Shown piece by piece: positions 1-64,000 of a DNA stretch of 64,000 bases. The stretch lies in sequence record OZ335963.1, one strand, 5' to 3'. Positions within the stretch are counted from its first letter, which is position 1. Each line of letters starts with the position of its first letter. The DNA is from a phage. The notes under the pieces were generated by a model. That model was not told the DNA's origin. It searched no databases and worked only from the letters and a program-made list of their open reading frames with translations. A program made the translations under genes and the position numbers.

Positions 1-1836
<1,836 letters not shown>

Positions 1837-1864
1837 TATTAAAGCATATTAAAGAGGATTAAAA

Positions 1865-3844
1865 ATGACTTTATTATCTCCGGGCATTGAGCTCAAAGAA
1901 ACTACGGTTCAAAGCACCGTGGTTAATAACTCTACTGGTACAGCAGCTTTGGCCGGTAAATTCCAGTGGGGTCCTGCTTTTCAGATCAAACAGGTTACAA
2001 ATGAAGTAGATTTAGTTAATACTTTTGGTCAACCTACAGCTGAAACTGCTGACTATTTTATGTCTGCAATGAATTTCTTACAATATGGAAATGATTTGCG
2101 AGTTGTGCGTGCTGTCGATAGAGATACCGCTAAAAACTCATCTCCGATTGCTGGTAATATTGAATACACTATTTCTACTCCAGGTAGTAACTACGCGGTT
2201 GGAGATAAAATCACAGTTAAGTATGTTTCAGAAGACATTGAAACGGAAGGTAAAATTACCGAAGTAGATGCTGATGGAAAAATTAAGAAAATTAGTATTC
2301 CTACCGCAAAAATTATCGCTAAAGCGAAAGAAGTCGGTGAATATCCAGCATTAGGTTCTAACTGGACCGCGGAAATTTCTTCGTCTTCATCTGGTTTAGC
2401 TGCAGTAATAACTCTTGGAAAAATTATTACTGATTCCGGTATTTTATTAGCTGAGATTGAAAATGCTGAAGCTGCTATGACAGCGGTTGACTTTCAGGCA
2501 AATCTCGAAAAATATGGAATTCCAGGAGTAGTAGCTCTTTATCCGGGCGAGTTGGGCGATAAAATCGAAATTGAAATCGTATCTAAAGCTGACTACGCAA
2601 AAGGTGCTTCTGCATTACTTCCAATTTATCCAGGTGGCGGAACACGCGCATCTACTGCCAAGGCAGTTTTTGGATATGGACCACAAACTGATTCGCAATA
2701 CGCTATTATAGTTCGTCGTAATGATGCTATTGTTCAAAGTATTGTTCTTTCAACAAAGCGTGGTGAAAAAGATATTTACGATAGTAACATCTACATTGAT
2801 GACTTTTTCGCAAAAGGCGGTTCAGAATATATTTTCGCAACTGCACAAAACTGGCCAGAAGGATTCTCTGGAATTTTAACTCTGTCTGGTGGATTATCAT
2901 CAAATGCTGAAGTAACAGCAGGAGATTTAATGGAAGCCTGGGACTTCTTTGCTGACCGTGAATCTGTTGACGTTCAGTTGTTTATTGCGGGTTCTTGTGC
3001 CGGTGAATCTTTAGAAACAGCATCTACTGTCCAAAAACACGTCGTTTCAATTGGGGATGCTCGCCAGGATTGCTTAGTACTGTGCTCACCGCCGCGTGAA
3101 ACTGTAGTTGGAATTCCTGTAACTCGTGCTGTTGATAACTTAGTCAATTGGAGAACCGCAGCAGGTTCATACACTGATAATAACTTTAATATCAGTTCAA
3201 CCTACGCAGCAATTGATGGTAACTACAAATATCAGTATGACAAATATAATGATGTAAATCGTTGGGTTCCATTAGCAGCTGATATTGCCGGTTTATGTGC
3301 AAGAACCGATAACGTTTCTCAGACTTGGATGTCTCCAGCTGGTTATAATCGCGGCCAGATTCTTAACGTTATTAAACTTGCTATTGAAACTCGCCAAGCT
3401 CAGCGCGACCGTTTATATCAAGAAGCTATCAACCCAGTAACTGGTACAGGTGGTGATGGTTACGTATTGTATGGTGATAAAACAGCTACTTCTGTTCCTT
3501 CTCCATTTGATCGTATTAACGTTCGCCGTCTGTTTAATATGTTGAAAACGAATATCGGACGTAGTTCAAAATATCGTTTGTTCGAATTAAACAACGCGTT
3601 TACTCGTTCATCATTCCGCACAGAAACTGCCCAATACTTACAGGGAATTAAAGCTCTCGGTGGAATTTATGAATATCGTGTAGTTTGCGATACAACAAAT
3701 AACACTCCGTCAGTAATTGATAGAAATGAGTTTGTTGCAACATTCTACATCCAACCGGCGCGCAGTATAAATTATATTACTTTGAATTTCGTCGCAACTG
3801 CTACTGGTGCAGACTTCGATGAGTTAACTGGTCTTGCAGGTTAA
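1865..3844 (+). CDS. 18: Contractile tail sheath protein
   Basis: 659-aa ORF, same length as T4 gp18; TATAAATA late promoter directly upstream. Confidence 0.96.
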   Translation: MTLLSPGIELKETTVQSTVVNNSTGTAALAGKFQWGPAFQIKQVTNEVDLVNTFGQPTAETADYFMSAMNFLQYGNDLRVVRAVDRDTAKNSSPIAGNIEYTISTPGSNYAVGDKITVKYVSEDIETEGKITEVDADGKIKKISIPTAKIIAKAKEVGEYPALGSNWTAEISSSSSGLAAVITLGKIITDSGILLAEIENAEAAMTAVDFQANLEKYGIPGVVALYPGELGDKIEIEIVSKADYAKGASALLPIYPGGGTRASTAKAVFGYGPQTDSQYAIIVRRNDAIVQSIVLSTKRGEKDIYDSNIYIDDFFAKGGSEYIFATAQNWPEGFSGILTLSGGLSSNAEVTAGDLMEAWDFFADRESVDVQLFIAGSCAGESLETASTVQKHVVSIGDARQDCLVLCSPPRETVVGIPVTRAVDNLVNWRTAAGSYTDNNFNISSTYAAIDGNYKYQYDKYNDVNRWVPLAADIAGLCARTDNVSQTWMSPAGYNRGQILNVIKLAIETRQAQRDRLYQEAINPVTGTGGDGYVLYGDKTATSVPSPFDRINVRRLFNMLKTNIGRSSKYRLFELNNAFTRSSFRTETAQYLQGIKALGGIYEYRVVCDTTNNTPSVIDRNEFVATFYIQPARSINYITLNFVATATGADFDELTGLAG

Positions 3845-3850
3845 TTGATT

Positions 3851-4501
3851 ATGGGGCTTCGGCCCCTATTCTCGAGGAAACAAGTGATTATTTCTAAGTT
3901 TGTTAAAGTGAAAATTGTACCATCAAATTTTAAACATTATCAATCAAAGGGTTATAAATTAACACCTCTTGGAGCGGTTAAACATGGATTTAGGTATTAT
4001 GAAATTGATGTTAAAGTTGAAGACATTAAAGGTAATACCGCGTATGTAAAATGCCGTTGCGATAAATGTGGAATTGAATATAACCAACGCATTGGAAGAA
4101 ACACTGATATTTGTCGTGATTGCCGTCATAAAGATAAAATGCGCAATAATTCATATGGTTCCGCGAATAAAGGAAAAACAGTAGAATGTATGCATGGCGT
4201 AAATCATCCAAGATGGAACCCAAATAAATCTGAAATGCGTGAATATATTTCATTGGTATATAAAGAAACTCGTAAGCATAAGAAAATTTGGTCAAAATGG
4301 CCAAATGCTGATAAAATAGGAGTGTGCGGTACAAAAGGTGCTTACCAGCTTGATCATAAGGTATCTATCAAATACGGTTTTGATAATTTAATTCCTGCTG
4401 AAATAATTGGCGGTATTAATAATTTAGAAATAATCACTTGGGAATCTAACCGAGAAAAATCAAAAAGAAATAGTGTAGATCTTTGGGATTTACTAGAATG
4501 A
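3851..4501 (+). CDS. HNH-family putative homing endonuclease (Cys4 zinc finger plus HNH motif)
   Basis: Open frame from 3845 (TTG), first ATG at 3851; CRCDKCG...CRDCRH followed by LDHKVSIKYGF...GGINNLEIITWESN; lies between genes 18 and 19. Confidence 0.7.
   Translation: MGLRPLFSRKQVIISKFVKVKIVPSNFKHYQSKGYKLTPLGAVKHGFRYYEIDVKVEDIKGNTAYVKCRCDKCGIEYNQRIGRNTDICRDCRHKDKMRNNSYGSANKGKTVECMHGVNHPRWNPNKSEMREYISLVYKETRKHKKIWSKWPNADKIGVCGTKGAYQLDHKVSIKYGFDNLIPAEIIGGINNLEIITWESNREKSKRNSVDLWDLLE
3854..3867 (+). terminator. UUCG tetraloop hairpin after gene 18 stop
   Basis: GGGGC-TTCG-GCCCC 10 nt after gene 18 stop; weak U tract; abuts HNH ATG. Confidence 0.5.
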
Positions 4502-4527
4502 TTCTAAAGGCCTGTTTCGGCAGGCCA

Positions 4528-4535
4528 TATAAATA
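4528..4535 (+). promoter_or_regulatory. Late promoter TATAAATA
   Basis: Exact TATAAATA right after hairpin 4509-4526 downstream of the HNH ORF. Confidence 0.55.
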
Positions 4536-4586
4536 CACTATATCCTTAATTCTTTAATTCTATATGCCCTAGGTTAAACATAGGGA

Positions 4587-4594
4587 TATAAATA
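4587..4594 (+). promoter_or_regulatory. Late promoter TATAAATA (gene 19)
   Basis: Exact TATAAATA 15 nt upstream of gene 19 ATG. Confidence 0.7.
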
Positions 4595-4608
4595 CTACAG
4601 AGGCTAAT

Positions 4609-5100
4609 ATGTTTGTAGATGATGTAACACGAGCGTTTGAATCTGGTGATTTTGCTCGACCTAACTTATTCCAAGTAGAAATTTCTTATCTTGGACAAAA
4701 TTTTACGTTTCAATGTAAAGCCACTGCTTTACCAGCTGGTATTGTAGAAAAAATTCCAGTCGGATTCATGAACCGTAAAATTAACGTAGCAGGCGATCGT
4801 ACATTCGATGACTGGACTGTTACAGTAATGAACGATGAGGCACATGATGCTCGCCAGAAGTTTGTTGATTGGCAAAGCATTGCTGCTGGGCAAGGGAACG
4901 AAATTACTGGTGGAAAACCAGCAGAGTATAAAAAGAGCGCTGTTGTTCGCCAATATGCTCGTGATGCTAAAACTGTAACAAAAGAAGTCGAAATTAAAGG
5001 CCTGTGGCCTACTAACGTGGGTGAACTTCAATTAGATTGGGATTCAAACAATGAAATCCAAACCTTTGAAGTAACTCTCGCTCTCGATTATTGGGAATAA
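4609..5100 (+). CDS. 19: Tail tube protein
   Basis: 163-aa ORF, T4 gp19 length; late promoter upstream. Confidence 0.95.
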   Translation: MFVDDVTRAFESGDFARPNLFQVEISYLGQNFTFQCKATALPAGIVEKIPVGFMNRKINVAGDRTFDDWTVTVMNDEAHDARQKFVDWQSIAAGQGNEITGGKPAEYKKSAVVRQYARDAKTVTKEVEIKGLWPTNVGELQLDWDSNNEIQTFEVTLALDYWE

Positions 5101-5132
5101 AATGAATGGGGAGAAATCCCCATCCTGCTTAA

Positions 5133-6757
<1,625 letters not shown>

Positions 6758-6758
<1 letters not shown>

Positions 6759-6955
6759 TGGAAGGTTTAATTGAAGCTATTAAATCAAACGACCTCGTAG
6801 CCGCTCGTAAATTATTTGCTGAAGCCATGGCTGCAAGAACGATTGATTTAATTAAAGAAGAAAAAATCGCTATCGCTCGTAATTTCTTAATCGAAGGTGA
6901 AGAACCTGAAGACGAGGATGATGACGAAGATGACGAAGACGAGGATGATGAATAA
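6758..6955 (+). CDS. 67: Prohead core protein with acidic C-terminal tail
   Basis: 65-aa ORF overlapping gene 20 stop; C-terminus [18 protein letters not shown]. Confidence 0.75.
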
Positions 6956-7380
6956 TGCTTCTGATCCCTGAAACTCATGAATTAGTTCTCGAGAATGTCG
7001 AAGCACTTATTCCTGAAGCACAGGGTCGCTTTGACGAATTGTCTTCTGCTTTAAATAAAGACGATATAAATACAATTGTCGAGAATATGCTTGATGATGA
7101 AACTGATTTAGCAGTTGCATTAGCTTCTATTAATGAAAATATGCCGTTAAATGAATTCATCGTTAAACATGTTTCAGCTCGTGGCGAAATTACACGTACT
7201 AAAGATCGCAAAACACGCGAACGTAATGCATTTCAAACCACTGGGCTGTCTAAAGCAAAACGTAGACAAATTGCTCGCAAAGCTACCAAAACGAAGATTG
7301 CCAATCCAGCAGGTCAATCTCGTGCTCAGCGTAAGCGTAAAAAAGCTCTTAAACGCCGTAAAGCATTAGGATTAAGCTAA
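6955..7380 (+). CDS. 68: Prohead core protein
   Basis: 141-aa ORF, T4 gp68 length and position. Confidence 0.8.
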
Positions 7381-8018
7381 TGAATGAACCCCAATTACTA
7401 ATTGAAACTTGGGGTCAACCTGGCGAAATTATTGATGGTGTGCCAATGCTTGAATCTCATGATGGAAAAGACCTAGGTTTAAAACCCGGTTTATACATCG
7501 AAGGAATATTCATGCAAGCGGAAGTCGTCAATAGAAATAAACGTCTTTATCCAAAACGCATATTAGAAAAAGCGGTAAAAGACTATATCAATGAGCAAGT
7601 TTTAACTAAACAAGCTCTCGGAGAATTAAATCATCCTCCACGCGCTAATGTTGACCCGATGCAAGCCGCTATCATTATAGAAGATATGTGGTGGAAAGGA
7701 AATGACGTATACGGACGAGCTCGTGTTATTGAAGGTGACCATGGTCCTGGAGATAAATTAGCAGCTAATATTCGTGCCGGATGGATTCCAGGAGTTTCTT
7801 CTCGTGGATTAGGTTCATTGACTGACACAAATAAAGGTTATCGTATCGTAAACGAAGGATTCAAATTAACTGTAGGTGTTGATGCAGTATGGGGTCCAAG
7901 TGCTCCAGATGCATGGGTAACTCCTAAGGAAATTACCGAATCACAGACGGCGGAAGCCGATACAAGTGCCGATGACGCCTATATGGCTCTCGCAGAGGCC
8001 ATGAAAAAAGCGTTATAA
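7380..8018 (+). CDS. 21: Prohead core protease
   Basis: 212-aa ORF, T4 gp21 length and position. Confidence 0.93.
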   Translation: MNEPQLLIETWGQPGEIIDGVPMLESHDGKDLGLKPGLYIEGIFMQAEVVNRNKRLYPKRILEKAVKDYINEQVLTKQALGELNHPPRANVDPMQAAIIIEDMWWKGNDVYGRARVIEGDHGPGDKLAANIRAGWIPGVSSRGLGSLTDTNKGYRIVNEGFKLTVGVDAVWGPSAPDAWVTPKEITESQTAEADTSADDAYMALAEAMKKAL

Positions 8019-8021
8019 ATA
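8014..8021 (+). promoter_or_regulatory. Late promoter TATAAATA (gene 22)
   Basis: Exact TATAAATA overlapping gene 21 stop, 27 nt upstream of gene 22 ATG. Confidence 0.65.
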
Positions 8022-8048
8022 TTATTATCTAAACAACAGGACTACAAA

Positions 8049-8858
8049 ATGCTTAAAGAACAACTGATTGCTGAAGCGCAAAAAATTGATGCTTCCGTTG
8101 CTCTTGATAGTATTTTCGAATCAGTTAATATTTCTCCGGAAGCAAAAGAAACTTTCGGCACTGTATTCGAAGCTACCGTCAAGCAGCACGCCGTTAAATT
8201 AGCTGAATCTCATATCGCTAAAATTGCTGAAAAAGCAGAAGAAGAAGTAGAAAAAAATAAAGAAGAAGCCGAAGAAAAAGCTGAGAAGAAAATCGCTGAG
8301 CAAGCTTCTAAATTCATCGACCATCTTGCGAAAGAATGGCTCGCTGAAAATAAATTAGCAATTGATAAAGGCATCAAAGCCGAACTGTTTGAATCCATGC
8401 TTGGTGGATTAAAAGAGCTCTTTGTTGAACACAACGTTGTTGTTCCAGAAGAATCAGTTGATGTTGTAGCTGAAATGGAAGAAGAGCTGCAAGAACATAA
8501 AGAAGAATCAGCTCGTCTGTTCGAAGAACTCAATAAGCGTGACGCATATATCAATTATGTGCAGCGTGAAGTGGCATTGAGCGAAAGTACTAAAGATCTG
8601 ACTGAGTCTCAAAAAGAAAAAGTCTCTGCTCTGGTCGAAGGTATGGATTATTCAGATGCATTCTCAAGTAAATTGAGTGCCATCGTAGAAATGGTGAAGA
8701 AGTCTAATAAAGATGAAAGCACTATTACTGAGAGTATAAATACTCCTGATACTGAAGCAGCCGGACTGAATTTCGTCACTGAAGCTGTAGAAGATAAAAC
8801 TGCACCTGGTGCAGAAGATATTGTAAGTGTATATGCGAAAGTCGCATCTCGTTTCTAA
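8049..8858 (+). CDS. 22: Prohead core scaffold protein
   Basis: 269-aa acidic coiled-coil-like ORF, T4 gp22 length. Confidence 0.9.
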   Translation: MLKEQLIAEAQKIDASVALDSIFESVNISPEAKETFGTVFEATVKQHAVKLAESHIAKIAEKAEEEVEKNKEEAEEKAEKKIAEQASKFIDHLAKEWLAENKLAIDKGIKAELFESMLGGLKELFVEHNVVVPEESVDVVAEMEEELQEHKEESARLFEELNKRDAYINYVQREVALSESTKDLTESQKEKVSALVEGMDYSDAFSSKLSAIVEMVKKSNKDESTITESINTPDTEAAGLNFVTEAVEDKTAPGAEDIVSVYAKVASRF

Positions 8859-8876
8859 TTTTAAAGGTTAACACAA

Positions 8877-10442
8877 ATGACTATCAAAACTAAAGCTGAA
8901 CTTTTGAACAAATGGAAGCCATTACTGGAAGGTGAAGGTTTACCGGAAATTGCTAATAGCAAACAAGCGATTATCGCTAAAATCTTTGAAAACCAGGAAA
9001 AAGATTTCCAGACAGCTCCAGAGTACAAAGACGAAAAAATCGCCCAGGCATTTGGTTCTTTCTTAACAGAAGCTGAAATCGGTGGTGACCACGGTTACAA
9101 CGCTACTAACATCGCTGCTGGTCAGACTTCTGGCGCAGTAACTCAGATTGGCCCAGCTGTTATGGGTATGGTACGTCGTGCTATTCCTAACCTGATTGCT
9201 TTCGATATTTGCGGTGTTCAGCCGATGAATAGCCCGACTGGCCAGGTATTCGCACTGCGTGCAGTATATGGTAAAGACCCAATCGCTTCCGGCGCTAAAG
9301 AAGCATTCCACCCAATGTATGGTCCAGATGCAATGTTCTCTGGTCAGGGTGCTGCTAAGAAATTCGCTGCTTTGAAAGCAAGTGATACTCTTGAAGTTGG
9401 AACTATTTACACCCACTTCTTCCAGGACACTGGTACTGTGTATCTGCAAGCTACAGAAGTTAAGCAAATTGATACTAGTGCAACTGACGCAGCTAAATTA
9501 GATGCTGAAATTAAGAAACAAATGGAAGCTGGTGTACTGGTAGAAATCGCTGAAGGCATGGCTACTTCTATCGCTGAACTTCAGGAAGGTTTCAACGGTT
9601 CTACCGATAACCCATGGAATGAAATGGGCTTCCGTATCGATAAACAAGTTATCGAAGCCAAATCTCGTCAGCTGAAAGCTGCTTACTCTATCGAATTAGC
9701 ACAAGACCTCCGCGCTGTTCACGGTATGGATGCTGATGCTGAACTGTCTGGTATTCTGGCTACCGAAATCATGCTGGAAATCAACCGCGAAGTTGTTGAT
9801 TGGATTAACTACTCTGCACAGGTTGGTAAATCTGGTATGACCCTGACTCCGGGTTCTAAAGCTGGTGTATTTGACTTCCAGGATCCGATTGATATTCGTG
9901 GTGCTCGCTGGGCGGGTGAATCATTTAAAGCTCTGTTGTTCCAGATTGACAAAGAAGCAGTTGAAATTGCTCGTCAGACCGGTCGTGGTGAAGGTAACTT
10001 CATTATCGCTTCCCGTAACGTAGTTAACGTTCTGGCTTCAGTTGATACTGGCATTTCTTATGCTGCACAGGGTCTGGCTACTGGCTTTAACACTGATACT
10101 ACCAAGTCAGTATTTGCTGGTGTTCTGGGTGGTAAATACCGTGTATATATCGACCAGTATGCTAAACAGGATTATTTCACTGTAGGTTATAAAGGTCCGA
10201 ACGAAATGGATGCTGGTATTTACTATGCTCCATATGTAGCTCTGACTCCGCTGCGTGGTTCCGATCCGAAGAACTTCCAACCGGTAATGGGATTCAAAAC
10301 TCGTTACGGTATCGGTATCAACCCATTTGCAGAATCCGCTGCTCAGGCTCCGGCTTCTCGCATCCAGAGCGGTATGCCTTCTATTCTGAATAGCCTTGGT
10401 AAAAACGCTTACTTCCGCCGTGTATATGTTAAAGGTATCTAA
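8877..10442 (+). CDS. 23: Major capsid protein
   Basis: 521-aa ORF, T4 gp23 length, high-expression codon usage; terminator hairpin after stop. Confidence 0.98.
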   Translation: MTIKTKAELLNKWKPLLEGEGLPEIANSKQAIIAKIFENQEKDFQTAPEYKDEKIAQAFGSFLTEAEIGGDHGYNATNIAAGQTSGAVTQIGPAVMGMVRRAIPNLIAFDICGVQPMNSPTGQVFALRAVYGKDPIASGAKEAFHPMYGPDAMFSGQGAAKKFAALKASDTLEVGTIYTHFFQDTGTVYLQATEVKQIDTSATDAAKLDAEIKKQMEAGVLVEIAEGMATSIAELQEGFNGSTDNPWNEMGFRIDKQVIEAKSRQLKAAYSIELAQDLRAVHGMDADAELSGILATEIMLEINREVVDWINYSAQVGKSGMTLTPGSKAGVFDFQDPIDIRGARWAGESFKALLFQIDKEAVEIARQTGRGEGNFIIASRNVVNVLASVDTGISYAAQGLATGFNTDTTKSVFAGVLGGKYRVYIDQYAKQDYFTVGYKGPNEMDAGIYYAPYVALTPLRGSDPKNFQPVMGFKTRYGIGINPFAESAAQAPASRIQSGMPSILNSLGKNAYFRRVYVKGI

Positions 10443-10456
10443 TCTTTGACGATTTA

Positions 10457-10487
10457 AGGGACCTTCGGGTCCCTTTAGTTGTTTTTA
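10457..10487 (+). terminator. Intrinsic terminator after gene 23
   Basis: AGGGACC-TTCG-GGTCCCT then T-rich tract. Confidence 0.75.
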
Positions 10488-10490
10488 TGG

Positions 10491-10498
10491 TATAAATA
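10491..10498 (+). promoter_or_regulatory. Late promoter TATAAATA (gene 24)
   Basis: Exact TATAAATA between gene 23 terminator and gene 24 ATG. Confidence 0.7.
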
Positions 10499-10525
10499 AA
10501 TCATATAAACCAAAAGGAAAGCGCA

Positions 10526-11809
10526 ATGGCTAAAATCAACGAACTTCTGCGCGAATCAACCACAACGAATAGCAACTCAATCGGTCGCCCAAATCTCGTT
10601 GCTTTGACTCGCGCTACCACTAAATTAATATATTCTGACATTGTAGCAACGCAAAGAACTAATCAACCTGTTGCTGCTTTTTATGGTATCAAATACCTTA
10701 ACCCAGATAATGAATTAACATTTAAAACTGGTGCTACTTACGCTGGCGAAGCTGGATACGTAGACCGAAAACAAATCACAGAATTAACAGAAGAGTCTAA
10801 ATTAACTCTCAATAAAGGCGATTTATTCAAATATAATAATATCGTTTATAAAGTATTAGAAGATACACCATTTGCTACCATTGAAGAAAGCGATTTAGAA
10901 TTAGCTCTTCAGATTGCAATCGTTCTTTTAAAAGTTCGTCTATTTTCTGACGCAGCGTCAACAAGCAAATTTGAAAACTCTGATAGCGAAATTGCGGATG
11001 CTAGATTCCAGATTAATAAATGGCAAACCGCAGTTAAATCTCGTAAACTTAAAACTGGCATTACAGTTGAATTAGCACAAGATTTAGAAGCAAATGGATT
11101 CGATGCTCCTAATTTCTTGGAAGATTTGCTCGCAACTGAAATGGCAGATGAAATCAATAAAGATATTTTACAGTCTCTGATTACAGTATCAAAACGCTAT
11201 AAAGTTACAGGAATTACTGATACTGGATTCATTGATTTGAGTTATGCATCTGCACCTGAAGCTGGTCGTTCATTATACCGAATGGTATGTGAAATGGTTT
11301 CACATATCCAGAAAGAATCAACTTACACAGCAACGTTCTGTGTTGCTTCAGCTCGTGCCGCTGCGATTCTTGCTGCGTCAGGTTGGTTAAAACATAAACC
11401 AGAAGATGACAAATATCTTTCACAAAATGCCTATGGGTTCTTAGCTAATGGTTTACCGCTTTATTGCGATACCAACAGCCCATTAGATTATGTAATCGTT
11501 GGCGTAGTAGAAAATATCGGTGAAAAAGAAATTGTTGGATCAATTTTCTATGCTCCGTATACAGAAGGTCTTGACTTAGATGACCCTGAACATGTAGGTG
11601 CATTTAAAGTTGTAGTTGATCCAGAAAGTTTGCAGCCATCTATCGGTTTATTAGTTAGATATGCTTTATCTGCAAATCCTTACACTGTAGCAAAAGATGA
11701 AAAAGAAGCAAGAGTAATTGATGGTGGAGACATGGATAAAATGGCGGGTCGTTCAGATTTGTCTGTTTTATTAGGTGTTAAGCTACCAAAAATTATCGTT
11801 GATGAATAA
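10526..11809 (+). CDS. 24: Capsid vertex protein
   Basis: 427-aa ORF, T4 gp24 length; late promoter upstream, terminator downstream. Confidence 0.93.
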   Translation: MAKINELLRESTTTNSNSIGRPNLVALTRATTKLIYSDIVATQRTNQPVAAFYGIKYLNPDNELTFKTGATYAGEAGYVDRKQITELTEESKLTLNKGDLFKYNNIVYKVLEDTPFATIEESDLELALQIAIVLLKVRLFSDAASTSKFENSDSEIADARFQINKWQTAVKSRKLKTGITVELAQDLEANGFDAPNFLEDLLATEMADEINKDILQSLITVSKRYKVTGITDTGFIDLSYASAPEAGRSLYRMVCEMVSHIQKESTYTATFCVASARAAAILAASGWLKHKPEDDKYLSQNAYGFLANGLPLYCDTNSPLDYVIVGVVENIGEKEIVGSIFYAPYTEGLDLDDPEHVGAFKVVVDPESLQPSIGLLVRYALSANPYTVAKDEKEARVIDGGDMDKMAGRSDLSVLLGVKLPKIIVDE

Positions 11810-11814
11810 AACAA

Positions 11815-11840
11815 AGGGACCGAAAGGTCCCTTTTTATTT
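11815..11840. terminator. Bidirectional terminator between gene 24 (+) and rnlB (-)
   Basis: AGGGACC-GAAA-GGTCCCT flanked by A-rich and T-rich tracts. Confidence 0.75.
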
Positions 11841-12843
11841 AACTTACCAATTCAATCCAAGCCGGACGAAGTATATCTTGCACCATTTTAACTAATTCCT
11901 TTTTAACCAAAGAAGGATTATCTGCTTGAATTAGAGTAATACCTTCACGAGAAGTTTCTTCCAAAATATCTTGAACAGTTAGTCCCATCACCTTTCCAAA
12001 ATCTTTTGGACCAATTTCGCCAATTTTAGAAATAACGTTATTTACTCGGTTCAGTGTAACGTAACAAGCTAAAATTCCCACCAATTTGTTATCAGCTTCT
12101 GACAGTTCAACTTTAGCTTTAATAGGCTTATCAGACTTTTTCTTTTCACTGAATTTAGAGTTCTTGCATTTGATAGCTACACGATTGCCGTTATGCAGCC
12201 AAGAAGGATAACAAGGTTTCAATACATATCCTTCAGCGGTAAATACTTCGCCTTTTGCTTCAGCATTCCAAACGCATTTATTTGCATCAACTAATCCAGC
12301 ATGGTCTACCGTAAAATTATAATCCTGGACGACAGAATCTAAATCATTTGGCAATTTAATAAGCTCTTCAAATTTACCGCGACCTAAAAGTGGAGCCATT
12401 TTAAATTTAAATGTATTACAGAATGATTCCATCATATAATCATCGACATAAGTCACATCACCACTTTCTGTAGTAACAATAATGTCAAATACATAAAAAT
12501 CTTTATCACCATAATCGACATTCTTCTGAATGCCAGGTCCAGCGAATTCGCCAAAAACTTGATAAGATACAACCGCTGAAGTTTCCATAATATCTTGTAC
12601 TGCTTTAATGGAATCAGAGTAATTCTTCAAAATAATTTCATACCCAAAGAAATCTTCAGCAGGAAGAATAGGACCAGTGCGTTTAGCACAAGTTACTTTA
12701 TCACGCTCAATAATTAATGAGAAATTTGTACCATGAATCTTTTCACGAGCTACCCATTCGCCACCAGTCAATCCTAAACTATAAAGTTTTTCAATGAATT
12801 TAGAATTGTAATGATTTTCAAGACTGCTATACTTTTTAAACAT
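11839..12843 (-). CDS. rnlB: RNA ligase 2
   Basis: 334-aa ORF with nucleotidyltransferase KIHG motif; T4 Rnl2 length and position. Confidence 0.9.
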
Positions 12844-12852
12844 AATTAATCC

Positions 12853-13131
12853 TCAAAATGTAATTTCTAACCAATCACCATCACGCTGATCACTATTGAC
12901 TTTAAAGCTAAATCCTTCTTTTCTCAGCCAATCACCAATTTCTTCAGTAATCAATTTATCGCGAGCAGTGCAATAATAACTAAAATATGTTTTACCTTGT
13001 TCAGCTGCTTTATTAGCAAGTTCCGAAAAATCTTTAATAAAACACTCTAGCTTAAACTGTTTACTTTTAAGTGCTTTTTCGCGTAATTGATTAGCAAAAG
13101 ATTCATTTTCATAAAGATCATACTGTTCCAT
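12853..13131 (-). CDS. Hypothetical protein (T4 24.2-like position)
   Basis: 92-aa ORF, tightly packed after rnlB. Confidence 0.55.
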   Translation of the reverse strand: MEQYDLYENESFANQLREKALKSKQFKLECFIKDFSELANKAAEQGKTYFSYYCTARDKLITEEIGDWLRKEGFSFKVNSDQRDGDWLEITF

Positions 13132-13333
13132 TTTTCACCTTTTTATTAATATGCCTTTTTCTATAGACAACTTTTTCTCGAGTTTCAAATTTATTCTTAG
13201 CAGTCATAGCTCGAGCCCATAATACAGCCACTTCTTTTGCCTGTAAGTTCAATTCACGAGCAATTTCAATGAATGACTTTCCAGACTCATGAAGAGTAAA
13301 CACCACAACTTCATTTCTCATAATCAATCTCAT
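13118..13333 (-). CDS. Small basic protein with possible helix-turn-helix (T4 24.3-like position)
   Basis: 71-aa ORF; segment SGKSFIEIARELNLQAKEVAVLWARA resembles an HTH. Confidence 0.5.
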   Translation of the reverse strand: MRLIMRNEVVVFTLHESGKSFIEIARELNLQAKEVAVLWARAMTAKNKFETREKVVYRKRHINKKVKNGTV

Positions 13334-13390
13334 GTTATCGAGTTGATGCCATTATATACATCATTTTCTGAGTGTGTTTTGTGTGCTTTC

Positions 13391-13416
13391 AAAATGAAGA
13401 AAGGGGCCGAAGCCCC
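13391..13416 (-). terminator. Terminator after hoc
   Basis: GGGGC-CGAA-GCCCC with U-rich tract on minus strand. Confidence 0.6.
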
Positions 13417-13422
13417 CTATGA

Positions 13423-14553
13423 TTATGGATAGGTATAGATTATACCAGTTTCTAAAGCAGTTTTATGAATGATGTATCCATTACGCGATTCTTGAACATC
13501 GACTTCTGGATAGTCTTTTATCATCTTCTGAAGAGTGTAACGATGCAGGTAGTATTTACTGTCCGGATCTTCAGTTTTCCAATCTTTACCTTCTTCGGTC
13601 ATTTTTTGGATTTCATCCATAACCCACCAACCGCACCAGATATAAGCTGAAGTACGATGTGGAAGAGGATGAACATAAGGCAATTCACCTTCTGGTTCCG
13701 GAGCAACTTTATCAGTTACCTGAACTTGACCAGTCGCTTTAACTGTTTTACTATCATAGTCAGTTGCTGTAACGACAGCAGTAACTTCAATAGTTTGACT
13801 TCCAACAGATGAGGTATCGATAGTATATACGTTAGTTGACCCTTCTACAGGAGAAGAATCTTTCTTCCATGAATAAGTAATTTGTGCTGCTCCAGGCGCG
13901 CCAGTAACATTAGCAGTAAATGTAGCCGAAGCATCTTGCTGAACGTTAATAGAAGGAGGAGTCAATGCAATCTGTGGATTCATTGTCTTCTTATTAACCG
14001 TCAATGATACTTCATTGGAAGTAACGCTCAATGTATCATAATCAGTCGCGGTTACTTGAGCTACACACTTGATTTTTTTAACTCCGCTTGTAGTAGGAGT
14101 GTAATTGAATGTAGCAGAAGTTGCTTCGCTTACAGGAGAACCGTCAACGTGCCATTGATACGTGGCAGTTGCGCCTGATGGATGTGAAGCTAAGGCAGCA
14201 GTAAATTGGACAGCTGTTCCAATTACTCCAGCTGGAGGACTAGCAGGAGTTACTGCTAAGGTAGTTGTCTGCGTCTTCTTATTAACTGTGATAGTTGTAG
14301 TAGCTTCTGCCGTTTCAGCATCAGTATCTGGAATTGTATTTGTTGCAACTACTTTAATAGTCTTTTGACCGGCAGGTCCTTTTAGTACATAACTAAAAGT
14401 TGCTTCAGTTCCATCTTGTGGAACATCGTCTACAGTCCAAGCATAGGTAATAGTTCCACCTCCAGTTTCACCACTGGGTGTAGCAGTAAACTGCTGAGTC
14501 TGATCTATAACTCCAGTAGGTGTTTTAGGAGTTATATCAACTGTAAAAGCCAT
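13423..14553 (-). CDS. hoc: Highly immunogenic outer capsid protein with Ig-like repeats
   Basis: 376-aa ORF, T4 Hoc length; Thr/Val-rich repeated beta-type domains; terminator hairpin after stop. Confidence 0.88.
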   Translation of the reverse strand: MAFTVDITPKTPTGVIDQTQQFTATPSGETGGGTITYAWTVDDVPQDGTEATFSYVLKGPAGQKTIKVVATNTIPDTDAETAEATTTITVNKKTQTTTLAVTPASPPAGVIGTAVQFTAALASHPSGATATYQWHVDGSPVSEATSATFNYTPTTSGVKKIKCVAQVTATDYDTLSVTSNEVSLTVNKKTMNPQIALTPPSINVQQDASATFTANVTGAPGAAQITYSWKKDSSPVEGSTNVYTIDTSSVGSQTIEVTAVVTATDYDSKTVKATGQVQVTDKVAPEPEGELPYVHPLPHRTSAYIWCGWWVMDEIQKMTEEGKDWKTEDPDSKYYLHRYTLQKMIKDYPEVDVQESRNGYIIHKTALETGIIYTYP

Positions 14554-14562
14554 AAGTTATCC

Positions 14563-15243
14563 TTATTTTAATGTTACGAAAGAAGAATTACGTGTTTCAC
14601 GAATTAGAACTGATCCGTCACGATTAATGTAGTAAATTAAGCTAAATAAAGTTTGATGTGCCGACGCGTGTTCAAAACTAGTTGGGTGAGATTTCCAATC
14701 CGGAGTTTCAGCAATCCACTGGTAAATCCACCAAGGAACAGTGCAGAATCCTGGATTTTTTCCAATCAGCTGAAGATTCGGACTAAAGTTTTCCGGAAGA
14801 GTAAATACAGACGGCTTTTCAGATTCAATAATCTCAGCTACAGCCTGTTCGAATTTTTCTTCAACAAAAGGAGTATCTTCAATCAAAACATCGGTATTTT
14901 CGGGAATTTTATCCGTTTCGACTACTTCAATTTTAATGTCAGATTTAACCGGAGAATCAATCAGAAGTGCTGCTTCTGGATTGACTTCTTCATCGTCATA
15001 TTTTAATCCCTCTGCGGCATCAGCAGCATTGATTAAGTCTTTAATAGATAACCCATCAGTCTCTGGCATAGGTTCACTAGCGAGCTTCTGGAGGGCTTCT
15101 TCAATATCATTAACGATATTATCAAAAGATTTATTCTTTTTGACCTTTATACCAAACTGTTCAGCATATTCAGCTAATTTAGCTTTAGCTTCTTTATTAT
15201 CATCAAGAGCCTTCAGCTCTGCAATATAATCTTTATCTATCAT
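14563..15243 (-). CDS. inh: Inhibitor of prohead protease
   Basis: 226-aa ORF at the T4 inh position. Confidence 0.75.
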   Translation of the reverse strand: MIDKDYIAELKALDDNKEAKAKLAEYAEQFGIKVKKNKSFDNIVNDIEEALQKLASEPMPETDGLSIKDLINAADAAEGLKYDDEEVNPEAALLIDSPVKSDIKIEVVETDKIPENTDVLIEDTPFVEEKFEQAVAEIIESEKPSVFTLPENFSPNLQLIGKNPGFCTVPWWIYQWIAETPDWKSHPTSFEHASAHQTLFSLIYYINRDGSVLIRETRNSSFVTLK

Positions 15244-15256
15244 AATATTTCCTCAG

Positions 15257-15264
15257 TATAAATA
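15257..15264 (+). promoter_or_regulatory. Late-type promoter TATAAATA upstream of the seg-like gene
   Basis: Exact TATAAATA 28 nt upstream of ATG 15293. Confidence 0.5.
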
Positions 15265-15292
15265 TAGATATATTTATTACTCGGAAAATAGT

Positions 15293-15910
15293 ATGTACCA
15301 CTTTGTATATGAAACAACAAATCTAATAAATGGTAAAAAGTATATAGGAAAGCACTCTACTGACGACTTGAATGATGGCTACCTTGGTTCCGGTAAGGCA
15401 ATTCAGCAGGCTATAAAGAAATATGGTGAAAACAATTTCTCTAGAAAAATACTAAAAGAGTTTAAAACTTCAGAAGAAGCGTACATGTATGAAGAAGAAA
15501 TTATAACTCCTGAACTAATAAAAAGCAAAAATTATTATAATATGAAACCTGGTGGAATTGGTGGAATTGTTATGACTACAGAGGTTATAGCAAAGATGAA
15601 AGAATCTTCCGCTAAGAGATTTGAAAACTCACCGGGCACGGTATTAGGTACAACTTGTTACACTAATGGAACTAAAAATATTTTTATTAAACCTGGAGAA
15701 CTTATTCCAGAAGGATTTGTAAAAGGAATGGTTCATCCTAATAGAAAGTCTAGAAAAGGATGTAAAGTTAAACCGACTACTACAGGAACTTTTTGGGTCA
15801 ATAATGGCGTAATAAATAAATTAATACAACCAGACGGTATTATTCCCGACGGATTTATTAAAGGTCGTCTCATGAAAAGAGACTCTAAAGGCAAATTTAG
15901 TAAGGCATAA
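15293..15910 (+). CDS. GIY-YIG homing endonuclease (SegD/SegE-like)
   Basis: 205-aa ORF; N-terminal YHFVYETTNLINGKKYIGKH...YLGSG GIY-YIG motif; directly upstream of uvsW. Confidence 0.85.
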   Translation: MYHFVYETTNLINGKKYIGKHSTDDLNDGYLGSGKAIQQAIKKYGENNFSRKILKEFKTSEEAYMYEEEIITPELIKSKNYYNMKPGGIGGIVMTTEVIAKMKESSAKRFENSPGTVLGTTCYTNGTKNIFIKPGELIPEGFVKGMVHPNRKSRKGCKVKPTTTGTFWVNNGVINKLIQPDGIIPDGFIKGRLMKRDSKGKFSKA

Positions 15911-15912
15911 TT

Positions 15913-17421
15913 ATGGATATTAAAGTACATTTTCACGACTTCAGTCATGTACGCATCGATTGTGAAGAGAGCACGTTCCACGAATTAAGAGATTTCTTTT
16001 CGTTTGAGGCCGATGGATATAGGTTTAATCCTCGCTTCAGATATGGCAACTGGGATGGACGAATCCGTCTTTTAGATTATAATCGTCTTCTTCCATTCGG
16101 CTTAGTCGGGCAAATTAAAAAGTTCTGCGATAACTTTGGTTATAAAGCCTGGATTGACCCACAGATTAACGAAAAAGAAGAATTATCAAGAAAAGATTTT
16201 GATGAATGGCTTTCTAAATTAGAAATCTATTCAGGAAATAAAAGAATTGAACCACACTGGTATCAAAAAGATGCAGTGTTCGAAGGATTAGTTAATCGTC
16301 GTAGAATTCTTAATCTTCCAACATCCGCAGGTAAATCTTTAATTCAAGCTTTGCTCGCTCGGTATTATTTGGAAAATTATGAAGGTAAAATTCTTATCAT
16401 TGTTCCAACAACTGCTCTGACAACTCAGATGGCTGATGACTTTGTTGACTATCGTTTATTCAGTCATGCAATGATAAAGAAAATCGGTGGTGGAGCATCA
16501 AAAGATGATAAATATAAAAATGATGCACCTGTCGTTGTTGGTACATGGCAAACTGTAGTAAAACAACCGAAAGAGTGGTTCTCACAGTTTGGAATGATGA
16601 TGAATGATGAATGCCATCTTGCTACTGGAAAAAGTATTTCATCTATCATATCAGGTTTAAATAACTGTATGTTTAAATTTGGTTTGTCTGGTTCATTACG
16701 TGATGGCAAAGCTAATATCATGCAGTATGTTGGAATGTTTGGTGAAATATTTAAGCCAGTAACGACCTCTAAATTAATGGAAGATGGACAAGTAACTGAG
16801 TTAAAAATTAATAGTATTTTTCTTCGCTATCCCGATGAATTCACTACTAAATTAAAGGGAAAAACTTACCAAGAAGAAATAAAAATTATTACTGGACTCA
16901 GTAAAAGAAATAAATGGATCGCTAAATTAGCTATTAAGCTTGCGCAAAAAGATGAAAACGCTTTTGTCATGTTTAAACACGTATCGCACGGTAAAGCTAT
17001 TTTCGATTTAATTAAAAATGAATACGATAAAGTTTATTACGTATCAGGAGAAGTTGATACCGAAACACGCAATGTAATGAAAACCTTAGCTGAAAACGGT
17101 AAAGGAATAATTATAGTAGCTAGTTATGGTGTATTTTCTACTGGTATTTCAGTTAAAAATCTGCATCACGTTGTTTTAGCACACGGTGTTAAATCTAAAA
17201 TTATTGTATTGCAAACAATAGGTCGCGTATTACGTAAGCATGGTTCCAAAACAATTGCAACAGTCTGGGACCTCATCGATGATTGCGGTGTTAAGCCAAA
17301 ATCTGCTAATACGAAAAAGAAATATGTTCATTTGAACTATCTTTTAAAACACGGCATTGATCGTATTCAGCGCTACGCAGATGAAAAATTTAATTACGTA
17401 ATGAAAACAGTTAATTTATAA
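15913..17421 (+). CDS. uvsW: UvsW DNA/RNA helicase
   Basis: 502-aa ORF with helicase motifs (TSAGKS, DECH); matches T4 UvsW as remembered. Confidence 0.95.
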   Translation: MDIKVHFHDFSHVRIDCEESTFHELRDFFSFEADGYRFNPRFRYGNWDGRIRLLDYNRLLPFGLVGQIKKFCDNFGYKAWIDPQINEKEELSRKDFDEWLSKLEIYSGNKRIEPHWYQKDAVFEGLVNRRRILNLPTSAGKSLIQALLARYYLENYEGKILIIVPTTALTTQMADDFVDYRLFSHAMIKKIGGGASKDDKYKNDAPVVVGTWQTVVKQPKEWFSQFGMMMNDECHLATGKSISSIISGLNNCMFKFGLSGSLRDGKANIMQYVGMFGEIFKPVTTSKLMEDGQVTELKINSIFLRYPDEFTTKLKGKTYQEEIKIITGLSKRNKWIAKLAIKLAQKDENAFVMFKHVSHGKAIFDLIKNEYDKVYYVSGEVDTETRNVMKTLAENGKGIIIVASYGVFSTGISVKNLHHVVLAHGVKSKIIVLQTIGRVLRKHGSKTIATVWDLIDDCGVKPKSANTKKKYVHLNYLLKHGIDRIQRYADEKFNYVMKTVNL

Positions 17422-17446
17422 GGGCTTCGGCCCTTTGGAGAAAAAG

Positions 17447-17677
17447 ATGTTACTAGAATTTAAACAATTTCTTTATGAAGCTTCTATTGATGAATTTATG
17501 GGTAAAATTGCCTCTTGTCAAACAATAGAAGGTCTAGAAGAACTTGAAGCTTATTATAAGAAAAGAGTTAAAGAAACTGAATTAAAAGATACTGATGACA
17601 TCTCAGTCAGAGATGCTTTGGCAGGAAAAAGGGCTGAATTAGAAGATTCAGACGATGAAGTAGAAGAAAGTTTTTAA
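17447..17677 (+). CDS. uvsW.1: UvsW.1 small acidic protein
   Basis: ORF track opens at TTG 17435; first ATG 17447 gives 76 aa. Confidence 0.7.
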   Translation: MLLEFKQFLYEASIDEFMGKIASCQTIEGLEELEAYYKKRVKETELKDTDDISVRDALAGKRAELEDSDDEVEESF

Positions 17678-17680
17678 ATT

Positions 17681-17710
17681 AAAAAAAGGCCCAACCAAGA
17701 AGGAAGGGCC
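17681..17710 (-). terminator. Terminator after the uvsY.-2-like ORF
   Basis: GGCCC...GGGCC stem (13-nt loop) followed by U7 on minus strand. Confidence 0.5.
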
Positions 17711-17733
17711 AAAACTATAGACTAAAGGTCACA

Positions 17734-17901
17734 CTATAGCAAAAGTTGTGTTTCATTTAATTGTTCTTCCGAACTTTCTGAAACTGGTAGTTCTTTAATG
17801 TAATTATAACAAGGCCCAGGATGTACAGGACCTTTGTCTGTTTCAACAACCAATGCAGAATCGATTGGAGTTTTACAGACAACACAAATCTTATCTGACA
17901 T
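17734..17901 (-). CDS. Small Cys-containing protein (uvsY.-2-like), 55 aa
   Basis: Hand-translated minus-strand ORF MSDKICVVCKTPIDS...; AGGAGA Shine-Dalgarno and TATAAATA upstream; below ORF-track size cutoff. Confidence 0.45.
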   Translation of the reverse strand: MSDKICVVCKTPIDSALVVETDKGPVHPGPCYNYIKELPVSESSEEQLNETQLLL

Positions 17902-17927
17902 GATTGTCTCCTTTTTGAATATAGTAA

Positions 17928-17935
17928 TATTTATA
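17928..17935 (-). promoter_or_regulatory. Late promoter TATAAATA (minus strand, uvsY.-2-like ORF)
   Basis: Plus-strand TATTTATA is TATAAATA on minus strand, 26 nt upstream of ATG 17901. Confidence 0.5.
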
Positions 17936-18025
17936 AACCCATTTTAATCCGCATTTCTTGCACACGGATTAAGCAAGCTTCCATCTCTGCTAATAGTCGA
18001 AATACTTCTTTATAATCTGTCATAT

Positions 18026-18253
18026 TTACCCCATATCTCTCATATGCATATCAATGCCCATATCTTTAGAATAAAAATATTCATCAAGATATCCAGCAAA
18101 TTTTCCTTTAACATAAAGTACATCTTCACCACATGGGTGGTCGGCCAGGATACGAATATCCTGACGCTTGAGATTATACTTTTTCATTAAGAATTGAATT
18201 TCCGTTTCGAATTCTTCTTCATAATTAAAAGCATCATCAATGCTATATTTCAT
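18026..18253 (-). CDS. Hypothetical protein (uvsY.-1-like)
   Basis: 75-aa ORF immediately downstream of uvsY. Confidence 0.6.
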   Translation of the reverse strand: MKYSIDDAFNYEEEFETEIQFLMKKYNLKRQDIRILADHPCGEDVLYVKGKFAGYLDEYFYSKDMGIDMHMRDMG

Positions 18254-18666
18254 TATTTTCCAGCCTCAAATGCTCGCATGTCTTGAATATGCTTAATAGC
18301 AAATCCGCGTGATTTAATAGCATCAAGAGCTCCGCTACAGAAATCCAATAAAATTCCCCAATATTGCAATGAAGTATCAACTTTTAAAACATCCTTATCA
18401 GCTGATAGAACTGTCTTCATTTCTGATTTCTCATAACGGTCCATACTAAATTCATCACCATCTCCTCGTCCCGAGTAGTAGTCTAATTTAGCTTTAAGAG
18501 CAACTTTTTTCTGTGCTTCAATTCTAAGCATTTCCTTTTTAATACTTGAATGCTTATTAAGCCATTTACTATATAACATTACGTTATTAGCTGCTTCATA
18601 CTGTAATTTAGTCGAATCTATAAACACATCTTTCTTCAATTCTTCTTGAAGATCTTCTAATTTCAT
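18253..18666 (-). CDS. uvsY: UvsY recombination mediator
   Basis: 137-aa ORF, T4 UvsY length; middle-type promoter upstream. Confidence 0.92.
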   Translation of the reverse strand: MKLEDLQEELKKDVFIDSTKLQYEAANNVMLYSKWLNKHSSIKKEMLRIEAQKKVALKAKLDYYSGRGDGDEFSMDRYEKSEMKTVLSADKDVLKVDTSLQYWGILLDFCSGALDAIKSRGFAIKHIQDMRAFEAGK

Positions 18667-18706
18667 ATTGTTCTCTATTCAATTATTATTGGATGGACTT
18701 AGATTC

Positions 18707-18732
18707 ATTATACCACGTTTATACGTGAAGCA
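18707..18732 (-). promoter_or_regulatory. MotA-dependent middle promoter upstream of uvsY (candidate oriF region)
   Basis: Minus strand reads AATGCTTCA (MotA box), 13 nt, then TATAAT, about 40 nt upstream of uvsY ATG. Confidence 0.6.
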
Positions 18733-19131
18733 TTATACTCTGTTACTAGAAGCCAGTTGCAGTTTTATCTGCTCAATATCATCAGGGTTATCGATGACTG
18801 AAAAGCGTATTTCTACTATCAGAGTATAATCATCATAAACCGGTATTACATTAACTGCTAATTTATCAATACGTGGCTCGTAGTTTCTTACTGCGCTTTC
18901 AATGTTACGCTCAACAGTATCAGCAGTAAGAGGAGTCATATTCTCAAAAAGCTGGTCAGATAAATCGCATCCAAATTCTGGGTCAAATGGCCTTGACCCT
19001 TTCCTGGTTGTAATAATTCCTAAAAGGCTATTTTTAATTGACCTTAATCCAAGGGATCTAGAAACATCTTTATCCCAATCCATTTTCATTTCTGGGTCAA
19101 TGTCAGAATAAAGCTTATTAATATTTGCCAT
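18733..19131 (-). CDS. 25: Baseplate wedge protein gp25
   Basis: 132-aa ORF, T4 gp25 length and position. Confidence 0.92.
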   Translation of the reverse strand: MANINKLYSDIDPEMKMDWDKDVSRSLGLRSIKNSLLGIITTRKGSRPFDPEFGCDLSDQLFENMTPLTADTVERNIESAVRNYEPRIDKLAVNVIPVYDDYTLIVEIRFSVIDNPDDIEQIKLQLASSNRV

Positions 19132-19757
19132 TATAATAGCTCAAAGAATTCTTTGAGTCCTCTTATTACATGAGCGTGAGTTTTTCCACACTCTGGACAC
19201 TTAATTGGAACAGCCAAATAAACAGTAGGCTTTAAAAGCATATCTTTTATAGCTACAATATCTGACTCTGTGATGATAGAATATAAATCTTCCAACTCTT
19301 TTTCATTCAAGTCTTCAATTGGAATGCTTTCACCGTTAGCATGAATTGTTTCTATACATGATACTATCATGTGGGCTATATTTTTATCATCAAAAATTTT
19401 AGGGTAATGGAACTTAATTTTAATGTCACCCAGTGTATACCAGAGGTCTTCTGGTGCATCTATTTGCGTATGTAATAGATTTATATGGGTTGGTATTTCA
19501 GTTCCACAGGTGCACTTCCAGGAGTTTTCGTGATTAACTTCTCCAAGAGAATGCGCCCATAAATGAATCAACAATAGTTCTGATTCTTGGCGGTTTAAAT
19601 CTTTTGCATTTGTACAGTCTTTAATTAGCTTTTTAACGATCTCTTCTACTGAACCGTTCTTTTTAGCAGTAATAAGTTCTAGATATTCTTTAAGAGTAAA
19701 TGCGCGACAGTTGATTATTTTAGAACCAACTCTCACATCAAATTTGTATTCATACAT
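19131..19757 (-). CDS. 26: Baseplate hub protein gp26
   Basis: 208-aa ORF, T4 gp26 length; divergent from gene 51. Confidence 0.88.
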
Positions 19758-19778
19758 ATTTAGCTCCTTTATTTATCA

Positions 19779-19786
19779 TATTTATA
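19779..19786 (-). promoter_or_regulatory. Late promoter TATAAATA on minus strand (gene 26), overlapping the gene 51 promoter
   Basis: Core ATATTTATAAATAG reads TATAAATA on both strands. Confidence 0.55.
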
Positions 19787-19790
19787 AATA
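19783..19790 (+). promoter_or_regulatory. Late promoter TATAAATA (gene 51)
   Basis: Exact TATAAATA 17 nt upstream of gene 51 ATG. Confidence 0.65.
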
Positions 19791-19807
19791 GAATAAAAGG
19801 AGCATCT

Positions 19808-20557
19808 ATGGCAAACATTATTCGTTGTAAATTACCAGATGGTGTTCATCGTTTTAAACCATTTACGGTAGAAGATTATCGAGATTTTTTGTTAGTTCGA
19901 AACGATATAGAACATCGGTCACCACAAGAACAAAAAGAAATAATTGCTGATTTAATTGCCGATTATTTTGGAGACTATCCGAAGACTTGGCAACCATTTA
20001 TATTTTTGCAGGTATTTGTAGGGTCAATAGGTAAAACTAAAGTACCGGTCACATTTGTATGTCCAAAATGTAAAAAAGAAAAGACAGTTCCATTTGAAAT
20101 ATATCAAAAAGAATTAAAGGAACCTGTTTTTGATGTAGCTAATGTTAAAATTAAATTAAAGTTTCCTTCTGAGTTTTATGAAAATAAAGCAAAGATGATT
20201 ACTGAAAATATTCATTCTGTTCAAGTAGATGAAACATGGTATGATTGGAAGGAAATTAGCGAATCAAGTCAAATAGAACTTGTTGATGCAATCGAGATAG
20301 AAACATTAGAAAAAATTCTCGATGCAATGAATCCTATTAATTTAACATTGCATATGTCATGTTGTAATAAGTATGTAAAAAAATACACTGATATAGTAGA
20401 TGTGTTTAAGCTATTAGTTAACCCAGATGAAATATTTACTTTTTATCAAATTAATCACACACTCGTAAAAAGTAATTATAGCTTAAATTCAATAATGAAA
20501 ATGATTCCTGCTGAGCGCGGATTCGTATTAAAACTGATTGAGAAGGATAAACAATAA
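19808..20557 (+). CDS. 51: Baseplate hub assembly protein gp51
   Basis: 249-aa ORF, T4 gp51 length; late promoter upstream. Confidence 0.88.
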
Positions 20558-21732
20558 TGAGTATGTTGCAACGCCCCGGATATCCAAATCTCAGCGTTAA
20601 ATTATTTGAGAGTTATGACGCTTGGAGTAATAATAGATTTGTTGAATTAGCTGCTACTATTACCACATTAACTATGCGGGATTCTCTTTATGGTCGAAAT
20701 GAAGGAATGCTGCAGTTTTATGATTCTAAAAATATCCATACAAAAATGGATGGAAATGAAATAATTCAGATTTCTGTAGCTAATGCAAACGATATTAATA
20801 ATGTTAAAACAAGAATTTATGGATGTAAGCATTTTTCAGTGTCAGTAGATTCAAAGGGTGATAACATCATTGCTATTGAATTGGGAACTATTCATTCTAT
20901 AGAAAATCTTAAATTTGGCAGACCGTTTTTCCCTGATGCAGGTGAATCTATAAAAGAAATGCTTGGCGTCATTTATCAGGATCGCACGTTATTAACTCCA
21001 GCAATAAATGCTATAAATGCTTATGTTCCTGATATTCCCTGGACTAGCACATTTGAAAACTATTTGTCGTATGTCAGAGAAGTTGCTCTAGCTGTAGGAA
21101 GTGACAAATTTGTATTTGTATGGCAAGACATCATGGGAGTTAACATGATGGACTATGATATGATGATAAATCAAGAACCGTATCCAATGATTGTCGGTGA
21201 GCCATCTTTAATAGGTCAATTCATCCAAGAATTAAAATATCCATTAGCATATGATTTCGTTTGGTTGACTAAATCGAATCCTCACAAACGTGACCCAATG
21301 AAAAACGCTACTATCTATGCTCATTCATTTTTAGATTCTTCATTGCCAATGATTACTACAGGAAAGGGCGAAAACTCTATTGTAGTGTCAAGGTCAGGTG
21401 CTTATTCTGAAATGACTTATAGGAATGGATATGAAGAAGCTATTCGTCTTCAAACTATGGCACAATACGATGGTTATGCTAAATGTTCTACTGTCGGTAA
21501 TTTTAACTTGACTCCTGGCGTTAAAATTATTTTTAATGATAGTAAAAACCAATTTAAAACAGAATTTTACGTTGATGAAGTTATCCACGAATTATCCAAT
21601 AATAATTCAGTAACTCATCTATATATGTTCACTAATGCAACGAAACTGGAAACAATAGACCCAGTTAAGGTTAAAAATGAATTTAAATCTGATACTACCA
21701 CTGAAGAAAGTAGTTCTTCCAATAAGCAATAA
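20557..21732 (+). CDS. 27: Baseplate hub protein gp27
   Basis: 391-aa ORF, T4 gp27 length. Confidence 0.92.
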
Positions 21733-22210
21733 AGAAGTTTCTATTCCTAAAATGGGTCTTAAACACTATAACATTTTAAAAGATGTTAAAGGTCCTGATG
21801 AAAATTTAAAACTTCTTATTGATTCTATTTGTCCAAATTTATCACCAGCAGAAGTTGATTTCGTTTCCATTCATTTATTGGAATTTAATGGAAAGATTAA
21901 ATCTCGCAAAGAAATAGATGGTTATACTTATGACATTAATGATGTTTATGTATGCCAAAGATTAGAATTTCAATACCAAGGAAATACATTTTATTTTAGA
22001 CCTCCTGGAAAATTTGAACAATTTTTAACGGTGAGCGATATGTTATCTAAATGCTTGCTTAAGGTCAATGATGAAGTTAAAGAAATTAATTTTCTTGAGA
22101 TGCCAGCATTTGTATTAAAATGGGCAAATGATATTTCTACAACTTTAGCAATTCCTGGCCCTAATGGTCCAATAACTGGAATTGGCAATATTATTGGATT
22201 ATTTGAATGA
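21677..22210 (+). CDS. 28: Baseplate hub distal protein gp28
   Basis: 177-aa ORF, T4 gp28 length; overlaps gene 27 3' end in another frame. Confidence 0.85.
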
Positions 22211-23979
22211 AAAAGCCACAAGAAATGCAAACGATGCGTAGAAAAGTTATTTCAGATAATAAACCAGTTCAGGAAGCGGCTAAATCCGCTTCTAACACTT
22301 TATCTGGGCTTAATGACATTTCTACAAAATTGGATGATGCTCAAGCTGCTTCTGAATTAATAGCTCAAACTGTTGAAGAAAAATCGAATGAAATAATTGG
22401 AGCAATTGACAATGTCGAAAGCGCAGTGAGTGATACTACTGCTGGTTCTGAGTTAATTGCTGAAACTGTAGAAATTGGCAACAATATTAATAAAGAAATC
22501 GGTGAATCACTCGGAAGTAAATTAGATAAATTAACGAGTTTACTAGAACAAAAAATTCAAACAGCTGGAATTCAACAGACAGGAACCAGCTTAGCTGTAG
22601 TCGAAAGTGCTATTCCCGTTAAAGTTGTTGAGGATGATACAGCTGAATTTGTTGGTCCATTATTACCAGCTCCTGAAGCAGTTAATAATGATCCTGACGC
22701 TGATTTTTTCCCTGCCCCTCAACCAGTTGAACCTAAGCGAGAGTCACCGGAAGAAAAACAGAAAAAAGAAGCATTTAATTTAAAATTATCTCAAGCTTTA
22801 GATAAATTAACAAAGACTGTTGATTTTGGATTTAAAAAATCCATTTCAATTACTGATAAAATATCAAGCATGCTATTTAAGTATACTGTCAGTGCTGCTA
22901 TTGAAGCTGCTAAAATGGTTGCATTAATAATGGCTGTTGTTATTGGAATAGACCTACTGATGGTTCATTTTAAATATTGGTCAGATAAATTTTCAAAAGC
23001 CTGGGATTTGTTTAGCACTGATTTTAAAACTTTTTCAAGCGAAACCGGAACTTGGGGTCCTTTATTACAGAGCATCTTTGAATCTATTGATGAAATTAAA
23101 AAGTTCTGGGAAGCTGGAGACTGGGGTGGATTGACAGTAGCTATTGTGGAAGGACTTGGAAGTGTTCTTTATAATTTAGGAGAACTTATTCAACTTGGAA
23201 TGGCTAAATTATCAGCAGCAATTCTTCGAGTTATTCCTGGTATGAAAGATACTGCTGATGAAGTAGAAGGAAGAGCATTAGAAAATTTCCAAAATTCTAC
23301 TGGAGCATCTCTCAATAAAGAAGACCAAGAAAAAGTAGCAAATTATCAAGATAAACGAATGAATGACGATCTTGGTCCAATAGCAAAAGGATTAGATAAA
23401 ATTGCTAATTGGAAAACCCGTGCATCTAACTGGATTCGTGGTGTTGATAATAAAGAAGCATTGACAACTGATGAAGAACGCGCAGCAGAAGAAGAAAAAT
23501 TAAAGCAACTTTCACCAGAAGAAAGAAAAAACGCTTTAATGAAGGCTAATGAAGCTCGTGCTGCGATGATTCGTTTTGAAAAATACGCTGATTCGGCTGA
23601 TATGAGTAAAGACTCAACGGTTAAATCAGTTGAAGCTGCCTATGAAGACCTTAAAAAACGGATGGATGACCCGGATTTAAATAATTCACCGGCAGTTAAA
23701 AAAGAACTTGCTGCTAGATTTTCTAAAATTGATGCTACTTATCAAGAGCTCAAGAAAAATCAGCCTAATGCCAAACCTGAAACTTCTGCTAAATCGCCAG
23801 AAGCAAAACAAGTCCAGGTAATAGAAAAGAACAAAGCACAACAGGCTCCTGTTCAACAAGCATCTCCTTCGATCAATAATACTAATAATGTTATTAAGAA
23901 AAATACTGTCGTTCATAATATGACACCTGTAACGAGCACGACTGCTCCTGGTGTATTTGGCGCGACTGGAGTTAATTAA
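22207..23979 (+). CDS. 29: Baseplate hub / tail length determinator gp29
   Basis: 590-aa ORF, T4 gp29 length; ATGA overlap with gene 28. Confidence 0.92.
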   Translation: MKKPQEMQTMRRKVISDNKPVQEAAKSASNTLSGLNDISTKLDDAQAASELIAQTVEEKSNEIIGAIDNVESAVSDTTAGSELIAETVEIGNNINKEIGESLGSKLDKLTSLLEQKIQTAGIQQTGTSLAVVESAIPVKVVEDDTAEFVGPLLPAPEAVNNDPDADFFPAPQPVEPKRESPEEKQKKEAFNLKLSQALDKLTKTVDFGFKKSISITDKISSMLFKYTVSAAIEAAKMVALIMAVVIGIDLLMVHFKYWSDKFSKAWDLFSTDFKTFSSETGTWGPLLQSIFESIDEIKKFWEAGDWGGLTVAIVEGLGSVLYNLGELIQLGMAKLSAAILRVIPGMKDTADEVEGRALENFQNSTGASLNKEDQEKVANYQDKRMNDDLGPIAKGLDKIANWKTRASNWIRGVDNKEALTTDEERAAEEEKLKQLSPEERKNALMKANEARAAMIRFEKYADSADMSKDSTVKSVEAAYEDLKKRMDDPDLNNSPAVKKELAARFSKIDATYQELKKNQPNAKPETSAKSPEAKQVQVIEKNKAQQAPVQQASPSINNTNNVIKKNTVVHNMTPVTSTTAPGVFGATGVN

Positions 23980-23987
23980 GGAATAAT

Positions 23988-25082
23988 ATGGCAATTGTTA
24001 AAGAAATAACTGCTGATTTAATTAAAAAGTCCGGTGAGAAAATTTCAGCCGGACAGAGTACTAAATCAGAAGTAGGAACTAAAACATACACAGCCCAGTT
24101 TCCAACTGGGCGTGCTAGTGGGAATGACACTACAGGGGACTTCCAGGTAACAGATCTATATAAGAATGGATTATTATTTACTGCATACAATATGTCATCT
24201 AGGGATTCTGGAAGTCTCAGAACGATGAGATCTAACTACTCTTCTTCATCTTCTAGTATTTTACGTACAGCCAGAAACACTATCAGTAATACAGTATCAA
24301 AACTGTCAAATGGATTAATATCAGATAATAATTCAGGAACAATAAGTAAAGTTCCTGTTGCAAATATTCTTTTACCGAGATCTAAATCCGATGTTGATAC
24401 ATCATCACATAGATTTAACGATGTTCAAGATAGTCTTATTACAAAAGGTGGAGGTACTGCTACTGGCGTGTTAAGCAATATGGCTTCAACTGCAGTATTT
24501 GGAGCACTGGAAAGTATAACACAAGGTATAATGGCTGATAATAATGAACAGATTTATACGACAGCCAGAAGTATGTATGGTGGTGCTGAGAATAGAACTA
24601 AAGTGTTCACTTGGGATTTGACTCCGCGTTCCACAGAAGATTTAATGGCTATTATTAATATCTATCAATATTTTAACTATTTTTCTTATGGTGAAACGGG
24701 TAAATCTCAATATGCTGCTGAAATAAAAGGATATCTAGATGAGTGGTATCGCTCTACTTTTATTGAGCCATTAACTCCAGAAGATGCAGTTAAAAATAAG
24801 ACGTTATTTGAGAAAATGACATCGAGTTTAACTAACGTTCTTGTAGTTTCAAACCCGACAATTTGGATGGTTAAAAACTTTGGCGCAACTTCTAAATTTG
24901 ACGGAAAAACAGAAGTGTTTGGACCGTGTCAAATTCAAAGTATTAGATTTGATAAAACTCCGAATGGTAATTTTAACGGATTAGCTATTGCTCCAAACCT
25001 CCCTAGTACATTTACTCTTGAGATTACTATGAGAGAAATTATCACGTTAAATCGTGCTTCTTTATATGCGGGGACTTTTTAA
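23988..25082 (+). CDS. 48: Baseplate-tail tube junction protein gp48
   Basis: 364-aa ORF, T4 gp48 length. Confidence 0.9.
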   Translation: MAIVKEITADLIKKSGEKISAGQSTKSEVGTKTYTAQFPTGRASGNDTTGDFQVTDLYKNGLLFTAYNMSSRDSGSLRTMRSNYSSSSSSILRTARNTISNTVSKLSNGLISDNNSGTISKVPVANILLPRSKSDVDTSSHRFNDVQDSLITKGGGTATGVLSNMASTAVFGALESITQGIMADNNEQIYTTARSMYGGAENRTKVFTWDLTPRSTEDLMAIINIYQYFNYFSYGETGKSQYAAEIKGYLDEWYRSTFIEPLTPEDAVKNKTLFEKMTSSLTNVLVVSNPTIWMVKNFGATSKFDGKTEVFGPCQIQSIRFDKTPNGNFNGLAIAPNLPSTFTLEITMREIITLNRASLYAGTF

Positions 25083-26047
25083 TGTATTCTTTAGAGGAAT
25101 TTAATAATCAAGCAATAAACGCAGATTTTCAACGTAATAATATGTTTAGCTGCGTTTTTGCGACAACTCCATCAACTAAAAGCTCTTCGTTGATAAGTTC
25201 AATTAGCAACTTTTCTTATAATAATTTGGGTCTAAATTCAGACTGGTTAGGATTGACTCAAGGCGATATTAATCAGGGAATTACCACGCTAATTACTGCT
25301 GGCACACAAAAACTGATAAGAAAATCAGGGGTTAGTAAATATCTTATTGGTGCCATGAGTCAACGTACAGTTCAAAGTTTATTGGGCTCATTTACCGTCG
25401 GTACATATTTAATTGACTTCTTTAACATGGCATATAACTCGTCTGGATTGATGATATATTCTGTAAAAATGCCAGAGAATAGATTATCCTATGAAACTGA
25501 CTGGAACTATAACTCTCCTAATATTCGTATAACTGGGAGAGAATTAGACCCTTTGGTTATTTCATTTAGAATGGATTCAGAAGCTTGTAACTATCGTGCA
25601 ATGCAAGACTGGGTTAACGCTGTTCAAGACCCAGTAACTGGATTGCGTGCTTTGCCACAAGATGTCGAGGCAGATATTCAGGTTAATCTTCATGCTCGTA
25701 ATGGATTACCTCATACTGCGGTGATGTTCACTGGATGCATTCCAGTCTCAGTGAGCGCTCCTGAGTTATCATATGATGGAGATAACCAAATAACTACATT
25801 TGATGTTACTTTTGCATATAGAGTCATGCAGGCTGGGGCAGTTGATAGACAAGCTGCGCTTGAGTGGCTTGAATCTGCTGCTATAAATGGCATTCAAAGC
25901 GTTCTCGGAAATAGTGGAGGTGTTACTGGATTATCTAATTCGCTTTCACGGCTTAGTAGATTAGGAGGAACTGCTGGAAGCATTTCAAACATTAATACTA
26001 TGACAGGAATTGTCAATTCGCAAAGTAAAATATTAGGAACAATATAA
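25082..26047 (+). CDS. 54: Baseplate-tail tube initiator gp54
   Basis: 321-aa ORF at T4 gp54 position; terminator after stop. Confidence 0.9.
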   Translation: MYSLEEFNNQAINADFQRNNMFSCVFATTPSTKSSSLISSISNFSYNNLGLNSDWLGLTQGDINQGITTLITAGTQKLIRKSGVSKYLIGAMSQRTVQSLLGSFTVGTYLIDFFNMAYNSSGLMIYSVKMPENRLSYETDWNYNSPNIRITGRELDPLVISFRMDSEACNYRAMQDWVNAVQDPVTGLRALPQDVEADIQVNLHARNGLPHTAVMFTGCIPVSVSAPELSYDGDNQITTFDVTFAYRVMQAGAVDRQAALEWLESAAINGIQSVLGNSGGVTGLSNSLSRLSRLGGTAGSISNINTMTGIVNSQSKILGTI

Positions 26048-26051
26048 CAAT

Positions 26052-26080
26052 GGGGACCTTTCGGTCCCCATATTTTTATT
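26052..26080. terminator. Terminator after gene 54
   Basis: GGGGACC-TTTC-GGTCCCC then T-rich tract. Confidence 0.75.
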
Positions 26081-26366
26081 TACGGAATGAAATAAAAGCA
26101 GCAACTGAAGCAACTAAACTGTCTTCAATATAAACTTCAATTTTTACCGGAGCTTCTGACTCAAATTTACCTGTTACTACACCTTGGAAAATGCTTTCAG
26201 TCTGTTCTGGCTTTGAAAAATTTTCAGAAGGAAAAATTCCGAACTTTTTATCTGTTCCAAAAATTTTGATAAATTCATCATAAACTGCTTCATTAAAAGC
26301 GTTATCAGCAGGAATAACGCCTTCAACTACAAGTTCTTGGCCTAAAAAGCGTAAAGAAGATTTCAT
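26076..26366 (-). CDS. Hypothetical early protein (alt.-3-like position)
   Basis: 96-aa ORF with sigma70-type promoter and GAGGA Shine-Dalgarno upstream. Confidence 0.55.
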   Translation of the reverse strand: MKSSLRFLGQELVVEGVIPADNAFNEAVYDEFIKIFGTDKKFGIFPSENFSKPEQTESIFQGVVTGKFESEAPVKIEVYIEDSLVASVAAFISFRK

Positions 26367-26397
26367 TTTGTGTTCCTCATGTTATGTCAGTAAAATT

Positions 26398-26426
26398 ATT
26401 ATAACACAACACGAGGGACTTGTAAA
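26398..26426 (-). promoter_or_regulatory. Early sigma70-type promoter (TTTACA, 17 nt, TATAAT) upstream of alt.-3-like gene
   Basis: Minus strand -35 TTTACA at 26421-26426, -10 TATAAT at 26398-26403, 17-nt spacer; block duplicated at 42356-42384. Confidence 0.65.
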
Positions 26427-28484
26427 CTACATCTTGAACTTTTTAGACATTCCGTTGATGTTAACCAAAGAAGCCAAGATTTGAGAAACTTCGTTTTCCT
26501 CTTCTTTTGATTCTTCTACAAGGAATTGATTAAACCCAGCCATTGGACGAACTTCACCAGTTTCCATTAGATGATCGCCATCATATACCGATTCTTCTAA
26601 TTGTTCAGAAGGAGGAACGATTGTGCCTTCGATTAGATACTTGTTATAAGCAGTTTCTTTCATCATGTACGTGCTCACTTTATTAATCTTCAGCAAAATT
26701 CCACGCGGTAGAATAACTTCAGCTTCTGATGGAAATCCTGATAAATGACCTGGAACGATAACTTTGATTCGCTCAGCCCCTTTAATTACCATACCTACGC
26801 TAGTTTCAGCATCTTCATTAGCATATGCAGAATGACTACCCATATGCATTAAATCTTCAGCATCAACAGAACCTTCTCCTTCACCAGAAAATACTGCGCC
26901 GGAATCATCTAGAGCCATATAGTTTTTACCATGCTCACCGAAGATATTTGGTTTAAGCGATGTTGATACGAAGTTCTTAAAATAGAACATTTTATTTTCA
27001 ATATTATGACGTAAAGTTTTAAAAGTAACTTCTTGCCCACGATAAAGCGTAGTTCCTGGAGGAAGAACTGATCCTTTGGCGAACGCAGAATCCAGCGTCT
27101 CGATGTGTTTAATAGCTCGTTCCATGTATTCTTCACGGGTAGAATCTGGTTTACCCAAGAGGAACGAGTTCATTTCAACATATGAATCTGCACAATAATC
27201 TTCAATTACATCAGACTCAGCCTGAGTTAATCCTTTTGGAGTTACTTCGGTGCTTGCGTATTCATATGCCTGAGCAGCAGATTCATTAATCAATTTATAA
27301 ATGCCATTCATGACAAATTGAATAATAGCTACCTTTTCGTCTGGTGTGGCTTTAGAACCTTTAACTAAATCATTGATAATTTTCTTAATAACATCAAAGC
27401 TATTAGAAATATTAATGTCAGCGAGATCGCTCAAAATTTTATCAGTTTTATAATCAAAAAATTCTTTATTCTTTAAATATTCTTGAGAACCTTGATATGT
27501 TATATCGCTCTGCAGCTTGATAGATGGATCACGTAAACGTGCATGGGCCAATGCAATATGATTTCGGAAGCTTTCTAGTTCATAATCGTTAGATTTAAAA
27601 CGAGAAGCACTTCTCATACCACCGATAGCTCCTTTGCTGAAGTTTGAACCAATCTGAATAACGCCAGAGTTCATTGGTCCTTCTGCTTTATATACCGGAA
27701 CTTTAGATTCAAACTCTTGATATTTCTTAGCGGCGAAGCTATCACCCTGAAGTGAAGCATCAACAGTAGAATATTGAGCTTGCGCTGCTAATCGACGACT
27801 AATTTTAGTTTTCTGAATAACAGCTTGATCCGTGCGCTTATCATTTTCTAAAGCAATAGAAGCAGCAACAGCAACAGCTTTAGGGACAGCATTACCTGTT
27901 TTAACATCTACATACACATCACCAACCTTTGATTCAACTTTTGTGAATAACTCAGTTGAAATAGGAGGTACACCTGGAATGTCTTCTAAATTGGCATTTT
28001 TACGGTAAACCATAATATATGCATACTTTTTATCATAATCCCAGATTTCTTTTAAAAGAACATATCGACCTGCTCCTTTAGTACGTACTAAACGGTCAGC
28101 AATAACTTGCATTTGACGAGCTGCGCCATTTGTTTTACTTTTTAGTACGCGGAATAGGCATGCGTCAATTTTATACTGTTTCATTGTTTGAAGAGCAGTA
28201 TCAAAAACTGCATTAATGACACCAATTGGATTTCCACCCAAGTTTTTAAGCTTAACTAATGATAGTTTCTCATTAACACCTATCATTACGATATGCATCA
28301 TTTTATCGCCTGGCTTAACGTTTTTATTTGTATCACCGCCAGAGGTGTATGTACAAAATCTAAATCCAGGAAGCACGCTTTCTTCACCGGCTTGAATAGC
28401 AAAAATTTGAGGTATTTTATGCTTAGGATTTAAGTTAACAACCGGCGCCGAAGCGCCGTCAAATAATTCTGTAATAAGTTCCAT
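26427..28484 (-). CDS. Alt-like ADP-ribosyltransferase paralog
   Basis: 685-aa ORF; N-terminus MELITELFD and C-terminal ART motifs (YRGQ, FVSTSL, EAEVILPRG) shared with neighbouring alt; central region divergent. Confidence 0.85.
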   Translation of the reverse strand: MELITELFDGASAPVVNLNPKHKIPQIFAIQAGEESVLPGFRFCTYTSGGDTNKNVKPGDKMMHIVMIGVNEKLSLVKLKNLGGNPIGVINAVFDTALQTMKQYKIDACLFRVLKSKTNGAARQMQVIADRLVRTKGAGRYVLLKEIWDYDKKYAYIMVYRKNANLEDIPGVPPISTELFTKVESKVGDVYVDVKTGNAVPKAVAVAASIALENDKRTDQAVIQKTKISRRLAAQAQYSTVDASLQGDSFAAKKYQEFESKVPVYKAEGPMNSGVIQIGSNFSKGAIGGMRSASRFKSNDYELESFRNHIALAHARLRDPSIKLQSDITYQGSQEYLKNKEFFDYKTDKILSDLADINISNSFDVIKKIINDLVKGSKATPDEKVAIIQFVMNGIYKLINESAAQAYEYASTEVTPKGLTQAESDVIEDYCADSYVEMNSFLLGKPDSTREEYMERAIKHIETLDSAFAKGSVLPPGTTLYRGQEVTFKTLRHNIENKMFYFKNFVSTSLKPNIFGEHGKNYMALDDSGAVFSGEGEGSVDAEDLMHMGSHSAYANEDAETSVGMVIKGAERIKVIVPGHLSGFPSEAEVILPRGILLKINKVSTYMMKETAYNKYLIEGTIVPPSEQLEESVYDGDHLMETGEVRPMAGFNQFLVEESKEEENEVSQILASLVNINGMSKKFKM

Positions 28485-28487
28485 GAT

Positions 28488-30584
28488 TTATCCTTGAACG
28501 AACTTGTACGGCATGTTTGTAATATCTATGCAAGACGCAATAATTCCAAGAGATGATTCTACTTTTTGTTTAACATTTGATGAAACAAATGATGCAAAGT
28601 CAACTCTGTCTTCTATTTCAATATCACCTGTCATTGCAACTACTTCACCAGTTTCCATTAGACGGTCACCGTCATAAATTACTGATTCGGTGAGTTCTTC
28701 CGTAGTCATAACTTCAGCTTGAATGAGTTTTGTATTATTAGATGTTGTTCCGTCATTATTAGAAGCATCAGTTATTTTATTAACTTTGACCATCAATCCG
28801 CGTGGTAGAATAACTTCAGCTTCAGTTGCTATTCCGAGACTTCCTGGATATACAACATTAACTTTATGAGCTCCATCAATTGCCCATCCTATTTGAACTT
28901 TAACGTATTCAGGATTTTCTTTATACGCTCTTATTTCGTTTGGATTAATAGTTATTCCTTCTTCATTTTTATCAACTGTTAATTCATTGCGAGCTTCTGG
29001 TTCTAAAAGACCAATACCAGCATGTGTAATTCCAAAACGTCCAAAAATGATAGGAGTTAAAGAAGTAGATACAAAATTTCTGAAATAGAACACTTTATTT
29101 TTAACTAGTGCTTCGTATATAGGAGCAGTCATACTTTGAGCACGATAAACTGTAATGCCTTCTGGTATACGGTCACCATTTTCAAAAGCTGAATCTAAGT
29201 TATTTATAGCAGATTCAATTTCTTTTTCACTCATTACATCATATCGTTCTGGATTGTAGCGGCCTAAAAGAAGATTATTGATGTCAGTATATCCTGATCC
29301 ACAATACTCTCTAATGCCGCGCTTTTGCGATGGAGTATATTTAGAACCATCGCGTGCAATGGTAATATCAATCATTGGACCTGCACCAATTCCAGAAAAG
29401 CTATAAATCATTCGTTTGAGGAATTTAGTTTTTGCTGCGTTCCAGGAATTTTTAGTTATTTCTTCCCAGACTTCATCTGGCTGCCCTTTGCGAGTTTTAT
29501 TATGTTTATCAAGCCATTTATCTTTGTAATCTTCAAAGAATCTATTAACAGCTGCTGCGTATTTCTCTAAACATTTTATTGAAGTAGTTGGTTCATTTTT
29601 AATCGCATTAAGAATTACATCTTTAATCTTTTCAGAAACTTCATTAACCTCACTTTTTGAAAAGAATTTATAGTCATAATGAAGTTCATCTGCAGTTCCT
29701 TCGGCAATAATTTTTGCTGCCTTAGTTTTAGAAGCCAATGAATTAATTCCAAGTTTCATTTCTTCTGCTTCGGGAATTAAAGGAGCGGTAGCAGGTTTAT
29801 TGAAATTAGCTGCAGTAGATTCATACTTTTGGAATAATTCACTTTCAAATCTAGAAGATTCCAATGACTGACTTTGTGCAATTGCTCTACGGGAAATTTT
29901 AACTTTAACGATTACAGCTTGGTCAGAACGTTTATCGTTTTCTTGCGCAATAGATGCTGCAATTGCCTCATTTTTAGTTACTTGAGCTCCAGTATCTTTA
30001 TTGATATAAACATCACCGACCTTCGATTCAACTTTAGTAAAGAGCTCGGTACTAATTTCAGGAACTCCTGGGATGTCTTCTAATGATACATTTTTGCGAT
30101 GTATAAGAATATATGCATACTTTTTATCGTAATCCCAGAGTTCCTTAAGAAGGACGTATCTGCCACCTGAACGACTGCGGATAAGCCTATCAGCAATAAG
30201 TTGAATTTGACGAGCTTGACCAGCAGTTTTAGACTTAAGAATACGGAGCATACAGGCATCAATTTTATACTGACGCATCGTTTGCATTGCAACAGTAAAA
30301 ACTGAATTGATGTAATTAATTGGGCTTGGACCGAGACCTTTTAATTTAGCAATTGAACCTTTAGCAGTTAATGTAAAAGGAACAATATGCATCATTTTAT
30401 CGCCCATCTTTAAATCGCGATTAGTATCACCTCCAGATGTATAAGTACATAAACGAAAACCTGGTTGTTCAATTGCGTCATCAACATGAACTGAAAAAAT
30501 TTGCGGTATTTTCTTCTTTGGATTTAAGTTTGTAATCGGAAGAGTAGTATCTTCGTCAAATAATTCTGTAATGAGTTCCATCAT
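28488..30584 (-). CDS. alt: Alt ADP-ribosyltransferase (capsid-packaged)
   Basis: 698-aa ORF (MMELITELFDEDTTLP...); ART motifs YRAQ, FVSTSL, EAEVILPRG; TATAAATA late promoter upstream; adjacent to gene 30 as in T4. Confidence 0.88.
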   Translation of the reverse strand: MMELITELFDEDTTLPITNLNPKKKIPQIFSVHVDDAIEQPGFRLCTYTSGGDTNRDLKMGDKMMHIVPFTLTAKGSIAKLKGLGPSPINYINSVFTVAMQTMRQYKIDACMLRILKSKTAGQARQIQLIADRLIRSRSGGRYVLLKELWDYDKKYAYILIHRKNVSLEDIPGVPEISTELFTKVESKVGDVYINKDTGAQVTKNEAIAASIAQENDKRSDQAVIVKVKISRRAIAQSQSLESSRFESELFQKYESTAANFNKPATAPLIPEAEEMKLGINSLASKTKAAKIIAEGTADELHYDYKFFSKSEVNEVSEKIKDVILNAIKNEPTTSIKCLEKYAAAVNRFFEDYKDKWLDKHNKTRKGQPDEVWEEITKNSWNAAKTKFLKRMIYSFSGIGAGPMIDITIARDGSKYTPSQKRGIREYCGSGYTDINNLLLGRYNPERYDVMSEKEIESAINNLDSAFENGDRIPEGITVYRAQSMTAPIYEALVKNKVFYFRNFVSTSLTPIIFGRFGITHAGIGLLEPEARNELTVDKNEEGITINPNEIRAYKENPEYVKVQIGWAIDGAHKVNVVYPGSLGIATEAEVILPRGLMVKVNKITDASNNDGTTSNNTKLIQAEVMTTEELTESVIYDGDRLMETGEVVAMTGDIEIEDRVDFASFVSSNVKQKVESSLGIIASCIDITNMPYKFVQG

Positions 30585-30604
30585 ATCCTCTCTAGTGTTT
30601 ATTC

Positions 30605-30612
30605 TATTTATA
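30605..30612 (-). promoter_or_regulatory. Late promoter TATAAATA (minus strand) upstream of alt
   Basis: Plus-strand TATTTATA 21 nt upstream of alt ATG, followed by GAGAGGA Shine-Dalgarno. Confidence 0.6.
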
Positions 30613-30617
30613 AAATT

Positions 30618-30635
30618 AAAGGCCCGAAGGCCTTT
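30618..30635 (-). terminator. Hairpin between gene 30 block and alt late promoter
   Basis: AAAGGCC-CGAA-GGCCTTT. Confidence 0.5.
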
Positions 30636-30822
30636 AATAATCTATTGGTAAGAGAGTACGATATATTTCAAACTTTGGACCTTTTTCATAGGTATCAAAT
30701 GTTTCCGTGAATTTATTATAAGCATATGCATCTACAAATTCAATCATAATTTGTGATACAGAAGTAGAAACATCTCCACCTTCTTTTTGAGCCACGACAA
30801 TTGTTTCTAAGTAAGCTTTCAT
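30634..30822 (-). CDS. Hypothetical small protein
   Basis: 62-aa ORF between gene 30 and alt, overlapping gene 30 stop. Confidence 0.4.
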   Translation of the reverse strand: MKAYLETIVVAQKEGGDVSTSVSQIMIEFVDAYAYNKFTETFDTYEKGPKFEIYRTLLPIDY

Positions 30823-32279
30823 AGACCAGTTACCTCATGAAAATCACCAAATACATCCTCGAATGTATTAGCTTTAGTTTTATCTTCACGTAAACGAATC
30901 GCAATCGGAAGAAATAATTTAACGTAATCAGTGCGGCCATCAGATTTTAACCAACCATTACATTCGCATTCTAGAATTTTTCCAATATAATAATTTTGGT
31001 TTTCCATAATGCGAGTACGGTCAAGTTCATGCGATTTTACGCCGGCTTTATCTTTTAAGCCTGAACCAGCATTTACTTTAATTTTTCCACACTCTGATTC
31101 AAGAATAAATCCACCTGCTTTAGTAGGGTCTTTACGGTGAGGATAAATTCCTACAATTTTTAAATCAACATCAATTACTTCTTTAAATTTATAGAGATTT
31201 TTTGAACGAGCATTTTCCCATAATCCATCGATATTTTTGAGAATAATACCTTCAAGACCTTGGTCAATATACTTTTTATAAATTACCTTAGCTTCATCTA
31301 GGTTATTTACTACCTGGTTTTCAATTAAAATTACTTTATCATATCCTGATGTCATTTGTTCTAGTTTAGAAAAACGTACATCATATTTTAAACGAAACGC
31401 CGGAAGACCGTATATTTCTACCAACGGGACATAATCCCATACCTGAAACTTCATGCATTTGGCTTCTTTTTCAGAAATGGTTCCTTTTAAGGATTTATTG
31501 GCGATTCCATTAGAAGCAGTACGTGATTCAGCTACTTCGGCAAACTCTTTAGCTTTATTGATTTCAGGAGCATCAAAAAGAAAATCTAGGCCTTCTGGCT
31601 CCTTTTCAGCTTGCTCATGGTATACCAATTCGCCATCGATTAACACACCTTCTGGATGAATCTGGCGGGCTTCAGCAGTCATTTTGATTAACTCTTCCTT
31701 AAGAAGATCTAATCCTAGATATTCATTACCAGCTCGTGATAAAAGACGAACATCATCTAATTCATCGCCTCGGACTTCAGCAAAACACCGAGCTCCATCT
31801 GCTTTTAACTGTGCAAAGGCTGGAAACTTGATATTCTTATTAATGCCTTTTTCATCATAAGAACTTGCCAGCATTTGAGGTTGTTCAGGAATTAAACCTG
31901 GCCAAACTTTATTTGCGATAGATACTGAAGCACCGCATTCAAGGTCTCGCATCATAACTCGACGCAAAACTTCAACATCATCTTTTTTACCATCGGTGAT
32001 ATATCCAGTTAATTCCTCAATTGCTGCATTGCCAGTTAATTTCCGAGTAGCTAACGTGAATTCAATGAAGTCCAGCATATCAGTAATAGTCAGCATTCCA
32101 AAACTCTGGGTAGCAATACCAGGCTTAGGCCATTTCTTAATATAATACTGTAACCCACGAGAATAAGTCAGACGATACACTCGTTTAAGCAATTCATTAT
32201 CTTTATTCTTTTCAAGAATTGCTTGCTTCTGCTTAGTTGATCCGATAGATGCTATTTCATTCAGAATTTTAAGAATCAT
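30819..32279 (-). CDS. 30: ATP-dependent DNA ligase
   Basis: 486-aa ORF with adenylation motif KADGAR; matches T4 DNA ligase as remembered. Confidence 0.96.
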   Translation of the reverse strand: MILKILNEIASIGSTKQKQAILEKNKDNELLKRVYRLTYSRGLQYYIKKWPKPGIATQSFGMLTITDMLDFIEFTLATRKLTGNAAIEELTGYITDGKKDDVEVLRRVMMRDLECGASVSIANKVWPGLIPEQPQMLASSYDEKGINKNIKFPAFAQLKADGARCFAEVRGDELDDVRLLSRAGNEYLGLDLLKEELIKMTAEARQIHPEGVLIDGELVYHEQAEKEPEGLDFLFDAPEINKAKEFAEVAESRTASNGIANKSLKGTISEKEAKCMKFQVWDYVPLVEIYGLPAFRLKYDVRFSKLEQMTSGYDKVILIENQVVNNLDEAKVIYKKYIDQGLEGIILKNIDGLWENARSKNLYKFKEVIDVDLKIVGIYPHRKDPTKAGGFILESECGKIKVNAGSGLKDKAGVKSHELDRTRIMENQNYYIGKILECECNGWLKSDGRTDYVKLFLPIAIRLREDKTKANTFEDVFGDFHEVTGL

Positions 32280-32545
32280 TGTTCATCCTTCAGAGTTTGA
32301 TTTACAGCTCTATTATAAATCAATTCATCATTAAGCTCAGGCAAAGACCTATGATATGTAGTTCTAACTTTATTTCCTTGCATCCAGTGCTTAACGTAAA
32401 TGAAACCTTGCTCTACACATTTTTTAAAAATTCGTTCGTCTTTTTGAGCTCGGAATTCTGGATTGCATCTAAAAAATTGATTTACGTGACCGTAATCACG
32501 TGTAGTATTACCTTCATTTTCATAAATAGTGTGAACGACAAACAT
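32276..32545 (-). CDS. Hypothetical protein (30.1-like)
   Basis: 89-aa ORF, translationally coupled. Confidence 0.55.
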   Translation of the reverse strand: MFVVHTIYENEGNTTRDYGHVNQFFRCNPEFRAQKDERIFKKCVEQGFIYVKHWMQGNKVRTTYHRSLPELNDELIYNRAVNQTLKDEQ

Positions 32546-33384
32546 TAGAATGCTCCTTGAAAAATATTGTCACCACTAGTAGGTCTATTATACAAATACT
32601 CTATGCCACCAGGTTTAATGTAGTTCCATGTCTGAAACGGATGTGTCTGATATGGATGATATAGATGATTATATGGATTTAATCCAGGCGTTCTCCAGGT
32701 AGTGTTCCAAGGAAAAGAATCGTTTTTAACCATCTTCTCAATTAAATCTTTTATAGCTTTTTCACTATCAAATCTTTCTTTATTTTCCTTCGGCGAAAAA
32801 AGCTTATTTTCTACATCATTCCATGTATAAACTCGCTGGGCAGTTTTTGGAATATTGTCACGCTCTCCTCGAGCCATCCAATAAACAGGAACATTTAATA
32901 TTTCACTCGCATGATCACAGTGATGAGCGAGATCGTCAATATAACAAATTACGTTATATTTCTCTTTTGCCTTTTTGAACAGCTCTTCTTTTGAAGAATC
33001 ATGACCACACATCATTACTTCTGAAAATGCACCAGGAAAAAGAGCATTCAAATTAAATTGACGATTCAGCAGAGCGTCAATAGAATCACCTAGTGCTGTA
33101 ACAGCTACAAAATTATAATCTTCTTTTAATTTGTTAATTACACACAGGGCATCTTTATATGGAGACAAGTAACGAATAAAATCTGATCGATTGTATTTTT
33201 CAATTAACTTGACACCAAGTTCTTCATCACAATTAAAGAGTTTACCTGGAGAAATAAATTTCTCATCTTGGATCATTTTTAAAATATGTTCTAACGGAAG
33301 ATTATATTTCTGAGCAAAATAAGGAAGACCTGATTGCCAGCTTAAACATACTCCATCAATATCAGTTAAAATAGTAGGCTTCAT
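32545..33384 (-). CDS. HAD-superfamily hydrolase-like protein (30.2-like)
   Basis: 279-aa ORF with N-terminal LTDIDGV (DxDG motif I). Confidence 0.65.
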   Translation of the reverse strand: MKPTILTDIDGVCLSWQSGLPYFAQKYNLPLEHILKMIQDEKFISPGKLFNCDEELGVKLIEKYNRSDFIRYLSPYKDALCVINKLKEDYNFVAVTALGDSIDALLNRQFNLNALFPGAFSEVMMCGHDSSKEELFKKAKEKYNVICYIDDLAHHCDHASEILNVPVYWMARGERDNIPKTAQRVYTWNDVENKLFSPKENKERFDSEKAIKDLIEKMVKNDSFPWNTTWRTPGLNPYNHLYHPYQTHPFQTWNYIKPGGIEYLYNRPTSGDNIFQGAF

Positions 33385-33839
33385 AGAGAGTCTCTTAATA
33401 GGTTTAACACATCAATAAATTCAGCTTCGGTTAGTATTGTATCATCTTTTGTTAGACCACTAGCCATGCTGTGCTTCAAAACTTTTCCTTTCGAGGCTTG
33501 TAACGCATCACGAAAGCCCTTGTTTTGGAACGCTGCTTCAAAATATGCATTTGTGTATAATTCTTTCCACGCTGGAGAGTATCTTGAAAACGGAACTCCA
33601 AGCCAGAAGAGGGTCCCACGGTCCTGAGCTCTAGCATAAGACCTTCCGGCTTGTTGGGCGGCAAGCCCGGATAACCCAAATATACGACGTTGCTGTTCAA
33701 TATTTTTCACTTTACACCCTTGGAGGAATCCTTCGAGACCTCCAAATTGGATACCATCCATAACGAAAGGCCATTGGGCGAAATTGCTTAATGCGCATGA
33801 TGGCCATTTAAAATTGCTTCTTATCTCTAGCTCAGACAT
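33381..33839 (-). CDS. NADAR/YbiA-like domain protein (30.3-like)
   Basis: ORF track opens at TTG; first ATG 33839; motif LSNFAQWPFVMDG...LEGFLQGCK resembles YbiA SNFAAWP...DG...EHYFQAQK. Confidence 0.6.
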   Translation of the reverse strand: MSELEIRSNFKWPSCALSNFAQWPFVMDGIQFGGLEGFLQGCKVKNIEQQRRIFGLSGLAAQQAGRSYARAQDRGTLFWLGVPFSRYSPAWKELYTNAYFEAAFQNKGFRDALQASKGKVLKHSMASGLTKDDTILTEAEFIDVLNLLRDSL

Positions 33840-34038
33840 TTTCAATACTTATAATTTCAACATCAGCCCAATGACCATAGCAAGGAAGACGAAATTCAAC
33901 TGGCCAGTTAGGGTCCTTTTCTAATATAATAGACTCAACTTGTGGTTCTTCATGTTCATCAGTATATGGATTTTTATCTGTTACTTTATATGTGACCTTA
34001 ATGTACTGAATTCCAAAAATCTTATTAATTATATTCAT
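33832..34038 (-). CDS. Hypothetical protein
   Basis: 68-aa ORF in coupled minus-strand array. Confidence 0.45.
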   Translation of the reverse strand: MNIINKIFGIQYIKVTYKVTDKNPYTDEHEEPQVESIILEKDPNWPVEFRLPCYGHWADVEIISIENV

Positions 34039-34232
34039 ACTAATTCCTTTAATCCGTAAATAGGAGATAATTCATCGCCCATACGAAGGTCTTCATTTCC
34101 ATCTACCCAAGAAACAATATAAGCCTCTTTTATTTGAATACCACTCCATTTAAATGGAGGTAGAACCTTAGAAATTAATCCAGGTATACCAACTCCCTTT
34201 AATTCAACAGTTTGACCTAAAAAGAATTTCAT
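34035..34232 (-). CDS. Hypothetical protein
   Basis: 65-aa ORF, coupled. Confidence 0.45.
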   Translation of the reverse strand: MKFFLGQTVELKGVGIPGLISKVLPPFKWSGIQIKEAYIVSWVDGNEDLRMGDELSPIYGLKELV

Positions 34233-34519
34233 TAGAACCTCATCTGAAAACCGTGCGATTTAACATTACCGCCGCCAATATCAGAAATGTTAATTTCACG
34301 CGCAATTGAAGGGTCAATGTCAATTTCACGATTGAATTTAGTGATAGCTAAAGTATCGCGCCCATTTACAGTACGGAATTCTAAAGGACATACTACATTA
34401 ACGTAGTTTTTAATCGATTCGCTAGTAGGTTGCAAATGAGCAGGAAGGTCTTTAGGCGCCTTAGAGAAAACTACTTCGCAGAAGTTTTTACGAGTATCAA
34501 AATAAGTAGTCATAAACAT
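34232..34519 (-). CDS. Hypothetical protein
   Basis: 95-aa ORF with GAGGAAAA Shine-Dalgarno. Confidence 0.5.
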   Translation of the reverse strand: MFMTTYFDTRKNFCEVVFSKAPKDLPAHLQPTSESIKNYVNVVCPLEFRTVNGRDTLAITKFNREIDIDPSIAREINISDIGGGNVKSHGFQMRF

Positions 34520-34546
34520 AGTATTTTCCTCAGTAAGGGGCCGAAG

Positions 34547-34572
34547 CCCCTTATTTTATTTTAAATATCAAA
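34547..34572 (+). terminator. Plus-oriented hairpin with T tract inside a minus-strand gene block
   Basis: GGGGC-CGAA-GCCCC followed by TTATTTTATTTT on plus strand. Confidence 0.45.
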
Positions 34573-34926
34573 TTCGTTAAGAACTACATCAAAGATTGCT
34601 TCAAGATGCTCAGGTTTAGCTCTGTTACTCAGAATATGACGAATCCAAGTTTTAACCAGAAGTTTACGATTAACACCATTCCAGCAAGGATGAGTCCCTA
34701 AATCGCGTTGGCGAAAATCATCATCCAGAGCGATTTTAAAAGAAGAACCTTCTTTCGTGATTGAAACCGTGATGCCATTTTCAAATCGCATATAAACGTA
34801 GTTAGGAGTCATATACTGTTCAATTTCGCATACTGATCCATTTTGATGTTTCCAAAGGCAGATAGTATCAATAGAACCTGCAATACCGTTAGAAACATAT
34901 TTACGTTCAAAGTTGATGTAGTTCAT
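34561..34926 (-). CDS. Hypothetical protein
   Basis: 121-aa ORF with sigma70-like promoter upstream. Confidence 0.55.
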   Translation of the reverse strand: MNYINFERKYVSNGIAGSIDTICLWKHQNGSVCEIEQYMTPNYVYMRFENGITVSITKEGSSFKIALDDDFRQRDLGTHPCWNGVNRKLLVKTWIRHILSNRAKPEHLEAIFDVVLNEFDI

Positions 34927-34963
34927 TTTTATTCTCCGAGATGTTTAATTGCGGTACAGGTAT

Positions 34964-34992
34964 ATAATATCATATCCTGTACCAAAGTAAAC
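34964..34992 (-). promoter_or_regulatory. Candidate early promoter overlapping an 8-bp inverted repeat
   Basis: Minus strand GTTTAC, 17 nt, TATTAT; inverted repeat GGTACAGG / CCTGTACC at 34953-34983. Confidence 0.4.
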
Positions 34993-34994
34993 AA

Positions 34995-35327
34995 TTATTT
35001 TACTACTTTCCAATGTTGCATGTCAAGTTTACCAACTTTTTTCATCTTCTCAATTAAGCGTTCGGCACGTTGGCGAGCTGTAACATAATACCATTCACCT
35101 AATTCATTTTGTTCAATTTTTCCAACGATTACTGTATTCAATTCATAAATCCAACCAGTAAAGAAATTATGAACTTGAATTGCAAAGGTGAAATCTGTTC
35201 CCATACCTTCTGTTGTTTCTACTTCAATAATATCACCTTCAACTGCCATTAAGAACCACATAGTTTCATCATATTTACCGTTGAAGCATTTAGTTTTAAC
35301 TGTAGCGTTCAGATTAATCGTTTTCAT
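34995..35327 (-). CDS. Hypothetical protein
   Basis: 110-aa ORF. Confidence 0.55.
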   Translation of the reverse strand: MKTINLNATVKTKCFNGKYDETMWFLMAVEGDIIEVETTEGMGTDFTFAIQVHNFFTGWIYELNTVIVGKIEQNELGEWYYVTARQRAERLIEKMKKVGKLDMQHWKVVK

Positions 35328-35401
35328 TTTATTCTCCTTTGTTTGTGTAAGATAATACTATCACAAAGGAACCATACTGTAAACAACTTTGTGCAATCTT
35401 T

Positions 35402-35432
35402 GAAAAATAAAAAAGGACTCCCGAAGGAGTCC
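35402..35432 (-). terminator. Strong terminator after the 30.9-like gene
   Basis: GGACTCC-CGAA-GGAGTCC; minus strand continues UUUUUUAUUUUUC. Confidence 0.75.
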
Positions 35433-35437
35433 TCAAC

Positions 35438-35614
35438 TTATGCTTTCTGCTTACCAAAACGAGAAGCATCATCTCGAAGAACCGCACGTGCTCGGCGCAT
35501 GATCTTCTCAACAGTTTGATTGATACGAGAGTTCGACCCACGCTTGTAACCAGCGCGTTTAGAATCACCAACTTTCTTTTCAACTGCTTTCTTTGCTTTA
35601 GCTTGTTTTGCCAT
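35438..35614 (-). CDS. Small highly basic protein (30.9-like)
   Basis: 58 aa from ATG 35614 (MAKQAKAKKAVEKK...); followed by strong minus-strand terminator. Confidence 0.5.
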   Translation of the reverse strand: MAKQAKAKKAVEKKVGDSKRAGYKRGSNSRINQTVEKIMRRARAVLRDDASRFGKQKA

Positions 35615-35656
35615 TATAAATTCTCTTTTAAATGAAAATGCAGGACTTATTGGCAT

Positions 35657-36011
35657 TGCCTGCGAAAGCCCTCAAGGGGTACTTAGGTTTTGAATATTTA
35701 CCGACAGGATAACCATAAACCTCGTCAACATACCTTATAGCTCTTATCTGTTGCACACCGTTAGCTTAAAGGTTCCGGGTTCGATTTCTCGAGGATAAGA
35801 TATATACTGATGGATATATAGGCCTTGAGGCGTACTCCCGATTGGCCATCACCTCGGGGTAGCATGCACTTGCCGCTATAAGAATAACATTCAAGAGGTA
35901 CACCGTAAAACTGCCGGGGTCTTAAAACTATAATGATTCGCAAATCATTAATCAGACAGTTCGACGGCTCCTCGATTTTAGCTCACACTAAGGCAGTGAA
36001 TCTCCAATAAA
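35657..36011. other. Non-coding GC-richer island with local hairpins between rIII and the 30.9-like gene
   Basis: About 355 bp without a credible ORF on either strand; GC-richer than flanks; hairpins CCCGA/TCGGG (35837-35858) and TAATGATT-CGCA-AATCATTA (35931-35950). Confidence 0.5.
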
Positions 36012-36260
36012 TTACTTCAGTGTTACCACAAAGTGACGAACTGCTTTTCGTGCGGCAGAAGCCAGAGGCTTAGCATATTTAAGTTCATCTTTTTCCTGAA
36101 GCTCAACAGCTAATGCAGTTTGAGCAGGATTCAGATGTTTGAAATAACGCAGGATTTCAAGAGCTTCGGCTTCAACATCAATAGATGCGCCATAGTTTTC
36201 GTGACCATTATTCCATGCGTTTCGTTGCAGTTCAAGAGCGTGTTGTAATTGTTTAATCAT
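36012..36260 (-). CDS. rIII: rIII lysis inhibition accessory protein
   Basis: 82-aa ORF, T4 rIII length and position. Confidence 0.85.
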   Translation of the reverse strand: MIKQLQHALELQRNAWNNGHENYGASIDVEAEALEILRYFKHLNPAQTALAVELQEKDELKYAKPLASAARKAVRHFVVTLK

Positions 36261-36407
36261 TTAAAAATTCTCGTTAGAGATTAAAACTCGGTAGTCACGT
36301 TCTTCTGAATTTCATCTTCTTTCGACAGATCTCTCAGTTGTAGACTACCACATAGAATTGTTCGGTTAACTTATTATTCCGACACCCAATTCATATTATT
36401 ATTTATA

Positions 36408-36743
36408 TCACTTATAAAGACACGGAATAGCTTTATAGTGACAGGTAACAAATTTTTGTTTAATTTCTTTTGGCTGCTTAAGACCCAGAGCTACAAAAGG
36501 ATGCGGAACGTTTCGAATTTGACCAACTGGAAGAGAAGTCAAATCACCAACTTCACAGAAACCTTCAGGAACATCAGGACCAACAGAGTGAATTACACAC
36601 AGTTCAGGAACTTCACCTTGAACACGTTTACCGATAATAAGTCCTGATTCTGTAACTTCTTCATCACCGGCTTGTGCAGGTTCAGAAACTAAAATAACAT
36701 ATTCACCGACAGCACGAATTGGTAGCTGTTGTACTTCAGACAT
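36408..36743 (-). CDS. 31: Co-chaperonin for GroEL (GroES-like)
   Basis: 111 aa from second ATG ([19 protein letters not shown]...); matches T4 gp31 as remembered. Confidence 0.93.
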
Positions 36744-36799
36744 CATTTTTCCTTTTTGTTAACAGATGAATTAATAATAACAAATAATTCTTAAAGCAT

Positions 36800-37108
36800 T
36801 TATTTACCAATAAATTGGAGCAAATGCTCAACTTTCATACCATTAACGGAAATCAATTTGTCAATAGAAAAACCTCGCCATGCACCAAGCTCAACATCAA
36901 ATACTGGAACCATATCAGTAGATTCTTTCCGAGTAGATTCAGTCAATTTACCAGTTTGCATGGTTGGCATAAAGTCAGCATCACGAGTACCTTTCATAGT
37001 ACGAATAGTGCCATCAGACTTTTCAAAAACTACATTTGAAATACCCATGGACAATTTAGTTTTCAAAATTTCGCGAATTGCTACTTTTTGTTCAGTCGTC
37101 AGTTTCAT
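36800..37108 (-). CDS. Hypothetical protein (31.1-like)
   Basis: 102-aa ORF. Confidence 0.55.
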   Translation of the reverse strand: MKLTTEQKVAIREILKTKLSMGISNVVFEKSDGTIRTMKGTRDADFMPTMQTGKLTESTRKESTDMVPVFDVELGAWRGFSIDKLISVNGMKVEHLLQFIGK

Positions 37109-37345
37109 TTATTTACCTATTACAGTTTTAATATGAGTTGTTCCACGTTCTTTAAGAGTGGAAAGCAACTTTTGGCATTTTTCTAAATCAGATTTCCAAC
37201 TATACGGTCTATCAATACTAGTCCAGTCAGTTTTATAATACTGTTTCCATTTAGAGAAAAAATATTTCTTATACTCTACAGCAAATGAAATGTTCTCGTT
37301 AGAATAAGAACTAATTGCTGTGAGTTGTACCAAACGAAATTTCAT
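37109..37345 (-). CDS. Hypothetical protein (31.2-like)
   Basis: 78-aa ORF. Confidence 0.5.
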   Translation of the reverse strand: MKFRLVQLTAISSYSNENISFAVEYKKYFFSKWKQYYKTDWTSIDRPYSWKSDLEKCQKLLSTLKERGTTHIKTVIGK

Positions 37346-37926
37346 TATTCACCACAGAATTCGTTGATATTTTCCCAGTTTAACTTATTCAAGTTTTTCT
37401 TAGGAACATTAAACACTTCAATACCTGCATTTCGCAGAATATCATCCCAGCCAGGTTTATTTTTATCGTATGTTTCGCAATAAACCAGCTTTTTAATTCC
37501 AGATTGAGCTATTGCTTTTGCACAATCTGGGCAAGGAGAAAGTGTTACATACATAGTAGCACCTTCAATTGAAGAACCGTTTCGTGCAGCAAACAAAATC
37601 GCATTTAGTTCAGCATGAATTTCATTTTTAGACGACCATTCAGAGTGAGCGCTACGGTGTTCTTTCGCCAAGACAAAACGATCAGTTGAACCAAACGATA
37701 CACATTCAGGCTTATGACCTTGAATGATAGTATGTTTAGGTTTATTCAGCAACCAACCTTGCTCAGCAGCATAATCACAGCAGTTCACACCCCCGGCAGG
37801 TGAACCATTATATCCGGTAGAAATAATACGTCCATTCTTTTCAATTACTGCTCCTACCTTCCAGGAGCAACATTTTGATTCTTGTGATACTAAATATGCA
37901 ATTTGAAGTACTGTACTCGCTTTCAT
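37345..37926 (-). CDS. cd: dCMP deaminase
   Basis: 193-aa ORF with zinc-binding deaminase motifs HAELNAI...PCPDCAKAI. Confidence 0.93.
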   Translation of the reverse strand: MKASTVLQIAYLVSQESKCCSWKVGAVIEKNGRIISTGYNGSPAGGVNCCDYAAEQGWLLNKPKHTIIQGHKPECVSFGSTDRFVLAKEHRSAHSEWSSKNEIHAELNAILFAARNGSSIEGATMYVTLSPCPDCAKAIAQSGIKKLVYCETYDKNKPGWDDILRNAGIEVFNVPKKNLNKLNWENINEFCGE

Positions 37927-38261
37927 TTCATAATCACCAGATAAGCAGATTTAGCAGTTTCAACACGATAAATTTCGTGACGAAGTTTAGTTATACTTTT
38001 AATAACAGAACTAATTATATTCTGCCCATCTTTAAAGCGGTTTTTCTTATCAATAAAAATTGCGCCAACCATCTTTTTGTGAAGCTCAACTGGATACTTC
38101 GTCACAATAATAGCATCATACACAGAAGGATGAATACTGTTCACCAGAGTATCGTTCATTAAAGTTATTCTAATGAACTGTGCTGTTTCAGAATCAAGCG
38201 CTCTATGATCGCCAGTATCATTTTCAAGACAAGTATCAATTATATCAGTTAAATTCATCAT
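37923..38261 (-). CDS. Hypothetical protein (cd.1-like)
   Basis: 112-aa ORF. Confidence 0.55.
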   Translation of the reverse strand: MMNLTDIIDTCLENDTGDHRALDSETAQFIRITLMNDTLVNSIHPSVYDAIIVTKYPVELHKKMVGAIFIDKKNRFKDGQNIISSVIKSITKLRHEIYRVETAKSAYLVIMK

Positions 38262-38494
38262 AGTACGCCATACACCCTTTGTGCTTCAACTAATCCATCA
38301 AAATCCAATTTAAGATGTGTTATTTGGTCACCATCACCTGGATTCACAATTACTAATACTGAACGAGGAGTTTCGGTAATAACGCGAACCGATGTTTCTG
38401 GAAATCGTTCAGAAACCTTATTTACCAATTCTTGAGCAAATATTTTAACTTTTTCTTGGAATTCTTTAACAGTAATTGGTTTTTCACTTAGCAT
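38258..38494 (-). CDS. Hypothetical protein (cd.2-like)
   Basis: 78-aa ORF. Confidence 0.5.
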   Translation of the reverse strand: MLSEKPITVKEFQEKVKIFAQELVNKVSERFPETSVRVITETPRSVLVIVNPGDGDQITHLKLDFDGLVEAQRVYGVL

Positions 38495-39015
38495 GTTGAT
38501 CCCAGCTCCTTACTTTCAACGTTTTTAACTAATTTGACAGAAACTAATTCAGCATCTTGAGTAATCATTACCGGACCTTCTTCATACTCTTCGAGATATT
38601 CTAGAGCTTTCTTTTTAGCTTCTTCCTTCGTATCAGTTTGAGCATAGATATAAAACATACAACCAGTAATACCTACTACTTTCCACTTAATTTCTTTATC
38701 AGTTTTAATTTCAAATTTACTGACAGAATCATCTTTTTGAACTTCTTCGAAAAAAGAATATTCTAACATATAAGCAATTGAAAATAACGGGCTAACTTTA
38801 TAGGATTCGCCCATTACATCAACAGCTTTATACCAGCAATCATCAATTTCACGTTTAATGCTAATAACATTTTTCGCAGGATCTATTTTTACTTTAAATG
38901 AATTTTCCCCAATAAACTGAGCAATTCGTTTATTAGCCCCACAGGTTTCATTAAAAATATCTTTATATCCAGCTTTAAAGCGATAAACCTTATCTTCTTC
39001 AAACCATTCGCTCAT
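38488..39015 (-). CDS. Hypothetical protein (cd.3-like)
   Basis: 175-aa ORF. Confidence 0.55.
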   Translation of the reverse strand: MSEWFEEDKVYRFKAGYKDIFNETCGANKRIAQFIGENSFKVKIDPAKNVISIKREIDDCWYKAVDVMGESYKVSPLFSIAYMLEYSFFEEVQKDDSVSKFEIKTDKEIKWKVVGITGCMFYIYAQTDTKEEAKKKALEYLEEYEEGPVMITQDAELVSVKLVKNVESKELGSTC

Positions 39016-39077
39016 TTCAATTTCCTCATTTGTTTTGGTAGAGCTATAATATCACAACTCTACCGTAAAGTAAACTA

Positions 39078-39353
39078 TTAAATTGCTTTGAATTCTGCTG
39101 TCTGCGATTCAAAACGAATATCGCCTTTGATGACTAGCTCAGCATCAAGACCGAATACGACAATGATATGCGCGGAACCTGGATACAGCGTAATTGCAAT
39201 AGAATCCACTTGGTCTGGAAGCAAAGCGTTCAATACATGAGTCACTTGAGCATGAATTCGAAGCTCAGCTGCGTTATCAAGCTTTTCAAACATGTTATTA
39301 GCGATAATTTGGCTAAACACTACTTCTACGATTTTAGAGTAAGTCGGAAACAT
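39078..39353 (-). CDS. Hypothetical protein (cd.4-like)
   Basis: 91-aa ORF. Confidence 0.5.
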   Translation of the reverse strand: MFPTYSKIVEVVFSQIIANNMFEKLDNAAELRIHAQVTHVLNALLPDQVDSIAITLYPGSAHIIVVFGLDAELVIKGDIRFESQTAEFKAI

Positions 39354-39355
39354 AT

Positions 39356-39556
39356 TTACCTCACATAATTTTCTTCAAGCCAATCAATAACATCCAAAGC
39401 GTTATCAAAAATTGAACCATCTACTTTGTCTTCTGTTTCATAATCAAGAACATCTAATCCTACTCTTCCATCAACAATAGGCCATAAACAAAATAGATAT
39501 TTCTTTTCTTTTTCAATTTTATCACAAAGACGATAAATCTTTTCTAGATTATTCAT
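39356..39556 (-). CDS. Hypothetical protein
   Basis: 66-aa ORF. Confidence 0.45.
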   Translation of the reverse strand: MNNLEKIYRLCDKIEKEKKYLFCLWPIVDGRVGLDVLDYETEDKVDGSIFDNALDVIDWLEENYVR

Positions 39557-39748
39557 AAGTTTTCCACGGTAAAGGCAGTTTAGTTTTCTTTACTGTTAGT
39601 TCAACATCAGGATTCTTTTCCCTTAATTTAAGGCATTCCTCCCAAGCTCTGATTTCACTAGTGAATACACAAAATTGCCCATTACTAGTACCAACTAAAC
39701 CACTATTTACAATAATAATAATAGCCCAAGTTTCATGATGTAAAGCCA

Positions 39749-39749
<1 letters not shown>
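39549..39749 (-). CDS. Hypothetical protein
   Basis: 66-aa ORF abutting pseT. Confidence 0.45.
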
Positions 39750-40956
<1,207 letters not shown>

Positions 40957-40959
40957 TTA

Positions 40960-41190
40960 TTATTTCTCAACCAATGATTGAATATAATCATGCAGGTCTT
41001 TGGATGCTTTACCCCACTTATTTTGGTATTCATTTTTAAGATTAGCACGTGATTGAGCTAATAAAACATCATTAGTTGGAGGTAAAGATTCTAACCGCTG
41101 AATCTGGCGTCCGTAAATCATTGCAGCCATCTCGGATTCATAAATCAATCCTTTGAGATGTTCAAATTGATGCCATGAAATCATTTGCAT
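40960..41190 (-). CDS. Hypothetical protein
   Basis: 76-aa ORF. Confidence 0.45.
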   Translation of the reverse strand: MQMISWHQFEHLKGLIYESEMAAMIYGRQIQRLESLPPTNDVLLAQSRANLKNEYQNKWGKASKDLHDYIQSLVEK

Positions 41191-41480
41191 TTATCCTCTT
41201 TTAACTCTTGGCGATAATAACATATCATAGTTTTCTGATCATGTACATATCGTTTTACATCATTAAGCCAAATACGAAATTCCTGGGAATCTTCGAATGG
41301 CATACCGACCCAAGCTTTACCATCAATAACTTTAACTTGCCAAGATAGTTTAGCTTCATCATATGACTTTATTTGTACTGGCCAATTAGGATGAACTGTT
41401 TCTTTCTTTACTTCTAGAGGCTTTGTCGAACAACCAACTAGAAGACCAATAGATAATATTAATGCTGATAGTTTAATCAT
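41181..41480 (-). CDS. Putative outer-membrane lipoprotein (o-spanin-like)
   Basis: 99-aa ORF with lipoprotein signal MIKLSALILSIGLLVGC. Confidence 0.65.
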   Translation of the reverse strand: MIKLSALILSIGLLVGCSTKPLEVKKETVHPNWPVQIKSYDEAKLSWQVKVIDGKAWVGMPFEDSQEFRIWLNDVKRYVHDQKTMICYYRQELKEDKCK

Positions 41481-41830
41481 TTAGAAAGGTCCTGGATGTC
41501 TTCTGCGAACTTGTTGAAGGAGTTGTTGATTTGTTTTTCAACCAATCCTGGCTTATGAGCCACCACATCCGCCTTCTTTGCGTCTTTGCGCAGTTTTTCA
41601 TTTTCACGCTCAATAGCAGCAATTGCCTCACGATTTTTATTATTCATCGCATCAATATAATTATACTGAATTCGCAAATTATTTAATGCTAAAGCGTTTT
41701 CATTGGCCGTTTTTGTAATTTCTACAACAGACGTTTCTAATCTTTCAATTTTATTTTTTAAAATTAAAGAAGTTCCGCCCAATGCAATTACAATTAATAA
41801 CAAGCCTGTTGTCGTATTACTTAATTGCAT
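41477..41830 (-). CDS. Putative inner-membrane spanin (i-spanin-like)
   Basis: 117-aa ORF; N-terminal transmembrane segment then coiled-coil-like region; overlaps the lipoprotein gene. Confidence 0.65.
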   Translation of the reverse strand: MQLSNTTTGLLLIVIALGGTSLILKNKIERLETSVVEITKTANENALALNNLRIQYNYIDAMNNKNREAIAAIERENEKLRKDAKKADVVAHKPGLVEKQINNSFNKFAEDIQDLSK

Positions 41831-42324
41831 AAAGTTTTAATAACCTCTACAATATCGTCTTGAGAAAGACCGTTAATTAAAATATGATGTTCAGCTGGAG
41901 ATTTAGAAATTTTAAAGCATGCCTCAACATCTTCTGCCATATCCGATGCGCTACGATTTGGATTACTAATTCCAAGACGATGTTTTCCCGTTAAAGGATT
42001 AACGATGATATAGCATTTACAGTTGTTAATATGAACATTAGGTTGAGTCTGATTAATGAATACATCACAATCATATTTCGCAAGCTGATTTTCTAAAAAG
42101 ACTTTCATCTCCTCAACCGCATCAGGAAGCATATCACGAGCTTGCTCAAGACGACGATTTCGATATTCTTTAATGGTCGTTTTCCGCTTGACTTGCTTAG
42201 CTAAATCTTTCTTAAGATCGGTGATATATCCAACTCGACGATTTCCTTTAAATACAGAAATCCCATCTGTAGTATCACCGTATGCTTCAACGACCATCTC
42301 AGTAGTAATAAGCTGCAAATCCAT
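41821..42324 (-). CDS. alc: Alc host transcription shutoff protein
   Basis: 167 aa from second ATG, T4 Alc length and position; early promoter upstream. Confidence 0.85.
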   Translation of the reverse strand: MDLQLITTEMVVEAYGDTTDGISVFKGNRRVGYITDLKKDLAKQVKRKTTIKEYRNRRLEQARDMLPDAVEEMKVFLENQLAKYDCDVFINQTQPNVHINNCKCYIIVNPLTGKHRLGISNPNRSASDMAEDVEACFKISKSPAEHHILINGLSQDDIVEVIKTLCN

Positions 42325-42355
42325 CATAAAGTCCTCATGTTATGTCAGTAAGATT

Positions 42356-42384
42356 ATTATAACACAACACGAGGGACTTGTAAA
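42356..42384 (-). promoter_or_regulatory. Early sigma70-type promoter upstream of alc (duplicate of the 26398-26426 module)
   Basis: Minus strand -35 TTTACA at 42379-42384, -10 TATAAT at 42356-42361, 17-nt spacer. Confidence 0.65.
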
Positions 42385-42388
42385 CAGC

Positions 42389-43976
<1,588 letters not shown>

Positions 43977-43998
43977 AATAAAATGGGCCTTGCGGCCC
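43977..43998 (-). terminator. Hairpin between nrdB and denA
   Basis: GGGCC-TTGC-GGCCC; minus strand followed by AUUUUAUU then denA ATG. Confidence 0.5.
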
Positions 43999-44003
43999 AC
44001 TCC

Positions 44004-44506
44004 TTAAAAATATTTTTTAAAACTCATCATAACTTTATCATCAACATCATTATCAATCTGTGCTACAAGATAAGATGAAAGTTCTACTTCTTGTGGCGCG
44101 GATTGAACATTATCAGAATTAAGGTATTCACGAATCCAAGGATACGGATGTTTAACCGGAGCATCGGTAATTGGGCATGGAAGACCACACTGTTTCATAC
44201 GAGATACAGTCAAGTAATCAATAAAGTTCCACATGCTATTTGTATTTAATCCAGGAACATCGCCATCTTTAAATAAATGAACTGCCCAGTCTTTTTCTTG
44301 ACGGTTAACTTCCATGAAAATATCAACTGCTTCTTGTTCACACTCTTGGGCGATTTTAACCCATTCATCACCATCAGTGCCAAGTTGAAGTTGACGAATA
44401 ATATATTGGGTGCCTTTAAGGTGAAGCTGCTCATCACGTGCAATAAACTTCATAATCTTGGCATTACCTTCCATGATTTCCATGTTCTTATGGAAGTTGA
44501 AAGTAC
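44004..44506 (-). CDS. nrdB: Ribonucleotide reductase small subunit NrdB, exon 2
   Basis: In-frame continuation ...TFNFHKNMEIMEGNAKIM...; splice acceptor after intronic G at 44507 inferred from frame and R2 family conservation. Confidence 0.8.
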
Positions 44507-45597
44507 CGTTATGTTCGATTGAGCTCGCTAATTCTCAACCCGTTCTCTTATGAACTGCTACATATTACTATGCAGACCAGACTATATCACAATCCCAGAG
44601 GGATTCTCCCCATTTCGAGTCGCTTGACCCTACGTCCGAAGACTAGTCGTTGAACCTTGCTTTGCAATTGTCGCCGTGCCATCGTTTATATGTTGATGGT
44701 GATAAATCTTTCTTATCACAATATGGACAATTCAATTGAATTCTATTTGGATTTAATTTACATCTGTCATTATGTTTTAGATAAAATCCAGGACCTTTAC
44801 CAATGTGACCGCAGAAATCACATGTGATTTCTTTTTGTGCAGGATGGGTCCCGTTCTTAACCATTTCTAATGTTTTTGCTGATGTTCTTTTCTTATGGTC
44901 TTCTGACAAGAAATGATGTGAACCGTCATTTACCCGTTTTGATTGAGTTTCTGACTGCATTTTACCACCGCAAAATACATGAGTACCTTCTTTTATAGCT
45001 GCAATATTGCGTTCTTTAACTTTTGCAATATGCTCAGCTTGTTGAAAATTATGTATACCTAATGCAACTCTATTTAAATTAGATTTACGCTGTATTTCAC
45101 CGTCTAAAAGATGAAATGTACCATTTTCTATCTTAGATTTAATAGAGGCAATATTTTTAGCTCGTACTTCAGGGATATTAAAAATCTGGATTTCTCTAGA
45201 TTTTGCGGCTTTAGAAGCTAATTCAGAAATTTCTTCAGGAGAATATTTCATTCTAAGCTTTATAGCATGACAAGCCTGGTAATCTTTTTGAGCTAAATGT
45301 ATATCATAATGTTCCTGTATAGAAAGGCACATCAAATTATCTAAATCATTATTTTCACGGTTACCGTCTTTATGATGGATTTCGTATGTTCTTCCATCAG
45401 AATCTTTAGGTATAGGTCCGTTAGCATCTATCCAAATTTTTCTATAGTTCAATTGTGCATCCTCTTAAAAGTATAATCATATTTATATTATACTAATTAA
45501 AGGTGCAAGCAAAACCTTGGCTGCTAGTTTTCCTATAAAGGACTTTCCAGCAATTAAAGGAGTTTTCGATAAACGTTACCGTTTAAAGGCGCATTTT
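44507..45597 (-). mobile_element. Group I self-splicing intron in nrdB carrying a homing endonuclease ORF
   Basis: nrdB reading frame interrupted for about 1.09 kb; exon 1 ends on U, intron starts AAAAUGCGCC (GCGC can pair with exon GCGU as P1), intron ends on G; HNH ORF inside. Confidence 0.75.
44643..45452 (-). CDS. Intron-encoded HNH-type homing endonuclease (I-TevIII-like)
   Basis: 269-aa ORF inside the nrdB intron; apparent TTG start 7 nt after AAGAGGA; zinc-finger-like CDFCGH...CPYCDKK. Confidence 0.85.
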   Translation of the reverse strand: MNYRKIWIDANGPIPKDSDGRTYEIHHKDGNRENNDLDNLMCLSIQEHYDIHLAQKDYQACHAIKLRMKYSPEEISELASKAAKSREIQIFNIPEVRAKNIASIKSKIENGTFHLLDGEIQRKSNLNRVALGIHNFQQAEHIAKVKERNIAAIKEGTHVFCGGKMQSETQSKRVNDGSHHFLSEDHKKRTSAKTLEMVKNGTHPAQKEITCDFCGHIGKGPGFYLKHNDRCKLNPNRIQLNCPYCDKKDLSPSTYKRWHGDNCKARFND

Positions 45598-46273
45598 ACG
45601 CAAAAGATACATAAAAACGAATAGCTTCTAAGGCATTAATGACATGCAGGCAGAGATAAAGAGATTTCATTAGTGCTCGTTTAGCTTCGGCTTCTTGTTT
45701 AATAGCTCGATTTAAACGAAAATCAGCATCAGGAGATTCTTTAGCTAGTTCTACAAATTCTTTAGCATTTTCCCATTCACGGGTCTTCTTAAGAACATCA
45801 TCGTAATAGCGACCAATGGACTCAGCACGTTTCATAATATCTTCATCTAATACAATCTCATCAAATACCTTTGATGGATCAGTATAAAGATTTCGCATGA
45901 TATGAGTATATGAACGACTGTGAATAGTTTCACTAAAAGTCCATGTAGCAACCCATGTATCAAGACTTGGATCTGAAATTAATGACATAAGTACAGCAGA
46001 CGGTGCACGACCCTGAATGCTATCTAGAAGTGATTGATACTTCAGGTTATTAGTAAAAATATCTTGCTGATACTGAGGAAGCTTATTAAATTGTGCAGCA
46101 TCCATCATCAAGTTTACTTCTTCAGGACGCCAGAAAAATGACAACTGCTTTTCGGTTAAATCTTCAAAAACTTTATGACGTTGAATATCATAACGCGCAA
46201 TACCAAGACCTGAACCGAAGAACATGGGTTCTTTTAAAACATCAACTGGATTTGTATTAAAAACTGTGCTCAT
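45598..46273 (-). CDS. nrdB: Ribonucleotide reductase small subunit NrdB, exon 1
   Basis: 225 in-frame codons ending ...EAIRFYVSFA, then intron; exon ends on a U that can pair with intronic GCGC guide. Confidence 0.85.
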
Positions 46274-46324
46274 AAATTTTCCGCTTAGTTAATAGATAGT
46301 GACTCGTCCGTGAGTCAAATTATA

Positions 46325-48589
46325 TCATAATTTACAGGATGAACAATCTTCAGCTTTTGGAGTTTCTATTTCATAATCATCAGTACCAGAACCGTCACGG
46401 GTATTATGATAATAGAAATTTTTTCCGCCAAAATACCAAAAATATAAAAGGTCATCAATCATTATTGACATTGGAACCTTTCCTTTTGGAAAAATCTGCG
46501 GGTCATAATATGTATTCGCTGAAGCTGATTGACACACCCATTTCAGCATAATAGCTACTTGCGTAAGATAAGGTTTATTGCCTTTCTTGGCTAATTTCCA
46601 TGTATAATCATAGAGGTCTATGTTGTGCTCAATATTGGGCACGACTTGATTAAAGGAGCCCTCTTTTGATTCTTTAACAGAGACTGGTCCACGTGGAGGC
46701 TCGATACCGTTTGTACTGTTAGAAACTTGGGAAGATGACTCACATGGCATAAGTGCTGATAATGTGCTATTACGGATGCCAAAGAGCTTAAGGTCTTCCC
46801 GCAGCGACGACCAGTCACAAACGTATTTTGGAGCTGCGATTTGGTCAATCTTTTTATTGTACCAGTCGATAGGTAATTCGCCTCGAGACCAACGAGTGTC
46901 TGAATAATATTCGCAAGGTCCTTTTTCTTTGGCGAGCTTAATGGATGCTTTAATGAGTCCATACTGTAGTCTCTCAAATAGTTCATGCGTTAAATCGTTA
47001 GCATCTTCATAAGAAGCAAAATTACTTGCCAGCCAAGCTGCATAGTTAGTAACACCTACACCAAGATTTCGACGCTTTTTAGCTTTTTCTGCTTCAGGAA
47101 CCGGATATCCTTGGTAGTCCAAAAGATTATCAAGAGCACGAACTTGGACTTCTGCCAATTCATTAATTTTATCTTGGTCTTGCCAATCAAAGTTATCTAA
47201 CACAAATGCAGATAACGTGCACAATCCAATTTCAGCATCAGGACTATTCACATCATTTGTTGGAATAGCAATTTCACAGCACAAGTTACTCTGACGAATA
47301 GGTGCCTTTTCACGAATAAATGGAGTATAGTTATTCGTATTATCAATGAACTGTACATAAATCCTTGCTGTTCCTGAGCGTTCAGTCATGAGCAATTCAA
47401 ACAGTTCACGGGCTTTAATACGCTTTTTACGAATATTAGGGTCTTTTTCTGCAGCTTCGTATAATTCACGGAAACGGTCTTGGTCTTTAAAATAAGAATA
47501 GTAAAGTTCGCCACCCATTTCATGCGGACTGAACAAAGTAATGTAATCATTCTTTCCAAATCGTTCCATCATCAAATCATTCAGCTGGACGCCATAATCC
47601 ATATGACGGATACGGTTTTCTTCTACACCTTTGTTATTTTTCAAAACGAGAAGATTTTCAACTTCCAAATGCCAAATAGGATAATAAGCAGTAGCAGCGC
47701 CGCCACGAATTCCACCCTGTGAGCATGATTTAACAGCAGTTTGAAAATGTTTCCAAAAAGGAATAACACCAGTATGACGTACTTCACCTGTGCCAATCTT
47801 AGAACCTTCGGCACGAATCATACCAACGTTAATACCAATTCCAGCACGTTTGGAGATATATTCAACAATTGAAGCGGAAGCCTTATTGATAGACTTTAAT
47901 GAATCACCTGCCTCAATAACAACGCATGAACTAAACTGTCGAGTTGGAGTACGACAACCAGCCATAATAGGAGTTGGCAGTGAAATCTGTCGAGTAGATA
48001 CTGCTTCATAAAAACGAATAACGTGTTTTAGTCTATCAACAGGTTCATCTTGATGCAATGCCATTCCAATAGTCATAAATGCAAACTGTGGAGTTTCATA
48101 AATTTTACCGGTGGTTTTATCTTTAACTAGATATTTTTCTTTTAATTGCATCGCCCCGGAATAAGTAAATTCCATATCCCGCTCGTGCTTAATTTTTGAT
48201 TCTAAAAATGTAATTTCTTCTGCTGAATATTTTGACAACAATTCAGGGTCGTATTTACCTTCATTTACACAGTAAGAAATATGGTCAATAAATGAACGTG
48301 GTTCATACTGCCCGTAAACATGCTTACGAAGAGCAAACATTAAGCAGCGTGCAGCTACATATTGATAATCAGGCTCTTCAACTGAAATAGAATTCGCAGC
48401 AGCCTTAATGACAATAGTCTGAATGTCATCAGTTGTCATTCCATCACGGAGATATGATTTAATATTTTCATATAATTCATAAGGATCTACAGATGTTCCT
48501 TCAGCTGCCCAAGATAAAACTTTAATAATTTTTTGCGGATCAAAGCTCTGAGAAACACCACTACTTTTGATAACATTAATTAATTGCAT
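46325..48589 (-). CDS. nrdA: Ribonucleotide reductase large subunit
   Basis: 754-aa ORF, T4 NrdA length; class I RNR catalytic motifs. Confidence 0.97.
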   Translation of the reverse strand: MQLINVIKSSGVSQSFDPQKIIKVLSWAAEGTSVDPYELYENIKSYLRDGMTTDDIQTIVIKAAANSISVEEPDYQYVAARCLMFALRKHVYGQYEPRSFIDHISYCVNEGKYDPELLSKYSAEEITFLESKIKHERDMEFTYSGAMQLKEKYLVKDKTTGKIYETPQFAFMTIGMALHQDEPVDRLKHVIRFYEAVSTRQISLPTPIMAGCRTPTRQFSSCVVIEAGDSLKSINKASASIVEYISKRAGIGINVGMIRAEGSKIGTGEVRHTGVIPFWKHFQTAVKSCSQGGIRGGAATAYYPIWHLEVENLLVLKNNKGVEENRIRHMDYGVQLNDLMMERFGKNDYITLFSPHEMGGELYYSYFKDQDRFRELYEAAEKDPNIRKKRIKARELFELLMTERSGTARIYVQFIDNTNNYTPFIREKAPIRQSNLCCEIAIPTNDVNSPDAEIGLCTLSAFVLDNFDWQDQDKINELAEVQVRALDNLLDYQGYPVPEAEKAKKRRNLGVGVTNYAAWLASNFASYEDANDLTHELFERLQYGLIKASIKLAKEKGPCEYYSDTRWSRGELPIDWYNKKIDQIAAPKYVCDWSSLREDLKLFGIRNSTLSALMPCESSSQVSNSTNGIEPPRGPVSVKESKEGSFNQVVPNIEHNIDLYDYTWKLAKKGNKPYLTQVAIMLKWVCQSASANTYYDPQIFPKGKVPMSIMIDDLLYFWYFGGKNFYYHNTRDGSGTDDYEIETPKAEDCSSCKL

Positions 48590-48906
48590 AAGTCCTCAAC
48601 TTGAAAATCGTCTTTAAACAATCGGTTAACTATATGAGCTATTATATCACCATGACACGGCTTTGGTTTACATGTGCATCCTAGCCTCATTCCACGTAAA
48701 GGCTCTAAATGTGCTTTAGTTATTTCTCCGGATTTAATTCGACGTATAAAATCTTTTTTGAATAATTCAATGGCAGCCTCCCGGCTGCCAGCATCTTTAC
48801 CGACGTAATTTCCCCAAAATGTACCACGGTGAATATTAACATCAAAGTCGGATTTATATTTATTCACTACCTGGCATAGACGGCCCGCGCGGTGATAATT
48901 CGTCAT
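48580..48906 (-). CDS. Hypothetical protein (nrdA.1-like)
   Basis: 108-aa ORF with Cys/His cluster. Confidence 0.55.
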
Positions 48907-49135
48907 ATTGTTTTTCCGTTAAAACAGTAATATCATAATAACAGTCAGAAGAAGTTTTAACTGTGGAAATTTTATTATCAAAATACTCACGGGTCATTTT
49001 ATGAGTATAATATTTTTTGCCATAAATGATAATAGGCTGATTTGGTCCTGGAACTTCTAACTCACTTGGGTTAGGAAGTGTAAAAAGAACGACACCAGAA
49101 GTATCCTTAAATCGTAAAATCATATATCCTCTCAA
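48860..49135 (-). CDS. Hypothetical protein (nrdA.2-like)
   Basis: 91-aa ORF. Confidence 0.5.
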
Positions 49136-49146
49136 TTAAATTAAAA

Positions 49147-50006
49147 TTACACCGCCATCTTTCCTTTAATTGGCGGGTGAGATACATAGTTGTTAAGAAC
49201 AAAATTATGCGGCTTTGCGAATTGACTCAACCAAAATACCTGCGATTCTGTGTCCCATTCATCAAATTCATCTGGAAATTTTAATTGTAATTCGCATAAA
49301 TCCATAGGTTCACGACGCAAAATTTCTTTACATTGTTCTACGTGATTCATATAGATATGAGTATTACCACCAGAAAATATCAAATCTCCTGGAATAAGAT
49401 TACACATCTTAGCTACAATATGAACTAACGTAGCATATGATGCAATATTAAATGGAAGACCGAGGAAAACATCTACCGAACGTTGATACCACTGCAGATC
49501 CAAATAGCCATTACGCACATTAAACTGATAGAACATATGACAAGGTGGTAATGCCATTTGCTTAAGTTCTGCCGGATTCCATGCTGAAACAATTTGACGT
49601 CTATCATTTGGCAGTTTTTTAATACGTTCAACAACTTCTATAATTTGGTCTACGCCACCAAAATCGCGCCACTGTTTTCCATAAATTGGACCAAGTTCAC
49701 CGCTATGGTATCCTAAATCTTTTGCTTGTTTTTCGTAATTTTCATCCCAGACTGTTTTGCCTTGAATTAATGAATCATGTTGAATTAATCGCAAATCATT
49801 GACATTTGTGCTTCCCGATAAAAACCATATTAGCTCAGCAATGCAAGCTTTCCAGGCAAGCTTCTTAGTCGTTACTGCAGGAAAACCTTTAGTTAAATCC
49901 CAGCGTAATTTAGTACCGAACAAAGCAATTGTTCCTGTGCCTGTTCGGTCATCGGTTTCATAACCATTTTCAAAAATGTCTTTAATTAAATCCTGGTATT
50001 GTTTCA

Positions 50007-50007
<1 letters not shown>
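49147..50007 (-). CDS. td: Thymidylate synthase, uninterrupted (no intron)
   Basis: 286 aa from ATG 50007 (MKQYQDLIKDIFENGYETDDRTGTGT...); contiguous through active-site region PPCHMFYQFNV...DVFLGLPFNIASYA. Confidence 0.93.
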
Positions 50008-51039
<1,032 letters not shown>

Positions 51040-51047
51040 TTTATCTC

Positions 51048-51383
51048 CTAATATAAAGGATCGGGAACATATCCACTAGCTTTAATCATTTTAATTAACG
51101 TTAACATTCCTTTATTAACGGCTCGCGAGATTTCATCAAAAACTTCATCACTAAAAAGTTCTAACACGCCCTTCTGAACTTTTAATTTACAGCCAACAAT
51201 TTCGTCATCGCCTATAGTAAATTCGTTTCCGCCAATTCCACCAAAAAACTTAATTACGCCAGTTAACTGTCTTCCACGAGAATATGGGTCATGTGATAAA
51301 GTAATATGAGTCACCCCAGGTACAGTTTTAAATTGGCAGCGAATGTTTACTCGGGAAATTCCAGTTACATGAATGTCAGACAT
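51048..51383 (-). CDS. Hypothetical protein (frd.2-like)
   Basis: 111-aa ORF. Confidence 0.5.
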   Translation of the reverse strand: MSDIHVTGISRVNIRCQFKTVPGVTHITLSHDPYSRGRQLTGVIKFFGGIGGNEFTIGDDEIVGCKLKVQKGVLELFSDEVFDEISRAVNKGMLTLIKMIKASGYVPDPLY

Positions 51384-51393
51384 AATATTTTCC

Positions 51394-51636
51394 TCAAACA
51401 GACTTTTTCACAATTTTCCAATCAGCTTTAAACTGTTCAACATCAGAATGGTAAATCCAAAATCCTGCGCTTTCTCCATCCTCATAAAGCGGGCATCCAT
51501 CACATTCATCTTCCCATCCCATATCACGCAAAAGACGTTCAGCTTTTTCAACGAGTTCAGAATCTTTACCGATGATATTAAAATACCATTTACCTCTAAC
51601 TTCTGAATCTTTAATACTCTGACGTTGTAATCTCAT
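51394..51636 (-). CDS. Hypothetical protein (frd.3-like)
   Basis: 80-aa ORF. Confidence 0.5.
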   Translation of the reverse strand: MRLQRQSIKDSEVRGKWYFNIIGKDSELVEKAERLLRDMGWEDECDGCPLYEDGESAGFWIYHSDVEQFKADWKIVKKSV

Positions 51637-51690
51637 TTTATTCTCCTTAGTTGATAGGGTAATAGTATCACACTACTACCCTTCTGTAAA

Positions 51691-52071
51691 CTACTTTTTG
51701 AAAGTTTTTCGCAAAAGTTCAATGATTTCATCTACATTGTTTTCGTCAACAACGCAGTGAATTTTCGTTACGCCGGAAATCTTGTCTTCGACTTCATCTT
51801 CTTCAGAAGTCGGTTCTTTATACTCACGAAAACAATGAAATTCATCTTCGCAAATTTCTAAAAGTCTATCTTTAAGGTAAAAATGCTTTCCATTTGCGCA
51901 TTCAATGTGTTTTACGGCTTTATATCCATTAGCGACTGAAACTTCTTTAACTTCAAACCATCCGCCATTATCTCGAATAGCTTTAACTATTGATGAATTG
52001 GAACGTGGGCTATAATTAATAAATGTATCAATAAGTCTTGGAACAAGTTCATACTTTCGACCAGTATACAT
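51691..52071 (-). CDS. Hypothetical protein
   Basis: 126-aa ORF. Confidence 0.5.
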   Translation of the reverse strand: MYTGRKYELVPRLIDTFINYSPRSNSSIVKAIRDNGGWFEVKEVSVANGYKAVKHIECANGKHFYLKDRLLEICEDEFHCFREYKEPTSEEDEVEDKISGVTKIHCVVDENNVDEIIELLRKTFKK

Positions 52072-52115
52072 TGTGTTTTCCTCATTTTAACGGGGCTGTA
52101 ATAGCCCCTTGATAA

Positions 52116-52367
52116 TTATTGTTCAATCAATCCCATGTAAAATTCTGCGTCTTCAGAATCCATACCATCACAGTATTCATTAGCCATAAATCGTTCAAGA
52201 ACTTCTAAAGGACCTTCAATAACAATAGAAAAATTGCAATAATTGGGATCATCATGAATACTTGTGATACTAAGTTCAGGATAACGATTACGAATAATTT
52301 CTTCAATATATTCAAAATCAACGATGTCAATATCAACTTTAGCCATATTATTTTCCTCTTTAATCAT
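52116..52367 (-). CDS. Hypothetical acidic protein
   Basis: 83-aa ORF. Confidence 0.5.
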
Positions 52368-52440
52368 CAGCAGTATTGCCGATAGTTGTATAGTACCACA
52401 GTATGCTTTGGTTGTAAACCGTTTTGTGAAAAAAATTTTT

Positions 52441-52469
52441 GAAATAAAAAGGGGACCTCTAGGGTCCCC
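52441..52469 (-). terminator. Terminator after gene 32
   Basis: GGGGACC-TCTA-GGGTCCCC; minus strand followed by UUUUUAUUUC. Confidence 0.75.
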
Positions 52470-52491
52470 AATTAATTAGTAATATAATCTA

Positions 52492-53400
52492 TTAAAGGTC
52501 ATTCAAAAGGTCATCCAGGTCCGTGTCATCAGCACTAGATGAACTGCCAGAGCTTGAGCTCATAAAATCATCTTCAGTTTTTGTTTTGAAGTCATCAACA
52601 TTGAATGCATCCAAATCATCAGCAACTTTATCAGCTTTCTTAGCGGCAGTCGCTGCGGCACCACCCATAGCAGCAGTTCCCATAACTTGACTGAACTTAG
52701 TGCTCAGTTCTTCAAACGATTTGAATTTATCTTTAGAAGTCATTTCAGAAAGGTCAACCATTTGTTCGAACAATTCTTTCTGGAAAGATTCATCATCAAT
52801 GTTTGGAATCGCAGATTGATTCAGGAATTTAGATTCGTCGTAGTTACTAAAACCAGAAACTTGTTTAACTTTCAGTACAAAGTTAGCACCTTCCCACGGA
52901 CAAGTTACATCAACCGGAGTTTCACCCATTTCAACATCAACTGCAATCATTGCATTGATTTTATCCCAGATTTTCTTGCCGAAACGGTATTTAAATACTT
53001 TACCTTCATTTTCTGGAGTAGCTGGGTCTTTTACTACAAGAATGTTAGCCCAGTAAGAAGTTTTACGTTTAACAAGACCGTACTCTTTATTGTCAGTGTT
53101 GTACAAATCATTTTTACTGATGTACTGACATACTGGACAGGAATCGTAATCACCGTGGGTAGATGAACATGTTTCAATATACCATTTACCATTTTTCTTG
53201 AAACCGTGATTTACAAGAATTGCGAATGGTGCTTGTTCATCATTTTTAGACGGAAGAAAACGAATTACTGCTTGACCGTTACCCGCATTATCGAGTTTCA
53301 GTTTCCACTCGCCTTTATCTTCAGAAGAAAAACCACCTTTATTGCCATTCAGTTTAGCCATTTGTGCAGCAAGTTCAGCAGTAGATTTACGTTTAAACAT
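52492..53400 (-). CDS. 32: Single-stranded DNA-binding protein
   Basis: 302-aa ORF (T4 gp32 is 301 aa as remembered); acidic Ser/Asp-rich C-terminus; operator leader and terminator flank it. Confidence 0.97.
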
Positions 53401-53454
53401 TTTATTTCCTTTTTAATTTAATTTAATTAACAGTTGGTGCTATGACACTTTACC
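53401..53454 (-). promoter_or_regulatory. Gene 32 autoregulatory translational operator
   Basis: Minus strand leader GGTAAAGTGTCATAGCACCAACTG then UUAAAUUAAAUUAAAAAGGAAAUAAA before the ATG. Confidence 0.7.
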
Positions 53455-54087
53455 TCATAGCTGGCATAATTCGCAATACTCTGGGTCTTCGAGAGGTATC
53501 CAACCTGAGTTGAAATACTTTACCATCGATTTAGCAGTTGTATCAGTTATATTTATATTACCTTTAACTCTTCGCCATCCAGGAGTTTTACCGTAAAGAT
53601 TAGAGGATAATAATAACACATAATTCTCGTAAGCAATATGAGATAATTTCCAAGACTCTATATTAGCTCGTGATGTTTTCCAAGGTCTAAAATCGTCACG
53701 GTTCATATAATTAGCCAATCTCATATGCTCTCTAACTTCCGGGTCTTTGGCTGGATGAGTTTCACCACTCACACCAAATCCACCACCAGCATATACCAGA
53801 TTAAAATAGTCTGGATTATCTCTGGCATTTACTTCAAGTTGGTATTTTCGCTCTGCTTCAATAACATCCAAATCATCATCAATTTGAATTATTTTAACGC
53901 TTGGTTTTTGAAGCATTACTGCATTCAAAAATCTTTTTTGTTTGCATGAGCTCCAGTATTCCTTTCCGGAAGAGTCATATATTATTCCGTTCTCAAATGA
54001 GCAATTTAATTTACTACCGATATAGTAGTATGGCGGAGTCTTATTTTTGACACGGTCTTCAAATGTAAACCAATATACTATATTCAT
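53455..54087 (-). CDS. GIY-YIG-like homing endonuclease (SegG-like)
   Basis: 210-aa ORF; N-terminus IVYWFTFEDRVKNKTPPYYYIGS; sits between genes 32 and 59. Confidence 0.7.
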   Translation of the reverse strand: MNIVYWFTFEDRVKNKTPPYYYIGSKLNCSFENGIIYDSSGKEYWSSCKQKRFLNAVMLQKPSVKIIQIDDDLDVIEAERKYQLEVNARDNPDYFNLVYAGGGFGVSGETHPAKDPEVREHMRLANYMNRDDFRPWKTSRANIESWKLSHIAYENYVLLLSSNLYGKTPGWRRVKGNINITDTTAKSMVKYFNSGWIPLEDPEYCELCQL

Positions 54088-54088
54088 A

Positions 54089-54742
54089 TTAATACTTGCA
54101 AGATTTCACAGTTTCAATAAAAACACTTTTAGCTTTCTGTGAATCAATATTTAAAATTTTTCTATAAGCCTTTAACTTTATAGAATAATTATTCCAGACT
54201 AAATTATCAGTCTGTTCATCATGTTTATCGATTATATTTAAAAACGAATCAAGCAAGATAAACGTCTCAAACGAAATTATATTCGATTGAAGTAGTTTAA
54301 AAATATAACTTGATTGAACTTTTGGATTATACTCAAAGATTTCTTTAAAAGCAGAAACTTCAACTTTTTTACTAAAATAATAAATGTTGCGAATATCTTC
54401 TTCAAACTTAAATTTAATTTGCTTTAAGCGTCCGATATATTCACGATAAAACACAAGTGCATCAGCGTCAGAGATGTCACCAATCCAAGCATCTTGGTTA
54501 GCAACGAGATTGCTTATAAAGATTAAAGCAAGTTCCTTTAATTTATATTTTTCTGATAACTTCTGGAAAAAATACTTATCCCTTCGCTTTTGATAAGCGG
54601 CATCAGACACCCGCATGCACCAATTATACTTAATTACATCATACTTTCCATTCATATGTTGTTTTATCATTAAGTATAATTTATAAACTGATTTACCATC
54701 AATGTATCTTTCACCACCAGCAGGCATGCGGAGTTTAATCAT
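54089..54742 (-). CDS. 59: Helicase loader gp59
   Basis: 217-aa ORF, T4 gp59 length and sequence as remembered. Confidence 0.95.
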   Translation of the reverse strand: MIKLRMPAGGERYIDGKSVYKLYLMIKQHMNGKYDVIKYNWCMRVSDAAYQKRRDKYFFQKLSEKYKLKELALIFISNLVANQDAWIGDISDADALVFYREYIGRLKQIKFKFEEDIRNIYYFSKKVEVSAFKEIFEYNPKVQSSYIFKLLQSNIISFETFILLDSFLNIIDKHDEQTDNLVWNNYSIKLKAYRKILNIDSQKAKSVFIETVKSCKY

Positions 54743-55077
54743 AGTAGAAAATCTAATGTATTAGTTTTTTCACAACGAACAACAGAAGGACGTAAAAGAT
54801 TTTCGTCAATAGCTTCTGACTGAATTTTTTCAATTATACCCGAAGGAATAAATTTAGCAAATTGAGTTTCAGGAATAGAATTTTCTTCTAAGAATGCTGT
54901 TGTAGCTTCAAGATAACTCATTCCAAACTCTTCTACCATTTTTTCAATTATAAATCCATTTTCTTGACGGTCAAGAAGCTTTGCAATTTCATCTTTTTCT
55001 TTCTTAATTGAAAGTTCTTTTTCTGAAAGACCGGTCTCATCGACCGGACGAATATCATTTAGAGAAAACTGTGTCAT
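54739..55077 (-). CDS. 33: Late transcription co-activator gp33
   Basis: 112 aa from ATG 55077 (ORF track opens at TTG). Confidence 0.85.
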   Translation of the reverse strand: MTQFSLNDIRPVDETGLSEKELSIKKEKDEIAKLLDRQENGFIIEKMVEEFGMSYLEATTAFLEENSIPETQFAKFIPSGIIEKIQSEAIDENLLRPSVVRCEKTNTLDFLL

Positions 55078-55324
55078 AAAGTTCAACTACCTCTTCAGTT
55101 TCAGCTTCAAACACATCACGGTTATCTTTATGATACAAAGCTAACAGACGATTAAACATCTTGCCATCAACACCAAGTTCATCTTTGGCACGAATTCGAA
55201 TATCTTTAATCAATTCATTATAACCAGAAATTTTCAGTTTATGATCAGATGCTTCTTTAATAAATTTAGCCAAGTCTTCGCCATGGATAGCTTCATCAAA
55301 TTCAACCATTTCTTTTTTAGCCAT
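55055..55324 (-). CDS. dsbA: Double-stranded DNA-binding protein
   Basis: 89-aa ORF overlapping gene 33 start. Confidence 0.85.
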   Translation of the reverse strand: MAKKEMVEFDEAIHGEDLAKFIKEASDHKLKISGYNELIKDIRIRAKDELGVDGKMFNRLLALYHKDNRDVFEAETEEVVELYDTVFSK

Positions 55325-55332
55325 TATTCACC

Positions 55333-56250
55333 TCAAAATTCATTAATGCTATTAGTTAATTTAGAAAGACCAGCTTTTACAAAATATGAATAAATTTTGC
55401 CACGCGGTGGTAATTTATATGAATTATAGTAATTCACAATGTTTGAAGCAATATTATCAGGAATATAATCAAAATCAATTAGAACTAAATTTTCTTTATA
55501 TCGATTATATTCAGATTCAGTGAGAAGCACCTTAGCTTGCTCACGGTCATTAGCAATAGCTTCAACAATAGAGGTTTTCATTGAAGGAGTTCGTTCACCT
55601 TCAACTCTGGTAAACCAAAAGTCAGATCGTACTTTAACTGAAGCAACGTTATCCTTTTTGTCGCCTTTAAGGATTTTAGTCATACAGTCAATTTCAGCAG
55701 AACCGCTTTTAATTTTAACCCATTTCTTGTGCATCGGTGACCATTGCTTAACATTTGGGTATTTGTGAAGTTGAGTAAAGTCACCATCCGACGAAATGAT
55801 TAAAATCTTATGTCCTTCTAAAGAGAACTTTTTAACAAGAACAGCAATATGGTCATCTGCTTCATACTTATCAATATCCATAACAATGTATGGCATATAA
55901 GCTTTCAATTCATCTATAACTTTATGACTGGATTCAAAATAACCTTCCCAGTCCCAAGTAGATTCTTCTCGTGCTTTTCCACGGTTTTTCTTATAATAAT
56001 AAGCAAAATCACGACGCCAATATCCGGATTTTGCGTTATCGATACACAGTACAATTTTAGTGTATCCAAGAGTTTTTGCTTTTTTGACATTAAACTTAAT
56101 TGAGTTCAATATCAAATGACGAACCATTGATAAGTTAATTTTTTCTTTATCTGGGAAGTTTACTAGAGCAGTCGAAAGTGCAATTTGACTAAAGTCAATT
56201 AAGCAAATTCCTTCTTTGTAATCTTCATCCAGCATCATTTCTAAATCCAT
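55333..56250 (-). CDS. rnh: RNase H (5'-3' exonuclease)
   Basis: 305 aa from ATG 56250 (MDLEMMLDEDYKEG...); ORF track opens at TTG. Confidence 0.93.
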   Translation of the reverse strand: MDLEMMLDEDYKEGICLIDFSQIALSTALVNFPDKEKINLSMVRHLILNSIKFNVKKAKTLGYTKIVLCIDNAKSGYWRRDFAYYYKKNRGKAREESTWDWEGYFESSHKVIDELKAYMPYIVMDIDKYEADDHIAVLVKKFSLEGHKILIISSDGDFTQLHKYPNVKQWSPMHKKWVKIKSGSAEIDCMTKILKGDKKDNVASVKVRSDFWFTRVEGERTPSMKTSIVEAIANDREQAKVLLTESEYNRYKENLVLIDFDYIPDNIASNIVNYYNSYKLPPRGKIYSYFVKAGLSKLTNSINEF

Positions 56251-56312
56251 ATGAACCTCGTTCAATTAGTGAGATTTCTATTATATACTATCCAAATCTT
56301 AAAGTAAACAAG

Positions 56313-56320
56313 TATAAATA
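56313..56320 (+). promoter_or_regulatory. Late promoter TATAAATA (gene 34); rnh/34 junction, candidate ori(34) neighbourhood
   Basis: Exact TATAAATA 34 nt upstream of gene 34 ATG. Confidence 0.65.
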
Positions 56321-56354
56321 CTTATTATTGAAAACACAATAGGAGCCCGGGAGA

Positions 56355-59300
56355 ATGGCCGAGATTAAAAGAAAGTTCAGAGCAGAAGACGGTCTGGACG
56401 CAGGTGGCGATAAAATAATCAATGTAGCTTTAGCTGATCGTACCGTAGGAACTGACGGTGTTAACGTTGATTACTTAATTCAAGAAAACACAGTTCAACA
56501 ATATGATCCAACTCGTGGATATTTAAAAGATTTTGTAATCATTTATAATAATCGTTTTTGGGCAGCAACGGATAATATTCCAAAACCTGCTGGAAGTTTT
56601 AATAGAATTCGTTGGAAAGCATTACGTACTGATGCCGTATATACAACCGTATCATCTGGACCGTATCAATTAAAGTCCGGAGAAGCAATTTCAGTAGATA
56701 CATCAGTTGGTAATGACATTGAGTTTACTTTACCACCTTCTCCGCTCGATGGAGAAACAGTAATAATTCAAGATATCGGTGGAAAACCTGGTATAAATCA
56801 GGTTAAAATAAGTTCTTCAAATCAGAGCATTGTTAATTTTAGAGGTGAACAAGTACGTTCAGTTTTAATGACTCATCCAAAGTCACAGATGATATTCATT
56901 TTTAATAATCGTTTGTGGCAAATGTATGTTGCTGATTATAGCAGAGAAGCTGCAATTGTTACTCCATCGACTGCGTATCAAGCGCAATCTAATGATTTTA
57001 TCGTGCGTAGATTTACTTCCGCAGCGCCGATTAATATTAAACTTCCGAAATTTGCTAATCATGGCGATATTATTAATTTCGTTGATTTAGATAAATTAAA
57101 TCCTCTTTATCATACAATTGTCACGACATATGATGAAACAACTTCAGTACAAGAAGTTGGAACTCATTCCATTGAAGGCCGTACATCGATTGACGGTTTC
57201 TTGATGTTTGATGATAATGAAAAATTATGGAGATTGTTTGACGGGGATAGTAAAGCGCGTTTACGTATCATAACGACTAATTCTAATATTCGTCCAAATG
57301 AAGAAGTTATGGTATTTGGTGCGAATAACGGAACAGCCCAAACAATTGAACTTCAACTTCCAACCGATATTTCCATTGGTGATACTGTTAAAATTTCCAT
57401 GAATTACATGAGAAAAGGACAAACAGTTAAAATCAAAGCTGCCGGTGAAGATAAAATTGCTTCTTCAGTTCAATTGCTGCAATTCCCAAAACGCTCAGAA
57501 TATCCACCTGAAGCTGAATGGGTGACTGTTCAAGAATTAGTTTTTAATGGTGAAACTAATTATGTTCCAGTTTTACAGCTTGCTTATATTGAAGATTCTG
57601 ACGGAAAATACTGGGTAGTACAACAAAACGTTCCAACAGTTGAAAGAGTTGATTCTTTAAATAATTCTACTAGAGCAAGATTAGGCGTAATTGCTTTAGC
57701 TACACAAGCCCAAGCTAACGTCGATTTAGAAAATTCTCCACAAAAAGAATTAGCAATTACTCCAGAAACATTAGCTAACCGTACTGCTACAGAAACTCGT
57801 AGAGGTATCGCAAGAATAGCAACTACTGCTCAAGTAAATCAGAACACTACATTCTCTTTTGCTGATGACCTTATCATCACTCCTAAAAAGCTGAATGAAA
57901 GAACTGCTACAGAAACTCGTAGAGGTGTTGCTGAAATTGCTACGCAGCAGGAAACTAATACAGGTACTGATGATACTACAATCATCACTCCTAAAAAGCT
58001 TCAAGCTCGTCAAGGTTCTGAAACATTATCGGGTATTGTAACTTTTGTATCTACCGCAGGAGCTACTCCAGCCTCTAGTCGTGAATTAAATGGTACAAAT
58101 GTTTATAATAAAAATACTAATAATTTAGTTGTTTCGCCTAAAGCTTTGGATCAGTATAAAGCTACTCCAACACAACAAGGCGCAGTAATTTTAGCAGTTG
58201 AAAGTGAAGTAATTGCTGGACAGAGTCAAGAAGGATGGGCAAATGCGGTTGTAACGCCAGAAACGTTACATAAAAAAACATCAACTGATGGAAGAATTGG
58301 TTTAATTGAAATTGCTACGCAAAGCGAAGTTAATACAGGAACTGATTATACTCGCGCAGTCACTCCTAAAACTTTAAATGACCGTAGAGCAACTGAAAGT
58401 TTAAGTGGTATAGCTGAAATTGCTACACAAGTTGAATTCGACGCAGGCGTCGACGATACTCGTATCTCTACACCATTAAAAATTAAAACTAGATTTGATA
58501 GTACTGATCGTACTTCTGTTGTTGCTCTATCTGGATTAGTTGAATCAGGAACTCTCTGGGACCATTATACCCTTAATATTCTTGAAGCAAATGAGACACA
58601 ACGTGGTACACTTCGTGTGGCTACACAAGTTGAAGCTGCTGCAGGAACATTAGATAATGTTTTGATAACTCCTAAAAAGCTTTTAGGTACTAAATCTACT
58701 GAAGCGCAAGAAGGCGTTATTAAAGTTGCAACTCAAGTTGAAACTGTTACTGGAACGTCAGCAAATACTGCTGTATCTCCAAAAAATTTAAAATGGATTG
58801 TGCAGAGTGAACCTACTTGGGCAGCAACTACTTTGGTAAGAGGTTTTGTTAAAACTTCATCTGGTTCAATTACATTCGTTGGTAATGATACAGTTGGTTC
58901 AACACAGTCATTAGACTTGTACGAGAAAAATAGCTATGCAGTATCGCCATATGAATTAAACCGTGTATTAGCAAATTATTTGCCGTTAAAAGCAAAAGCT
59001 GTAGATAGTAATTTATTGGATGGTCTAGATTCATCTCAGTTCATTCGTAGGGATATTGCGCAGACGGTTAATGGTTCACTAACCTTAACACAACAAACGA
59101 ATCTGAGTGCCCCTCTTGTATCATCTAGTACTGCTACGTTTGGTGGATCAGTTTCGGCAAATAGTACATTAACTATTTCTAATACTGGAACGGCAACTCG
59201 TCTGATTTTTGAGAAAGGACCTCAAACTGGAACGAACCCAGCGCAGACGATGACAGTCAGAGTGTGGGGAAATCAATTCAGCGGTGAATCGGACACAACA

Positions 59301-60224
59301 CGTTCTACTGTATTTGAAGTTAGTGATGAAACTTCTAGTCATTTTTATTCTCAGCGTAATAAAGCTGGTAATATAACATTTAATATCAATGGTACAGTAA
59401 CGCCGATAAATGTTAATGCTTCAGGAACATTGAATGCGAATGGCGTAGCAACATTCGGCAGTTCGGTTACTGCTAATGGCGAATTTATCAGTAAATCATC
59501 GAATGCTTTTAGAGCAATAAACGGTGATTATGGATTCTTTATTCGTAATGATGGTGCTAACACCTATTTTATGCTTACTGCATCTGGTGATCAGACCGGT
59601 GGATTTAATGGATTACGTCCTTTAACTATTAATAATGCATCTGGTCAAGTAACGATTGGTGAAAGCTTGATCATTGCTAAAGGTGCTACTATAAATTCAG
59701 GTGGTTTAACTGTTAACTCGAGAATTCGTTCTCAGGGTACTAAAACCTCTGATTTATATACCCGTGCGCCAACATCTGATACTGTAGGATTCTGGTCAAT
59801 CGATATTAATGATTCAGCCACTTATAACCAGTTCCCGGGTTATTTTAAGATGGTTGAAAAAACTAATGAAGTGACTGGGCTTCCATACTTAGAACGTGGT
59901 GAAGAAGTTAAATCTCCTGGTACATTGACCCAGTTTGGTAACACACTTGATTCGCTTTACCAAGATTGGATTACTTATCCAACGACTCCAGAAGCACGTA
60001 CCACTCGCTGGACACGTACATGGCAGAAAACCAAAAACTCTTGGTCAAGTTTTGTTCAGGTATTTGACGGAGGTAACCCTCCTCAACCTTCAGATATAGG
60101 AGCGATCCCATCTGATAACGGAATAATAGGTAATCTTACTATTCGCGATTTCTTACGAATTGGTAATGTTCGCATTATTCCTGACCCAGTGAATAAAACT
60201 GTTAAATTTGAGTGGATTGAATAA
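56355..60224 (+). CDS. 34: Long tail fiber proximal subunit
   Basis: 1289-aa ORF, T4 gp34 length; internal ~40-aa repeats; late promoter upstream. Confidence 0.97.
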   Translation: MAEIKRKFRAEDGLDAGGDKIINVALADRTVGTDGVNVDYLIQENTVQQYDPTRGYLKDFVIIYNNRFWAATDNIPKPAGSFNRIRWKALRTDAVYTTVSSGPYQLKSGEAISVDTSVGNDIEFTLPPSPLDGETVIIQDIGGKPGINQVKISSSNQSIVNFRGEQVRSVLMTHPKSQMIFIFNNRLWQMYVADYSREAAIVTPSTAYQAQSNDFIVRRFTSAAPINIKLPKFANHGDIINFVDLDKLNPLYHTIVTTYDETTSVQEVGTHSIEGRTSIDGFLMFDDNEKLWRLFDGDSKARLRIITTNSNIRPNEEVMVFGANNGTAQTIELQLPTDISIGDTVKISMNYMRKGQTVKIKAAGEDKIASSVQLLQFPKRSEYPPEAEWVTVQELVFNGETNYVPVLQLAYIEDSDGKYWVVQQNVPTVERVDSLNNSTRARLGVIALATQAQANVDLENSPQKELAITPETLANRTATETRRGIARIATTAQVNQNTTFSFADDLIITPKKLNERTATETRRGVAEIATQQETNTGTDDTTIITPKKLQARQGSETLSGIVTFVSTAGATPASSRELNGTNVYNKNTNNLVVSPKALDQYKATPTQQGAVILAVESEVIAGQSQEGWANAVVTPETLHKKTSTDGRIGLIEIATQSEVNTGTDYTRAVTPKTLNDRRATESLSGIAEIATQVEFDAGVDDTRISTPLKIKTRFDSTDRTSVVALSGLVESGTLWDHYTLNILEANETQRGTLRVATQVEAAAGTLDNVLITPKKLLGTKSTEAQEGVIKVATQVETVTGTSANTAVSPKNLKWIVQSEPTWAATTLVRGFVKTSSGSITFVGNDTVGSTQSLDLYEKNSYAVSPYELNRVLANYLPLKAKAVDSNLLDGLDSSQFIRRDIAQTVNGSLTLTQQTNLSAPLVSSSTATFGGSVSANSTLTISNTGTATRLIFEKGPQTGTNPAQTMTVRVWGNQFSGESDTTRSTVFEVSDETSSHFYSQRNKAGNITFNINGTVTPINVNASGTLNANGVATFGSSVTANGEFISKSSNAFRAINGDYGFFIRNDGANTYFMLTASGDQTGGFNGLRPLTINNASGQVTIGESLIIAKGATINSGGLTVNSRIRSQGTKTSDLYTRAPTSDTVGFWSIDINDSATYNQFPGYFKMVEKTNEVTGLPYLERGEEVKSPGTLTQFGNTLDSLYQDWITYPTTPEARTTRWTRTWQKTKNSWSSFVQVFDGGNPPQPSDIGAIPSDNGIIGNLTIRDFLRIGNVRIIPDPVNKTVKFEWIE
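57740..58800 (+). repeat. Array of ~40-codon (120-nt) repeats inside gene 34
   Basis: ACTGCTACAGAAACTCGTAGAGGT identical at 57782 and 57902; ATCATCACTCCTAAAAAGCT at 57874 and 57981; protein motif TxTRRG..IAT...TPKKL recurs about 7 times. Confidence 0.8.
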
Positions 60225-60232
60225 GAGGTATT

Positions 60233-61348
60233 ATGGAAAAATTTATGGCAGAGTTTGGACAAGGATATGTCCAAACGCCATTTTTATCGGAAAGTAATTC
60301 AGTAAGATACAAAATAAGTATAGCGGGTTCTTGCCCGCTTTCCACAGCAGGACCGTATGTTAAATTTCAAGATAACCCAGTTGGAAATCAAACATTTAGT
60401 GCAGGTCTTCATTTAAGAGTTTTTGATCCTTCTACGGGAGCATTAGTTGATAGTAAGTCATATGCTTTTTCTACTTCAAATAATACTACATCAGCTGCTT
60501 TTGTTAGTTTCATGAATTCTTTGTCAAACAATAGACTTGCTGCTATATTGACTAGCGGAAAGGTTAATTTTCCTCCTGAAGTGGTATCTTGGCTAAGGAA
60601 AGCAGGAACTTCAGTTTTTCCATCAGATTCAGTATTGTCAAGATTTGACGTATCATATGCTGCTTTTTACACTTCTTCTAAAAGAGCTATTGCATTAGAA
60701 CATGTTAAACTAAGTAATAGAAAAAGCACAGATGATTATCAAACTATTTTAGATGTTGTATTTGACAGCTTAGAAGATGTTGGGGCGACAGGATTTCCTA
60801 AAAGAACATATGAAAGTGTCGAGCAATTTATGTCAGCGGTTGGTGGAACTAATAACGAAATTGCGCGATTGCCAACTTCAGCTGCTATAAGTAAACTTTC
60901 TGACTATAATTTAATTCCTGGTGATGTTCTTTATCTTAAAGCACAGTTATATGCTGATGCTGATTTACTTGATCTTGGAACTACAAATATATCCATTCGT
61001 TTTTATGATGCATCAAATGGATATATTTCTTCGACACAGGCTGAGTTTACTGGACAAGCTGGATCTTGGGAATTAAAGGAAGATTATGTAGTTGTTCCTG
61101 AAAATGCAGTCGGATTTACGATATATGCACAGAGAACTGCTCAAGCTGGTCAAGGCGGCATGAGGAATTTAAGTTTTTCTGAAGTGTCAAGAAATGGCGG
61201 CATTTCAAAACCTGCCGAATTTGGCGTCAATGGTATTCGCGTTAATTATGTCTGTGAATCGGCTTCACCTCCAGATATAATGGTACTTCCTACACAAGCA
61301 TCGTCTAAAACTGGCAAAGTATTTGGGCAAGAATTTAGAGAAGTTTAA
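60233..61348 (+). CDS. 35: Long tail fiber hinge (knee) protein
   Basis: 371-aa ORF at the T4 gp35 position. Confidence 0.9.
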   Translation: MEKFMAEFGQGYVQTPFLSESNSVRYKISIAGSCPLSTAGPYVKFQDNPVGNQTFSAGLHLRVFDPSTGALVDSKSYAFSTSNNTTSAAFVSFMNSLSNNRLAAILTSGKVNFPPEVVSWLRKAGTSVFPSDSVLSRFDVSYAAFYTSSKRAIALEHVKLSNRKSTDDYQTILDVVFDSLEDVGATGFPKRTYESVEQFMSAVGGTNNEIARLPTSAAISKLSDYNLIPGDVLYLKAQLYADADLLDLGTTNISIRFYDASNGYISSTQAEFTGQAGSWELKEDYVVVPENAVGFTIYAQRTAQAGQGGMRNLSFSEVSRNGGISKPAEFGVNGIRVNYVCESASPPDIMVLPTQASSKTGKVFGQEFREV

Positions 61349-61353
61349 ACTGA

Positions 61354-61380
61354 GGGAGCCTTCGGGTTCCCTTTTTCTTT
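61354..61380 (+). terminator. Terminator after gene 35
   Basis: GGGAGCC-TTCG-GGTTCCC then TTTTTCTTT. Confidence 0.75.
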
Positions 61381-61387
61381 ATAAATA
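61380..61387 (+). promoter_or_regulatory. Late promoter TATAAATA (gene 36)
   Basis: Exact TATAAATA after gene 35 terminator, 23 nt upstream of gene 36 ATG. Confidence 0.65.
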
Positions 61388-61410
61388 ATATTAAAATAAA
61401 GGGGCATATA

Positions 61411-62061
61411 ATGGCTGATTTAAAAGTAGGTTCAACTGTGGGTGGATCTGTCATTTGGCATCAAGGAAATTTTCCATTGAATTCAGCCGGTGACGATGTA
61501 CTCTACAAATCATTTAAAATATATTCAGAATATAATAAACCGCAGGCAGCTGATAACGATTTCGTTTCTAAAGCTAATGGTGGTACTTACACCGGTCCAG
61601 TTACTATTAATTATGGTGTAAATAGTTATCTTCAATTAAGTAATAATGAAACCCCCATTCGAATTCGTTCTGGTGGCGGTACCGGTAATACTCTTGTAGT
61701 TGGCGGCTCTTCTGGCGGTATTAGTTTTAGACCTGCAGGTAGTGAAATCACAACTGGACAAATTACTATTACGCAAGAAGGTTTGACAACATTTACTAGG
61801 GCTGTAACGGCTCCATCTGTAACTGTTACATCTACTCCTTCCGCAGCATCTGATGTTACTCGTAAAGATTATGTTGATGGAGCAATAAATACTGTTACAG
61901 CAAATGCAAACTCTAGAGTGTTACGATCTGGTGACACCATGACAGGAAATTTAACTGCGCCAAACCTTTTTTCACAGAATCCTGCATCTCAACCTTCACA
62001 CGTTCCACGATTTGACCAAATCGTAATTAAGGATTCTGTTCAAGATTTCGGCTATTATTAA
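61411..62061 (+). CDS. 36: Long tail fiber proximal-distal connector
   Basis: 216-aa ORF; late promoter and terminator upstream. Confidence 0.88.
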
Positions 62062-62069
62062 GAGGACTT

Positions 62070-64000
62070 ATGGCTACTTTAAAACAAATACAATTTAAAA
62101 GAAGCAAAACTGCAGGTCAACTTCCTGCTGCTTCAGTATTAGCCGAAGGTGAATTGGCTATTAATTTAAAAGATAAAACAATTTTCACAAAAGATGACTC
62201 AGGCAATGTTATAGAATTAGGTTTAAAATATGGAGGAACAATTGATGGTTCTTTAACTGTTAATGGAAATATAATTGGAAATTTAACAGGTAACGCTGCA
62301 ACTGCAACGAAATTAAAAACAGCACGAAAAATTAATGGTATATCCTTTGATGGGTCAAAAGATATCACGCTAACTCCATCTGACATAAATGTCAATAGCA
62401 CAACGTTTATAAAAAATAACGGCGAATTACCGGTTGATGCTAATTTAGATGAGTATGGGCCTGTTGAAGAATATCTTGGAGTTTGGTCGAAAGCAACTTC
62501 AACCAACGCTCAACCAGCAAATAAATTTCCAGAAGACAATGCTGTAGGTGTGCTAGAAGTATTTGTGGCCGGTCAATTTGCTGGTACTCAGAGATATACA
62601 ACTAGATACGGAAATGTTTATATTCGTTCCTTGACTGCTACATGGAACGGAGTAAATGGTCCGTGGAGTGTGTGGCGAAATATTCAATCCGGTACTCGTC
62701 CACTGTCAACAACAATTGATCTTAATGATCTAGGAGGCGCTGAACACCTTGGTTTGTGGCGAAATAGTTCAAATTCCATTGCTACATTTGACAGAAATTT
62801 CCCAGAAGAGGGGTCGTCAGCTCAAGGTCTTTTGGAAGTATATGAAGGTGGAAACTATTCTCGTACACAAAGATATACAACCAGATTTGGTGTTGTTTAT
62901 ACTCGTTGTCTTGCTGCCGCGTGGGATTCTACTGCGCCTAAATGGGGACCGTGGCAACAAGTCGGTAATGTCACACCAGCGACTTTTTATGATGGAGATC
63001 TGAATGATTTTAAAACTCCTGGGTTATATAATATTTTAGGCACTGATGCCGTTATTAATTGTCCTACAGGCGAAGGTTTACCAGCCGTTATTGTTGGTTT
63101 GCTGGAAGTTAAACAGCGTGCTTCTGGTGGTGCTATTTTCCAAAAATTTACTACTGCCGGAACAGGTGCAACTACCCGCGATCGTATTTTTGAGCGCGCA
63201 TATACCGGCGGTGTGTGGGGTGAATGGAACGAAGTATACACATCTTATTCTCTACCAATTACTTTGGGTATGGGCGGTATTAAATCTAACTTAGCAGAGT
63301 TAGACTGGCAAGCATTTGATTTTGTTCCTGGTAGTATGTTTAGCGTTCCTTTGAACAAAATAAAGAACATGCCAGCTAATATGGATTGGGGTACGATTGA
63401 CGGAAACTTAATTATGTTTTCTGTTGGTCCTAGCGAGCACACCAGTACAGGACGTACTGTTCAAGTTTGGCGTGGAACTGTATCCCAGACAAACTATCGT
63501 TATTTTGTCGTTCGTGTATTCGGTAATCCAGGGAGTAGAACATGTACAGTTCGACGCGTTGTTCTTGAAGACGGATCACATACTTGGACTGCTAAACAAG
63601 ATTTTAATGGCGCAGTTAACTTTAACTCTACTGTTAACCTTAATAACACTACCACATTTAAAACAGAAGTTAAATTCCGCTCGTTGAATGCATTCCGTAT
63701 GTATGGCGGAAAATTTGGTACATTTTTACGTAATGATGGAGAGAGTCTTTATATTCTTTCCACCGACGAAGATGATCAAGATGGAAACTTTAATACAAAT
63801 AGACCTTTCCGTTATGAATTAAGAACTGGTGATGTTACTTTAGGTGGTACTAGTGGTGCTAACGTTTTAAAATTAAAACGTGATTCTCTCACCGCATTTT
63901 TTGGTGGTGATATTAACATGAAAGGCTTGCTGACTTTTGACGCCGGACGTTTAGGATCACGAGATTATTTTAAATTTAACCATTGGGGTGATAGTAATAA
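62070..64000 (+). CDS. 37: Long tail fiber distal subunit, 5' partial (runs off window end)
   Basis: Hand-translated frame from ATG 62070 ([13 protein letters not shown]...) read without a stop to 64000; not in ORF track because no stop in window. Confidence 0.85.
62440..63240 (+). repeat. Three tandem ~90-aa knob-like domain repeats in gp37
   Basis: Each repeat carries DLND/NLDE...G.W...FPE...LEV...QRYTTR.G.VY.R...W; coordinates approximate. Confidence 0.7.

Follow-up and report, generated by a model that had tools for sequence, protein, structure and literature searches.

Here, we examined two loci on the minus strand of a 64,000-nucleotide stretch of phage DNA (record OZ335963.1, a Tequatrovirus; this whole stretch is hereafter called the window), at each of which a short cassette, copy A or copy B, lies between two genes. 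The genes and cassettes concerned are listed below.

26076..26366, minus strand: alt.-3 homologue, 96 aa, served by copy A (from the T4 annotation)
26374..26427, minus strand: copy A, 54-nt cassette upstream of alt.-3
26427..28484, minus strand: second alt-like ADP-ribosyltransferase ORF, 685 aa, whose transcripts enter copy A
28488-30584: first alt gene
30605..30612, minus strand: late-promoter motif TATAAATA, about 20 nt 5' of the first alt gene
41821..42327, minus strand: alc, inhibitor of host transcription (from the T4 annotation)
42332..42385, minus strand: copy B, 54-nt cassette upstream of alc
42389..43513, minus strand: rnlA (gene 63, RNA ligase 1), whose transcripts enter copy B (from the T4 annotation)

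The alt.-3 homologue is 100% identical to T4 Alt.-3; mutations in alt.-3 can give escape from the CmdTAC defence. Published T4 omics data place both alt.-3 and alc in the early class for RNA as well as for protein, unlike alt, which is late, and rnlA, which has early RNA yet late protein. This agrees with the early expression that a first-pass annotation of the window had suggested for the two downstream genes. The start of alc in the T4 annotation is the second ATG, equivalent to 42324; the rnlA ORF is open from a GTG at 43549, and the start that gives the T4-length protein of 374 aa (MQELF) is at 43513. Both cassettes lie close to their neighbours: copy A opens with the G of the TAG stop of the alt-like ORF, 3 nt separate the TAA of rnlA from copy B, and the distance from the Shine-Dalgarno sequence (SD) to the ATG is 8 nt for alt.-3 and 5 or 8 nt for the two candidate ATGs of alc. 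It is likely that the TATAAATA motif at 30605..30612 is the source of late read-through RNA into alt.-3.

The two cassettes form a direct repeat of 54 nt with one mismatch (T/C), at 26374-26427 and 42332-42385, whose sense strand is the minus strand. It consists of a 53-mer running from GTTTACA to GAGG (26375-26427 and 42333-42385, minus strand) and one more common A. The first-pass annotation had already reported a repeat of about 53 bp with one mismatch, which was found again here, but its second interval was one base out and should read 42333-42385. In the alignment that it had called for, the copies were identical except for the T/C difference, and the flanks on either side were unrelated. 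A coincidental match, the objection raised at that time, is unlikely: the chance expectation was none, and 100 dinucleotide-preserving shuffles gave 0 matches even with up to 3 mismatches allowed. A search of the 64-kb window for further copies revealed no other long near-perfect dispersed repeat; the other repeat families had 60-94% matches and were mostly within paralogous coding sequence. Both copies are also present in T4 itself, and exactly two copies were observed in 499 of 500 related phage records.

The promoter in each copy was assigned to the following positions.

26421..26426, minus strand: copy A -35 hexamer TTTACA (11/12 consensus matches, 17-nt spacer)
26398..26406, minus strand: copy A extended -10 (TGT plus TATAAT), from the sequence
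26391, minus strand: copy A predicted transcription start, the A of cttAc, 7 nt past the -10
42379..42384, minus strand: copy B -35 hexamer TTTACA, from the promoter scan
42356..42364, minus strand: copy B extended -10 (TGT plus TATAAT), from the sequence
42349, minus strand: copy B predicted transcription start, placed as in copy A

Both copies read as a -35 TTTACA, a 17-nt spacer, TGn, a -10 TATAAT, a short leader and a GAGG SD, directly upstream of alt.-3 and alc, which bears out the layout described in the first-pass annotation. With the 17-nt spacer and the TG-extended -10, each copy scored 11/12 against the sigma-70 consensus. Both also have the features of T4-type sigma-70 early promoters, namely a -35 GTTTAC(A/T), a spacer of 17±1 nt and a -10 TAnnnT, and in both TGT stands directly 5' of TATAAT, as in extended -10 promoters. 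The alt.-3 copy has been annotated as a T4 early promoter by consensus similarity in one GenBank record. Start sites were predicted from promoter geometry and from a CTTAC/CTAC motif conserved past the -10 in related promoters; in T4 the corresponding predicted positions are 123057 and 136300. Canonical T4 early promoters (Pe) have in common with the cassettes the GTTTACA, the 17-nt spacer, TGn, TATAAT or TATAGT, and the start-site CTTAC. However, ordinary Pe are identical at consensus positions only, whereas the two cassettes agree at 53 of 54 positions, including the otherwise unconstrained spacer and leader. As a possible A/T-rich UP element, copy B has TTTTTTGAAAAATTATAAAAAATTTAT, approximately 20-47 nt 5' of the -35 hexamer, and copy A has only CTAAAAAG, its upstream sequence being coding.

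The stretch between the -10 and the gene had been described in the first-pass annotation as a shared leader. Leader and SD are indeed present, but it had been overlooked that spacer and leader are the two arms of a predicted RNA hairpin, in which a stem of 15-19 bp, formed between the promoter spacer CCUCGUGUUGUGUUA and the leader with the SD UGACAUAACAUGAGG, encloses the -10.

26402..26416, minus strand: copy A hairpin 5' arm CCUCGUGUUGUGUUA, promoter spacer and first -10 bases
26375..26389, minus strand: copy A hairpin 3' arm UGACAUAACAUGAGG, with the SD GAGG at 26375-26378
42360..42374, minus strand: copy B hairpin 5' arm, from folding
42333..42347, minus strand: copy B hairpin 3' arm, with the SD GAGG at 42333-42336

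Copy B may form additional pairs between AAGUCC (42374-42379) and a GGACUU downstream of the SD. For 86-nt read-through segments, the folding energy was -25.8 kcal/mol for each copy (z-scores -5.0 and -4.5), and the cassette alone gave -22.3 and -22.8 kcal/mol (z-scores -6.1 and -5.8), compared with no significant structure in the RNAs that begin at the predicted start (z-scores -0.5 and -0.35). The predicted probability that the SD is unpaired was 0.001 in the read-through RNA versus 0.26 in the promoter-initiated RNA for copy A, and 0.008 versus 0.61 for copy B. Ten other alc leader types behaved similarly in the prediction (0.000-0.002 versus 0.28-0.79), and for leaders lacking a long stem the read-through value was mostly 0.17-0.80, with two controls at 0.03. 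In Tequatrovirus the sense strand folds at -22 to -24 kcal/mol and the antisense strand at -14 to -18 kcal/mol, owing to G-U pairs. Such a difference speaks for an RNA-level feature on the sense strand. It appears that the identity spans exactly the region from the -35 to the SD because spacer and leader are the arms of an SD-burying hairpin.

Several further features were noted around the hairpin. A mini-ORF of 4-5 codons, without its own SD, opens at an AUG inside the 3' arm. Searching Rfam 15, no family reached its gathering score anywhere in the window, and the sole match near the cassettes was a chance miRNA-hairpin (E 0.07). Cleavage of the SD by RegB was considered and rejected, as the Tequatrovirus SD is GAGG and not the target GGAG. 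Among the papers covered by the literature search, none described a hairpin at alc or alt.-3; an earlier description may exist in the T4 early-promoter catalogues (Liebig and Rueger, 1989; Miller et al., 2003).

To see how widely the hairpin occurs, alc leaders of related phages were compared. Stem holders included Tequatrovirus, Dhakavirus, Karamvirus, Gelderlandvirus, Klebsiella phage Roth21 and unclassified IMG/VR phages, and the arrangement is thus present in at least four named genera whose stem sequences differ. Approximately 16 different stem sequences were identified, all of which keep a helix of 9-15 bp that begins 1-5 nt past GTTTACA and ends at the SD. In the register-fixed alignment (A8), which was registered by the best helix of each sequence and therefore leans toward structure in a way that slid and shuffled controls correct only partly, 90.2% of the cells were paired versus 36-46% with the partner slid, 10 of 14 pairs had changes on both sides, the covariation score was 0.60 versus 0.06-0.17, and the observed pairing was reached by 0 of 500 shuffles. 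The pair count was based on 19 rows, leaving out four Dhakavirus-type rows, and a separate count took all 23. Plain MAFFT alignments of the leaders were set aside, as they had the 3' arms out of register or a gap in the four Dhakavirus-type rows; neither was the covariance-model alignment used for pair counts, as reverse-strand matches to palindromic hairpins and other promoters were mixed into it. Within Tequatrovirus, variants of the 5' arm mostly preserve the structure (C to U opposite G, G to A opposite U), and C11U, which is specific to alt.-3, lengthens the helix into the alt.-3-specific flank.

Not all leaders follow this pattern. In some alc leaders (L036, L049 and L041) the hairpin lies around the -10 and stops 2-5 nt short of the SD, and others (Mosigvirus RB69 and L039, L038, L050) lack a long stem. 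The alt.-3 genes of other genera have their own early promoter with no long stem, unlike the alc module of the same genome. Within the window, three other early promoters have spacer-leader hairpins that are unrelated in sequence to the cassette, and the hairpins of the early promoters at 39075 and 51691 enclose the -10 with the SD not reached.

Based on these observations, we propose a model for the cassette. The spacer just past the -35 carries an anti-SD complementary to the SD region of the same cassette. In late alt mRNA that enters alt.-3, and in rnlA mRNA that enters alc, the hairpin of 15-19 bp would form; its stem would contain the SD, and its loop the -10 box and start site. RNA from the embedded promoter would begin two bases 5' of the 3' arm, so that the 5' arm is missing and the SD is free. 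If so, most translation of alc and alt.-3 would come from the early transcripts that the cassettes themselves start, which would confine expression to the early, sigma-70-driven period. The repeat, promoter consensus, predicted hairpin, covariation and distribution were computed; we infer the start site, the block of translation and which locus was copied to which. We give roughly even credence to this reading as a whole, i.e. a promoter-early stem-loop type of early promoter whose spacer anti-SD may mask the SD in read-through RNA, with the alt.-3 copy derived from alc. Somewhat short of even is our confidence in a broader version, in which the cassette is a promoter-gated 'early-only' insulator, kept by compensatory changes at alc in at least 4-5 T-even genera and with promoter or leader segments exchanged between alc and alt.-3 independently in at least 2-3 lineages. 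The exchanges concerned would be that of the whole module in Tequatrovirus and that of a 31-nt leader in one Dhakavirus-like genome; in Mosigvirus, a module of the alt.-3 type has probably moved to alc.

Two kinds of previously described elements are related to the cassettes. The promoter-early stem-loop (PeSL) cassettes of T4-type phages have been reported by Arbiol et al. (2010; PMC2839356) and Comeau et al. (2014; PMC4122927), and the cassettes match this published type. Like PeSLs, they are intergenic, start right past the upstream stop codon and finish with an SD and start codon; they have a strong sigma-70-like early promoter with a stem-loop in or over it (the subclass 'overlapping the -10 box'), and similar copies within one genome may serve as recombination points. 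Both of our copies directly follow the upstream stop and end at the SD and ATG of the next gene, with a stem of 15-19 bp around the -10 (z-scores -5.8 to -6.1). They also fit the PST/T4 consensus TTTACW-N17-TAYWAT. On the other hand, the PeSL stem-loop was published as a terminator or attenuator; SD masking is not discussed, and the word 'translation' is absent from PMC2839356. RB49 PeSL stems are G/C-rich, whereas the stems of the cassettes are A/U- and G-U-rich with no U-tract, and PST PeSL stems, according to a legend in the 2014 paper (PMC4122927), lie just upstream of the promoter, unlike in the cassettes.

The second kind comprises T4 e, soc, 49 and I-TevI, which have hairpins that sequester the initiation region, each with an internal promoter (Uzan and Miller, 2010; PMC3014915); alc and alt.-3 are absent from the hairpin examples of that review. 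In these genes, as predicted for the cassettes, the SD and/or AUG is paired in a long read-through RNA, and a promoter in the region of the 5' strand gives a shorter, translatable RNA without the 5' arm. For the cassettes, the pairing of the SD is indicated by prediction and covariation, and the loss of the 5' arm by geometry, with the predicted start two bases 5' of the 3' arm and only weak folds in the resulting RNA. However, the internal promoter of e, soc, 49 and I-TevI is late (TATAAATA) or middle and their expression is delayed, whereas the cassette promoter is sigma-70 early, i.e. neither late nor middle. The cassettes lie downstream of a late or later-expressed gene, and their predicted effect is a mirror image of that in e, soc and I-TevI, with translation limited to early transcripts. 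In its predicted mode of action the cassette would work like the e/soc/49/I-TevI family, yet it is no strict member. The alc and alt.-3 cassettes are a new example of known phage regulatory devices and not a new kind of element.

Different explanations of the hairpin should also be considered. It might terminate or attenuate transcripts that arrive from upstream, or determine their 3' ends or stability, with SD masking incidental to a short leader. This is unlikely in our opinion, although it is the most serious competitor. In RB49, one PeSL stem-loop lowered the expression of downstream lacZ to about the same degree as rrnB T1 did (PMC2839356), but that is the only PeSL whose function was assayed, and it belonged to another phage and had another stem. 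Stem-loops between the -35 and -10, or over the -10, are the commonest PeSL arrangement (Arbiol et al., 2010; PMC2839356), and the hairpins around the -10 that lack the SD in some alc leaders and at two early promoters of the window point in the same direction. Since these do not reach the SD, the primary role of promoter-embedded hairpins could be a more general one, for example attenuation or RNA-end formation as proposed for PeSLs. In contrast, the end of the 3' arm coincides exactly with the SD in most alc lineages, and the 5' arm there starts with an anti-SD (CCUC or CUCC); the stems are A/U- and G-U-rich where those of RB49 read GGGG...CCCC; and the combination of a G+C-rich stem and a U-run expected of an intrinsic terminator was observed at neither copy (tails AACACAAAAUG and ACUUUAUGAUG), nor did a scan give any terminator-like site there. 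Translational coupling, by which, on read-through RNA, a ribosome ending at the alt-like or rnlA stop would melt the base of the anti-SD:SD stem and the downstream gene would need upstream translation, appears improbable. The upstream stops do lie 0-5 nt before the G of the -35, which is 9-14 nt before the first paired base, with similar stop-to-stem spacing in other genera. However, T4 Alc is early and RnlA a late protein, and Alt.-3 is early and Alt late, which implies that the synthesis of the partners is not coupled in time; moreover, a stem of at least 15 bp is probably beyond what a terminating ribosome would unwind.

Another explanation is that nothing but a strong promoter and leader was duplicated, as the first-pass annotation had proposed, the spacer-SD complementarity being functionless and the identity reflecting recent duplication or gene conversion. 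Exchanges between the two loci are indeed seen, and a pair of copies from a single genome does not count as independent evidence of structure. This explanation is already disfavoured by covariation, as the independent alc leaders of other genera keep the helix via compensatory changes; single-base variants in Tequatrovirus mostly keep the pairing and the folding z-scores reach -4.5 to -6, and we consider it quite improbable, a little more so than coupling. Least probable of all, in our estimate, is a role of the inverted repeat in the DNA itself, for example as a cruciform or a site for a dimeric protein that modulates the promoter. The repeat flanks the -10 on both sides, and the non-Tequatrovirus stems are almost all Watson-Crick, so the strand is indistinguishable there. 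In Tequatrovirus, however, 3 of 15 pairs are G-U; on the opposite strand, as well as in a cruciform, these would turn into A-C mismatches, and folding favours the sense over the antisense strand by 4-10 kcal/mol. Stem sequences that differ between genera also argue against a sequence-specific protein site.

With regard to the origin of the two copies, the distribution described above suggests that the alc arrangement is ancestral and common to other T-even genera, and that the Tequatrovirus-specific alt.-3 copy is probably the product of ectopic copying, or of gene conversion, from the alc module, in which case copying would have run from alc to alt.-3. The proposal of the first-pass annotation that the repeats are substrates for recombination is strengthened by footprints of exchange between the two loci, such as a leader swap in contig 2706795356; in addition, T4 lacks the second alt paralogue, and the deletion concerned borders directly on copy A. 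The two copies share TATAGTAGT in T4, and in the window they share TATAATAAT. This had suggested strict concerted evolution, which was ruled out by T2, T6 and IME340, whose own two copies differ at 4-5 of 54 positions, and by contig 2974787500 (AAT-AAT at alt.-3 versus AGT-AGA at alc). Occasional conversion and shared polymorphism fit the data, and continuous homogenisation does not. The suggestion that deletion products might be recovered from phage stocks appears too strong. About 16 kb would be lost by deletion between the repeats, with gene 30 (DNA ligase) and gene 31 (co-chaperonin) among the genes removed, and no viable deletion phage is expected because both genes are essential in T4; only junction molecules or circles might be found.

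Taken at face value, the exchange that recurs between two fixed loci, separated by 13-16 kb, provides a case of ectopic gene conversion between T-even regulatory cassettes. If the hairpin works as proposed, a dense phage genome would silence an immediate-early gene on the late or delayed transcripts that cross alc, the host-transcription shut-off factor, and alt.-3, the CmdTAC-escape gene, and no extra protein would be required because one stretch of DNA is both promoter spacer and anti-SD. The basic understanding of regulation would be unchanged, since both principles are already known in T4. Nevertheless, if true, this would give the stem-loops of PeSLs a functional reason beyond termination, and would offer a simple and portable design for promoter-specific translation.

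A 54-nt cassette comprising an early promoter, a leader and a Shine-Dalgarno (SD) sequence was present twice on the minus strand, before alt.-3 (copy A) and before alc (copy B). Both copies read GTTTACAAGTCCCTCGTGTTGTGTTATAATAAT(T/C)TTACTGACATAACATGAGGA with a single mismatch, and their flanking sequences were unrelated to each other. The repeat of about 53 bp with one mismatch reported by the first-pass annotation is thus confirmed, except that its second interval was shifted by one base (42333-42385 holds the 53-mer that ends in GAGG). A coincidental short match had been named as a possible refutation; shuffled sequence is expected to give no match to the cassette even at three mismatches. 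The window belongs to Tequatrovirus and is a near relative of T4, which has both cassettes at the matching two loci. A search for further copies, also proposed in that annotation, found 999 sites across 500 phage records (81-nt query), which implies exactly two copies, and no extra ones, in essentially all genomes of the genus. The features concerned are as follows.

26374-26427, minus: copy A; its first base is the G of the TAG stop of the second alt-like ADP-ribosyltransferase ORF
26427-28484, minus: second alt-like ADP-ribosyltransferase ORF (685 aa), upstream of copy A
26076-26366, minus: alt.-3 homologue, with its ATG 8 nt past the end of copy A
42332-42385, minus: copy B, starting 3 nt beyond the rnlA (gene 63) stop codon
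30605-30612, minus: late-promoter motif TATAAATA, some 20 nt ahead of the first alt gene

Both copies matched the sigma-70 consensus at 11 of 12 positions, had a 17-nt spacer and carried a TGn extended -10, all hallmarks of T4 early promoters, and alt.-3 and alc lie directly downstream (two candidate alc ATGs are 5 or 8 nt from the end of copy B). The earlier assignment of promoter, leader and genes therefore holds, although it was incomplete in overlooking an extended hairpin. The alt.-3 copy carries a T4 early promoter annotation, assigned by similarity, in one GenBank record (OL960580). Judging from promoter geometry and a CTTAC motif conserved after the -10 in related promoters, transcription should start at the A at 26391 in copy A and the A at 42349 in copy B. 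In published time-resolved omics of T4, both alt.-3 and alc were early at the RNA and protein levels; among the upstream genes, alt was late, alt.-1/alt.-2 RNA was 'middle', and rnlA had early RNA and late protein. This timing agrees with early-promoter activity at both sites.

The hairpin is formed by the spacer directly past the -35 (CCUCGUGUUGUGUUA, positions 12-26) and the leader through the SD (UGACAUAACAUGAGG, positions 39-53), includes three G-U pairs, and holds the -10 box and the predicted start site in its loop. RNA of the two cassettes folded at -22.3 and -22.8 kcal/mol (z -6.1 and -5.8), versus an essentially unstructured RNA from the predicted start (z -0.5 and -0.35). In a partition-function model, the probability of an unpaired SD was 0.001-0.008 in read-through RNA vs 0.26-0.61 in promoter-initiated RNA. 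Owing to the G-U pairs, folding in Tequatrovirus favoured the sense over the antisense strand by 4-10 kcal/mol, which points to a feature of the sense-strand RNA and away from a DNA cruciform. No Rfam family matched. The 3' arm also contains an AUG opening a mini-ORF of 4-5 codons without its own SD (minus strand; 26361-26378, AUG AGG AAC ACA AAA UGA; 42322-42336, AUG AGG ACU UUA UGA), whose stop codon overlaps the alt.-3 or alc start codon; this may be coincidental.

As two copies in one genome amount to a single observation, we compared alc loci of other T-even genera, 6 from annotated phages and 37 from IMG/VR. GTTTACA-N17-TAnnnT was almost always present in the rnlA-alc spacer. About 16 distinct stem sequences were found, in which a helix of 9-15 bp was kept, extending from 1-5 nt past the -35 through the SD.

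Stems of alc leaders outside Tequatrovirus
Karamvirus: UCUCCAUUUGG / CCAAAUGGAGA
Gelderlandvirus: UCUCCGUUUAGUU / AACUAAACGGAGA
Klebsiella phage Roth21: UCCUCGUCAG / CUGAUGAGGA
Dhakavirus: UCUCCUCAU / AUGAGGAGA
Unclassified IMG/VR phage (L024): UCCUCAUUUUGUUG / CAACAAAAUGAGGA

With 19 distinct leaders aligned in a fixed register, standard pairs occupied 90.2% of cells, falling to 36-46% when the 3' partner was slid by 1-3 columns; the 3' block was registered by the best helix of each sequence, which favours structure, while the 5' arm was anchored independently by the promoter. Both sides had changed in 10 of the 14 pairs (covariation score 0.60 vs 0.06-0.17), none of 500 shuffles reached the observed pairing, and a separate pair count on 23 rows agreed. 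Within Tequatrovirus, 5'-arm variants were mostly structure-preserving (C to U opposite G, G to A opposite U), and the alt.-3-specific C11U lengthens the helix into the alt.-3-specific flank. The long stem was absent from Mosigvirus (RB69, L039) and from loci L038 and L050, and in L036, L049 and L041 a hairpin round the -10 ends 2-5 nt before the SD. In VR7-type phages, a fragment of alc has been inserted ahead of alc. This 77-aa Alc-like ORF between rnlA and alc (Gaprivervirus-type phages; L012 1260-1493 in VR7, L027, L028, L051) is preceded by a G+C-rich terminator-like hairpin and not by a GTTTACA promoter cassette. Overall, the hairpin structure and its selection are well supported.

The window has five further strict matches to the early promoter: in one (35384) the spacer pairs with the SD, two (39075 and 51691) have a hairpin round the -10 alone, and the remaining two have nothing comparable. 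With the -35 G at 35384, 39075 and 51691 (minus), the spacer-leader inverted repeat encloses the -10 (z -2.1, -4.2 and -3.4); at 35384, TCCTTTGT pairs with ACAAAGGA, SD included, and at the other two pairing ends before the SD. Hairpins embedded in promoters seem to be widespread in these phages, and SD masking may not be their sole role.

In Dhakavirus, Karamvirus, Mosigvirus and Marfavirus, alt.-3 directly follows alt and has its own GTTTACA-N17-TACTAT promoter without the long SD-masking stem; it bears little likeness to that genome's alc module (identity at 22-38 of 66 positions). Hence, the near-identity of the modules is peculiar to Tequatrovirus. From these comparisons the alc version appears to be ancestral, and an ectopic copy of 54 bp is the best explanation for the alt.-3 version, the cassette presumably having been duplicated from alc to alt.-3 in this genus. 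The two copies differ at one position in the window and T4, two in SHFML-11 and 4-5 in IME340, T2 and T6, yet both loci show the TATAAT/TATAGT and AAT/AGT variants. Up to 4-5 differences rule out continuous homogenisation, and occasional conversion plus recombination between phages fits. In contig 2706795356, a Dhakavirus-like IMG/VR genome, an identical 31-nt stretch (CCTTACACAAACATGAGGAGAACATTATGAA; L040 1447-1510 and L068) is common to the alc and alt.-3 leaders but missing at alc in sister genomes. It probably reflects an independent exchange of leaders between alc and alt.-3, with the alc hairpin still present (10 bp). The Mosigvirus alc module, which lacks the long SD hairpin, and the alt.-3-type module share about 75% identity (L011, RB69, 1441-1510 vs L056, AV112, 1140-1200), which suggests a replacement in the opposite direction. 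The alt.-3-type features are a small ACAC...GTGT spacer hairpin and a ATCAACAACAYGAGGA leader.

Such exchanges support the recombination part of the proposal that the repeats are substrates for recombination or deletion. The cassettes are direct repeats 15,958 bp apart, and a crossover would remove everything from alc to alt, with gene 30 (DNA ligase, 30819-32279) and gene 31 in the lost segment. These two genes are essential in T4, and the reciprocal duplication would exceed a headful, so a viable deletion phage is not expected. T4 is known to recombine at far shorter homologies. Pairs of promoter-early stem-loops (PeSLs) have been shown to produce mini-circles (PMC2839356).

Several neighbouring features were also observed. 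Two full-length alt-like ADP-ribosyltransferase genes (26427-28484, 685 aa; 28488-30584, 698 aa; minus) lie in tandem and are in places about 70-80% alike at the DNA level. T4 keeps the second only as fragments (alt.-1, alt.-2 and the last few codons), and its deletion ends exactly at copy A. The motif TATAAATA occurs 19 times in the window vs 8.6 expected, and its position before alt agrees with the alt product being made late and packaged into the virion. Between the convergent alt.-3 and gene 54, a 9-bp G+C-rich hairpin (26050-26071) has a T-run on the plus strand only; a terminator scan reports both strands, and the SA21RB record annotates its homologue as a rho-independent terminator on both strands. 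At 57756-58681, direct-repeat families (29-68 nt, 66-79% identity, spacing about 110-680 nt) look like a repeated peptide motif in a large structural (fibre-like) gene.

The cassette fits the definition of PeSLs, which are repeated and recombinogenic (Arbiol et al., 2010, PMC2839356), and matches the PST/T4 consensus TTTACW-N17-TAYWAT (Comeau et al., 2014, PMC4122927). The PeSL authors considered the stem-loop a terminator or attenuator and left translation out (PMC2839356, PMC4122927), and attenuation or RNA-end formation is the main rival for the role of the hairpin; at both copies, a U-run 3' of it was absent and no terminator-like site was called. The hairpins of T4 e, soc, 49 and I-TevI are functionally alike: the ribosome-binding site is hidden in read-through RNA, and an internal promoter gives translatable RNA (Uzan and Miller, 2010, PMC3014915). 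The best explanation, to which we give roughly even chances, is a translational mechanism of this kind, in which the spacer of a PeSL-type early-promoter cassette would hide the cassette's SD on transcripts that enter from upstream. In the e, soc, 49 and I-TevI cases the internal promoter is late, and in the alc and alt.-3 cassettes it is early; alc and alt.-3 are absent from the hairpin examples in that review. The cassettes represent an apparently new example of element types already known, from phages that have been studied very thoroughly, and their early promoter, lying downstream of late alt or of rnlA, predicts early-only translation.

Follow-up and report, generated by a model that had tools for sequence, protein, structure and literature searches.

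Tandem alt and alt2 genes in a Tequatrovirus-type phage as anciently duplicated members of the T4 Alt family, with a proposed route of packaging and injection

Two complete genes of the T4 Alt family of ADP-ribosyltransferases (ARTs) stand in tandem on the minus strand of the phage DNA analysed here (record OZ335963.1, 64,000 nucleotides, hereafter the window). Copy 1 corresponds to alt and copy 2 to the gene named alt.-2 or Alt2 in related phages. We are fairly confident that the two are ancient paralogues, and we propose a mechanism by which both would be packaged in the virion and injected together with the phage DNA. The arrangement itself is already known, having been annotated as alt/alt.-2 in RB32 in 2006 and as Alt/Alt2 in the BASEL phages.

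Both open reading frames lie exactly where a preliminary description of the window had placed them (table 1). Its claim of two tandem full-length Alt-type ARTs is borne out by the reading frames themselves, by PF03496 scores above the gathering score and phrog_802 matches from end to end, by a conserved N-terminal module and by a complete R-S-E set. Of the lengths proposed, 685 residues holds for copy 2, whereas the 698 residues of copy 1 should be reduced to 697. Indeed, this frame opens with MMELITELFD from an alternative first ATG at 30584, but the second ATG (30581) is the start used in T4 and RB32, and its Shine-Dalgarno sequence (GAGG, 5 nt) is better spaced. The pair is flanked by DNA ligase/alt.1 and by alt.-3/gp54 in a genome of Tequatrovirus type, with the synteny of T4 (30, alt.1, alt, (alt.-1/.-2), alt.-3, then 54 and 48), and thus occupies the late-promoter-driven position between gene 30/alt.1 and alt.-3/gene 54 that is typical of the Alt family.

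Table 1. Coordinates of the alt-alt2 unit, its signals and its neighbours in the window.
Feature	Coordinates	Strand	Remarks
alt.-3 (96 aa)	26076..26366	-	DUF5498; downstream neighbour, context only
Copy 2, 'Alt2' (RB32 alt.-2), 685 aa	26427..28484	-	PF03496 E = 3e-20; phrog_802 E = 5e-256
Copy 2 C-terminal acidic propeptide, 54 aa	26430..26591	-	past predicted gp21 site LEE-631; has YDGDHLMETGE
Copy 2 ART domain, residues ~421-631	26592..27224	-	R482, S507-T-S509, E587-A-E589; ARTT-loop F584
Copy 2 variable all-helical centre, residues ~241-420	27225..27764	-	
Copy 2 conserved N-terminal alpha/beta domain, residues 7-240	27765..28466	-	
Copy 2 N-terminal propeptide MELITE	28467..28484	-	ITE-6
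Copy 1, alt, T2/RB32-type allele, 697 aa	28488..30581	-	PF03496 E = 1.4e-37; phrog_802 E = 5e-272
Shine-Dalgarno AAGGA of copy 2	28491..28495	-	within the last codons of copy 1
Copy 1 C-terminal acidic propeptide, 65 aa	28491..28685	-	past predicted gp21 site LTE-632; has YDGDRLMETGE
Copy 1 ART domain, residues ~416-632	28686..29336	-	R480, S505-T-S507, E587-A-E589
Copy 1 variable all-helical centre, residues ~241-415	29337..29861	-	
Copy 1 conserved N-terminal alpha/beta domain, residues 7-240	29862..30563	-	PF26846 Tevenvirinae_ADPRT
Copy 1 N-terminal propeptide MELITE	30564..30581	-	capsid-targeting sequence / gp21 site ITE-6
T4-type late promoter box TATAAATA of the alt-alt2 unit	30605..30612	-	same place in RB32, Bas44, vB_SsoM_113, T4, L004
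Hairpin AAAGGCC-UUCG-GGCCUUU	30615..30638	-	after alt.1, before the alt late promoter; dG -14.2 kcal/mol, z = -3.3
alt.1 (62 aa)	30634..30822	-	PF24647; upstream neighbour, context only

Each protein consists of five parts, namely a 6-residue capsid-targeting propeptide, a conserved alpha/beta domain of about 235 residues, a helical domain of about 175 residues whose sequence varies greatly within the family, an ART domain probably of the C3/Vis-like, arginine-specific (E-x-E) type, and an acidic propeptide of 54-65 residues. The AF2 models are good (pLDDT 82.5 and 85.0) and have a four-part layout common to both copies, and the catalytic domain is structurally similar to the C3/VIP2-like R-S-E mono-ART fold; the assignment of the N-domain to PF26846 comes from precomputed hits on 99%-identical proteins. 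R, S-T-S and E-x-E are invariant in 60/60 family members, both copies included, so that copy 2 does have the R-S-E context (R482, S507/S509, E587/E589) whose loss had been considered beforehand. The aromatic residue typical of the family ARTT loop (Y/F/H in 46/60) is kept in copy 2 as F584 and is missing in copy 1 and in T4 Alt. All motifs quoted previously were found (KIDAC, RYVLLKE(L/I)WDYDKKYAYI, YR(A/G)Q, FVSTSL, EAEVILPRG and YDGD(R/H)LMETGE), but the last had been attributed to the ART core and actually belongs to the C-terminal propeptide, past the site of LxE cleavage. A PDB sequence search with copy 2 as query gave no match at E <= 1.

Pairwise comparison of the copies (BLASTP: 42% identity, E = 2e-159) agrees with the shared ends and divergent centre described earlier: identity is 56-75% over residues 1-240, falls to 8-21% over 241-400, lies at 12-48% over 401-640 and is approximately 40% at the C-terminus. 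The ART domains are 26-48% identical, with differences in their ARTT loops and in the insert that follows STS. The N-domains of the paralogues display dS 1.39 and dN 0.28 for a nucleotide identity of only 67.5%, and therefore derive from an old duplication kept by selection. Recent gene conversion or homogenization as the cause of the shared ends is ruled out by the same dS and nucleotide identity; these ends reflect purifying selection following an old duplication (dS ~1.4). Purifying selection on both copies is strong (dN/dS ~0.04), with values within each allele class of 0.03-0.08 overall and 0.02-0.15 in the centre.

The centres (residues ~241-415) gave no BLASTP match to each other at E <= 10; when small family profiles of the two were compared by hhalign, the probability was 0.4%. 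Conserved ends around centres of unrelated sequence, as first described, are thus confirmed, but not a swap special to this pair, since the centre stands at background conservation in 60 diverse Alt homologues and is also poorly conserved when copy 1 is compared with T4 Alt, its positional allele. Both centres are predicted to be all-helical with similar helix number, lengths and layout, so that, rather than being different modules, they may share a single fold whose sequences have diverged too far to be recognized. The SP18 Alt, a 32% identical homologue, superposes over 653 columns (TM 0.70/0.77), which likewise suggests a fold conserved through the centre. These three observations, namely family-wide background conservation, similar helices and the SP18 superposition, are also what would be expected if the centre were not a target-recognition module but a structural part of the enzyme (for example a regulatory lid, or a spacer for head packing or tail passage) whose sequence drifts or diversifies so as to escape host sensors of injected proteins. 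We hold this explanation to be possible but unlikely. Indeed, the centre is constrained within allele classes, as given above, so its sequence matters.

The two enzymes would probably act on partly different sets of targets, since the helical centre, the post-STS insert and the ARTT loop all differ between them; different host targets are thereby plausible from sequence comparison. T4 Alt ADP-ribosylates Arg265 of RNAP alpha and other host proteins, and both copies could still hit this residue. The copies might even be redundant dosage duplicates with the same targets, chiefly RNAP alpha Arg265, the second adding only to the injected dose or to robustness, and it is true that they have the catalytic set, the arginine-type E-x-E motif, the N-domain and the processing motifs in common, that one copy suffices for T4 and that T4 Alt is non-essential. 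Nevertheless, we regard redundancy as improbable: the ART domains and their loops have diverged as described and the centres cannot be aligned, the duplication is old and yet both copies remain under a constraint unexpected for pure redundancy, and Alt variants cannot functionally replace one another in escaping Mokosh type I (preprint 10.1101/2025.11.20.689424). Degeneration of copy 2 into a non-functional duplicate similar to the T4 alt.-1/alt.-2 fragments can be set aside as most improbable, even though only a remnant persists in T4 and T4-type phages and a single chimeric gene in one metagenomic phage points to a recombinationally unstable array: copy 2, suspected at the outset of being a possible frameshifted pseudogene, shows no frameshift, truncation or relaxed constraint, but a full-length frame with all catalytic residues, of equal length and without stops in 4/4 genomes examined (dN/dS 0.03-0.07). 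In addition, a gene of the copy 2 type occurs in 402 phage records, always at 90% nucleotide identity or more, and the largest protein cluster has 772 members.

Beyond partly different target sets, we advance a broader reading that is tentative as a whole. An exchangeable cassette, made of the helical centre and the variable ART loops, would decide which host proteins are disabled by injected Alt, including defences such as Mokosh type I or MazF-type toxins. The tandem would then represent a two-enzyme, pre-expression anti-defence kit in most T-even phages, with laboratory T4 as a natural Alt2-null, and the flanks (N-domain and C-propeptide) would serve as recombination handles moving cassettes between phages and between slots.

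Cleavage of T4 Alt by gp21 has been mapped experimentally to ITE-6 and LTE-619, with removal of the propeptide past the latter and a mature protein of 68.2 kDa (PMC5694885), the mass that we calculate for residues 7-619. The gp21 motifs ITE-6 and LxE-~631 are conserved in both copies and across the family (E6 in 58/60 homologues, E631 in 58/60, S632 in 45/60), and the LTE-632 site of copy 1 is identical to LTE-619 of T4. Since both copies keep the sites used by T4 Alt, both are probably packaged in the virion and processed. By analogy with T4 Alt, for which alone virion presence and injection with DNA are known, each copy would join the prohead core and be trimmed by gp21 at ITE-6 and LxE-~631 to approximately 69-70 kDa. 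It would then be injected with the DNA and ADP-ribosylate host proteins ahead of any phage gene expression. Our literature search retrieved no direct evidence of Alt2 being in virions, cleaved, injected or catalytically active; it linked the name Alt2 to neither phage nor ART, and yielded nothing on Alt2/alt.-2 function beyond Nolan 2006 and GenBank notes.

The late promoter TATAAATA attributed earlier to the upstream copy is indeed present and kept in relatives. It sits 21 nt before the first ATG of the copy 1 frame (30584) and directly past a hairpin that probably terminates transcripts coming from upstream; Nolan 2006 reports a conserved terminator ahead of alt, and the fPS-90 annotation has a terminator at the same place. 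Boxes of this type are matched 19 times in the window against 8.6 expected. The genes alt and alt2 would form a single late transcription unit from this promoter, co-transcription being suggested because no terminator or promoter separates them. A second TATAAATA within copy 1 (29201-29208) could alternatively drive copy 2. Translation of copy 2 would rely on its own Shine-Dalgarno, its start lying 3 nt past the copy 1 stop in a junction (AAGGA-TAA-ATC-ATG) that is conserved in RB32, Bas44, vB_SsoM_113, T4 and one more distant relative. Downstream, alt.-3 has a sigma-70-like promoter of its own at 26398-26426.

The tandem arrangement occurs in approximately 400 of some 540 related phage records, and a pair of 697 and 694 aa is also found in a more distant relative. 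T4 and about 175 T4-type records are without a full Alt2, so the gene is dispensable; an Alt2 remnant was present in 4/4 T4-type alt loci examined. As the counts of 175 and 402 together exceed 544, some genomes must combine a T4-type centre with Alt2; no example was found. The N-domain also occurs without a Pfam ART match in three proteins (P0208, P0211 and P0219). Its use as a general delivery module on non-ART cargo was considered and rejected: P0208 and P0211 show degenerate ART motifs by eye, and are thus poor evidence for other cargo.

Alt is the textbook enzyme injected with phage DNA, and nearly all work concerns T4, which is without the second gene; both genes are present in the majority of relatives sequenced, among them the classical T2-like and RB phages and numerous candidates for therapy. 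If Alt2 has targets of its own, the first seconds in which typical T-even phages take over the host and evade its defences would involve an enzyme for which our literature search retrieved no functional study. If the cassette and anti-defence reading is true, T4 biology would under-report a pre-expression layer of anti-defence. The window adds no new sequence type, but draws attention to Alt2 function, which is easily tested.

Among known systems, the closest to copy 1 is T4 Alt (682 aa, an NAD+--arginine ADP-ribosyltransferase at about 40 copies per head), which stands at the same locus and is 70% identical overall. The two are 98-100% identical over residues 1-240 and 85-95% at the C-terminus, and have the same catalytic motifs, ITE-6 and LTE sites, late promoter and junction sequence. 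In contrast, the cassette (~241 to ~600) is a different allele, its centre being 16-52% and its ART domain 60-74% identical, and dS is saturated there against 0.15 in the flanks. Copy 2 has an overall identity to T4 Alt of just 41% (54-75% over 1-240); it is the same gene as RB32 alt.-2 and BASEL Alt2 (for example bas44_0032, phage AdolfPortmann), with 95-98% nucleotide identity and equal length and position. For T4 itself, the set described beforehand (one alt plus small alt.-1/alt.-2) is correct according to the T4 annotation. The T4 GenBank note describes the alt.-1/alt.-2 remnant as 'an old duplication of the first part of alt'. However, this remnant is 97% identical to nt 1-354 of copy 2, from which it differs by a single frameshift and by an internal deletion of 1,690 bp with an overlap of 9 nt at the junction, and the comparison shows a recently truncated full-length Alt2 paralogue.

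More distant systems share parts of this organization. ModA and ModB of T4 belong to the same Alt/VIP2 R-S-E ART clade and target host transcription and translation proteins but, unlike the Alt copies, are small, early, made post-infection and unpackaged, without N-domain, helical centre or propeptides. The C3-like toxins, Vis, Certhrax and the A components of binary toxins (VIP2, CDTa, iota Ia) are only 15-25% identical and lack the Alt N-domain, being secreted bacterial toxins and not virion cargo. Finally, T4 IPI-III resemble Alt in the short N-terminal propeptide ending in (L/I)-x-E that is cut by gp21, in prohead-core packaging and in injection, but are small and non-enzymatic and have no C-terminal propeptide.

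The tandem pair formed by alt (copy 1) and Alt2 (copy 2) is real and ordinary in its phage group and, on sequence comparison, apparently functional. The window is a genome segment of a Tequatrovirus (T4-like) phage, and its 5 kb around the pair match Shigella phage ESh26, vB_SsoM_113 and many more phages at 98% identity. The plus-strand baseplate genes 54 and 48 run convergent to the minus-strand gene array listed below, in which alt.1 and the ligase gene share 4 nt at the ligase stop. Both open reading frames (ORFs), the motifs quoted for them, the late-promoter box and the 3-nt junction were all retrieved as in the preliminary description. The upstream ORF is likewise present as described, but its start has to be moved: it opens with MMELITE, and the second ATG, at 30581, is preferred (697 aa), as it agrees with the T4 and RB32 starts and has a better Shine–Dalgarno spacing.

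Features of the alt locus (window coordinates)
Feature	Position	Strand	Remarks
DNA ligase gp30	30819-32279	minus	
alt.1	30634-30822	minus	62 aa; PF24647 'Phage blade protein', E = 6.5e-29
Copy 1 (alt)	28488-30581/30584	minus	
Second TATAAATA, inside copy 1	29201-29208	minus	approx. 720 nt upstream of copy 2
Copy 2 (Alt2)	26427-28484	minus	
Strong sigma-70-type promoter	26398-26426	minus	TTTACA-17-TG-TATAAT, 11/12 matches
alt.-3	26076-26366	minus	DUF5498
Bidirectional terminator	26050-26071		between alt.-3 and gene 54

The two proteins are 42% identical overall (BLASTP, E = 2e-159). Identity is 56–75% over residues 1–240, 8–21% over residues 241–400, 26–48% in the ADP-ribosyltransferase (ART) region 401–640 except for an insert at 521–560 (12%), and approximately 40% over the last approximately 55 residues. 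Both match PF03496 with scores far over threshold and align over the full length of the Alt PHROG. In a family alignment of 60 Alt representatives from a library of 1.84 billion proteins, both window copies included, there is no variation at the catalytic Arg, the two S-T-S serines or the two E-x-E glutamates (R480/S505/S507/E587/E589 in copy 1; R482/S507/S509/E587/E589 in copy 2). The AlphaFold2 models of the two copies are confident (pLDDT 85.0 and 82.5) and have a common layout: an alpha/beta N-domain to approximately 240, an all-helical centre to approximately 415–420, the ART domain, a disordered linker and a C-terminal helix. When the window was compared with RB32, Bas44 (AdolfPortmann) and vB_SsoM_113, both copies were of unchanged length and free of internal stops in all four genomes, with dN/dS of 0.03–0.08 for copy 1 and 0.03–0.07 for copy 2; the centre is likewise constrained (0.02–0.15). 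Neither a lost catalytic triad nor a frameshifted pseudogene was thus found in the pair.

Elsewhere in the family, three metagenomic proteins, P0208 (1142 aa), P0211 (485 aa) and P0219 (541 aa), carry an Alt-type N-domain without a Pfam ART match. Those with degenerate ART motifs are P0208 and P0211 (DAEVLYP; NSEIVLPRG, first E-x-E Glu missing), and these two may thus be inactive or re-purposed relatives. In some T4-like phages of Acinetobacter (ZZ1, Henu6), the family is ‘split’, the N- and C-terminal parts being separate ORFs (BFVD I3WW50, A0A410T5F4, A0A410T542).

T4 Alt, present at approximately 40 copies per head, cleaved and non-essential, is trimmed by the prohead protease gp21 at ITE-6 and LTE-619, as established by mass spectrometry (Ali et al. 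2017, PMC5694885). The latter cut takes 63 residues off the C-terminus, and the trimmed protein is 68.2 kDa (PMC5694885), the mass that we calculate for residues 7–619. Copy 1 has sites identical to those of T4 Alt (ITE-6; TTEELTE↓SVIY at 632), and copy 2 has ITE-6 and SEQLEE↓SVYD at 631; at each site, P1 is Glu in 58 of the 60 family sequences, with L/I at P3. As these cuts precede it, the YDGD(R/H)LMETGE motif, formerly placed within the ART core, lies instead in the acidic C-terminal propeptide, past the LxE site. The predicted mature forms are 626 aa (70.2 kDa) for copy 1 and 625 aa (69.1 kDa) for copy 2, and without the propeptide the predicted pI would rise from approximately 6.0 to 8.3 and 7.3, respectively. 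Both copies probably pass through the prohead, the retention of both cut sites being the best available, if indirect, pointer.

Copy 2 is served by an AAGGA Shine–Dalgarno sequence and starts 3 nt past the copy 1 stop, a junction kept even in T4 and in a distant relative. No terminator was found between the copies, and sigma-70-type promoter matches between or within them are not enriched (17 versus 18.7 expected from shuffled sequence). In the mechanism that we propose, upstream transcription would be stopped by a hairpin and alt–alt2 transcribed as one unit from the late promoter. The second TATAAATA is conserved in RB32, Bas44 and vB_SsoM_113, but T4-type alt lacks it. It overlaps the A-I-N-N codons of a conserved ART helix, so the match may reflect nothing more than the protein sequence encoded there, or it may give copy 2 a late promoter within copy 1. 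The strong sigma-70-type promoter lies right after the copy 2 stop, before alt.-3, a gene whose product enables T4 to escape the CmdTAC defence system through C-terminal extensions (PMC11618068).

Between the N-domains of the two copies, dS is 1.39 and dN 0.28, which indicates an old duplication under purifying selection rather than recent homogenisation. Their centres gave no match to each other by BLASTP and an hhalign probability of 0.4%. This pattern of shared ends and divergent centre had been read as a feature of the tandem pair; the pattern itself holds, but it is general among Alt genes, as residues approximately 241–420 are poorly conserved throughout the 60 representatives and also differ between alleles at the same position. 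Indeed, T4 Alt and copy 1 are 98–100% identical over residues 1–240 (dS 0.15) and 85–95% at the C-terminus, but just 16–52% in the centre, where dS is saturated, which makes the difference a cassette replacement between conserved flanks. Both modelled centres are helical, with similar helix numbers and lengths, and the copy 2 model superposes on the SP18 homologue (32% identical) over 653 columns (TM 0.70/0.77), so that the centre may be a single fold diverged past sequence recognition. The lone alt gene of a metagenomic phage (Logan contig SRR24155011, L003, 5001–7055) is a chimera of a copy-1/T4-type N-domain and a copy-2-type body, as expected if tandem genes recombine unequally within their conserved 5′ regions; P0004 and P0007 resemble it.

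Among INPHARED phage records (for each type, at least 80% query coverage at a single place), the copy-2-type centre/ART was found in 402, all at 90% nucleotide identity or more, the copy-1 type in 339 and the T4 type in 175. With any match to the locus in 544 records, the 402 make the tandem pair the majority state among related phage records. A pair of 697 and 694 aa also occurs in a more distant relative. The alleles at slot 1 (alt) fall into at least three classes (T4-type, T2/RB32-type and a variant at 80–90%, e.g. phage C6); slot 2 (Alt2) has one class, all at 90% nucleotide identity or more, and varies in presence. The last 176 nt of MG010123.1 (Staphylococcus phage SAJK-IND, 31997–32172) are 97.7% identical to copy 2, probably through contamination or mis-assembly of that record.

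The tandem Alt/Alt2 pair is an already known and annotated arrangement. The RB32 record (2006) lists alt and alt.-2, the latter as ‘similar to alt’, the BASEL phage AdolfPortmann record labels the pair ‘Alt’ and ‘Alt2’, and RefSeq records read ‘Alt-like RNA polymerase ADP-ribosyltransferase (x2)’; alt paralogues, with a full-length duplicate in 44RR, were described by Nolan et al. 2006. Its remaining interest lies in the function of Alt2, on which our literature search found no paper.

T4 Alt modifies Arg265 of RNA polymerase alpha and other proteins. MazF is a further reported target. T4 Alt also aids evasion of Mokosh type I, for which the Bas37 Alt variant is no substitute (preprint 10.1101/2025.11.20.689424). 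In our proposed mechanism, the two proproteins would be taken up into the prohead core and trimmed at both ends; both trimmed proteins would then be injected and perform arginine ADP-ribosylation of the E-x-E type. That the two enzymes have partly different targets is argued for by their unrelated centres, by the variable insert that follows STS and by the ARTT loops; in the ARTT loop, copy 2 keeps the family-typical aromatic F584, which is missing from copy 1 and T4 Alt. The Mokosh type I result lends this argument some experimental weight. With the corrections made here, the preliminary interpretation seems reasonable in outline, its key claim of different targets being putative.

In T4, alt.-1 and alt.-2 (11066–11451 of the T4 locus L001, aligned to window 26447–28130) are 97% identical to copy 2 nt 1–354, with one frameshift, and are then joined straight to copy 2 nt 2045, with a 9-nt overlap at the junction. 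This structure, common to the four T4-type loci opened, shows a rather recent loss in T4 of 1,690 bp internal to Alt2. The T4 GenBank record describes alt.-1/alt.-2 as ‘an old duplication of the first part of alt’, whereas their sequence corresponds instead to the 5′ 354 nt of Alt2.

Follow-up and report, generated by a model that had tools for sequence, protein, structure and literature searches.

The analysed window, a 64,000-nt stretch of phage DNA (accession no. OZ335963.1), is Tequatrovirus (T4-like phage) DNA, and its ORF located at positions 33381-33839 (minus strand; 152 aa from the ATG) is adfN (gene 30.3), predicted to encode a minimal phage NADAR with DNA ADP-ribosylglycohydrolase activity. 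It is very probable that this gene serves as an anti-DarT1 NADAR, that the adjacent gene 30.2 encodes a HAD phosphatase tied to the DNA ligase gene, and that the two Alt genes encoded nearby are neighbors of adfN and 30.2 rather than parts of a writer/eraser module of ADP-ribosylation.

The translation of the ORF contains the motif ALSNFAQWPFVMDG...LEGFLQGCK, in which the earlier note had recognized a NADAR-like sequence. This reading was borne out by comparison with family models. The gp30.3 protein matches Phage_30_3 (PF08010) over the full model (positions 1-138), scoring 231.6 bits where the gathering threshold is 36 (E=3e-69), and the profile of its family aligns the motif stretch to FSNFAAWPIKVDG...SEHYFQAQK of Escherichia coli YbiA (PDB 2b3w; E=0.0043). 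The Pfam family NADAR (PF08719) is matched individually by 17 of 42 gp30.3 family members (best E=1.5e-7), while gp30.3 itself gave no direct match to it at E<=1; membership in the NADARs is therefore assigned at the superfamily level, via family, profile and fold. The Pfam search proposed in the earlier note thus succeeded for the homologs, in which both NADAR and HAD families were matched, and failed at E<=1 for the two proteins of the window. Single-sequence searches of gp30.3 and gp30.2 against PDB sequences likewise returned noise only, and family profiles were required.

The comparison with YbiA at the structural level, also suggested in the earlier note, placed gp30.3 among the NADARs. 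The AF2 model of the protein (pLDDT 93.2) has as its top three PDB fold matches the NADARs 2b3w, 8bat and 8bau, the last being the structure of a P. nicotianae NADAR (Foldseek probabilities 0.99-1.0), and all remaining PDB matches have E>3. The best match is YbiA (E=8e-5, TM 0.68). The protein is equal in length to gp30.3 of T4, with which it shares 148 of 152 residues (97% identity). The four differences (K11/R, I47/V, F104/I and M125/I) do not fall at known catalytic positions, and residues E36, K43 and H123 are invariant in an alignment of 42 homologs, H123 being the sole invariant His of the family. The C-terminal helix (residues 138-151) is intact in the full 152-aa protein. Given this near-identity and the retained catalytic residues, the ORF is assigned the predicted function of the T4 enzyme, the NADAR-family ADP-ribosylglycohydrolase AdfN. 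An internal out-of-frame ORF of 74 aa, located within adfN (33476-33700, minus strand), is annotated in T4 too, as 30.3'.

The T4 protein has been the subject of several studies. Its placement in the "phage NADAR" class dates from 2012; in 2024 it was found to release ADP-ribose from guanine in vitro, and in 2025 it received the name AdfN. AdfN constitutes a T-even counter-defence against DarTG1 (PMC11825919, PMC11125620, PMC11543638); it is required for resistance to this system, suffices for it, and takes ADP-ribose off DNA in vitro, while mutagenesis demonstrated the role of E36 and K43, since the substitutions E36A and K43A weaken the protein (PMC11825919). The allele of RB69, which is 15 residues shorter at the C-terminal helix, is defective (PMC11825919). 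The adduct on which the T4 NADAR acts is ADP-ribosyl-guanine; it is inactive on those of thymine and cytosine (PMC11125620, PMC12945103). The catalytic position that distinguishes the NADAR classes is occupied by His in phage NADARs, by Glu in the YbiA type and by Asp in the DarG1 type, and we equate H123 with this position on the basis of the literature (PMC11125620). The T4 enzyme does not rescue uninfected E. coli from DarT1 toxicity (PMC11825919, PMC11125620), and, according to Johannesman et al., AdfN(T4) requires an unknown Tevenvirinae factor (PMC11825919). The role in counter-defence against DarT toxins, suggested for the ORF from its sequence, thus agrees with the published experiments on its T4 ortholog.

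By analogy with T4, the following course of events may be proposed. Upon infection of a host carrying DarTG1, DarT1 would place ADP-ribose on guanine of the phage DNA, which would block replication; AdfN would then hydrolyze the guanine-ADP-ribose bond, and replication would be restored. The phage protein would in this way act as an orphan copy of the host antitoxin DarG1. From each of the NADAR families, representatives reportedly take guanine-ADP-ribose off RNA in addition to DNA (PMC12945103), and in Caulobacter and Ralstonia phages a NADAR gene lies beside genes for an RNA ligase, tRNAs and an "RNA-binding protein", so the main natural substrate of AdfN might be ADP-ribosylated RNA or the guanine adducts of other toxins, with DarTG1 as one of several targets. 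We consider this unlikely, since the DarTG1 phenotype of gene 30.3 (see below) is strong and specific, no RNA-directed phenotype of AdfN has been reported, and our analysis of neighboring genes revealed no recurrent RNA-repair partner.

The genes surrounding adfN form a tightly packed string on the minus strand. The stop codon of gene 30.4 (33832-34038; 68 aa; phrog_2042, E=4e-35) overlaps the start of adfN by 8 nt (ATGTCTGA, 33832-33839); the stop of adfN overlaps the start of gene 30.2 (32545-33384; 279 aa) within an ATGA sequence (33381-33384); and 30.2 overlaps gene 30.1 (32276-32545; DUF3045, PF11243, E=1.6e-63) as TAATG. These are followed by gene 30, encoding the ATP-dependent DNA ligase (30819-32279; PF01068, E=2e-32), and by the last gene of the operon, named alt.1 in the T4 annotation (30634-30822; PF24647, E=6.5e-29). 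Both the order 30.4, 30.3, 30.2 and the overlaps match those of T4. We take the six genes from 30.4 to alt.1 to constitute one unit, putatively of early/middle timing. A sigma-70-like sequence (TTGACA-18-TAAAAT, 11/12 matches; 34997-35026, minus strand) may possibly mark the start of a unit extending from 30.7 to alt.1, although it comes from a consensus scan that was uninformative overall (37 sites, compared with 38.8 expected from shuffled sequences). The earlier note had described the NADAR-like and HAD-type ORFs as translationally coupled, and the ATGA signature of such coupling is indeed present. This overlap has been kept in T-even phages and in the Acinetobacter-phage lineages, and its conservation argues that the co-expression of 30.3 and 30.2 is real, even without a visible functional link between their products.

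The contribution of the individual genes to DarTG1 resistance can be judged from a published transposon screen of T4 (HIDEN-SEQ), which employed one DarTG1 system and one host. In the absence of DarTG1, gene 30.3 is dispensable (27 of 28 TA sites hit), while under DarTG1 selection insertions in it are depleted (log2FC -7.25). Insertions in 30.2 (71 TA sites; log2FC -0.12, p=0.61) and in alt (log2FC -0.01) are neutral under the same selection; against other ADP-ribosylating toxins a role of 30.2 or alt is conceivable, as the screen covered this one system in one host. The only other gene significantly affected is 30.4 (log2FC -1.79, padj 0.014). The authors of the screen, who argue against widespread polar effects, left this result undiscussed.

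The 30.4 phenotype is relevant to the identity of the T-even factor that potentiates AdfN. As the sole further gene depleted under DarTG1 in a screen whose authors argue against widespread polarity, 30.4 could encode a genuine co-factor of AdfN, possibly the T-even-specific factor needed for full activity of AdfN(T4). Members of the 30.4 family were found only in the T4-like locus group and in the group of 86% identity (13 loci); if the latter group is RB69-like, as we presume, this range coincides with the set of phages where AdfN(T4) is fully functional. Several observations nevertheless make a co-factor role quite unlikely. The ATG of adfN, overlapped by the 30.4 stop, is not preceded by a Shine-Dalgarno-like sequence, and since the transposon contributes stop codons in every frame, the translation of adfN should be lowered by insertions in 30.4. 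Moreover, the depletion of 30.4 is partial, and NADAR genes occur without 30.4 in more distant phages. Lost translational coupling into adfN is a simpler and more likely explanation of the phenotype.

The product of gene 30.2, which begins with MKPTILTDIDGV, is 96-97% identical to gp30.2 of T4 and matches phrog_420 (E=1.4e-92); like the matches of gp30.3, these speak against a chance reading frame. The earlier note had described it as HAD-like; the fold and the four catalytic motifs of this superfamily are both present. In the HAD Rossmannoid core of the protein (residues 1 to approximately 195), a helical cap is inserted behind motif I; a helix (residues 198-220) and a disordered tail follow the core. 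The motifs DxDx(T/V), T/S, K and DD correspond to D8-I-D10-G-V, T96, K132 and D150-D151, respectively, and their residues are invariant or nearly so among 37 homologs. No Pfam HAD family was matched by gp30.2 itself at E<=1; of its 37 homologs, 9 matched PF00702, 7 matched PF06941 and 6 matched PF13419 (best E about 1e-4). The family appears closest to the 5'(3')-deoxyribonucleotidases (Pfam NT5C, PF06941; e.g. PDB 2jao, 6g2n and 3bwv), although its sequence matches to NT5C are marginal (E from 0.026, obtained with the gp30.2 profile against 2jao, to 1e-4). It differs from NT5C in having the additional helix and a disordered Pro/Tyr/Trp-rich tail, which ends in a conserved GIEYL..QPT motif. 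From the four intact motifs we infer that gp30.2 is probably a Mg-dependent HAD-type phosphomonoesterase; that its substrate is a (deoxy)nucleotide is a guess. We found no literature on the function of this protein.

We also examined how consistently these genes occur together in other phages. A gp30.2-family gene was found within 10 kb of a NADAR gene in 8 of 51 de-replicated viral clusters, in 4 of them directly adjacent, and adjacency was seen in both Tevenvirinae and Twarogvirinae. In all 28 de-replicated viral clusters the HAD gene is immediately followed downstream by the ligase gene, and in 25 of them Alt is encoded no more than 6 kb from the HAD gene. The constant partner of gp30.2 is thus the adjoining downstream DNA ligase gene rather than NADAR. 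In phages of the genera Tulanevirus and Schizotequatrovirus, the NADAR gene is located elsewhere in the genome and the HAD, ligase and Alt genes are still together. An Alt-like ADP-ribosyltransferase (ART) is encoded near NADAR in only about 20 of 90 loci (6-10 kb flanks; not de-replicated), and all of these are in the 30.2-ligase block of Straboviridae. Outside this family, clustering of the same-strand ORFs within 4 kb revealed no recurrent neighbor of NADAR. A HAD-like gene is present 1.2 kb upstream of NADAR in Vibrio phage 2.058.O; it showed no relationship to gp30.2 by tblastn or profile comparison and was therefore not counted as conserved linkage. The 153-aa "hydrolase" that Aeromonas phage AS-sw encodes between its gp30.2 and ligase genes is not a NADAR.

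The translational coupling of 30.3 and 30.2, their adjacency in two subfamilies and the Tevenvirinae factor required by AdfN(T4) might together suggest that gp30.2 is an accessory protein of AdfN, i.e. either the missing factor or a phosphatase acting on products derived from ADP-ribose. This is very improbable: insertions in 30.2 caused no change in fitness in the DarTG1 screen, 43 of the 51 NADAR clusters lack a gp30.2-family gene within 10 kb, and gp30.2 is always linked to ligase instead. As the potentiating factor of AdfN, in particular, we reject gp30.2 because of the neutrality of 30.2 in the DarTG1 screen. This uncharacterized, phosphatase-like protein is near-universal in Straboviridae, and its constant place directly upstream of the ligase gene offers a concrete lead to its role.

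Downstream of alt.1 the window encodes two Alt-type ARTs, also on the minus strand: paralog A (28488-30584; 698 aa; PF03496, E=1.4e-37), which is 70% identical to T4 Alt, and paralog B (26427-28484; 685 aa; PF03496, E=3e-20), which shows at its N-terminus 94-98% identity with the alt.-1/alt.-2 fragments of T4. Folding and motif matching identified a predicted operon boundary upstream of alt (30605-30635, minus strand), composed of a hairpin (AAAGGCC-TTCG-GGCCTTT, 30618-30635; -14.2 kcal/mol, z=-3.3) and, between the hairpin and alt, a T4 late-promoter box (TATAAATA, 30605-30612). A simple terminator scan made no call at this site; the hairpin was recognized by folding and from the annotation of the close relative KAW1E185, in which the arrangement is identical and a terminator is annotated at the hairpin. 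T4 has nearly the same arrangement, except that 5 nt are inserted at the late-promoter box. Since the hairpin and then the late promoter separate alt.1 from alt, the latter probably constitutes a late transcription unit of its own. The earlier note had placed all of these genes in one minus-strand block: they do share a strand, and their positions on the two sides of the ligase gene are as described, but the block is split by this boundary before alt. That adfN, the HAD gene and the alt genes lie close together is explained by the T-even gene order, in which a packed 30.x string is followed by alt genes that probably have a promoter of their own.

Alt is an arginine-specific protein ART and, according to the T4 annotation, is carried within the capsid and delivered along with the DNA. 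The earlier note proposed that the NADAR, the HAD enzyme and the two Alts form a writer/eraser neighborhood. In a functional set of this kind, AdfN would erase or limit ADP-ribosylation by Alt, and the HAD enzyme would process the products. All of the genes are indeed located on one strand within 7.5 kb, the HAD, ligase and Alt genes are syntenic across Straboviridae, and 30.3 and 30.2 overlap. Such a set is extremely improbable nonetheless, and for DarTG1 it is already largely refuted by the neutrality of insertions in alt and 30.2. Among the 90 NADAR-centered loci no conserved linkage of writer and eraser across lineages was found; NADAR is seldom near the HAD gene and lies apart from an intact HAD-ligase-Alt block in two genera. 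Co-transcription is likewise not indicated, as the hairpin and the late-promoter box would place alt in a different unit from adfN. The proposal that the NADAR controls the ARTs of the phage itself fared no better: gene 30.3 is dispensable without DarTG1, therefore AdfN is not an antidote to these enzymes, and in published tests the T4 NADAR is active on ADP-ribosyl-guanine, and not on thymine or cytosine adducts, whereas Alt targets arginine.

The identification of gp30.3 as a NADAR was therefore correct but already known. Publications from 2012 to 2026 described the fold, the chemistry and the anti-DarTG1 role of T4 adfN, of which this gene is nearly an identical copy, and its discovery value is small. 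A short motif nevertheless led a reader provided with the sequence only to the correct function.

Among the known systems, T4 AdfN is the closest to gp30.3: residues E36, K43 and H123, the C-terminal helix and the flanking genes are all kept. The locus differs from that of T4 in carrying a second intact Alt paralog, of which T4 has fragments only. With DarG1, the BC4488-type NADAR of DarTG1 (e.g. the G. lovleyi NADAR, PDB 8bat), gp30.3 shares the fold (Foldseek probability 1.0), and the T4-type enzyme shares with it the hydrolysis of guanine-ADP-ribose and the product of DarT1 as a target (PMC11543638, PMC11825919). In contrast to DarG1, gp30.3 lacks an N-terminal extension, has His in place of Asp, and is not accompanied by a DarT gene. 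The N-terminal motif SNFA.WP..DG...E..Q..K is common to gp30.3 and E. coli YbiA (PDB 2b3w), which are 17% identical and differ in that YbiA has Glu at the position of the His; the substrates of YbiA-type NADARs also include cytosine-ADP-ribose, on which the T4 enzyme is inactive (PMC12945103).

Two further T4 proteins take part in the same arms race. AdfM (Tk.4), a macrodomain protein directed against DarTG2, is, like AdfN, an orphan antitoxin-like hydrolase, but it counters a thymine-modifying system and is unrelated to AdfN in fold and genome position. Instead of acting enzymatically, AdfA (gp61.2), which is likewise of unrelated fold and encoded elsewhere in the genome, reportedly associates with DarT1, as seen by bacterial two-hybrid assay (PMC11825919).

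The window originates from a Tequatrovirus. Its region 32200-34100 shares 97.5% identity with Escherichia phage vB_EcoM_KAW1E185, and hundreds of T4-like phages also match. The minus-strand gene order is 30.7, 30.6, 30.5, 30.4, 30.3, 30.2, 30.1, 30 (DNA ligase; 30819-32279), alt.1 and two alt paralogues, in agreement with the annotated T4 map. Both ORFs singled out in the earlier note, as well as their overlap, were confirmed from the sequence: gene 30.3 (adfN; 33381-33839, minus strand) encodes 152 aa (148/152 identical to the T4 protein) and gene 30.2 (32545-33384, minus strand) encodes 279 aa (269/279 identical). They overlap by ATGA, 30.2 and 30.1 overlap by TAATG, and 30.4 (33832-34038, minus strand) runs 8 nt into adfN, its stop codon overlapping the start of that gene (ATGTCTGA). 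An out-of-frame ORF of 74 aa inside adfN (33476-33700, minus strand) corresponds to T4 30.3', annotated as "internal translation in a different frame". The product of alt.1 (30634-30822, minus strand; 62 aa), only a "conserved hypothetical protein" in the T4 record, matches Pfam PF24647 "Phage blade protein" (E=6.5e-29).

The predicted placement of gp30.3 with the NADAR proteins holds on three independent lines: the Pfam matches of its homologues, the family profile and the modelled fold. The protein itself matches Pfam Phage_30_3 (PF08010; E=3e-69); a direct match to the Pfam NADAR domain was sought with its own sequence and not found, and it was the family that provided it, since 17 of 42 homologues individually match PF08719 (best E=1.5e-7). 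The family profile matches Escherichia coli YbiA (2b3w; E=0.0043), exactly over the motif originally recognized by eye. The AlphaFold2 model (pLDDT 93.2) has a NADAR fold with an intact C-terminal helix, and its only three meaningful PDB matches are (i) YbiA, (ii) a DarG1-type NADAR of Geobacter lovleyi and (iii) a Phytophthora NADAR. Residues E36, K43 and H123 are invariant among the 42 homologues, at identities down to 35%.

This gene and its anti-DarT role are already known. According to articles citing their work (PMC11543638, PMC11125620), de Souza and Aravind (2012) described the gp30.3 proteins as "phage NADARs", which share a signature histidine. In vitro, the T4 protein cleaves ADP-ribose off guanine but not off thymine (PMC11125620), and is inactive on cytosine-linked ADP-ribose (PMC12945103). 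Johannesman et al. (Nat Commun 2025; PMC11825919) introduced the name AdfN and showed it to be both necessary and sufficient for T-even phages to resist DarTG1; its activity was weakened by E36A and by K43A, and the RB69 allele, which lacks the last helix, was defective. In the T4 transposon screen, 30.3 insertions were lost under DarTG1 (log2FC -7.25), the gene being dispensable in its absence. Given this published work, the proposed use of a NADAR eraser as counter-defence against DarT is correct and established.

Full activity of AdfN(T4) reportedly requires an unknown T-even factor (PMC11825919). Gene 30.2 is excluded as this factor by the transposon data, being neutral under DarTG1 (log2FC -0.12, p=0.61). 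Gene 30.4, which the authors of the screen do not discuss, was partly but significantly depleted (log2FC -1.79, padj 0.014). It is the sole significant gene besides adfN, which would fit a co-factor role of gp30.4; we nevertheless consider such a role improbable, because the depletion is explained more simply by uncoupled translation of adfN. No obvious Shine-Dalgarno-like sequence precedes the adfN ATG, the 30.4 stop codon overlaps it, and every reading frame of the transposon contains stop codons. A polar effect on adfN is thus the simpler explanation.

The HAD assignment of gp30.2 was borne out by its family: all four HAD motifs (D8xD10GV, T96, K132 and D150D151) are conserved among 37 aligned homologues. 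A Pfam search with gp30.2 itself gave no match; 7 of the 37 homologues match Pfam NT5C. The best PDB sequence match of the family profile is a 5'(3')-deoxyribonucleotidase (E=0.026). Having an Asp at motif I +2 and a helical cap, gp30.2 is a putative small-molecule phosphomonoesterase; a literature search for the function of gp30.2 found nothing. In the model, residues 1-220 form a confident core and the tail is disordered. This C-terminal part of gp30.2 (approximately 80 residues; 32545-32790, minus strand) has many Pro, Tyr, Trp and Asn residues. It ends in G-(I/T)-E-Y-(L/W)-x-x-(Q/R)-P-T, which recurs in several database homologues and might serve as a short linear interaction motif; in many other homologues the tail is missing altogether.

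Both the NADAR and the gp30.2 family are represented in some 1,500 phage records, for the most part from Straboviridae. Our NADAR-centred sample (80 IMG/VR loci plus phage loci, 90 loci in all) was de-replicated at 90% identity into 57 clusters, 51 of which extend at least 3 kb beyond the gene on either side. A gp30.2-family gene lies within 10 kb of NADAR in 8 of these 51 clusters and adjacent to it in 4. NADAR sits elsewhere in the genome in Tulanevirus and Schizotequatrovirus phages, and stands alone in Caulobacter, Rhizobium, Ralstonia and Vibrio phages that do not belong to Straboviridae. When same-strand ORFs within 4 kb were clustered, no neighbour recurred outside Straboviridae. In 28 de-replicated HAD-centred viral clusters (loci L094-L154; HAD proteins 35-99% identical to gp30.2), DNA ligase is directly downstream of the HAD gene in all 28, an Alt-like gene lies within 6 kb in 25, and NADAR does so in 11. 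HAD-ligase(-Alt) is therefore an old Straboviridae synteny, and NADAR is a floating orphan gene, placed by this block in T-evens by happenstance. Gene 30.2 is linked much more tightly to ligase than to NADAR, and its constant position upstream suggests a ligase-related role. Two unrelated non-Straboviridae phages, Caulobacter phage CcrColossus (L007, 6001-7956) and Ralstonia phage RSP15 (L010, 5995-8123), carry a gp30.3-type NADAR in an RNA context, beside an RNA ligase or beside an "RNA-binding protein" inside a tRNA gene array. No neighbour recurred over the full set of loci, but since NADARs are reported to act on guanine-ADP-ribosylated RNA, this context may still merit attention.

Both Alt paralogues contain the ADP-ribosyltransferase domain PF03496. 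The second (26427-28484, minus strand) is intact (685 aa). Over its N-terminal ~116 residues it shares 94-98% identity with the T4 alt.-1 and alt.-2 fragments, which are therefore its remnants. KAW1E185, the closest relative, has one alt only; two or three are present in some IMG/VR contigs. According to the T4 record, Alt is packaged in the capsid.

The earlier note had grouped NADAR, HAD and Alt as a possible ADP-ribosylation writer/eraser neighbourhood. A meaningful module of this kind is unsupported: (i) alt, like 30.2, is neutral under DarTG1 in the transposon screen (log2FC -0.01), (ii) the HAD gene keeps company with ligase rather than with NADAR, (iii) in published tests the T4 NADAR acts on guanine, not thymine or cytosine, and Alt modifies protein arginine, and (iv) alt is probably parted from alt.1 in transcription. 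After a predicted stable hairpin between them (-14.2 kcal/mol, z=-3.3; annotated as a terminator in KAW1E185) come, before alt, the T4 late-promoter box TATAAATA and a ribosome-binding site of good quality. The window contains 19 copies of this box, compared with an expectation of 8.6 from shuffled sequences, and 0 of 100 shuffles had as many. The copies lie mostly on the plus strand within the first 20 kb, as would fit a cluster of late structural genes in that part. The alt.1-alt gap of T4 is nearly identical to that of the window, but T4 has 5 nt inserted at the late-promoter box.

Follow-up and report, generated by a model that had tools for sequence, protein, structure and literature searches.

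A conserved 149-nt structured RNA cassette between rIII and 30.9 of T4-like phages

The spacer downstream of rIII in a T4-like phage, located on a stretch of 64,000 nucleotides of sequence record OZ335963.1 (hereafter the window), carries a 149-nt cassette, the RNA of which is predicted from the comparison of its homologues to fold into seven helices arranged around a four-way junction and locked by a loop-loop kissing helix. This RNA is previously undescribed, and it is the best-conserved sequence of its neighbourhood. A self-contained function in trans, in counter-defence or factor binding, is tentatively put forward as its explanation.

Results

The window belongs to a Tequatrovirus and is closest to ACG-C40 (98.9% identity). 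The lysis inhibition accessory protein rIII (36012-36260, minus strand; PHROG 1457, E = 1e-43) and 30.9 as usually annotated (35438-35656, minus strand) are separated by a gap of 355 bp (35657-36011), which the original prediction had singled out as an unexplained, GC-richer non-coding island. This description holds, as the gap is non-coding and has a GC content of 0.437 versus 0.36 for the window, with 0.47 in the core, a value reached by only 1.2% of the 149-nt windows of the stretch. The 30.9 start conserved across genera is the methionine at 35614, from which a basic protein of 58 amino acids (MAKQ...; 35438..35614, minus strand; PHROG 1427) is read, so that the real spacer amounts to 397 bp. 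The strong intrinsic terminator identified by a terminator scan (35413-35434) lies 3' of 30.9, downstream of that gene, and does not border the gap, contrary to what had been proposed.

The structured RNA cassette extends from P1 to P1' (35734..35882, minus strand), as delimited by covariance model R1, RNAalifold, pair counts and a clean indel relative to T4/RB55. It is located in the 3' untranslated region of rIII, on the same sense strand as rIII and 30.9. Homologues were retrieved with the invariant block GCUAACGGUG.GCAACAGAUA. In the entire 64 kb, R1 recovers a single match, the core, with 182.9 bits and an E-value of about 1e-36, which is beyond chance. RNAalifold on 10 sequences predicts 39 pairs, 14 of them compensatory, while the alignment of 31 distinct sequences supports 52 pairs, with 96.6% of the cells paired versus 27-41% in slid controls and with double compensatory changes in 27 of the 52 pairs; none of 500 shuffles reaches any of these measures. 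With respect to the strand, 62 G-U stand against 10 A-C combinations within the pairs. As far as aligned sequences can speak for an RNA, the covariation proves a conserved fold, and the small structured RNA that had been suggested among other readings of the gap is thereby supported. The single-sequence centroid fold reproduces the junction, and the folding z-score of the single sequence is no more than borderline, at -1.96 for the sense strand versus -0.87 for the antisense strand. The original prediction had named the absence of an Rfam or tRNA match and a folding energy no better than that of shuffled controls as arguments against a structured RNA. No such match and a weak folding z were indeed found, and the structured RNA is nonetheless supported, as these are poor tests where the decisive evidence is comparative. 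The alignment across T4-like phages that had been proposed at the same time revealed both presence/absence, T4/RB55 being empty, and compensatory substitutions.

All parts of the RNA lie on the minus strand, with RNA nucleotide n corresponding to window position 35883-n. In the comparative fold, P1, the P2-P3 arm, P4 and P5 (bearing P6 and P7) meet in a four-way junction with zero linker nucleotides. P1, the 5' strand of which (CUUAUAGC, 35875..35882) pairs with 35734-35741 (GCUAUAAG), closes the whole domain; its sequence is changed in nearly every genus with the pairing kept, such that seven of its eight pairs display double compensatory changes, and it is weak in Kanagawavirus and in Karamvirus PG7. 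The P2-P3 arm (35821..35874) consists of P2 (GGC/GCC, 35872-35874 with 35821-35823), the conserved internal loop AAGUGCAU/CUCAAG (35864-35871/35824-35829), the residues of which are invariant or nearly so, and P3 (35852-35863 with 35830-35845; 6 of 12 pairs compensatory, 99.2% of the cells paired). The CCCGA/TCGGG stem noticed previously (35837-35841/35854-35858) is real and constitutes the middle of P3. The L3 loop UGAUGG (35846..35851) kisses the L4 loop CCAUCA (35808-35813) of the P4 hairpin (35801..35820; UAUAUAU/GUAUAUA, four of seven stem pairs compensatory, 99.5% of the cells paired) over 6 bp, and this helix clamps two adjacent arms of the junction. Covariation is seen in three of the six pairs between the loops (CG20/UA10; GC27/AU2/UA2; GC29/AU1), with 98.9% of the cells paired.

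The P5 arm (35742..35800) encloses P6, P7 and J7/5. Its three helices are paired in 100% of the cells, with compensatory changes in four pairs of P5 (35794-35800 with 35742-35748), two pairs of P6 (35781-35792) and one pair of P7 (35755-35760 with 35776-35780). The GAAA/GNRA-like loop of P6 is not strictly GNRA, as UAAA and UAAUA variants occur. The conserved 15-nt P7 loop (GAACCUUUAAGCUAA, 35761-35775) and the invariant J7/5 GCAACA (35749-35754) are, together with the internal loop of the P2-P3 arm, the near-invariant unpaired residues of the RNA. Beyond L3-L4, neither the P7 loop nor the internal loop showed convincing covariation in support of a further tertiary pairing. A UGCA/UGCA pairing of J2/3 with J7/5 fails in Erwinia phage Cronus, and comparison by eye with the K-turn, loop E and the 11-nt tetraloop receptor gave no match.

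Two further motifs of the original prediction exist, but do not have the meaning assigned to them. The tRNA T-loop-like sequence GGGTTCGATT (35777-35786) is the antisense of P6/P7 strands and not a T-loop. The perfect AT-rich inverted repeat, read from the sequence as a hairpin UAAUGAUU-UGCG-AAUCAUUA followed by UAGUUUU (35931..35950, minus strand), lies outside the RNA in a Tequatrovirus-specific spacer that separates rIII from it and is also present in T4/RB55 and the loci L014, L021 and L035. A short conserved hairpin motif upstream of 30.9 (GUACCCCUUGAGGGCUU, GUACCCC...; 35666..35682, minus strand), unique in the window and kept across genera, is located 3' of the RNA in Tequatro-, Jiaoda- and Kanagawavirus and upstream of it in Karamvirus PS49 and EcS1.

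In agreement with the previous assessment that the gap contains no convincing open reading frame, stop codons are present in all six frames in every homologue, and the homologues measure 146, 149, 150 or 158 nt with indels that are not multiples of three. Because of these stops and the length variation, the 'hypothetical protein' annotated over the RNA in ACG-C40 is spurious; in every carrier record examined, the RNA is either unannotated or mis-annotated as protein. Rfam gave no match inside 35615-36011 at E <= 10 and none in the whole window at gathering thresholds; the only matches fall on the 30.9 terminator and are judged spurious. ARAGORN predicted zero tRNA or tmRNA genes in 64 kb, and RF00005 was not matched at E <= 10. 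The tRNA remnant and the ribozyme fragment previously considered thus found no counterpart, the former in ARAGORN or Rfam, the latter in any known ribozyme or Rfam family. A relation to the T4 RNAs rnaC and rnaD was not detected, as R1 with filters off has no match over the rnaC/rnaD interval; its sole match in locus L089 (E = 4.6) is located elsewhere in the locus, outside rnaC/rnaD. The element is not described in full-text literature searches nor in the papers on PeSL, ToxIN escape, TifA and viral RNA motifs.

The RNA was found in 408 phage records, with one copy each, covering at least nine genera of T4-like phages, and in 15 of 40 rIII loci of IMG/VR. Only a minority of T4-like phages carry it, and T4 lacks exactly this cassette. 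Among carriers, the RNA is 80-96% identical, compared with 67-76% for rIII and 64-77% for gp31, a degree of conservation that does not agree with the proposed decayed insertion. The only common denominator of the carrier phages is an enterobacterial host. With respect to a host origin, scans with two motif patterns gave no match in 5,426 E. coli genomes, 72,556 plasmids and 185,579 species genomes. The metagenome scan recovered only T4-like contigs, and gapped motif scans of IMG/VR for distant members yielded known copies and random matches, the latter rejected by the covariance model.

P1 begins 4-6 nt past the rIII stop codon in Moon-, Roskilde- and Karamvirus, and 4-7 nt past a stop codon in several lineages. 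Consensus scans of the gap detected neither a sigma-70-like promoter nor a terminator of the RNA's own, which points to an RNA without its own promoter that is probably transcribed as the 3' untranslated region of rIII and the 5' untranslated region of 30.9. A weak T4-early-like -35/-10 arrangement upstream of P1, seen by eye, is not conserved in T4.

The suggestion of a mobile insertion is borne out by pairs of filled and empty sites. T4/RB55 represents the empty site, which differs from the window by one clean indel from P1 to P1'. Outside the T4-like phages, the cassette is present in the Grimontviridae phage PKM.Lu.22.1 and missing from PKM.Hi.22.6, the flanks of the two being nearly identical, and five other Grimontviridae possess empty sites. 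The Grimontviridae flanking genes are unrelated to rIII and 30.9. In PKM.Lu.22.1, the RNA is followed by a hairpin, an intrinsic terminator and an ECF sigma gene, and hairpin and terminator are already present in the empty-site sister PKM.Hi.22.6. To judge from these alignments, the site pairs show a discrete inserted cassette, and the RNA has apparently been exchanged with an unrelated Grimontviridae phage without an accompanying gene or expression platform. Within the rIII-30.9 spacer, its place with respect to landmarks of the backbone differs, with at least three positions observed. The junctions of T4/RB55 and of PKM.Lu.22.1/PKM.Hi.22.6 show no target-site duplication, which, together with a P1 sequence that varies by lineage and one copy per genome, speaks against a transposable element or MITE.

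The spacer also contains sequences related to ToxI, the RNA antitoxin of the type III toxin-antitoxin abortive-infection system ToxIN, of which pseudo-ToxI is the phage-encoded mimic (Blower et al., 2012; PMC3475682). Flanking units were compared with the ToxI reference AGGTGATTTGCTACCTTTAAGTGCAGCTAGAAATTC; the ToxI and phiTE pseudo-ToxI sequences are given in Table S3 of Blower et al. (2012). Right after the rIII stop codon, the window and T4 have in common a diverged single ToxI/pseudo-ToxI-like unit (35974..36007, minus strand), assigned by positional homology; taken alone, its 14-mer match to ToxI is at chance level. Well-preserved units (AGGTGATTCGCTACCTTAAGTGCGGCTAGAAAATC) are located at the same site with an identical downstream flank in L014, L021 and L035, from which the unit of the window and T4 differs at about 8 of 35 positions; it may be a decayed ToxI-like unit. 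In Jiaodavirus and Marfavirus, a single unit precedes the RNA by 28 nt, and in other Tequatrovirus-type loci by about 123 nt; in the Grimontviridae phage, it follows the RNA after 4 nt. The P7 loop of the RNA itself contains a ToxI 9-mer (ACCUUUAAG), with a chance of about 0.015 by our own estimate. An assignment of the RNA to ToxI/pseudo-ToxI was rejected, as it is 149 nt long, single-copy and without tandem repeat, with identity over 9 nt only; the idea of ToxN sites was rejected as well, GAAAU in the P6 loop and the AAAU flanks not being conserved.

Discussion

The explanation tentatively favoured is that the 149-nt RNA acts in trans as a self-contained unit, in counter-defence or by binding a factor. 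Trans-acting binding of a host factor is considered most likely because of the autonomous fold, the constancy above that of the flanking proteins, the enterobacterial hosts and the pseudo-ToxI-bearing spacer. The RNA would be expressed early to late along with rIII, might be freed from the mRNA by host RNases, and in its folded form would bind in trans a conserved factor of the host, be it a protein or a small-molecule signal, acting as a counter-defence or host-takeover module and not as the regulator of a particular neighbouring gene. A more specific proposal, possible but on the doubtful side, is a protein-free class of counter-defence, with a mobile aptamer-like RNA that neutralises a conserved component of enterobacterial immunity; the RNA might sequester a defence protein or nuclease or, alternatively, act as a sponge for a small-molecule immune signal. 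Together with the pseudo-ToxI units, the RNA might then form an 'anti-defence RNA island' downstream of rIII.

Like ToxI and pseudo-ToxI, the RNA is a protein-free non-coding module in phage intergenic spacers with a patchy accessory distribution, common to unrelated virulent enterobacterial phages, and ToxI-like units adjoin it in Jiaodavirus, Marfavirus, other Tequatrovirus-type loci and the Grimontviridae phage. On the other hand, ToxI is a 36-nt pseudoknot unit, usually in tandem arrays with flanking ToxN cleavage sites and with a bacterial original, whereas the RNA is a single unrepeated four-way junction without conserved AAAU flanks, for which genome and plasmid motif scans did not find a bacterial or plasmid counterpart. 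As no host homologue was found, it does not represent a simple antitoxin mimic in the manner of pseudo-ToxI. The adjacency to ToxI-like units could instead reflect recombination at shared ToxI sequence or a permissive spacer.

Among elements of T4-type phages, the RNA resembles rnaC and rnaD (species 1 and 2 RNAs of 139 and 119 nt) as a small non-coding RNA with no known function, but these are located in a tRNA cluster, which the window lacks, and are not detected by R1. The PeSL cassettes of T4-type phages consist of an early promoter and one stem-loop (Arbiol et al., 2010, PMC2839356; Comeau et al., 2014, PMC4122927). Similar to PeSLs, the element is a short non-coding module located in hyperplastic regions of T4-like genomes, at the boundaries of indels; it differs in lacking a promoter-like site in the gap and in its complex conserved seven-helix fold, and neither rIII nor 30.9 is mentioned in these two PeSL papers.

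By analogy, the P1-closed junction and the kissing loop would be equally typical of riboswitch aptamers, and a cis-acting regulatory RNA of the rIII/30.9 transcript, though unlikely, has to be weighed in several forms: a ligand-sensing aptamer, a put/EAR-like processive antiterminator acting past downstream terminators, or a 3'-untranslated-region shield of the upstream mRNA against exonucleases. Purine, lysine and cobalamin riboswitch aptamers have in common with the RNA the closure by P1, a multi-helix junction, a kissing loop between adjacent arms and invariant junction or internal-loop residues, the classic aptamer architecture, and the RNA is always part of an mRNA, in which a stop codon directly precedes it and a gene and a terminator follow, with no promoter of its own in the consensus scan. 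However, it matches no Rfam aptamer model, and its position in the 3' untranslated region directly after a stop codon differs from that of these aptamers. The flanking genes are unrelated between the two phage families, with 30.9 downstream in T4-like phages and the ECF sigma factor in Grimontviridae, such that no conserved downstream gene family or coherent set of downstream genes exists. An expression platform was not co-inherited either, as the cassette moved without one and the Grimontviridae hairpin and terminator pre-exist in the empty sister. Furthermore, the stretch between the RNA and the 30.9 start is highly variable in length and sequence, with the RNA on either side of the GUACCCC... 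hairpin, and T4 expresses rIII and 30.9 without the cassette. A new self-cleaving or otherwise catalytic RNA that would process the polycistronic transcript between rIII and 30.9 appears improbable. Small ribozymes are common stand-alone intergenic cassettes in phage genomes, and in the hairpin and four-way twister-sister ribozymes, as in the RNA with its near-invariant non-helical residues, a linker-free four-way junction brings together two arms with conserved internal loops or junctions. Yet no ribozyme covariance model matched even at E <= 10, 149 nt is large for a self-cleaver, a candidate cleavage site cannot be named, and nothing in the data requires catalysis.

The sharp presence/absence polymorphism bounded by an 8-bp inverted repeat, the transfer across families and the at least three positions in the spacer would fit a selfish or neutral element, intron-like or MITE-like with P1 as terminal inverted repeats, that spreads among co-infecting phages without benefit. 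Against this equally improbable reading stand one copy per genome in all 408 records, terminal repeats that are not conserved in sequence, no visible target-site duplication and no linked transposase or homing endonuclease. Strong purifying selection on the unpaired residues and the tertiary kissing helix also speaks against it and argues that the folded RNA itself has a function. That the structure is formed by single-stranded DNA and acts at that level, for instance as a signal for replication, recombination or packaging in the shape of a cruciform or four-way junction, is very improbable. A perfect four-way junction is a DNA recombination intermediate as well, and the G-T wobble bias would fit the folding of one DNA strand. 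However, the GNRA-type loops, the loop-loop kissing helix and the bulged conserved purines resemble features of RNA, T4 and most relatives do without the element, and in both phage families it is the transcribed sense strand that is folded. Virtually no weight is left for a decayed tRNA gene, to which the plus-strand GGGTTCGATT had pointed, or for a small protein-coding gene, although an ORF of 60-64 codons overlaps the RNA in some genomes and ACG-C40 and several further records carry such an annotation. These readings are already refuted by the stopped frames and frame-breaking indels, by compensatory helix substitutions without codon periodicity, and by the tRNA searches.

Few viruses have been studied as well as the T4-like phages, and among the carriers, phages of Klebsiella, E. 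coli, Shigella, Enterobacter and Yersinia, many are candidates for therapy. A large tertiary-structured RNA that is constrained above the neighbouring proteins, is dispensable and appears to be traded between unrelated phage families as a bare cassette adds to what, to our knowledge, are very few such phage RNA accessory genes beyond tRNAs, introns and pseudo-ToxI. In many T4-like phages, rIII is directly followed by a single ToxI-like unit, which bears on the handling of ToxIN by these phages. The natural pair PKM.Lu.22.1/PKM.Hi.22.6 and the contrast of T4 with ACG-C40-like phages make the question of function directly testable. If the RNA acts in counter-defence or binds a ligand, it would add a new class to the known phage-host interactions and would serve as a compact natural RNA scaffold.

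Gene context of the rIII-30.9 spacer

On the minus strand the genes run cd, 31.2, 31.1, 31, rIII (36012-36260), 30.9 (gene end at 35438), 30.8 and onward, and the 461 bases around the gap between rIII and 30.9 share 98.9% identity with Escherichia phage vB_EcoM_ACG-C40, with about 950 T4-like records matching. The original prediction had described an unexplained, GC-richer non-coding gap of 355 bp, a size (35657-36011) which agrees with 30.9 as usually annotated (72 codons); the GC content indeed is 0.437 in the gap versus 0.36 window-wide, with the excess centred on 35734-35882, where a value of 0.47 falls into the top 1.2% of 149-nt windows. All the stems listed are present in the sequence, but the strong terminator regarded as a gap boundary (35413-35434) is located downstream of 30.9 and not at the gap edge. 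Judged by sequence conservation, the true start of 30.9 is probably Met 35614, which other genera retain and the LZ9 record adopts (58 aa, MAKQAKAKK..., spacer of 397 bp), and not the upstream ATG (35656) of the T4, RB55 and ACG-C40 annotations (72 aa). T4 shares a further element at 35931-35950 (minus strand), an AT-rich hairpin with a perfect stem of 8 bp and a UGCG loop, followed by UAGUUUU; this hairpin may be a weak terminator or a stabiliser of the rIII transcript.

A covarying fold with a tertiary contact

With RNAalifold, the minus strand of ten sequences folds into 39 pairs, 14 of which show compensatory double changes, and further copies gathered from IMG/VR and metagenomes by an invariant motif were used to refine the fold model of this 149-nt RNA (35734-35882, minus strand). 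The outer helix P1 closes the whole unit, P2 (GGC/GCC) is joined to the long P3 by a conserved 8/6 internal loop, P4 is a hairpin and P5 encloses P6, with a GAAA-type loop, and P7, with a conserved 15-nt loop, followed by an invariant GCAACA. As P1, P2, P4 and P5 are contiguous with zero linker nucleotides, they form a perfect four-way junction. Among 23 distinct sequences, 95.5% of cells are paired versus 27-42% with partners slid and 23 of 47 pairs show double changes, while no measure is reached by any of 500 shuffles. A scan for covarying unpaired columns detected in addition a kissing helix of 6 bp between the P3 loop UGAUGG (35846-35851) and the P4 loop CCAUCA (35808-35813), with a paired fraction of 98.9% and covariation in three of the six pairs (C-G/U-A 20/10; G-C/A-U/U-A 27/2/2; G-C/A-U 29/1), which brings the full model to 52 pairs, 27 with compensatory changes. 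The covariance model R1 built on this RNA has a single match in the window, 35734-35882, at 182.9 bits.

The sense strand folds better than shuffled controls (z = -1.96), a comparison proposed in the original prediction, and its centroid equals the model, whereas the antisense strand is no better than shuffles (z = -0.87). Together with the excess of G-U over A-C in pairs (62 versus 10), this sense-only signal identifies the folded strand as the one transcribed with rIII and 30.9.

The P7 loop (35761-35775, minus strand) holds ACCUUUAAG, nine consecutive nucleotides of ToxI, the antitoxin RNA of ToxIN. The P6 loop and the next base read GAAAU, a ToxN-type cleavage motif that is not kept in all homologues.

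A family without catalogue entry

No Rfam 15 family matches the gap even at E <= 10, nor does any reach its gathering threshold anywhere in the window; an Atu_C8 match below gathering (35399-35482, minus strand, E = 0.0012) is produced by the 30.9 terminator hairpin and is no true member. R1 does not detect the T4 stable RNAs rnaC and rnaD, and no description of the RNA was found by full-text literature searches or in papers on PeSL, viral RNA motifs, ToxIN escape and TifA. A protein-coding gene is excluded, with all six frames closed in every homologue and lengths differing by non-multiples of three, and so is the tRNA remnant considered in the original prediction, as ARAGORN detects no tRNA. 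Database records have over the RNA no annotation, 'hypothetical protein' or 'terminator'. Such 'hypothetical protein' CDSs span it in numerous GenBank records, for example ACG-C40_0208a (1662-1856 of the ACG-C40 locus L001), the 'terminator' occurs in one record, and a neighbouring gene is labelled glycogen branching enzyme in two; these CDS, terminator and branching-enzyme labels are likely annotation artefacts. The 149-nt RNA is a new family in a very well-studied phage group.

Distribution and exchange as a bare cassette

In most T4-like phages, including the T4-type RB55, BLAST matches the flanks only, and the alignment shows T4/RB55 to be without approximately 155 bp in a single clean indel. 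On the other hand, a 135-bp core is about 95% identical in Klebsiella, Enterobacter and Kosakonia phages, the flanks of which are too diverged for megablast, always between rIII and the 30.9 homologue in unchanged orientation. Of 50,697 phage records, 408 were positive for the core in a sensitive search, with one copy per genome and carriers including Tequatro-, Jiaoda-, Kanagawa-, Karam-, Moon-, Roskilde- and Marfavirus; 15 of 40 rIII loci in IMG/VR have it. Compared with the window at the nucleotide level, the core is 80-96% identical, rIII 67-76% and gp31 64-77%, and core-like sequence is absent from E. coli genomes, plasmids and 185,579 bacterial and archaeal species genomes. These comparisons indicate that the RNA is accessory, phage-specific and under strong purifying selection.

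The sole match outside T4-like phages, with 84.5% identity, is in PKM.Lu.22.1 (Grimontviridae, 76 kb), where an unrelated gene (PHROG 6599) has its stop codon 7 nt ahead of the RNA and the downstream order is small hairpin, intrinsic terminator, ECF sigma-factor gene. The sister phage PKM.Hi.22.6, with a 100% identical sigma gene and near-identical flanks, differs by the absence of just the stretch from P1 to P1' and a few bases, and the RNA is absent from five other Grimontviridae examined. The T4/RB55 indel and this empty site thus show that in two phage families what is gained or lost is the RNA's own structural unit. The cassette has moved without a gene, the downstream hairpin and terminator being already present in the empty site. 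The structured RNA or mobile insertion originally predicted was hence essentially right, with a covarying fold and clean filled and empty sites, and the proposed alignment of the rIII-30.9 interval across T4-like genomes displayed both presence/absence and compensatory changes. A classical transposon was rejected: P1 does resemble a terminal inverted repeat of 8 bp, but it varies in sequence, no target duplication is visible and each genome has one copy. In Cronobacter phage GAP52 (locus L087), an HNH endonuclease gene (303-668) two genes upstream of the sigma-factor gene is a further sign of a plastic Grimontviridae locus.

Among T4-like phages the RNA may precede or follow a conserved GTATG...AAAACC segment. 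The hairpin motif GUACCCCUUGAGGGCUU(G/U)CG (35666-35682, minus strand) is conserved in the spacer of several genera and its side relative to the RNA flips: Tequatro-, Jiaoda- and Kanagawavirus have the RNA upstream of the motif, whereas Karamvirus PS49 and phage EcS1 have it downstream. P1 starts 4-6 nt past the rIII stop codon in Moon-, Roskilde- and Karamvirus, and the gap in the window contains no promoter-like site, so that the RNA is co-transcribed as rIII 3' UTR.

ToxI-like units beside the RNA

In Jiaodavirus JD18, the RNA is directly preceded by 35 nt that resemble 35 nt a few nucleotides downstream of it in Grimontviridae phages. A search with the JD18 segment recovered three perfect tandem 36-nt copies in a tRNA cluster of Pectobacterium phage DU_PP_I (Vequintavirinae; locus L123, 528-632), two perfect tandem copies between tRNA genes of the T5-like Klebsiella phage pKMKP103 (L124, ~601-665) and one copy ahead of a terminator in Escherichia phage FH3 (L125, ~603-636); all of these are unannotated, and Rfam reports no ToxI family for them. 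By sequence match, the JD18-type unit is identified as ToxI (AGGTGATTTGCTACCTTTAAGTGCAGCTAGAAATTC), the RNA antitoxin of the ToxIN abortive-infection system, and the Grimontviridae unit matches the 'pseudo-ToxI' by which phiTE escapes ToxIN (Table S3, PMC3475682).

Such units are located 28 nt upstream of the RNA in Jiaoda- and Marfavirus-type loci, with a near-intact single unit in JD18 (L003 ~2638-2670, minus strand) whose AAAAU tail runs into P1; about 123 nt upstream, right after the rIII stop, in other Tequatrovirus-type loci (L014, L021 and L035), where well-preserved units read AGGTGATTCGCTACCTTAAGTGCGGCTAGAAAATC; and 4 nt downstream in PKM.Lu.22.1 (L008 ~1455-1487, minus strand), the Grimontviridae unit being likewise single and near-intact and shared by the filled site and the empty one (L090). 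A diverged unit follows the rIII stop in the window (35974-36007, minus strand) and in T4/RB55 (L002 ~1211-1254), differing from the L021 unit at about 8 of 35 positions; as its match to ToxI on its own is at chance level, it can be called ToxI-derived only by positional homology. No published report of pseudo-ToxI units in T4-like phages was found.

Possible function

The evidence establishes a self-contained, tertiary-structured RNA domain that shares its transcript with rIII, is exchanged between phages as a bare cassette and has antitoxin-mimic RNAs as neighbours. Tentatively preferred as its best explanation is a trans-acting module whose fold would target a factor shared among enterobacterial hosts instead of regulating a neighbouring gene, with the pseudo-ToxI association pointing to a possible role in counter-defence. 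A cis-acting riboswitch, antiterminator or mRNA stabiliser is plausible but less likely; it would suit the aptamer-like architecture and the constant location after a stop codon and ahead of a gene bounded by a terminator. In favour of the trans-acting module, the flanking genes in Grimontviridae and T4-like phages are unrelated, no expression platform travels with the cassette and the distance to 30.9 varies. The lack of a bacterial homologue in the searched genomes and plasmids speaks against a simple antitoxin mimic like pseudo-ToxI. That the RNA would be a new ribozyme is quite improbable, just as a selfish element is, and a structure formed by single-stranded DNA appears more improbable still.

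The new RNA family can be tested at once, thanks to two natural pairs of filled and empty sites. The recurrence of ToxI-like units around the RNA indicates that the rIII-30.9 spacer is a recurrent home of RNA-based counter-defence elements.

Follow-up and report, generated by a model that had tools for sequence, protein, structure and literature searches.

An insert divides nrdB

[quoted passage not shown] The ORF that contains exon 1 (45596 to 46273, minus strand) ceases to resemble NrdB past ...EAIRFYVSFA, and the resemblance is regained at 44506. The insert begins with AAAATGCGCC and ends with ...AACATAACG; the last base of exon 1 is T (45598), and the first base of exon 2 is G (44506). Removal of the insert gives the junction ...TTTGCGT/GTACTTTC..., at which T and GT join to form a Cys codon (TGT) and the product reads ...RFYVSFACTFNFHKNMEIMEGNAK.... 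The spliced NrdB is 392 amino acids long and aligns without gaps with the uninterrupted 392-amino-acid NrdB of phage T2 (363/392 residues identical). A break in nrdB, an insert of about 1.09 kb, and a Cys codon at the junction had all been predicted from the sequence, and excision to this gap-free protein agrees with each of them. The position of the junction is unambiguous, since the flanking bases differ at each boundary.

The original prediction also proposed a P1 helix between GCGC in the insert and GCGU in the exon. This pairing was found at intron positions 6 to 9, with U.G at the splice site. The GCGT/AAA...GCGC arrangement is present in diverged nrdB introns (L129 to L131) as well, and intronless T2 has GCAT at the corresponding site.

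Table 1 Coordinates of the nrdB exons, intron, and intron-borne features in the window
Feature	Position	Strand	Description	Basis
nrdB exon 1	45598..46273	-	676 nt, ends ...TTTGCGT	ORF list, gap-free alignment with T2 NrdB
Group I (IA-type) intron, predicted	44507..45597	-	1091 nt; first base A 45597, omega-G 44507	Excision, RB3/e11/2 comparison, fold
P1	45589..45601	-	Exon GCGU 45601-45598 with internal guide GCGC (intron 6-9, 45592-45589), U.G at 5' splice site
Ribozyme 5' half	45509..45597	-	Intron 1-89: guide, P2, P3 5' strand, P4, P5, P6 5' strand, P6a 5' strand
Hairpin burying the Shine-Dalgarno sequence in read-through nrdB transcripts	45456..45507	-	Intron 91-142
T4 late-promoter consensus	45480..45487	-	TATAAATA, intron 111-118
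Shine-Dalgarno AAGAGGA	45460..45466	-	TTG 7 nt downstream
TTG initiation codon	45450..45452	-		Upstream stop, GenBank annotation, homologous ATG
I-TevIII ORF	44643..45452	-	269 codons, TTG start, TAG stop; in P6a loop	RB3 identity, HNH_3, zinc fingers
Ribozyme 3' half	44507..44665	-	Intron 933-1091: P6a', P6', P7, P7.1, P7.2, P3', P8, P9, omega-G
P9.1, P9.2 (tentative)	In ribozyme 3' half (intron 933-1091)	-
P2	Intron 13-18/23-28		GUAA loop
P3	Intron 36-41/987-992
P4	Intron 46-51/71-76
P5	Intron 56-59/64-67
P6	Intron 77-78/943-944
P6a	Intron 83-89/933-939
P7	Intron 950-954/1014-1018
P7.1	Intron 955-957/962-964
P7.2	Intron 968-972/977-981
P8	Intron 993-998/1002-1007
P9	Intron 1023-1029/1034-1040		GUAA loop
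Terminal G	Intron 1091
nrdB exon 2	44004..44506	-	503 nt including stop codon	ORF list, T2 alignment

The insert has a group I core split by the ORF

Helices were mapped by hand onto the insert, with intron position 1 corresponding to window position 45597. All of the assigned pairs in this fold are canonical (57/57), and the core includes an R element (GGUUCAACGACUA) and an S element (GAUAUAGUCU). For P6a, a bulged register (88-93/933-939) was replaced by 83-89/933-939, which forms 7 pairs without a break, agrees with the relatives, and is preserved under the T4 substitution G938A.

Failure of a group I covariance model to match the insert had been put forward as evidence that would count against an intron. 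A scan of the whole window with RF00028 at the gathering threshold (50 bits) gave no match. A permissive scan gave a partial match at 44558 to 44798 (33.9 bits, E = 1.3e-6), in which the 3' half of the intron was aligned correctly and the 5' half was mis-threaded into the ORF. The model therefore did miss its threshold, but it also misses the T4-type intron of phage RB59 (35.7 bits) and scores the NP4 intron alike (36.6 bits), with the same kind of partial alignment. Since the T4 nrdB intron is described as self-splicing (PMC2790892), such a test is uninformative for an intron whose core is interrupted by a long ORF, and the sub-threshold score was rejected as evidence against an intron. The low score is attributed to the 843-nt ORF-bearing loop in P6a and not to a missing core.

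A scan of viral contigs with the R-element sequence GGTTCAACGACTAG recovered many introns in which a short hairpin replaces the ORF, and 14 of these score 68 to 104 bits over the full RF00028 model. Twelve of the ORF-less introns (72 to 104 bits) were aligned with the ORF-deleted window, RB59, and NP4 introns, giving 15 sequences. In this alignment 88% of the paired cells can pair, versus 35 to 42% when the partners are slid by 1 to 3 columns, a difference inflated by the derivation of the fold from the window sequence; double changes in the other sequences are independent of that derivation. They occur at 40 of the 57 pairs, and the observed values were reached in 0/500 shuffles. Across the 15 sequences P4 is 100% and P5 97% paired, and compensatory changes occur. 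For P3 the value is 96%, with covariation at 5/6 pairs, and for P6a it is 98%, with covariation at 6/7. On this comparative evidence P3 and P6a, predicted helices that could form only if the two halves flanking the ORF meet, are both well supported. The T4 intron differs from that of the window by further compensatory changes, A-U to G-C and G.U to G-C in P9 and U.G to U-A in P6a. Self-splicing has been reported for both the T4 and RB3 nrdB introns (PMC2790892, PMC1865063). From its identity to the RB3 intron at 1090/1091 positions, we infer that the window intron would likewise undergo guanosine-initiated self-splicing.

The intron ORF encodes full-length I-TevIII

A full-length I-TevIII ORF had been predicted in the nrdB intron, and comparison with I-TevIII of phage RB3 confirmed it. 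The two ORFs are equal in length and location and encode proteins identical at 268/269 residues, with the HNH motif and the zinc fingers intact. HNH_3 (PF13392) matches residues 4 to 48 (E = 6e-13), and the two CX2CX12-13HX3C zinc fingers lie at residues 211 to 231 and 242 to 263; a two-zinc-finger motif has been defined for I-TevIII (PMC1865063). An alignment of 120 homologues (31 to 93% identity) shows no variation at His26 or His27. A Pfam match to FlgM at residues 74 to 114 (26.2 bits, cutoff 25) was regarded as spurious. A search of solved structures with the ORF gave no meaningful match, returning only glucosamine-6-phosphate deaminase (E = 0.29), and a protein-guided scan of viral contigs found a single near-identical locus.

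The sole difference between the two proteins is at residue 23, which is Tyr in the window and Asp in RB3 and lies three residues before the invariant catalytic His-His. Among the 120 homologues this position is Tyr in 109 and Phe in 7, and Asp in none. When alleles were counted with 41-base probes centered on the diagnostic positions, the full-length Tyr23 allele was found in 67 records and Asp23 in 9, the latter confined to RB3 and the near-clones RB5, 6, 7, 9, and 10. The RB3 enzyme has been described as extremely labile, with very low specific activity and weak binding to DNA (PMC1865063; Robbins et al. 2007), and it is this enzyme, with its private Asp23, that lies behind all of the published biochemistry. 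The residue distribution raises the possibility, which we consider rather unlikely, that Tyr23 is the functional wild type of I-TevIII and that the Asp23 enzyme of RB3 is atypical. In that case, the view that I-TevIII is feeble by nature would be an artifact of the allele studied. The Tyr23/Asp23 difference is only mildly new, and it offers a testable possible reason for the poor behavior of the enzyme studied in 2007.

I-TevIII is predicted to start at TTG

The ORF had been described as lacking an in-frame ATG, which is wrong: ATG occurs at codons 41, 68, 165, and 197. None lies upstream of the HNH motif, and the first falls within it. The companion claim, a TTG start 7 nt past AAGAGGA, held up. 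In the frame of the ORF, a TAA precedes the TTG by 4 codons, and none of the codons in between (GAG GAT GCA CAA) can serve for initiation. The same TTG is given as the start of the coding sequence in X59078 (RB3, 1991) and KM606994 (RB3 genome, 2014). In the alignment of 120 homologues, residue 3 is the first of a conserved Y-R-K-I-[YW] motif; given this motif and His26/His27, a start at codon 41 would cost the protein its active site.

The contigs that carry three distant homologues were located, and each of the three is flanked by the two halves of an nrdB gene. In L130 and L131 the called exon 1 gene ends with ...TTTGCGT/AAA, the same junction as in the window, and L129 has the TTTGCGT/AAA junction sequence upstream of its ORF. 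The internal guide GCGC is within a few bases of the junction in L130 and L129. These two ORFs, 75% and 55% identical to that of the window, begin ATG-AAC-TAT (75%) and ATG-AAT-TAC (55%) versus TTG-AAC-TAT in the window, and each has its own Shine-Dalgarno sequence. Homology thus fixes the N terminus and indicates that TTG is the true start of the ORF. Since both homologues have ATG at the same codon, the comparison also marks TTG as specific to the T4/RB3/S16 lineage; the design as such does not call for it. Among the papers searched, none names both I-TevIII and UUG.

A late promoter lies in a hairpin that pairs with the ribosome-binding site

The late-promoter consensus TATAAATA sits within a hairpin in which the Shine-Dalgarno sequence is paired. 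The predicted dG is -14.9 kcal/mol (z = -3.2) for read-through RNA, versus -0.7 for an RNA that starts after the late promoter. A hairpin that pairs with the ribosome-binding site is kept in NP4, L130, L129, and L131, with differing sequences (dG, -14 to -21; z, -2.9 to -5.6). Late promoters and hairpins that sequester the ribosome-binding site control I-TevI, II, and III (PMC2988022, PMC3014915), and the role of the late promoter has been described for the T4 intron ORFs (PMC2988022). An operator for I-TevIII that resembles the homing site and overlaps the late promoter has been proposed (PMC2988022); the corresponding sequence in the window is identical to the homing site at 17/25 positions, a match no better than shuffled sequence gives (p about 0.14), and was not counted as a part of the element.

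The TAG stop codon of the ORF occupies intron positions 953 to 955, within the 5' strand of P7, and the last codons overlap P6a', P6', J6/7, and P7. Because of this overlap, translation and ribozyme folding should be mutually exclusive on one RNA, as has been argued for I-TevI (PMC3014915).

The intact intron is the usual form among phages that carry it

A search with 1.4 kb around the insert matched 690 phage records, about 85 of them over at least 80% of the length. The best matches were e11/2 (98.8%) and RB3 (98.3%), and the RB3 ORF is annotated as I-TevIII. Among these 690 records, the majority have nrdB without an intron. The junction of the T4 deletion is present in 16 records (T4 strains, T4T, RB55, and RB59) versus the approximately 85 full-length matches. 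These probe and match counts indicate that the intact intron is the usual natural form and that the T4 deletion is the exception.

Intron content within the window is mosaic, as had been proposed, with an intron in nrdB and none in td. The thymidylate synthase gene is a single uninterrupted ORF (49147 to 50019, minus strand), and comparison with T4 showed that the 1016-nt T4 td intron is absent from it. No mobE gene was found in the 64-kb window.

Proposed working of the element and alternative explanations

The interval from 44507 to 45597 on the minus strand is almost certainly an RB3-type, full-length nrdB group I intron of T4-like phages, a well-known mobile self-splicing element, with an intact I-TevIII homing endonuclease gene in its P6a loop. 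The following working draws on the sequence and the family literature. Early and middle nrdB transcripts would read through the intron, and the RNA would fold into a P1-P9 core in which P3 and P6/P6a join the halves that flank the ORF. The intron would then splice itself out after the P1 U.G and the terminal G, giving the mRNA for the 392-amino-acid NrdB. [quoted passage not shown] Late in infection, the TATAAATA promoter inside the hairpin would produce a shorter RNA whose Shine-Dalgarno sequence is unpaired, and I-TevIII would be translated from it, starting at TTG. By homology with RB3, the protein would combine an N-terminal HNH nuclease with a two-zinc-finger domain for DNA binding and dimerization.

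The exclusivity of translation and folding is the rationale for regarding TTG as a selected attenuator, in which weak initiation would limit both ribosome traffic through the ribozyme-overlapping ORF and the dose of nuclease. This is a possible reading that we lean against. All of the examined copies of the T4, RB3, and S16/NP4 types have TTG, the stop codon of the ORF lies inside P7, and expression is already damped by the late promoter and hairpin. In addition, PMC3014915, citing Gibb and Edgell 2010, reports that translation of I-TevI interferes with splicing of the td intron. However, the 75%- and 55%-identical homologues at the nrdB site use ATG with a good Shine-Dalgarno sequence while keeping the hairpin, so the arrangement does not depend on a weak codon. 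The TTG copies are also 88 to 100% identical to one another, such that shared ancestry explains the conservation, and TTG is retained even in the dead T4 copy; conservation of the codon therefore cannot separate selection from ancestry.

It is very improbable that the element is decaying, having lost the activity of its ribozyme or its endonuclease as in T4, and persists only by hitchhiking. Homing elements do cycle through loss of activity, and the T4 copy is defunct and carried along by mobE (PMC2790892). In the window, however, the ORF is full length without a frameshift or stop, every conserved N-terminal position examined has the family-consensus residue (including Tyr23), the core pairs are all canonical, and nrdB could not be expressed without splicing. 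The absence of mobE from the window also makes the hitchhiking route of T4 unavailable.

A translation start elsewhere, at codon 41 (ATG) or codon 6 (ATT), or through coupling to a mini-ORF of 3 codons (ATG-CAC-AAT-TGA) that adjoins the Shine-Dalgarno sequence and shares bases with the TTG, is the least probable explanation: the four in-frame ATG codons and the presence of the mini-ORF in both the window and NP4 speak for it, but a start at codon 41 would lose most of the HNH motif together with the invariant histidines, the Pfam match and the YRKI motif begin at residues 4 and 3, the ATG of the mini-ORF has no spacer to the Shine-Dalgarno sequence, the mini-ORF is missing in L130 and L129, and the published numbering (C-terminal domain at 194 to 269, total of 269 residues) fits the TTG (PMC1865063).

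An intact RB3-type intron with a TTG-initiated I-TevIII gene remains the preferred reading. In practice, the locus matters for genome annotation. Many deposited T4-like genomes annotate it as two nrdB fragments and a "hypothetical protein," the intron escapes the standard covariance model because its core is interrupted by the ORF, and the endonuclease would be cut short or overlooked by gene callers that do not accept TTG.

Comparison with the nrdB introns of RB3 and T4 and with other group I introns

[quoted passage not shown] An nrdB intron with I-TevIII is already known, the RB3 form since 1991 (GenBank X59078), with characterization in 2007 (PMC1865063), and the biology proposed here adds nothing new for the classic RB3 and T4 nrdB introns. 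Alignment with these two introns, which had been suggested as a check, placed the RB3 intron 1 base from that of the window and the T4 type apart from it by the lack of intron positions 210 to 700. The RB3 intron (X59078, KM606994) is in the same gene at the same insertion site, has the same length (1091 nt in the 2014 record), and is identical at 1090/1091 positions; its TTG, Shine-Dalgarno sequence, late promoter, and hairpin are all as in the window. The RB3 genome record gives nrdB as a two-piece join with I-TevIII in the gap. RB3 differs from the window in having mobE between nrdA and nrdB and in a few exon polymorphisms adjoining the insertion site. The intron of phage e11/2 (vB_EcoM_112) is one synonymous base apart from that of the window, and its protein is identical.

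The T4-type intron (598 nt in RB59) is the window sequence minus positions 210 to 700 (491 nt) plus two single-base indels. As predicted, the T4 intron ORF is truncated where that of the window is intact: the deletion of codons 22 to 185 removes the whole HNH motif. The insertion site and ribozyme core of T4 are as in the window, with a few pairing-preserving substitutions, and the region of the promoter, hairpin, Shine-Dalgarno sequence, and TTG is identical. The annotated 97-amino-acid "defective" ORF of T4 opens with an ATG that is out of frame and then runs on into the frame of the zinc fingers.

The T4 td intron with I-TevI shares the design of the window intron, that is, a group IA intron in a nucleotide-metabolism gene with a looped-out ORF and a late promoter in a hairpin over the ribosome-binding site (PMC2988022, PMC3014915), but it carries an endonuclease of a different family (GIY-YIG) and resides in a different host gene. 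The ORF-less metagenomic group I introns (L008, L011, L015, L037, L063, and others) share AAUUGCUGGAAA..., GGUUCAACGACUAG, and GAUAUAGUCU with the window intron, and their helices P2 to P9 are as in the window, with covariation. They have a short P6 hairpin in contrast with the 843-nt ORF loop of the window, which accounts for their RF00028 scores of 68 to 104 bits versus 33.9 bits.

Relatives of the nrdB intron and their annotation

Homologues of I-TevIII, the HNH homing endonuclease encoded in the nrdB intron, were found in diverged nrdB introns of three metagenomic contigs, L129, L130, and L131 (see table). The called exon 1 gene of both L130 and L131 ends with ...TTTGCGT/AAA, a junction identical to that of the window, and L129 carries the same junction sequence. 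All three homologues begin with ATG, and each has its own RBS-sequestering hairpin. The nrdB intron family extends beyond the T4/RB3 pair. A viral metagenomic contig, L037, contains four separate matches to the Rfam group I intron model RF00028 (83-91 bits) inside ~1.8 kb.

Among the phage records matching the region around the intron, many deposited T4-like genomes have nrdB annotated as two separate fragments, with the intron ORF labelled "hypothetical protein" or "homing endonuclease" and the locus lacking any intron or join feature. These records amount to a systematic annotation gap at the nrdB intron locus of deposited T4-like genomes.

A mini-ORF of three codons, ATG-CAC-AAT-TGA, directly adjoins the I-TevIII Shine-Dalgarno sequence; the TGA of this mini-ORF overlaps the TTG start codon (AAUUGA). 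It is also present in the related intron copy of NP4 but is absent from L130 and L129, whose homologues have an ATG start. The mini-ORF may have no relevance, or it may serve as a decoy or in coupling.

Features of the nrdB locus and of related sequences
Sequence	Position	Feature
Window	46274-46324	nrdA stop to nrdB start
Window	45598-45600	Exon 1 end
Window	45449-45460	Mini-ORF
Window	45384-45386	I-TevIII codon 23 (variable base, 45386)
Window	45379-45388 (intron 210-219)	Direct repeat GAAGAACATA, T4-type deletion end point
Window	~45111-45233	Pfam FlgM match, I-TevIII residues 74-114
Window	44889-44898 (intron 700-709)	Direct repeat GAAGACCATA, T4-type deletion end point
Window	~44600 (intron ~998)	P8 CCC run
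L129	331-1146	I-TevIII homologue, 55% identity, in diverged nrdB intron
L130	1164-1973	I-TevIII homologue, 75% identity, in diverged nrdB intron
L131	1501-2349	I-TevIII homologue, 45% identity, in diverged nrdB intron
L037	2318-4084	Four RF00028 matches

Residue 23 and the linker of I-TevIII

While the biochemically characterized enzyme of RB3 has Asp at residue 23, codon 23 of the window ORF encodes Tyr. The Tyr23 allele occurs in 67 phage records and the Asp23 allele in 9, RB3 and its near-clones only. Of 120 homologues, 109 have Tyr here, 7 have Phe, and none has Asp; the position lies three residues N-terminal of His26-His27, invariant in the same set.

The Pfam family FlgM (anti-sigma-28 factor) matched the linker that joins the HNH domain to the DNA-binding domain, at 26.2 bits (cutoff, 25); this family is also precomputed for the closest database homologue. 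The match is probably spurious.

Exon 1 end, the T4-type deletion, and the early RB3 entry

Exon 1 ends in GCG-T in every intron-bearing allele seen (window, RB3, e11/2, RB59, NP4, and L129 to L131), whereas the corresponding sequence in intronless T2 (L004) is GCA-T. Opposite the internal guide GCGC, the T2 A would introduce a mismatch into P1. The difference between alleles fits either selection for pairing in P1 or co-conversion.

The end points of the 491-nt T4-type deletion fall in an imperfect 10-nt direct repeat, which suggests that the T4 allele arose through slippage or illegitimate recombination.

The 1991 RB3 entry (X59078; L127) gives an intron of 1,090 nt, compared with 1,091 nt in the 2014 RB3 genome and the window. 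The entry has one C fewer in the P8 CCC run, probably a sequencing compression.

The nrdA-nrdB gap

Only 51 nt separate nrdA from nrdB in the window, and the free-standing HNH endonuclease gene mobE is missing from this gap; therefore, trans-homing driven by mobE, as described for T4, cannot take place in this genome. Phage e11/2 likewise has a gap without mobE, while RB3 and T4 both carry the gene there.
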